A stretch of 64,000 bases of DNA from Candidatus Acheromyda pituitae (GTDB lineage: Bacteria > Chlamydiota > Chlamydiia > Chlamydiales > Rhabdochlamydiaceae). This document shows positions 1-64,000 of this stretch, one piece after another. The notes under the pieces are model-generated. The model was not told the origin of the DNA and did no database searches. It saw only the letters and a program-made list of their open reading frames with translations. The translations under genes were made by a program, and so were the position numbers. Positions within the stretch are counted from its first letter, which is position 1. The number at the start of each line of letters is the position of its first letter. The stretch covers positions 14,158 through 78,157 of the forward strand of contig JAHCAX010000008.1 in the NCBI GenBank assembly GCA_019634675.1, given 5' to 3'.

Positions 1-18259: not shown

Positions 18260-19357
18260 TTATATCTTTGAACAGCGATTGAGAAGAACGGCATCGGCTA
18301 GGACGATGGCCATCATGGCCTCAACGATCGGCACTGCGCGGATGGTGACGCATGGGTCATGGCGCGAGCCTTCCGGGATCTTGAACTCTTTTTCTTCGCC
18401 TTGGGTGCTGACCGTTTTTTGTGGCTTCATGATGCTGGAGGTTGGTTTAAAGGGGACTCGGAGGATCAAGGGCATGCCTGTGCTGATGCCGCCGAGGGTA
18501 CCGCCTGCAAGGTTGCTGGCCTTGGTGATCTTCCCTTCATCATTGAGGATGAACTGGTCGTTGTGTTCCGAACCTTTCATGCGGGCGGCTGCAAAGCCCG
18601 ATCCGATCTCGAACCCCTTGGTGGCTGGGATGGAAAGCATTGCCTTGGCTAAATTGGCCTCGAGCTTTTCATAGACGGGGTCGCCTAGGCCGGCTGGAAG
18701 GTTAAAACCGACAGACTCGATCACACCTCCCAAGGAATCTCCCTCTTCTTTTACCTTCTCGATAGCGCGGATGATCTTTTCCGTTGCAGCCTCGTCGGGA
18801 CAAAAAATAGGGCTTTTCCGGGTTGCCGCTTGCAGTGCTGCCGGATCATTGAATGCAGGCTCTGGCATGCTGATCCCGCCGACTTCCCGAATAAAGGCCA
18901 CGACCTGGATCCCATAGACGGCCAGCAGCTTTTTAGCGACAGCGCCGGCTGCCACGCGGCAAGCGGTCTCGCGGGCAGAAGAGCGCCCGCCGCCGCGGTA
19001 ATCGAAGATCCCATACTTTTCAAGATAGGTGAAGTTGGCATGGCCAGGGCGGAGCAGGTCTTTGATCGGTTCATACTTGGATGAGTCGGCATCTTTGTTA
19101 AAAATGATGATGCTGATCGGAGCTCCTGTCGTCTTTCCTTCAAAAACTCCAGAGCAGATCTCTGCGGTGTCTTTTTCTCCACGTGGGGTAACATAGGCTG
19201 TTCTGCCAGGCTGGCGGAAGGCTAGCTCTGTGTTGATCTCTTCATCGGAGATAGAGAGTCCTGCAGGACATCCATCGATGACGACTCCGATTGCTTTGCC
19301 ATGGGATTCTCCCCAGGTGGTGATTCGGAAGAGGTTGCCAAAGTGATTGCTTGCCAT
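18260..19357 (-). CDS. aroC: chorismate synthase
   Basis: TTWGESHGKAIG N-terminus, GGGRSSARET and RHDPC motifs. Confidence 0.95.
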   Translation of the reverse strand: MASNHFGNLFRITTWGESHGKAIGVVIDGCPAGLSISDEEINTELAFRQPGRTAYVTPRGEKDTAEICSGVFEGKTTGAPISIIIFNKDADSSKYEPIKDLLRPGHANFTYLEKYGIFDYRGGGRSSARETACRVAAGAVAKKLLAVYGIQVVAFIREVGGISMPEPAFNDPAALQAATRKSPIFCPDEAATEKIIRAIEKVKEEGDSLGGVIESVGFNLPAGLGDPVYEKLEANLAKAMLSIPATKGFEIGSGFAAARMKGSEHNDQFILNDEGKITKASNLAGGTLGGISTGMPLILRVPFKPTSSIMKPQKTVSTQGEEKEFKIPEGSRHDPCVTIRAVPIVEAMMAIVLADAVLLNRCSKI

Positions 19358-19368
19358 ATGCAGGTTCC

Positions 19369-19890
19369 TTATTCTTTAATAGCTGCGGCCAATTCTTCGA
19401 GAACGGCCTCATCCGTTTTATTGCTCACATCGATCCGGACAGCACGGACCCTTTCGTAGATCGTTTTCCGCTTTTCGTACATCCTGTCAAAAGATCCTTC
19501 CGGATCGATTGGGTCTAAGTATGCGGGGAGCGGGGAGCTTAGGACCCTTTTCTTTAATGCCTCTTTATCTAATGTCAAATAGATGAGCCGGCCCATTTTT
19601 TCCAGGATTTCCACATTCGAACGGTGCAAGATCATGCCGCCGCCAACTGCGATGATAGAGGATTGGACATTCTGGATAGCGGCGAGGACTTGGGTTTCCA
19701 GAGCGCGGAATCCTTCTTCGCCTAATTTCATGTAGATCTCGCGGTATCCGATCCGCTCTTTTTTCAATAGGGCATATTCTTCTTCGATCAATCGGTCGGT
19801 ATCGATAAAAGGGCGGGACAGGTAGGCGCTCAGCCTTTTGCCAAAGTAGGTCTTGCCGCAAGATTTAAAGCCGAAAAGGATCGTGTTCAC
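19369..19890 (-). CDS. aroK: shikimate kinase
   Basis: Walker A GFKSCGKT. Start set at GTG 19890 (GTGA overlap with the aroA stop). The listed ATG at 19962 lies inside aroA. Confidence 0.85.
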   Translation of the reverse strand: MNTILFGFKSCGKTYFGKRLSAYLSRPFIDTDRLIEEEYALLKKERIGYREIYMKLGEEGFRALETQVLAAIQNVQSSIIAVGGGMILHRSNVEILEKMGRLIYLTLDKEALKKRVLSSPLPAYLDPIDPEGSFDRMYEKRKTIYERVRAVRIDVSNKTDEAVLEELAAAIKE

Positions 19891-21173
19891 TGTCTGACCT
19901 CGATCGATGCGCCGAGGTTGGACAGATCGCGCGCAAATGTTGGAAATGTTTTGGCAACGCACTCGACTCCGTCAATCACGCTTTCTCCTTTTGCTCCAAG
20001 GGCTGCGATCGAAAGGGACATCGCTATCCGATGGTCGGCGTAGGACTTAAGCTGGGCTCCATGAAGAGAGGAGCGTGAGACGATCAGTCCGTCAGGAGTC
20101 TCTTCGATAGAAGCTCCCATTTTTTTCAGTTCCGTGCAGATGCTATGGATCCGGTCCGATTCTTTTTTTCGGGCAACTGCGGCATTGACGATCCGTGTCG
20201 TCCCTTCCGTGTAGCAGCCGATCACGGCTAAAATGGTGATCGCATCGATATAGTCGTTGATGTCGAGCTCCATCCCTTTTAGTTTGGAGCCTTTCTTGAT
20301 CTTGAGCTGCTTCTTTTCAGCGTCAATTTCGATGTTTGCGCCCATAGCAATGAGCACTTCGATCAATTTTTTATCTCCTTGGCAATCATCCATGTCGATG
20401 TTGCCGAGGGTCAGTTCAGAATCGGTGACGATCGCTGCCGCAATAGGGAAAGCAGCTGAGCTGAAATCGCCAGGGACGCTGATATCAAATCCATCGTAGC
20501 TGCCATTTCCATGCACGGTGTAGTGGGTGTAATTGTCGTTGTCGACGCGTAAGCCCAACCGTTTCATCCAGCTTAAGGTCAGGTCGATCCAAGGTTTTTC
20601 ACCGGGATTATCGACGAAGATCTCGCTTTTTCCATTAAGAAAGCTCGTTGCGATCAGGATCCCTGAAACAGGTTGGGAATCTTCTCCTGGGAGGGTGACT
20701 CTTCCTGGCTTCATCGGACCTTTGATCAAAATGGGGGCATAGCCGTCCTGACGCATCGAATCGGCCATTGCACCCAGTTGCGATAGGGCGTTAAGCAGTG
20801 GTTTAACGGGGCGGTTATGCCGGATCGAATGGTCGCCGGTAATGACTGTGTAAGTGGGAGAAAGTCCTGCAAGGGCCCCGATAAACCGGAGGACTTGTCC
20901 CGAATTGCCAGAATCGATCACGTTTTCTGTGCTTTGAAGCTTGCCTCCAGTTCCATTAATGATGATTTCCTCATTGTTCATTTCGGCAGAAGAGCCAAAC
21001 ATGCGGACAGCATCGACCATGGCAAAAGTGTCAGGGGAGTTCAAGTAGTTCCGGACATAGGTCTTTCCTTTTCCCATCAGTCCAAAAAGAATGGCCCTCA
21101 GCGTATGCGATTTGGAAGGAGGAATAACGATCGTTCCTTTAAGAGAAGAAGGGGAGACTTTGAACTGGGTCAT
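19887..21173 (-). CDS. aroA: 3-phosphoshikimate 1-carboxyvinyltransferase (EPSP synthase)
   Basis: PPSKSHTLR, GNSGQVLRF, PGDFSSAAF and DHRIAMS motifs. Confidence 0.95.
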   Translation of the reverse strand: MTQFKVSPSSLKGTIVIPPSKSHTLRAILFGLMGKGKTYVRNYLNSPDTFAMVDAVRMFGSSAEMNNEEIIINGTGGKLQSTENVIDSGNSGQVLRFIGALAGLSPTYTVITGDHSIRHNRPVKPLLNALSQLGAMADSMRQDGYAPILIKGPMKPGRVTLPGEDSQPVSGILIATSFLNGKSEIFVDNPGEKPWIDLTLSWMKRLGLRVDNDNYTHYTVHGNGSYDGFDISVPGDFSSAAFPIAAAIVTDSELTLGNIDMDDCQGDKKLIEVLIAMGANIEIDAEKKQLKIKKGSKLKGMELDINDYIDAITILAVIGCYTEGTTRIVNAAVARKKESDRIHSICTELKKMGASIEETPDGLIVSRSSLHGAQLKSYADHRIAMSLSIAALGAKGESVIDGVECVAKTFPTFARDLSNLGASIEVRQ

Positions 21174-22309
21174 CGTGCACCTCGGAATTGGGAAAGGGTC
21201 GAAATAATCACTTCTTGCAGGATCGCATCATCGATCGTCGTGCAGTAGGCGCCGTTAAAAGCCGCTGGAGAGCCGATCGCCTCTAATAGGACAAAGCGGG
21301 GTTTTGCATTTTTAGCTTTTTTATCGAGTATCATCGCTCCGTACAGGTTTTCAAAGGTGAGCTTATCAGATATGGCTAGCGGGAACTCAAAGAGCTTGAG
21401 GATGTGCTCGATCTGCTCGCAAACAGCCTTATCGAGGAGGCCGAGCCGATGGCTTAAATTAGCTTCAGCGAGCATCCCGACGGCAACAGCTTCGCCATGG
21501 GCAATCCGGTAGTTTTCCAGGAGCTCGATCGCATGGGCGACCGTATGGCCGAAGTTCAAGATTCTCCGGTACCCGTTTTCTTGGAAGTCCGCTTCGACGA
21601 CATCTTTTTTAATTAAAAAGCTATCATAGATCACTTCCTGCAAAAATTCCGGGTCCTTTTTTATCCATTGGGAGTGGCCATCGATCAGTTTTTGAAACAA
21701 TTTAGGGGAGCGGATCAGTCCATGCTTGATGATCTCGGCAAGTCCGTTCCTCCACTCTCGATCAGGAAGCGTTGATAATGTCATTGTGTCGATCTGAATG
21801 TGCTCTGCAGGGTAGTAGGTCCCGATCAGATTTTTTCCGAAAGGGGTGTTGACCCCTGTTTTTCCTCCAATGACGGCATCGACCATGCAAAGAAGCGTTG
21901 TCGGAATGCAGAGAAGGGACACCCCTCTGCAGAAGGTGGAAGCGACATAGCCTGCCAGGTCTGTCGCAACGCCTCCGCCGATGGCGATGATCGCCGTGTC
22001 TTTGCCGCATTGATGGGCAAACAGCTCATCTTCCAATCGTTCCTTCATCTCGCGCGTCTTTGATTCTTCTCCAGCGGGAAAGGTCAGTTTTGTAACAGCA
22101 ACACCCTGTTTCTTTAAGAATGCCGCCCATTTGTCGACAAGCAGCGATTGGATATGCGAGTCTGCGATGGTCACAAGCTTTTTGTTGAGGCTGCTTAAGG
22201 TTTCAACCCAAGCTTGGCTGTATAAGATTTCATGGCCGAAATGGACCTTGGTCGTAATGGGAGATGGGGTCAGCTGGAGGGTAAGGTCGCGTTTGATCAT
22301 TGTGTGCAA
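21170..22309 (-). CDS. aroB: 3-dehydroquinate synthase
   Basis: IAIGGGVATDLAGYVA and FGHTVAHAIE motifs. 4-nt overlap with the aroA start. Confidence 0.93.
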   Translation of the reverse strand: MHTMIKRDLTLQLTPSPITTKVHFGHEILYSQAWVETLSSLNKKLVTIADSHIQSLLVDKWAAFLKKQGVAVTKLTFPAGEESKTREMKERLEDELFAHQCGKDTAIIAIGGGVATDLAGYVASTFCRGVSLLCIPTTLLCMVDAVIGGKTGVNTPFGKNLIGTYYPAEHIQIDTMTLSTLPDREWRNGLAEIIKHGLIRSPKLFQKLIDGHSQWIKKDPEFLQEVIYDSFLIKKDVVEADFQENGYRRILNFGHTVAHAIELLENYRIAHGEAVAVGMLAEANLSHRLGLLDKAVCEQIEHILKLFEFPLAISDKLTFENLYGAMILDKKAKNAKPRFVLLEAIGSPAAFNGAYCTTIDDAILQEVIISTLSQFRGAR

Positions 22310-23454
22310 AGCCGTTTTAATGCGTTAAGTCCTCGTTCGATATGGTCTAGGGATTCGGTGAATGCAAAGCGGACATATCCTTCCATTCCAAATGCGCTTC
22401 CAGGCACGGCAGCGATGTTGCCTTCTTTCAAGATCTTTTCGCAAAATTCAAGCGAAGAGATCTTTTCTTTTGTAAAAACGGTCAAAGGGATAAATGCATA
22501 GAGGGCGGATGAGGGCTTGGGAAGTTCGCAGGAAAATAGACGATTCAATGTATCCATAAAACAATCCCGTTTCTCTTGCATTGCATTTCTCATCATTGAG
22601 CTGACATCACTGGCATGCTTGATCGCGCTCAAGGCTGCCCATTGGCTTAAACTTGCAGTTCCTGTTGTCGTCTGGCCTTGCAAGGAGGCCATCGCGGCAA
22701 TCAGCTGCTGCGGTCCTAGGGCGAACCCGACGCGCAGTCCTGTCATTCCAAAATTTTTGGAACAGCTTTGGATGATCACAACGCGATTTTGCCATTTGGG
22801 CAAAGAGCCGCATGACACAAACTTTTCTTGATCATAGACGATCTCGCTATATACTTCATCAGAGATCACCGTCCAATCTTTAGCTTCCGCCAATTCTAAA
22901 ATGCTGATCAGCTCGTCCCGTGTGTAGATGGCGCCGGTCGGATTGTTGGGCTGGTTCAAAATCAAAACCTTAGTTTTCGAGGTGCTCATCTTTTTCAATG
23001 CATCCGCCGTTACTTTCCATCCACTGGATTCCTCGCTGGGCACGGTGACCGGAGTCCCGTTGAAGTGGGAGACGATCGTGGGATAGGAAGTCCAGTAGGG
23101 AGCTGGGATAAGCACTTCATCGCCGGGTGAAAGGAGCAGGTCCAAAGCTGCATAAAGGGCGAATTTGCCTCCGCAGGTGACAAGGATCTGGTTTTCATTG
23201 TATTGGCATCCATAGCTTGAGTTCTGCCAGTTTGCAACAGCCGTTCTGAGGGCGGGAAGTCCCATGAGAGGCGGATAGGAGCAGTCTTGGGTTTGCAATG
23301 CTTTGGAAATTCCCTCTGCAATATCCGGATGCATCGGCAAATTGGGATCGCCGGCTGAAAAATTAAACACTTCTTCCCCGTTTGCTTTTTTTTGCTGGGC
23401 AAGCGTATTGATCGCAACGGTTGCGGAAGGGGCGATTTTATTGTGGATTTCCAT
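22297..23454 (-). CDS. class I PLP-dependent (aspartate/aromatic) aminotransferase
   Basis: NPNNPTG and SCSKNFGMTGLRVG (PLP lysine) motifs. Embedded in the aro operon, so it probably makes Phe/Tyr from their keto acids. Confidence 0.85.
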   Translation of the reverse strand: MEIHNKIAPSATVAINTLAQQKKANGEEVFNFSAGDPNLPMHPDIAEGISKALQTQDCSYPPLMGLPALRTAVANWQNSSYGCQYNENQILVTCGGKFALYAALDLLLSPGDEVLIPAPYWTSYPTIVSHFNGTPVTVPSEESSGWKVTADALKKMSTSKTKVLILNQPNNPTGAIYTRDELISILELAEAKDWTVISDEVYSEIVYDQEKFVSCGSLPKWQNRVVIIQSCSKNFGMTGLRVGFALGPQQLIAAMASLQGQTTTGTASLSQWAALSAIKHASDVSSMMRNAMQEKRDCFMDTLNRLFSCELPKPSSALYAFIPLTVFTKEKISSLEFCEKILKEGNIAAVPGSAFGMEGYVRFAFTESLDHIERGLNALKRLCTQ

Positions 23455-24226
23455 AAGGTGCCTTTTGCATAAATTCTACCCATTTGTTCCAATATTGATG
23501 CAGAATTTTACGGTTATTTTCTGTTAGTTCATTCGCCAGTTGAGGCGGTGTCTTTGCCAGGCGCGTCATCGATTGGAAACCTGTCCCGGCGATCTGCAAA
23601 GCTTCCTCGTCTTCCTGCTTAACAAAGGCCATTAAGGCCTGAGAGATCAACAAGGGCAGATGGGAGATCAATGCGACCTGTTCGTCATGTTTTTCCGCAC
23701 TGAGGCGGATGGGATTGGCTCCAAGGCCGCCGATCCAACGTTCGATTGTTTGCAGCGTCTCTTCTTGATTCTTCCTGTGGGGAGTTATCAGCCAAACTCC
23801 GCCTTCAAAAAGGACAGCGGAGCTGGAGCTGTATCCCGATGTTTCCTTTCCCGCCATCGGATGGGTCGAGACAAATTCGATCTGATCGCTTGAGAGCTTT
23901 TCCAAAACTGGCACAATCTGCCCTTTGACGCTGCTGATGTCGAGTACGGTCAAAGGATGATCGATAGGTAGGCTGGCAAGCATCTTTGCTATCGAAGAAA
24001 GCTCAAAGAGGGGAGCAGCGATGACAACAAGCTCTGCCCAATGGGCAAGCTCTTCGATCGATGCAAAATGACGGTCGATCACCTTTTCATTCTGGGCCAG
24101 TTCAAGATGGCTGCTGCTTTTGTCGCAGGCAGCAATTTCAACTTTCCCATCTTTAGCTTTAATGGTCTTGGCGATCGAGCCGCCGATGAGTCCGAGGCCA
24201 ATGATCCCTATGCGTTTAAAACACAT
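23438..24226 (-). CDS. tyrA: prephenate (or arogenate) dehydrogenase
   Basis: IGIIGLGLIGGSIAK Rossmann motif and THPMAG motif. Confidence 0.85.
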   Translation of the reverse strand: MCFKRIGIIGLGLIGGSIAKTIKAKDGKVEIAACDKSSSHLELAQNEKVIDRHFASIEELAHWAELVVIAAPLFELSSIAKMLASLPIDHPLTVLDISSVKGQIVPVLEKLSSDQIEFVSTHPMAGKETSGYSSSSAVLFEGGVWLITPHRKNQEETLQTIERWIGGLGANPIRLSAEKHDEQVALISHLPLLISQALMAFVKQEDEEALQIAGTGFQSMTRLAKTPPQLANELTENNRKILHQYWNKWVEFMQKAPYGNPQ

Positions 24227-25053
24227 GACCTGTCCTTGTTGTAGATCCCCAGCATCTTACAGCTTTGAGTGATTTCTTGGAGGTTTTTCAATGCCTGTTC
24301 GAGCAAATGCATTTGAGTTGGTCCGAACTGCAGGTCGATATAAAACAGGTATTCGAAAGGCTTGCCAATGATCGGCCGAGATTCAATTTTAGTCAAATTG
24401 ATCCCGTGGCTTGCAACATCTTGCAGCACTTGAGCCAATGCACCCGGTTCATGCTTCAGCGTTAGCAACACTGTGCATTTATCTCCTTGAAATACATTGC
24501 GGCCTTTTTTTGCTGCAAACAGGAAGCGAGTGTAGTTCTGAGGGTTGTCGGCGATCCCCTTTTTTAGAACGCAAAGGGAATAAAGCTGAGCTGTCTCGCA
24601 ACTTGCGATCGCTGCTTCTTCGAGGTCTTGTCTTTGCGCCAGCATCGCAGCAGCTCCTGCTGTGTCGTAGTGGACGATCGGCTCTATCCACGGATGGGCG
24701 CGGAAAAACGCGCGGCACTGGTCGAGCGCTTTAGGATGGGAATAAACCCGTTTGATCCTATTCATAGCACCCTCTGAATCGTCGATCCCCAAAAGACAAT
24801 GTTCGATCTTCAGCAATTTCTCGCCGACGATCTCGATGTCGAACTGGTGGAGAAGATCGTAATTTTCCCATATGGAACCGATCAACGTGTTCTCAATCGG
24901 AATGACAGCGATGTCAGCCTGGCCTTCTTCCAAAGCTTCATAAAGGGAAAGAAATGTTTCTTTCCCCGTGAGCTGGACATCGGACCCGAACGCAGCAAGG
25001 GCTGCCAATTCGCTGAAAGAGCCTTGGGCCCCTTGATAGACGATCCGTTTCAT
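24208..25053 (-). CDS. pheA: prephenate dehydratase with C-terminal ACT domain
   Basis: YQGAQGSFSE N-terminus, TRFL and LTKIESRP motifs. Confidence 0.9.
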   Translation of the reverse strand: MKRIVYQGAQGSFSELAALAAFGSDVQLTGKETFLSLYEALEEGQADIAVIPIENTLIGSIWENYDLLHQFDIEIVGEKLLKIEHCLLGIDDSEGAMNRIKRVYSHPKALDQCRAFFRAHPWIEPIVHYDTAGAAAMLAQRQDLEEAAIASCETAQLYSLCVLKKGIADNPQNYTRFLFAAKKGRNVFQGDKCTVLLTLKHEPGALAQVLQDVASHGINLTKIESRPIIGKPFEYLFYIDLQFGPTQMHLLEQALKNLQEITQSCKMLGIYNKDRSCVLNA

Positions 25054-25337
25054 CCGATTTTTTCCTTCTCGTTCATGATCATTTTCATTTCCATTTTGGA
25101 ATAGTTCACAAATACCGTGAACATCTCTTCAATAATCGCAGGGCTAAGATTGTTCTGTTTTGCCAGCTCCCGGAGCATCTGCTTTTGGAGCTTTTCCCTT
25201 TCCCAATCATCGACAGGCAGAGTTTCCTGCCGCTTGACCTTAGCGATCTCTTTGGTCACCACAAGCCGTTTTCCTAACAAAGCGATGATCTCTGCATTGA
25301 TCGCATCGATCTCATTGCGTAAATTGTTCAAGTTCAT
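25050..25337 (-). CDS. AroQ-class chorismate mutase
   Basis: MNLNNLRNEIDAINAEIIALLGKRLVVTKEIAKVK. Start set at ATG 25337 (ATGA overlap with the upstream DAHPS stop). The listed start at 25427 lies inside that gene. Confidence 0.85.
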   Translation of the reverse strand: MNLNNLRNEIDAINAEIIALLGKRLVVTKEIAKVKRQETLPVDDWEREKLQKQMLRELAKQNNLSPAIIEEMFTVFVNYSKMEMKMIMNEKEKIG

Positions 25338-26347
25338 AGGTGCCTCCCGATCGCTTGGGCGATCGTATTTAGTTCTGTTGATAGTTGGGCAAGCTCGTGC
25401 GGAAGCAGGGCTTGCTTGCCATCGCATTTTGCTTCAGCCGGCAAATGGTGCACTTCGACGAGCAGACCGTCAGCGCCTAATGCGACCGATGCTTTGGAAA
25501 GGGCCGGGATAATGTCTTTGCGTCCAGCTGCATGGCTTGGATCGACGATGATCGGAAGGTGCGTCATCCCTTTGGCAACAGCGACGCTGCTCAAATCCAG
25601 GGTGCTGCGCGTCGAGTTCTCGAATGTACGGATCCCCCGTTCGCACAAGATCACCTGTTCATTGCCGTGCGCCATGATGTATTCAGCGCTCATGAGCCAC
25701 TCTTCGACAGTTGCCGACATGCCCCTTTTCAGGATGACAGGCTTGCCGCATTGGCCGACCTCTTTAAGAAGATTGAAGTTCTGCATGTTCCGAGCGCCGA
25801 TCCTGACGATATCGACGTGTTCAGCAACAACGCCTACATCGCGGACGTCCATCACTTCCGTCTCGATGACAAGACCGTGTTCCAACTGGGCCCTTTTATG
25901 GATCTTCAGTCCCTCGATGCCCATCCCTTGGAAACTGTAAGGAGAGGTCCTTGGTTTGAACGCCGATCCCCGCAGCACAGAGACTTTGGCATTTTTGAGC
26001 TGCCGGGCGATTGTCAGAAGCTGTTCCTCGCTTTCTATGGCGCAAGGGCCTGCCATCATAATGATCTGGTCGCCGCCGATCTCGATATCTTTGATCTTGA
26101 TGGTCGAGCGGTTAGGTTTGAATGCCTTGCTGGCCATTTTGAACGGCGTTGCGATCGGCATGACCGCTTCTACGCATTCCATGGCTTGAATCTCTCCGAG
26201 CAAGTCAGCCGCCGGCTTTTGTTCCAGGCCGAGGATTGTGGCATCGCCCGCTTGGGAAATACAGTGGTGCATCCCATGCTGGCTCAATTTTTGGACCAGA
26301 AGGGCAAGAGCATCGCTTCTGATCTGCTGTTTTAGCTTAATTAACAT
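25334..26347 (-). CDS. type I-beta DAHP synthase with N-terminal regulatory-type domain; first gene of the aro/phe/tyr operon
   Basis: GPCAIESEEQ, GSAFKPRTSPYSFQGMG, LKRG and VDPSH motifs. Paralog of 11434..12453. Confidence 0.9.
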   Translation of the reverse strand: MLIKLKQQIRSDALALLVQKLSQHGMHHCISQAGDATILGLEQKPAADLLGEIQAMECVEAVMPIATPFKMASKAFKPNRSTIKIKDIEIGGDQIIMMAGPCAIESEEQLLTIARQLKNAKVSVLRGSAFKPRTSPYSFQGMGIEGLKIHKRAQLEHGLVIETEVMDVRDVGVVAEHVDIVRIGARNMQNFNLLKEVGQCGKPVILKRGMSATVEEWLMSAEYIMAHGNEQVILCERGIRTFENSTRSTLDLSSVAVAKGMTHLPIIVDPSHAAGRKDIIPALSKASVALGADGLLVEVHHLPAEAKCDGKQALLPHELAQLSTELNTIAQAIGRHL

Positions 26348-26537
26348 TGTAAATCCTTTATAATCAACATCTTATAGTTTGAATTAGACGCAAAGCGTCT
26401 CTTGCGTATCGCTCTTTGGTCTCAAGCCATGAAGAGCTAAGATTTAACTTTTAGATCATGCAAAAGAACCTTTCTTAGCCTTTTGCGGGCCTTAAGTTAG
26501 AAAAACGGGTGGTAAGGGGTTAAATATGTATTGGCGC

Positions 26538-26648
26538 TTAGGCGCCAAAATAGAAATAGAAAGAAACGTAAAAACGGCAAGATGCACAAGAAGAGCGAGC
26601 TTCTTGCGACGCAGGGGCGAGAGCCTGTAGGGTCTGCGTAGTTTTCAT
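26538..26648 (-). CDS. candidate leader peptide (36 aa) MKTTQTLQALAPASQEARSSCASCRFYVSFYFYFGA
   Basis: I translated it by hand from the - strand; it is below the ORF-track size cutoff. It has 4 Phe and 3 Tyr among 9 consecutive codons near the C-terminus. It lies between a near-consensus promoter and the DAHPS start codon, and its stop codon sits in the loop of the hairpin TTGGCGC-CTAA-GCGCCAA. Confidence 0.55.
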   Translation of the reverse strand: MKTTQTLQALAPASQEARSSCASCRFYVSFYFYFGA

Positions 26649-26661
26649 GGTAAAAAACACT

Positions 26662-26691
26662 TTGCCTTTCTTATTTGTACTACATTATAAT
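26662..26691 (+). promoter_or_regulatory. candidate aroDE promoter, -10 overlapping the divergent -10
   Basis: TTGCCT (26662-26667), 18-nt spacer, TATAAT (26686-26691). AAGAGG Shine-Dalgarno sequence at 26710-26715 and ATG at 26727. Confidence 0.45.
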
Positions 26692-26712
26692 CTAATTTTA
26701 TTCGATAGTCAA
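26684..26712 (-). promoter_or_regulatory. promoter of the aro/phe/tyr operon leader
   Basis: On the - strand: TTGACT (26712-26707), 17-nt spacer, TATAAT (26689-26684). About 35 nt upstream of the leader ATG. Confidence 0.6.
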
Positions 26713-26726
26713 GAGGCTTCATTCTT

Positions 26727-28202
26727 ATGCTCTTCTGCATCGCGACAGGGCCCACCCTTTTAGAAGCGAAAAACACTGTCAATCAGGCGCTTAACAAGGC
26801 GCAAGGGATCGAGCTGCGGTTCGATCTTTTTCAGACGATTGATCTTAAAGGGATTAAAGAACTGGTGGATGCGCTGGGGCATAGCCGCTCCATCAAGCTC
26901 CTATTCACTTTGCGCCCTGTGCGCCAGGGAGGGGAGTACAAAGGATCGGAAGAGTCGAGGCTTTCCCTTTTAAAGGAGCTATGCGCCCTGGGGCCTGACT
27001 ATGTCGATCTCGAATGCGACGTCCCATTGCAGCACTGGAAAGAGTTCGCAGCGCAATTCCCCAAGATCCAGTTCATCTGCTCCTTTCATGATTTCGTCCA
27101 TGCTCCAAAGGACCTCGACAAGCTGCTATCAAACATGAAAAATCCTTATGCGAGCATCTATAAGATCGCTGTGATGGCCCATGCATCGCATGATGCGTTG
27201 CATATGATGGAGTTTGTCAGGAGGAACAAAGAGACATGTCAGCTGATCGGGATTGCGATGGGGGAGGCTGGAGTTATTTCTCGAGTCCTCGGACCTGTTG
27301 CAGGAAATTACTTTGACTACGCTTCTGTCTTTCAAACAACCGCTCCTGGGCAGCTCAGCATCGAACAAATGGAAAAACCCTACCGCCACTCCCAACTCAA
27401 CACTAAGACGGCGCTCTATGGACTGATCGGGTATCCAACTGAAAAAAGTCTGGGGCACAAGATCCATAATGCTGTCTTTGAGGCCCATCGCGCCAACGCT
27501 GTTTATGTGAAGATGCCTGTTCGTCCTGAAGAACTGTCCTCTTTCATTGAGTCGGCCAAAGCCCTTCCCTTTAAAGGGCTCAGTGTCACGATGCCTCTTA
27601 AAGAAGAGGTCCTCCGATCGCTTGATTCTTTGAGCCTTTCTGCTCAGGCCATTGGAGCTGTGAATACGATCGTTGTCGAAAATGGCAAATGGATAGGACA
27701 TAATACAGATGGGATCGGAGCTCTCAACGCAGTCGAAGCAAAAATCCCTGTCAAAGACAAGCAGGTCCTCATCATTGGCGCAGGAGGCGCTGCCAAAGCG
27801 ATCATCTATGAGGCTCTTCAACGAGGAGCGCATGTTACCGTCTTAAACCGTACTCCGTCAAAAGCTAAAGCGCTGGCCAGCCTCTATCATTGCGAGGGGG
27901 GCGGGTTTGAACTTTTTCCTAAAGTCCTTAAAAAAGGGTACGATATCCTGATCAATACGATACCAGAAGGGGAGCTGATCGATGAAGAATGGATCCTTCC
28001 CAACAGTGTTGCCATGGATATTGTTTATATTCCCAAAAATACTCCGTTTTTGCTAAAAGCTTCCCGGAAAAACTGCAGTCTTGTTTTCGGGTATGAGATG
28101 TTCATCGGCCAGGCCATTGAACAGCAGCTCATTTGGTTTCCTGAAAATAAAGGCAGTATGCTGAGGCAAATCATCGAGCCGATTGTCCTCGCAGAATTTT
28201 AG
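26727..28202 (+). CDS. aroDE: bifunctional 3-dehydroquinate dehydratase (type I) / shikimate 5-dehydrogenase fusion
   Basis: The N-terminal half has a type I DHQase-like IYKIAVMA (Schiff-base Lys context). The C-terminal half has the SVTMPLK, NTDGIG and GAGGAAKA shikimate dehydrogenase motifs. Confidence 0.9.
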   Translation: MLFCIATGPTLLEAKNTVNQALNKAQGIELRFDLFQTIDLKGIKELVDALGHSRSIKLLFTLRPVRQGGEYKGSEESRLSLLKELCALGPDYVDLECDVPLQHWKEFAAQFPKIQFICSFHDFVHAPKDLDKLLSNMKNPYASIYKIAVMAHASHDALHMMEFVRRNKETCQLIGIAMGEAGVISRVLGPVAGNYFDYASVFQTTAPGQLSIEQMEKPYRHSQLNTKTALYGLIGYPTEKSLGHKIHNAVFEAHRANAVYVKMPVRPEELSSFIESAKALPFKGLSVTMPLKEEVLRSLDSLSLSAQAIGAVNTIVVENGKWIGHNTDGIGALNAVEAKIPVKDKQVLIIGAGGAAKAIIYEALQRGAHVTVLNRTPSKAKALASLYHCEGGGFELFPKVLKKGYDILINTIPEGELIDEEWILPNSVAMDIVYIPKNTPFLLKASRKNCSLVFGYEMFIGQAIEQQLIWFPENKGSMLRQIIEPIVLAEF

Positions 28203-28220
28203 ACCCTGAGGAGAACGTTT

Positions 28221-29027
28221 ATGAAGCTCCGCTCACGAATCCTATATTTCACATTTACGATTTTTTCCTTTTGCGCCACTCTCCATGCATCGAAGCTGGT
28301 GACAGATACGAACGATATGGCCCACGCTTTAAATTATGTGGCTGAAGGGACCTTGTTCGTCTTCGACCTCGATAATACGTTGATTGAAACATCTCAACAT
28401 TTAGGCTCAGACCAATGGTTTACCCATCGAGTCCAGCATTTTGTGGACAAAGGGCACTCCATCGACGAAGCTCTGAAGCTTGTCGTTCCGAACTGGCTTG
28501 CCATTCAAAGCAAAACCCACATGCGCACTGTCGATCCATCCATCCCAGAGCTTTTAAAGAAAATGCACCAGTCCCATGTCTCGATGGTCGCGCTGACCAA
28601 GCGTCCTCCTGTGCTTGCTCCTCGTACGTTAGAGCAGCTTGCGCCTTTGCAAATCGACTTCTCAAAGACGTCGGAAATTGCAGGTCCGATCGTTTTCCCA
28701 GAGTTAAAAGACTCCCTTTATCGCGATGGGATCATCTTTGTAGCTCCCGAACTGGAAAAAGGTCCTGTTCTTAGCGCATTCATTAAAAAGATGAAGACTC
28801 CTCCCAAGAAGATCGTTCTGATCGATGATAAGATGAGCCACATCCAAAATGTCGCTTTGGCCATAGAATCCTTTCATATTCCCTTCGTTGGCATCCGGTA
28901 TGGAGGAGCAGATGAAAAAGTGAAAAGCTTTGATCCGAAGATCGCCGATATGCAGTGGGAGTATTTCGAAAAGATCCTCACAGACGAACAAGCGCAGCAA
29001 CTGCTGCAGCTCCGTAAAGAGAGTTAG
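28221..29027 (+). CDS. secreted HAD-superfamily hydrolase-like protein
   Basis: Signal-peptide-like N-terminus MKLRSRILYFTFTIFSFCATLHA. FVFDLDNTLIE (DxDxT) and LIDDK motifs. Confidence 0.6.
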   Translation: MKLRSRILYFTFTIFSFCATLHASKLVTDTNDMAHALNYVAEGTLFVFDLDNTLIETSQHLGSDQWFTHRVQHFVDKGHSIDEALKLVVPNWLAIQSKTHMRTVDPSIPELLKKMHQSHVSMVALTKRPPVLAPRTLEQLAPLQIDFSKTSEIAGPIVFPELKDSLYRDGIIFVAPELEKGPVLSAFIKKMKTPPKKIVLIDDKMSHIQNVALAIESFHIPFVGIRYGGADEKVKSFDPKIADMQWEYFEKILTDEQAQQLLQLRKES

Positions 29028-29033
29028 TAATCT

Positions 29034-30026
29034 ATGCGTGCAATGGTTTTAGAAGCTCCTCAAAATCCTCTACGATTAGTTAATATGCCTATTCCTGAAC
29101 CTCAGGAAGGACAAATCCTTTTAGAAGTTAAAGCATGTGCGGCTTGCCGTACCGATTTACACATTTTCGATGGGGAGATTCCTCTTCCTCGATCGCCGTT
29201 AATATTAGGGCATCAGGTCGTTGGGATAGTTAAGCGGCTAGGGCCCAAAGCAAAACGCTTTAAGATCGGACAACGGGTGGGTGCAGCTTGGGTCGGTAAA
29301 ACTTGCGGAGCGTGCCGTTTTTGTCTTTCAAATCGAGAAAACCTTTGCGAGAGCGCATTATTTACCGGGTATCATTATGATGGAGGTTTTGCGGAATTTT
29401 GTACGGCGAATGAAGATTATTGCTATCTTTTACCTGATTGTTATTCCGATTCACAAGTAGCTCCTCTTCTATGCGGAGGATTAATTGGTTTTCGGGCTCT
29501 TCGGAAAACCGGATCTGCTCAAAAGTTAGGTTTCTATGGATTTGGGTCATCTGCGCATATTTTAATTCAAATAGCCAAACATCAGGGAAAAGAGGTCTAT
29601 GCATTTACCCGGCATGGAGATGAATCAGCGCAAAGTTTAGCCAAAAAACTAGGAGCTGTTTGGGCTGGCTCTTCAGAGGAAATGCCTCCCGTCCTCTTGG
29701 ATGCCGCAATTATTTTTGCCCCAGTAGGAAAATTAGTGCCTCAAGCTCTTCGAGCAGTTGACAAAGGGGGATCTGTTGTGTGCGCTGGCATCCATATGAG
29801 CGATATACCTTCTTTCCCATATGAGCTTATTTATGGAGAGCGTCTTGTCCAATCGGTTGCCAACCTCACACGCGATGATGGGGAGAAATTTTTTGAAATT
29901 GCATCCCGCCTTTTGATCCATACTCAAGTAGCATCTTATTCCCTTGAAGAAGCAAATAGAGCATTATGCGATTTAAGAGAGGGAAAAATAACAGGATCTG
30001 CGGTTATTTCAGTATCGGAGCAATAA
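29034..30026 (+). CDS. zinc-dependent alcohol dehydrogenase family oxidoreductase
   Basis: CRTDLH, GHQVVGIV and CGACRFCLSNRENLC structural-zinc motifs. Confidence 0.85.
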   Translation: MRAMVLEAPQNPLRLVNMPIPEPQEGQILLEVKACAACRTDLHIFDGEIPLPRSPLILGHQVVGIVKRLGPKAKRFKIGQRVGAAWVGKTCGACRFCLSNRENLCESALFTGYHYDGGFAEFCTANEDYCYLLPDCYSDSQVAPLLCGGLIGFRALRKTGSAQKLGFYGFGSSAHILIQIAKHQGKEVYAFTRHGDESAQSLAKKLGAVWAGSSEEMPPVLLDAAIIFAPVGKLVPQALRAVDKGGSVVCAGIHMSDIPSFPYELIYGERLVQSVANLTRDDGEKFFEIASRLLIHTQVASYSLEEANRALCDLREGKITGSAVISVSEQ

Positions 30027-30096
30027 ACTATTGAGGGAATTGCAAAATCATCGATGTATCCGGCCAAAGCAGTTTTGCAACTGTCTTTGAAGTTTT

Positions 30097-30522
30097 TTAA
30101 CTGCAATTTGGATTTGTGATCGATTCAACAGACATTTTCCATCTCTGGTTGATGGTTGCTACTTCCGCATCCTGCCGTTGTTCCATTGCTTCTTTCATTT
30201 TCTGCTTTAAACGTTCGCAATAGGAAATCGTCTCTGAAGAAAGAGAAGAAGCTGTTCGAGAACTTTTCTGAGTATCTTGGTGTTGCGACTCTGGCCTGAT
30301 GAGAGGAGCCTCTGAAATTTGTTCTTGGCTAAATTGAGTCTGAGAATTCTCTGATACTCTTCGTTTTGCATCTTTTTCCCAATCCTCTTTGGCTTTAATG
30401 ATCAAAGCATCAATATGTTCCTGGGAAACGCGTTTGCGTTTAGCGCCAGATTCAATCGGTTGCGATTGAATCCCTTCATGCAGAGAAGGGGAGTCGACAC
30501 GGCGAGGAAAGGACGCGCTCAT
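30097..30522 (-). CDS. hypothetical charged 141-aa protein
   Basis: The ORF start overlaps the upstream transporter stop by 4 nt. No motif recognised. Confidence 0.45.
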   Translation of the reverse strand: MSASFPRRVDSPSLHEGIQSQPIESGAKRKRVSQEHIDALIIKAKEDWEKDAKRRVSENSQTQFSQEQISEAPLIRPESQHQDTQKSSRTASSLSSETISYCERLKQKMKEAMEQRQDAEVATINQRWKMSVESITNPNCS

Positions 30523-31799
30523 TCAAAGACCTCTTTTTCAAGAACATGCTTTTCACCTTCTGTGCGTGCAACGAGAACGGCGCAGCAGCTATCGCTGAAG
30601 ACGTTGACAGTTGTGCGGCACATGTCCAAGATCCTGTCTACTGCGATGAACAGCCCGATCCCTTCCACAGGAAGGCCGATCGCTTTCAAGATCACAATGA
30701 CGGCAACCAAACTGGCTGATGGAACGCCCGCTACGCCGATCGAGGTGATTAGGGCTAATAGGACAACAATAAATTGGGTCGAGAAGGAAAGGTCGATCCC
30801 ATATGCTTGGGCGACGAACATCGCGGCAACGCATTCATAAAGGGCGGATCCCGACATGTTCAAAGAGGTCCCAAGCGGGATGACCAAGCTGCAGATCCTG
30901 TTGGAAACTCCAGCCCTTTTTTCGACGCAATCGATTGTTATCGGAAGAGTTGCTGAAGAGGAGCTTGTCGAAAAGGCGGTGATCAATGCAGGCGCCATTG
31001 CCTTAAAGTGGCGGTAAGGCTTGACTTTGGCGACATACTTCAAAATTAAAGGGAGGGCGACAAAGACGAATGTTAGAAGCCCTAAGATCACCGACAAGGT
31101 GAAGAGCCCTAAAGAATGGAGCGATTCAACGCCGGTTGTAGCAAACACTTTGGCTACCAAGCAGAACACCCCTAAAGGGAGGAATTTCATGACCATGTGG
31201 GTGATGCGTATCATTGCTTGGAAGATCCCTTGCCAGAACCCGATTAGGATCGAAGAGGGGTGGGATTCGATTTTGGAAATGGAATAGCCGAAGATCAAAC
31301 TGAAGAAGATCAACCCGAGCATCTGCCCATGGGAAAACGCTTCAACGACGTTGGATGGGATAATTTGCAGGATTACTTCTGTGATCTTGTGCCCTTCTTG
31401 CGTGCTCAAGTGCTGTTGGACAGATGAGGCGTCGATCGTTGCATAGTTCTTTAGTGTATCGGGATGGATCACTGATCCAGGATTGAAGAGATTGACAAAG
31501 AGGAGGCCAAGGAGAATGGCGACTAGGCTTGTCGCAATGTAGAAGGTAAACGTTTTTAGACCAAGGCGGCCGAATGCAGCGTCGTTGCCGATCCGGGCTA
31601 CCCCAGTGATGATGGAAGATGAGACGAGGGGAACAACAACTAAGGTCAACGCATTGATGAACAGTTTGCCGAGCAAATCATAAGCGGAATAAAGTTTGAT
31701 GCCAAAAATTGCAGTTTCCGTTCCAGACCAGGAACCGGCAAACATTGCCAGTACGATGGCGATAAAAATGAGCCAAGGGGACTTTTTCTTTTTGTGCAT
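30519..31799 (-). CDS. dicarboxylate/amino acid:cation symporter (DAACS, GltP-like)
   Basis: Multi-TM protein with AFSTSSSSATLPITI and VDRILDMCRT motifs typical of the family. Confidence 0.85.
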   Translation of the reverse strand: MHKKKKSPWLIFIAIVLAMFAGSWSGTETAIFGIKLYSAYDLLGKLFINALTLVVVPLVSSSIITGVARIGNDAAFGRLGLKTFTFYIATSLVAILLGLLFVNLFNPGSVIHPDTLKNYATIDASSVQQHLSTQEGHKITEVILQIIPSNVVEAFSHGQMLGLIFFSLIFGYSISKIESHPSSILIGFWQGIFQAMIRITHMVMKFLPLGVFCLVAKVFATTGVESLHSLGLFTLSVILGLLTFVFVALPLILKYVAKVKPYRHFKAMAPALITAFSTSSSSATLPITIDCVEKRAGVSNRICSLVIPLGTSLNMSGSALYECVAAMFVAQAYGIDLSFSTQFIVVLLALITSIGVAGVPSASLVAVIVILKAIGLPVEGIGLFIAVDRILDMCRTTVNVFSDSCCAVLVARTEGEKHVLEKEVFE

Positions 31800-31901
31800 A
31801 ACAATGTTCCTTACAATTCGATCGAATAACCCAGTAATCCTAGCAGAAAGACAACTTTTTAATCCACTTGTAAGGTGAAAAAGAAAGGGATAGGAACTTC
31901 T

Positions 31902-32606
31902 TTAAAGGCTGCCGCCGCCATCGATGCAGATCGTCTGGCCGGTGATGTATCCGGCCTCCTCGGAGAGTAGAAATCCGATCAAGGCTGCAACTTCAGAGGG
32001 GAATCCGACCCTTTGCATAGGGATTCCGGCTAAAAGGTCCTTTTCAGCGGGGCTTCCTTTGGGCCGTGAGCGGCGTAAAAGCTCGGTCTCGATAGGACCC
32101 GGAGCTACTGCATTGACAGTGATTGCAAAGGGGGCTAGCTCCAATGCCCAAGTCCGTGTGCAGCCGATAAGAGCGCTTTTTGCTGCAGAATACACTGTCC
32201 GGTTGGCCGATCCAAAGATCGCCCGTGAGGAGATGTTGATGATCCGACCCCACTTCCGCATTTTCATGCCTTGGCAAAATGCCTGGGCAGCTAGGATAGC
32301 CGAGCGGACATTGAGGTCCATGATCATTTGATAGGTATCAAGATCGATCTTTTCGAGGGGCTGAGGGAAATTTGTGCCGACATTGTTGATGAGCGCATCG
32401 ATGGAAAATTTTTTATCGATTTCACTAAAGACCTCTTTTGTCTCGTCCGCCTTGCTAAGGTCGCATTGAAACAGTTTTCCGGGAAATGGGGCATTAGTCT
32501 GGGAACGGGCGATCCCAATGATTTGATAGCCGCGGTCTGCAAGCCATTGGGCCGCAGCCAGTCCTATCCCTTTCGTCGCGCCTGTGATCAAGACATTTTT
32601 TTTCAT
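31902..32606 (-). CDS. short-chain dehydrogenase/reductase (FabG-like)
   Basis: TGATKGIG, NNVG and YSAAKSAL motifs. Start set at ATG 32606 (ATGA overlap with the upstream ORF stop). Confidence 0.85.
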   Translation of the reverse strand: MKKNVLITGATKGIGLAAAQWLADRGYQIIGIARSQTNAPFPGKLFQCDLSKADETKEVFSEIDKKFSIDALINNVGTNFPQPLEKIDLDTYQMIMDLNVRSAILAAQAFCQGMKMRKWGRIINISSRAIFGSANRTVYSAAKSALIGCTRTWALELAPFAITVNAVAPGPIETELLRRSRPKGSPAEKDLLAGIPMQRVGFPSEVAALIGFLLSEEAGYITGQTICIDGGGSL

Positions 32607-33052
32607 TTGCCGACCATTTTTATTTGCAGCCATTCATTCAAGCCATAATAGAGCCGGTTTGTCGTATTTGGCAGAGCGGCGTAAGCTGCCACGAGCAAAG
32701 GAAAGACAAAGAAGATTGAAAGGTCGAAAATGCTGATGGAAAGGTGGTAGACCCCTTCGCTGATGTAATATCCTGGCCGGTCCATTTCAAAGTAGTTTTT
32801 TGCAATAACAGATGTTGTTGCCAGGAATAACTTCGATCCGGCGACCGTTAAATTATAGATCGCTCCAGCAGCAGCAAAAAAAGGGAGGGTGATCGTACAA
32901 AAAATAATTCGTATCAGGACTCGCAGGGGCCTTCCTGGAAGCGGCAGTTCATCATCTTCAACACCGATCTGAGAGCGGTTCATCACGCTTAAGAAAGCGT
33001 CGGCTCCGGAGAAATTGGGCATCGAATCTAAGCTTTGCAAGGTTTGAGCCAT
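32603..33052 (-). CDS. small membrane protein, unknown function
   Basis: Two long hydrophobic stretches (IIFCTITLPFFAAAGAIYNLTVAG.., FDLSIFFVFPLLVAAYAAL). Translationally coupled to the SDR gene. Confidence 0.5.
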   Translation of the reverse strand: MAQTLQSLDSMPNFSGADAFLSVMNRSQIGVEDDELPLPGRPLRVLIRIIFCTITLPFFAAAGAIYNLTVAGSKLFLATTSVIAKNYFEMDRPGYYISEGVYHLSISIFDLSIFFVFPLLVAAYAALPNTTNRLYYGLNEWLQIKMVGK

Positions 33053-33107
33053 GCTAATTCCCCTTGGTTATTGATCTCAAAGATATACACAAACAAAATG
33101 AAAAAAC

Positions 33108-34112
33108 TCAAGTTTTTGCCATTTGAGCTTGAAAACCTGAAAGGGAAAGGCCTCCGCCCGAATGGACAAAGAGGATGTTGCCTTTAAGCTGGTCATCGCT
33201 AATAATCCGCTGCCCCTCATCGAACAGCTTGGCTGTAAAAATAGGATCGGTCAGAAAGCCCTCTTGCCGCGCAATGCAGGAGATTGTTTGGAAGACCCGG
33301 GCATTTGTGGCGCCAAACGATGGGGCATTTTGGGGAACATAGGTCTTATAAAGAAATGTTGAGGGAAGGGGTGTGTTAAAAAGGAAGGCCCAGTCATGCG
33401 AACGCTCAGCTAAGACCTTTTGAAAAGCATCGTCTGATTGGGCAATGAGCAGGACATGGACGGTGCACGGTTTCTTTAATGCGGCAAAAGCAAGGATGAG
33501 AGCTGCTGCCATCATTCCCGTGCCGGCATCGACAAAGACATGGTCGAATGGGCCGCCGATCTCTTGTTCATGGGACAAGATCTGTTCAGCCAAGGTCAAT
33601 GCGCCGGGAAGGGCTTCGCGGCAATTTCCTCCTTTCGGAATGATCGAAACGGGGATTCCATTTTTGTTCTGAATCGTCTGATAATCTTTTGCTAATGCAT
33701 CCAGGTTTTCCCAATTTCCTCTCGAAATCCAATGGATGTTCTCCTTGGCGGCAAAAAGAGACGACCACAATGCATTGCCATGCAATGGCTGATTGGAATC
33801 TCCGAGTAAAAACAAGACCGGTTCGATCTGCTGTTCGCGGAGCAGCTGCGAGATCGAAAGGACGTGATTGGAAAAACTTCCGCCCATGACGACAGCTTCT
33901 TTAGGATTTTCCTTAAAGATCGCTGGCAAGAGGGAAAGATACTTTCTTAGTTTGGAGCCGCTGATGCCGAAGCCTAGCTCATCATCCCGTTTGACATAGC
34001 ACGTCCGATCGGCGCAAGAAAAAGAATGCAGCTTATGGATCCGCGATCGGTGCGGGAAAGGGAGAAGGGGATAGGTAGCAATCAATGGCGTCAGAGCGGT
34101 CATAATCTTCAT
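33108..34112 (-). CDS. PLP-dependent ACC deaminase / D-cysteine desulfhydrase family protein
   Basis: YVKRDDELGFGISGSKLRKY (PLP-Lys context) and HSGGG near the C-terminus. Confidence 0.75.
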   Translation of the reverse strand: MKIMTALTPLIATYPLLPFPHRSRIHKLHSFSCADRTCYVKRDDELGFGISGSKLRKYLSLLPAIFKENPKEAVVMGGSFSNHVLSISQLLREQQIEPVLFLLGDSNQPLHGNALWSSLFAAKENIHWISRGNWENLDALAKDYQTIQNKNGIPVSIIPKGGNCREALPGALTLAEQILSHEQEIGGPFDHVFVDAGTGMMAAALILAFAALKKPCTVHVLLIAQSDDAFQKVLAERSHDWAFLFNTPLPSTFLYKTYVPQNAPSFGATNARVFQTISCIARQEGFLTDPIFTAKLFDEGQRIISDDQLKGNILFVHSGGGLSLSGFQAQMAKT

Positions 34113-34151
34113 TATATGCGCACAGGGAATTTTGGTCTTTGAAACGTTGAA

Positions 34152-35105
34152 TTATACGTTCGAGATGATCCGGTCGATCAGTAAATGAGGAGTTGTTTCC
34201 GTCACATGATGTGTCTTTACAAATTCCTTCACACATTTGGTGAGGTCTTCTATCCCATCAATCCGATCTGAGCCAAAGCTAGGATTATAAAAGTAGCCCC
34301 TGCCGTTTCCTAGATTGATCCAATTTACCCGATGGGATGAGGAGTAGACTGCGTAGGCTCCAGGTGGAAGAGCGCAGAACTCCTCTGCAATTTGCCGATC
34401 GGTTTGCCGGATCGGATCGCAGTGGAGCAGGTCAAGTTGACGGCCTAAGTTGAGAACTTGGGTAGTCGCTTCTTCGTTAAGGGAATGCAAGAGGGAAGCT
34501 TCTCTTGGCGCTCCGGCCTCGAACTGCTTCGTGACTGCTTTAATGTGCTCATCAGGATTGGTGAATTGGGCCTGCGTCTTAAAATAGAGATAAAGGAACC
34601 AATTGGCCATGCCGCGGCATATTCCGTTCCGATGGAAGAAATGGATCCCTTGGTTTCTATCATCGATGTCGTGTATTTCAAATGTTGGATGCGCTCCAGG
34701 CTCAATGGAGGATTGCAAATAGAGATCATCGGTGTCTGTGCGGTGGGAGTTGAGGCTGGCCATTAAAAAGCGATCGCCCATTTCATAGAAATGGGTCAGA
34801 TACAATGTCGATGCCATCGCGTGGCGTGAGGCAACATGGCATCGTTTGGCCAAATCGGTCGCTCCTATGCTGTTGAGAAGGCAGGTTACGGACTTCAAGA
34901 AGAGGGCAATGATATCCTGGAATGTGGAGTCGACCTCCCATTTAAACACTTCCCATCGATCGTTTAATTTGGATGAGGCGCTTGAAAGCGGGCTTGCCGC
35001 TTGCCGGTTGATTTGGTCGATCGCTTCTTGCCCGCTTAGATATGCGCGCAGCGAAGTAGCCGAATCTAATAATTGAGGTGAGAAGCAGTTTTGAGCGGTT
35101 GCCAT
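34152..35105 (-). CDS. hypothetical protein with papain-fold (YopT/C58-like) Cys...His...Asn signature
   Basis: GICRGMANWF, then about 95 aa later SSSHRVNWIN, then YFYNPSFG. AT-rich divergent promoter region upstream. Confidence 0.55.
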   Translation of the reverse strand: MATAQNCFSPQLLDSATSLRAYLSGQEAIDQINRQAASPLSSASSKLNDRWEVFKWEVDSTFQDIIALFLKSVTCLLNSIGATDLAKRCHVASRHAMASTLYLTHFYEMGDRFLMASLNSHRTDTDDLYLQSSIEPGAHPTFEIHDIDDRNQGIHFFHRNGICRGMANWFLYLYFKTQAQFTNPDEHIKAVTKQFEAGAPREASLLHSLNEEATTQVLNLGRQLDLLHCDPIRQTDRQIAEEFCALPPGAYAVYSSSHRVNWINLGNGRGYFYNPSFGSDRIDGIEDLTKCVKEFVKTHHVTETTPHLLIDRIISNV

Positions 35106-35275
35106 TTGCCTTCATTTTTTTTTGCAGACATTGTAAGGCATCTTCACGTTAAAAAAAATATTAAACATTAATTGAATCTTGTTGTTTTCTGGAATTAAAA
35201 GACACAAATCCAATTGGTTGTGTAATTGTGTTGAATGTTAAACCATTTCATTTCACGTTAATATTATATTAATAA

Positions 35276-35290
35276 AATTTTTGTATAATT
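35276..35290 (+). promoter_or_regulatory. T-tract plus TATAAT promoter-like string
   Basis: AATTTTTGTATAATT, 51 nt upstream of ATG 35341. An identical 15-mer lies upstream of gene 46935..47954 (47987-48001, - strand). Confidence 0.45.
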
Positions 35291-35340
35291 ATGTTAATTT
35301 TGACATGCTTCTGTTGTTTATAATAATAATTTAGGTTTTT

Positions 35341-64000: not shown

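Follow-up and report, generated by a model that had tools for sequence, protein, structure and literature searches.

The operon for phenylalanine and tyrosine synthesis in the window (the whole stretch of 64,000 nt analysed here) is preceded by an unannotated leader, hereafter the aro leader. Since the same design is found in at least 20 related loci from three phyla, we very probably see here a sensor of the operon's own, by which a shortage of Phe or Tyr turns on expression. The best explanation as a whole, and in our judgement a fairly probable one, is a translated regulatory leader which would report the charging of both tRNA-Phe and tRNA-Tyr.

Leader transcript and leader ORF

The elements on which this reading is built are the following:

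26684..26712, - strand: predicted sigma-70-type promoter of the leader transcript, TTGACT-17-TATAAT, 11 of 12 consensus matches
26660..26672, - strand: purine box AAGAAAGGCAAAG of the 5'-UTR, conserved as AAGGCAA
26538..26648, - strand: unannotated leader ORF of 36 codons plus TAA (ATG 26648, TAA 26540-26538), translation MKTTQTLQALAPASQEARSSCASCRFYVSFYFYFGA
26547..26573, - strand: aromatic codon run F Y V S F Y F Y F, a U-rich pyrimidine tract and the proposed sensing element
26531..26548, - strand: hairpin P2, UUGGCGC-CUAA-GCGCCAA, with arms 26548-26542 and 26537-26531
18260..26347, - strand: downstream operon of nine genes (Pfam)

The first-pass annotation of this DNA had pointed to a near-consensus promoter, to a mini-ORF with Phe or Tyr at seven of nine consecutive codons (26573-26547, - strand), to a stop codon sitting in the loop of TTGGCGC-CTAA-GCGCCAA (26548-26531), and to a Phe/Tyr/chorismate operon some 190 nt further on, and all of these hold. 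The operon encodes, according to Pfam, DAHP synthase (DAHPS), chorismate mutase, prephenate dehydratase-ACT, prephenate dehydrogenase, an aminotransferase, DHQ synthase, EPSP synthase, shikimate kinase and chorismate synthase, and an untranslated spacer of 190 nt separates the leader stop from the DAHPS start at 26347. The leader ORF, which ends in RFYVSFYFYFGA before its stop and carries no Trp codon in the window, lies at the 5' end of the transcript predicted to start at this promoter, and the promoter is itself conserved, as the relatives have a TTGACA-17-TATAAT-like one at the equivalent position.

The leader AUG has no Shine-Dalgarno sequence (SD) at the normal spacing. An AAGG is found about 17 nt upstream, which is too distant, so that the purine box is unlikely to act as the normal SD of this AUG; its AAGGCA is nevertheless invariant in our alignment of seven leaders. 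The codon choice of the leaders also differs from that of the adjacent gene: UAU makes up 82% of the Tyr codons in the leaders vs 15% in the gene, and UUU 58% vs 26% of the Phe codons.

Conservation of the leader

Conservation of the mini-ORF and of its F/Y run had been set beforehand as a test of the proposal, and both are kept from 98% down to about 52% DAHPS identity. Indeed, each of the 20 related loci examined has, ahead of its orthologous operon, a promoter-proximal leader ORF with an in-frame aromatic run that abuts P2. The loci belong to environmental Chlamydiota (including Simkania negevensis), Vicinamibacteria-like Acidobacteriota and Acidimicrobiia-like Actinobacteriota. As ORF, run and hairpin recur together in each of them, the leader cannot be put down to chance. 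The three codons preceding P2 are aromatic in 20 loci out of 20, with F-Y-F as their core, and the segment UAUUUUGGCGC-N3-6-GCGCC is almost invariant and followed by a G-free pyrimidine tract. Translation ends within the P2 loop or, in some relatives, up to 33 nt beyond P2. A covariance model of the motif gave a single match in the 64-kb window, and the Simkania copy is already annotated, as a 43-aa hypothetical protein.

Outside the aromatic codons the peptide is not conserved, and in one relative (L001) the frame is shifted relative to the hairpin, so that the ORF ends in FWR and stop instead of FGA and stop; the constraint thus appears to bear on the codons and the RNA, not on the protein. 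The F:Y ratio of the leaders correlates only weakly with the pheA/tyrA content of the operons, a trend that fits the fusion-gene loci and L082 and is contradicted by L187.

As to how the loci were found, scanning genome contigs with DAHPS returned 80 loci of which two were chlamydial, the rest being from other phyla, and loci were then gathered by exact-protein look-ups. A profile search with the leader peptides matched only three called proteins, because such ORFs are rarely annotated. A DNA pattern scan of metagenomes gave mostly chance matches in ordinary genes (RNase III, for example), the real ones being L114, L120, L137, L146, L156 and L187 only. A loose scan of all loci for F/Y mini-ORFs was uninformative in AT-rich DNA, and a run-plus-hairpin detector was used instead.

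RNA structure of the leader

Beyond P2, the leader and the spacer contain these paired or potentially paired segments:

26586..26607, - strand: hairpin P1, inside the ORF, GCAAGAAG-CUCGCU-CUUCUUGU (RNAalifold consensus of seven relatives); arms of the DNA dyad GCAAGAAG 26607-26600 and CTTCTTGT 26593-26586
26575..26581, - strand: CUUGCCG, which may form the 3' strand of a proposed helix P0
26639-26634 / 26614-26609, - strand: dyad ACGCAG/CTGCGT
leader region, - strand: dyad GCTCTT/AAGAGC
26407-26402 / 26393-26388, - strand: dyad ACGCAA/TTGCGT
26400-26395 / 26391-26386, - strand: dyad AGACGC/GCGTCT, alternative to the preceding one

The dyads that the first-pass annotation had listed in the leader are all present, yet most are species-specific, and only P1 (its CAAGAAG/CTTCTTG) and P2 make up the consensus fold obtained with RNAalifold on seven relatives. 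Within P1, five of seven pairs are preserved despite two-sided changes in at least one sequence. The 5' arm of P2 begins within the last Phe codon and corresponds to codons F34-G35-A36. In 19 sequences 92% of the P2 cells are paired and the loop measures 3-6 nt, with compensatory variants GGCU/AGCC in L083 and GGCGU/ACGCC in L211. A covariation test detected hardly any covariation for P2; the sequence is too invariant for this test to be informative, and P2 is backed by its conservation instead. The purine box AAGGCAA may also form P0 with CUUGCCG(U)n, where the aromatic tract begins, and for this helix pairing energies of -9 to -19 kcal/mol were computed at most loci, but P0 was not recovered by RNAalifold in the seven relatives. 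The leader as a whole folds barely more stably than its shuffles (z = -1.6).

An almost invariant and scarcely covarying P2 is also what a protein-binding palindrome is expected to look like, so that TTGGCGC-N4-GCGCCAA could be the DNA operator of a dimeric regulator and the leader no sensor at all, or the ORF could simply encode a functional small aromatic peptide. However, the half-sites are spaced by anything from 3 to 6 nt, the palindrome lies about 130 nt downstream of the promoter, and a regulator shared by three phyla that carry the same site is unlikely; the peptide, for its part, shows no conservation but for its aromatic codons, and its C-terminal end withstands a frame shift. We regard this as the least probable of the readings discussed here.

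In the trpL leader, the 5' arm of the 1:2 pause hairpin follows the regulatory codons and its loop holds the stop codon. P2 occupies this very position, which could suggest a classical pheL-type attenuator whose 1:2, 2:3 and 3:4 structures went unrecognised. The first-pass annotation had indeed likened the leader to the enterobacterial pheL/trpL/hisL architecture, and had noted two mutually exclusive hairpins just before the DAHPS start. The latter do exist (26407-26386), and the ACGCAA/UUGCGU one recurs in a single relative, L085, as UCGCAA/UUGCGA with a U-rich tail. The likeness to the enterobacterial leaders was not supported. No 2:3 antiterminator and no 3:4 terminator were found, and the terminator scan of the - strand of the window leader detected no intrinsic terminator (GC hairpin plus U tract), in line with what had been noted by eye, the P2 tail UACAUAUUUAAC remaining below the scan threshold. 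An antiterminator partner for either arm of P2, sought both up- and downstream, yielded only 4-6-bp GC matches that we judged to be chance; since the tract that follows P2 is free of G for 10-42 nt, the GCGCC arm has no alternative partner there. The search that had been proposed for alternative terminator/antiterminator pairs was therefore negative, with a consensus fold limited to P1 and P2. Moreover, spacers range from 65 to 368 nt and align poorly past the first ~50 nt, and no Rfam leader family was matched at E <= 10 in the window or at E <= 1 in the seven relatives. A classical attenuator thus seems very unlikely. The + strand of the window gave a match to Rfam RefA1 of 25.9 bits for a gathering score of 94, which was dismissed as chance.

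A simpler, two-state version would do without an antiterminator: P2 and its AU-rich tail would be a weak intrinsic terminator, and a ribosome stalled on the last aromatic codons would occlude the 5' arm. P2 with its tail was scored as terminator-like, at a borderline level, in L085, L086 and L082 (0-0.2 hits in shuffles), U6-7 runs lie 3-6 nt from the stem in L001, L082 and L137, and the invariant F-Y-F core comprises exactly the codons from which a ribosome reaches the 5' arm. The tail in the window falls short of the scan threshold, though, and the tails of the acidobacterial and actinobacterial copies are C-rich and lack a U tract. Furthermore, in replete cells a ribosome at the in-hairpin stop would block the hairpin as well, whereas one stalled on the first aromatic codons would leave it free, a timing that would predict the wrong sign of regulation. 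We hold this version to be improbable.

Proposed mechanism and output in the relatives

In the reading that we prefer, a translated sensor of tRNA charging, a shortage of Phe or Tyr would stall the ribosome within the U-rich run of aromatic codons. If any of the three final aromatic codons then occupies its A site, this ribosome would keep both the tract and the P2 5' arm from pairing and so block the OFF conformation. With Phe and Tyr in ample supply, it would reach the stop codon and leave, the tract and P2 would refold, and the operon would be shut down.

What the OFF conformation is may differ between loci. Complementarity between the codon tract and the SD region of the operon's first gene exists in about 12 of the 20 relatives and suggests translational attenuation there; in most relatives the OFF state would accordingly be a duplex between these two segments, and polarity due to Rho or RNase would probably carry the effect of SD masking along the operon. 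Such pairing is found in L087, L088, L137, L212, L001, L083, L086, L187, L146 and L156. The duplexes reach -19.7 kcal/mol in L087, -17.7 in L137, -17.1 in L088 and -14.1 in L212, and 9-12 contiguous pairs are formed in L083, L086, L187 and L146. Set against 17 non-cognate start regions, the duplexes of L087, L088 and L137 each come out on top, and against 120 control start regions they are within the best 0.8%. When a stalled ribosome is modelled, the SD opens in L088, L187, L137, L087 and L086.

Output in the window

The segments that bear on the output in the window are these:

26507..26530, - strand: G-free C/U/A tract 3' of P2, UACAUAUUUAACCCCUUACCACCC, 24 nt, followed by GUUUUU 26506-26501
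26348..26506, - strand: untranslated spacer with species-specific hairpins, including CUUAAGGCC/GGCUAAG 26496-26474 and ACGCAA/UUGCGU vs AGACGC/GCGUCU 26407-26386
26354..26358, - strand: SD AAGGA of the DAHPS gene, start codon 26347-26345

The codon tract:SD duplex is absent from the window: at -3.9 kcal/mol it is the worst of 18, and it ranks 17th of 17 against non-cognate start regions. The DAHPS SD is predicted to be mostly unpaired (0.57), and in the window leader a modelled stalled ribosome (constrained folding and MFE) did not open it any further.

The window might still resort to translational attenuation through a relay, in which the aromatic tract would pair with a purine box CUAAGAAAGG (26478-26469) and thereby decide which downstream pyrimidine segment, such as UUCUUUUG (26467-26460), masks the DAHPS SD. 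The best partner of this SD in the entire leader is indeed AAGGUUCUUUUGCAUGAUCU (-9.5 kcal/mol), the adjacent AGAAAGG is by eye complementary to UUCUUUCU of the aromatic tract, and a similar geometry is possible in Simkania, where GGUUCUUUUU would pair with AAAGAGGAACC at -13.7 kcal/mol. Against this, the SD is predicted open and stays unaffected by the modelled stall, the 98%-identical L002 has ACAACC for the AUGAUC of the proposed anti-SD with no compensating change, and the helices are short, AU-rich and within what controls give by chance for purine/pyrimidine tracts. The relay is, in our view, a doubtful proposition, slightly more so than the weak terminator. Another candidate anti-SD, the CCUUAC after P2, is a plausible one for L085 and the acidobacterial loci (CUACCUC:GAGGUAG); in the window it is weak and non-specific, and it was rejected.

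Given the lack of a codon tract:SD duplex and the predicted openness of the DAHPS SD, we tentatively favour for the window a premature termination of transcription within the 190-nt untranslated spacer, and our best guess is that this termination would probably be Rho-dependent. Once the ribosome has left, Rho would load, as at tnaC, on a stretch that is poor in G, with C>G, and comprises the codon tract, P2 and the G-free tract. Besides the open SD (0.57), the length of the untranslated spacer and the lack of an intrinsic terminator, we counted in favour of this termination the universality of the G-free tract and the C/G ratio of 3.0 over a 78-nt stretch around it, which is in the top 0.84% of the window for C minus G. 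Indeed, a G-free run of 10-42 nt follows P2 in 18 of the 18 loci tested, where the first 40 nt after P2 contain about 5% G vs 19-33% across the whole loci. Rho-dependent polarity is documented in Chlamydia trachomatis.

Some features of the same region speak against Rho. The G-free part is short (24 nt) for a rut region, and a stalled ribosome would leave the G-free tract itself uncovered. A C-rich rut half-site would select for UAC over UAU, contrary to the preference observed. The tract can equally be read as a linker that does not compete with the codon tract:SD duplex.

A further reading extends to all loci: the module UAU UUU GGC GCN stop-GCGCC-G-free would be a mobile, self-contained Phe/Tyr-sensing cassette, spread horizontally among Chlamydiota, Acidobacteriota and Actinobacteriota and acting neither by classical attenuation nor by simple SD masking. 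A ribosome stalled on F-Y-F could open a hairpin that connects both parts of a bipartite Rho-loading site, or the stop-codon hairpin could modulate the termination or recycling of the leader ribosome; the codon tract:SD duplex would then be a lineage-specific add-on. We consider such a cassette unlikely.

Significance and comparison with known systems

To our knowledge, cis-acting amino-acid sensing by leader peptides is known almost entirely from Proteobacteria, Firmicutes and Actinobacteria. In Chlamydiae the sole earlier candidate is the trpL of C. trachomatis, which is regarded as doubtful, and the aro leader, clear and of deep conservation, belongs to environmental chlamydiae that have kept their Phe and Tyr synthesis. 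The leader is very probably a real Phe/Tyr sensor that acts through ribosome stalling, a variant within the known leader-peptide class. As the culturable S. negevensis is among its carriers, it is directly testable, and it offers a handle on the coupling of transcription, translation and Rho in Chlamydiota. It matches no Rfam family and we found no description of it in the searchable literature; as an RNA/uORF family absent from Rfam, it could enter annotation pipelines. The loci also form a natural series in which one sensor would be joined to different outputs, SD masking at short-spacer loci and something else at long-spacer loci such as the window.

With E. coli pheL-pheA (Rfam Phe_leader, RF01859) and the trpL/hisL class, the aro leader shares a leader peptide close to the promoter and enriched in the amino acid that the pathway makes, a stop near the regulatory codons and a hairpin that starts at these codons. 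Unlike this class, the window leader has no U-tract terminator, no antiterminator and no Rfam match, and it mixes Phe and Tyr codons; its operon, unlike that of pheL-pheA, covers the whole common pathway together with both the Phe and Tyr branches. To the Rho-dependent tnaC-tnaA and speFL systems the window may be akin in the long untranslated, C>G spacer after its leader ORF, where a ribosome held at the 3' end of the leader would deny loading to Rho, as we propose for the window, but their leaders sense a free metabolite via the nascent peptide and not hungry codons.

The mycobacterial polycysteine leaderless sORFs (Ms5788A), for which poly-Cys tract:SD pairing and translational control were shown experimentally (bioRxiv 10.1101/834739), and the actinobacterial LEU element, whose run of Leu codons pairs with the SD (PMC1262725), have their regulatory codons at the 3' end of the sORF, as in the window. 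Their codon tract:SD pairing, with translational control and downstream polar effects, has its counterpart in the ~12 of 20 pairing loci and is absent from the window. They sense another amino acid, and they have no conserved GC hairpin spanning the stop codon.

The Acholeplasma uORFC-13-1, described as Acholeplasma-restricted, lies upstream of aroF with its own promoter and an adjacent intrinsic terminator (PMC8632094). Like the aro leader, it is a uORF with its own promoter before DAHP synthase and has a U-rich Phe-coding run beside a stem; it differs, compared by its description, in that this mentions neither Tyr codons nor a stop-in-loop hairpin.

Closest in its codons is the aroR leader upstream of aroF in Corynebacterium glutamicum (Neshat et al. 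2014), where ribosome stalling at a Phe-Tyr-Phe motif raises expression (PMC11802643, PMC7356990). According to these accounts it is, like the aro leader, a short ORF with mixed Phe-Tyr-Phe codons directly before a DAHP synthase gene, a motif also found in our leaders; a leader mixing Phe and Tyr before a DAHPS gene, which the first-pass annotation had expected to be unusual, thus has a precedent. Nothing comparable to aroR has been reported in the literature for Chlamydiota. In the same accounts, by which the two leaders are compared here, aroR is described as Phe-responsive only. One Acidimicrobiia-type locus (Actinobacteriota) carries the aro-leader module.

The leader and its operon

The promoter, the open reading frame and the hairpin enclosing the stop codon that the first-pass annotation had proposed were all confirmed by direct reading of the window.

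Leader features in the window
26712-26684, - strand: promoter TTGACT-17-TATAAT, 11/12 matches
26648 (ATG), - strand: leader ORF MKTTQTLQALAPASQEARSSCASCRFYVSFYFYFGA, by direct reading
26540-26538, - strand: leader stop TAA, inside the loop of the hairpin UUGGCGC-CUAA-GCGCCAA (P2, 26548-26531)

A 190-nt spacer separates the leader from an operon whose first gene encodes a type I-beta DAHP synthase (DAHPS) with a ferredoxin-like N-domain, 100% identical to the protein of a 'Parachlamydiales bacterium' MAG. Chorismate mutase (CM), prephenate dehydratase-ACT (PDT), prephenate dehydrogenase (PDH) and an aminotransferase (AT) follow, and then shikimate-pathway genes (DHQ synthase, EPSP synthase, shikimate kinase and chorismate synthase). 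The ORFs as listed overlap by 4-94 nt (DAHPS/CM, CM/PDT, PDT/PDH, PDH/AT, AT/DHQS and DHQS/EPSPS, including 25334-25427), which hints that translation of successive genes is coupled; the long CM overlap probably stems from a start called too far upstream, since the Pfam match covers the protein only from residue 36 onwards.

On the + strand, a divergent aroD-aroE fusion starts at 26727. Its promoter-like site (TTGCCT-18-TATAAT, 26662-26691, 10/12) and the leader promoter overlap: 4 bp within ATTATAAT belong to both -10 hexamers, and the aroD-aroE -35, read on the opposite strand, gives AGGCAA, the conserved box of the leader 5'-UTR. Use of one promoter may exclude use of the other, and the box may be conserved for two reasons. 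A match to Rfam RefA1, an Enterococcus sRNA, opposite the leader (26338-26582, + strand; 25.9 bits against a gathering score of 94, E = 0.008) was judged a chance hit in AT-rich sequence.

Conservation across loci

Orthologous loci were gathered first by their DAHPS protein and later by the motif, and the same arrangement was found in every locus examined: 12 further chlamydial-type loci (DAHPS identity from 98% down to 59%, including the complete Simkania negevensis genome), three more from a metagenome pattern scan, and five loci of 60-65% G+C, whose nearest named relatives are Vicinamibacteria (Acidobacteriota) and Acidimicrobiia (Actinobacteriota) and whose first gene is a CM-PDT-DAHPS triple fusion. 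Conservation of the mini-ORF and its Phe/Tyr run, which the first-pass annotation had named as a check on its proposal, thus holds throughout. The N-termini of the leader peptides show no relation between loci (for example MHPQEQDHTYDLSNQDSKSWSSFYFYSSYFFYFWR, MKNQEENRQILPLRRQASQALLSGSFYYFYFGA, MGAKSIPSCAAGYFFYFGA and MTTSPTSTTDAVSRRFFGFVYFGA, each followed by a stop). In each case an ATG shortly 3' of a TTGACA/TATAAT-type promoter opens the frame that contains the aromatic cluster, and the nucleotide core YUAUUUUGGCGC-N3-6-GCGCC is nearly invariant. In one relative (L001) an additional U shifts the frame, so that the peptide ends FWR-stop, and the hairpin with the stop in its loop is retained; this indicates that codons and RNA are constrained, and not the peptide that they encode.

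A covariance model of the core had a single match in the window and none in 78 DAHPS loci from Omnitrophota, Planctomycetota, Thermoanaerobaculia, Firmicutes and other groups, and no Rfam family matched the leader region of the window or of seven relatives. This patchy spread of near-identical core nucleotides over three phyla may reflect horizontal transfer or strong convergence.

In S. negevensis (FR872582, L084:1335-1466) the leader is annotated as a 43-aa 'unknown protein'; the annotated start lies 3 nt past the -10 box, and the true start is therefore probably an internal ATG giving 33 codons. The gene order there is leader, Aminotran_4 gene, DAHPS, with tyrA lying apart from the operon, on the opposite strand. 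In the GC-rich lineages (L146:967-3051, - strand; L120; L156; L212:1501-3570; L214:1501-3534) the post-leader gene is a single ORF of ~690 aa joining the three enzymes without the ferredoxin-like N-domain, a fusion with several thousand relatives in a database search.

Anatomy of the module and the probable sensor

Conserved elements, 5' to 3'
Promoter: TTGACA/TATAAT type
5'-UTR purine box: AAGGCAA in the chlamydial clade; can pair with UUGCC + U/C where the aromatic tract begins (P0)
P1: hairpin within the ORF; 5/7 pairs changed on both sides among seven relatives
Aromatic tract: the three codons preceding the hairpin aromatic in 20/20 loci, mostly F-Y-F
P2: 92% of cells paired, 19 sequences
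Stop codon: in the P2 loop in 14/20 loci; 6-33 nt past the hairpin in 6/20, three at ~13 nt
G-free run after P2: 10-42 nt
Aromatic tract, P2 and G-free run together: 78-nt stretch, C/G 2-6

The strongest argument for a sensor is the geometry of the codons relative to P2, whose 5' arm starts within the last Phe codon. Some 12 nt of mRNA, counted 3' from the first base of the A site, lie inside a ribosome, and this arm would thus be kept partly or wholly single-stranded whenever one of the last three aromatic codons occupied the A site; the codons from which the ribosome reaches the arm are precisely the three aromatic ones in 20/20 loci. A ribosome stalled there would cover the pyrimidine tract as well. 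Dual sensing of Phe and Tyr fits an operon that carries both branches behind the gene for the common-pathway enzyme, and the window leader has no Trp codon. The evidence, for the sensor as for its outputs, is comparative and thermodynamic throughout.

Codon choice in the tract is biased: over the 20 loci, UAU accounts for 47/57 Tyr codons in leaders (82%) against 19/131 (15%) in the adjacent gene, and UUU for 49/84 Phe codons (58%) against 50/195 (26%), a preference seen also in the genomes of 60-65% G+C. Non-aromatic residues within the tract are mostly Ser (UCU). Covariation is uninformative for P2 because its sequence is nearly invariant; compensatory variants do occur (GGCU/AGCC in L083, GGCGU/ACGCC in L211), and the stem is extended in L114 and L209. 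Were P2 a DNA operator, its loop would not be expected to vary from 3 to 6 nt, which argues against that reading. P0 does not appear in the consensus fold, and we only infer this helix. The six loci with a stop beyond P2 all belong to one chlamydial subclade.

The first 40 nt after P2 hold ~2 G (5%), against 19-33% G across whole loci, and the probability of the G-free run in the GC-rich loci is 1e-5 to 1e-6. The 78-nt stretch ranks in the top ~1% for C-minus-G in most loci (0.84% in the window). More than ~50 nt past P2 the spacers diverge in sequence and in length (65-368 nt).

Beyond the G-free tract and a short run of U, many chlamydial loci have a small hairpin whose loop is rich in A, at 26474-26496 in the window and at equivalent positions in L082, L084, L085, L086, L210 and L211 (among them GCC-CGCAAAA-GGC, CCUC-GAAAA-GAGG, CUGC-AAAAGA-GCGG, CUGC-AAAAAA-GCAG and CCGC-AAAAGA-GUGG); the differences between chlamydial loci look like compensatory changes. 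P1 with the U-rich aromatic tract itself scored as terminator-like in two relatives (L086:2273-2289, L082:2329-2344) and could be a polymerase pause synchronising ribosome and polymerase. The leader AUG has no normally spaced Shine-Dalgarno (SD) sequence, the only positive initiation signals being a conserved U-rich stretch and the AUG-AAA context.

Proposed output in relatives

Many relatives show complementarity between the aromatic tract and the SD region of the first operon gene, and in nine loci the tract is the best SD partner in the whole leader. We modelled a stall by constraining the fold with a ribosome footprint at the final aromatic codons and predicting SD accessibility, which rose in five relatives.

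Tract:SD pairing and predicted SD accessibility on a modelled stall
L087: 18-20 contiguous pairs, -19.7 kcal/mol; 0.23 to 0.43
L137: -17.7 kcal/mol; 0.05 to 0.24
L088: perfect 11-mer CUAUUCCUUUU/AAAAGGAAUAG, -17.1 kcal/mol; 0.17 to 0.75
L212 (Acidobacteriota): 12 pairs, -14.1 kcal/mol
L187: 0.33 to 0.73
L086: 0.22 to 0.39

For L087, L088 and L137 the cognate pairing ranked first against 17 non-cognate start regions and, set against 120 control start regions, was among the best 0.8%; L001, L083, L086, L187, L146 and L156 have 7-12 contiguous pairs. Several features would follow from such pairing: a codon choice rich in U, a base able to pair with either A or G; the use of Ser (UCU) as filler; and a G-free linker, in which no purines compete. 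Nor would transcription and translation have to be coupled. In L209:354-722 the 368-nt leader-DAHPS spacer includes very long near-perfect inverted repeats (predicted fold ~-200 kcal/mol) that look like a repeat element inserted between sensor and gene; if regulation survives this insertion, it does not depend on direct tract:SD pairing in that organism.

Possible output in the window

The tract:SD duplex is absent from the window (-3.9 kcal/mol, the worst of 18 loci); its DAHPS SD is predicted 0.57 unpaired, and the modelled stall opens it no further. A translational relay via CUAAGAAAGG/UUCUUUUG is possible but weak, and part of it is not conserved even in the 98%-identical relative. Nor did we find a hairpin-plus-U-tract terminator in the window leader, in agreement with the first-pass inspection by eye. 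P2 with its tail meets the scan's terminator threshold in three relatives (L085, L086 and L082), as would suit a terminator blocked directly by the ribosome. Such a scheme would run into a difficulty of logic: when both amino acids are plentiful, a ribosome trailing the polymerase to the stop in the hairpin would also block it, and a stall on early aromatic codons would leave it free to form.

With both duplex and intrinsic terminator missing, what remains is the layout, a G-poor stretch with C>G at the leader 3' end and then 190 nt of untranslated RNA, which is shared with tnaC-type Rho-dependent leaders, and the Rho-dependent polarity documented in C. trachomatis. We therefore put forward, as a possibility rather than the probable answer, that Rho would terminate the window transcript prematurely after the leader and that a ribosome parked on the tract and P2 would relieve this termination. 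Against the involvement of Rho, the stalled ribosome would leave the G-free tract uncovered, and the UAU-over-UAC bias is unlike selection for rut half-sites.

Comparison with known systems

Leader-peptide sensing of aromatic amino acids is of a known kind, exemplified by E. coli pheL, and Rfam lacks the present module. The enterobacterial attenuator architecture, to which the leader was originally likened, fell on two defining points, the terminator and the antiterminator. Other leaders lie upstream of DAHPS genes in Acholeplasma (uORFC-13-1; PMC8632094) and C. glutamicum (aroR; PMC11802643, PMC7356990), the latter resembling the window leader as far as its described Phe-Tyr-Phe motif goes. 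In the searchable literature we found no report of an aromatic leader in Chlamydiae, the only chlamydial leader there being the doubtful trpL of Chlamydia.

The tract:SD architecture of the relatives is that of the mycobacterial sORF Ms5788A, whose 3'-end Cys tract was shown experimentally to pair with the SD, with translational control and downstream polar effects (bioRxiv 10.1101/834739), and that predicted for the actinobacterial LEU element (PMC1262725). Most relatives show the pairing that defines this class, whereas the window copy does not. A known kind of sensing, together with these departures from the known classes, leads us to describe a cross-phylum aro leader with a single stop-spanning hairpin and lineage-dependent expression platforms.
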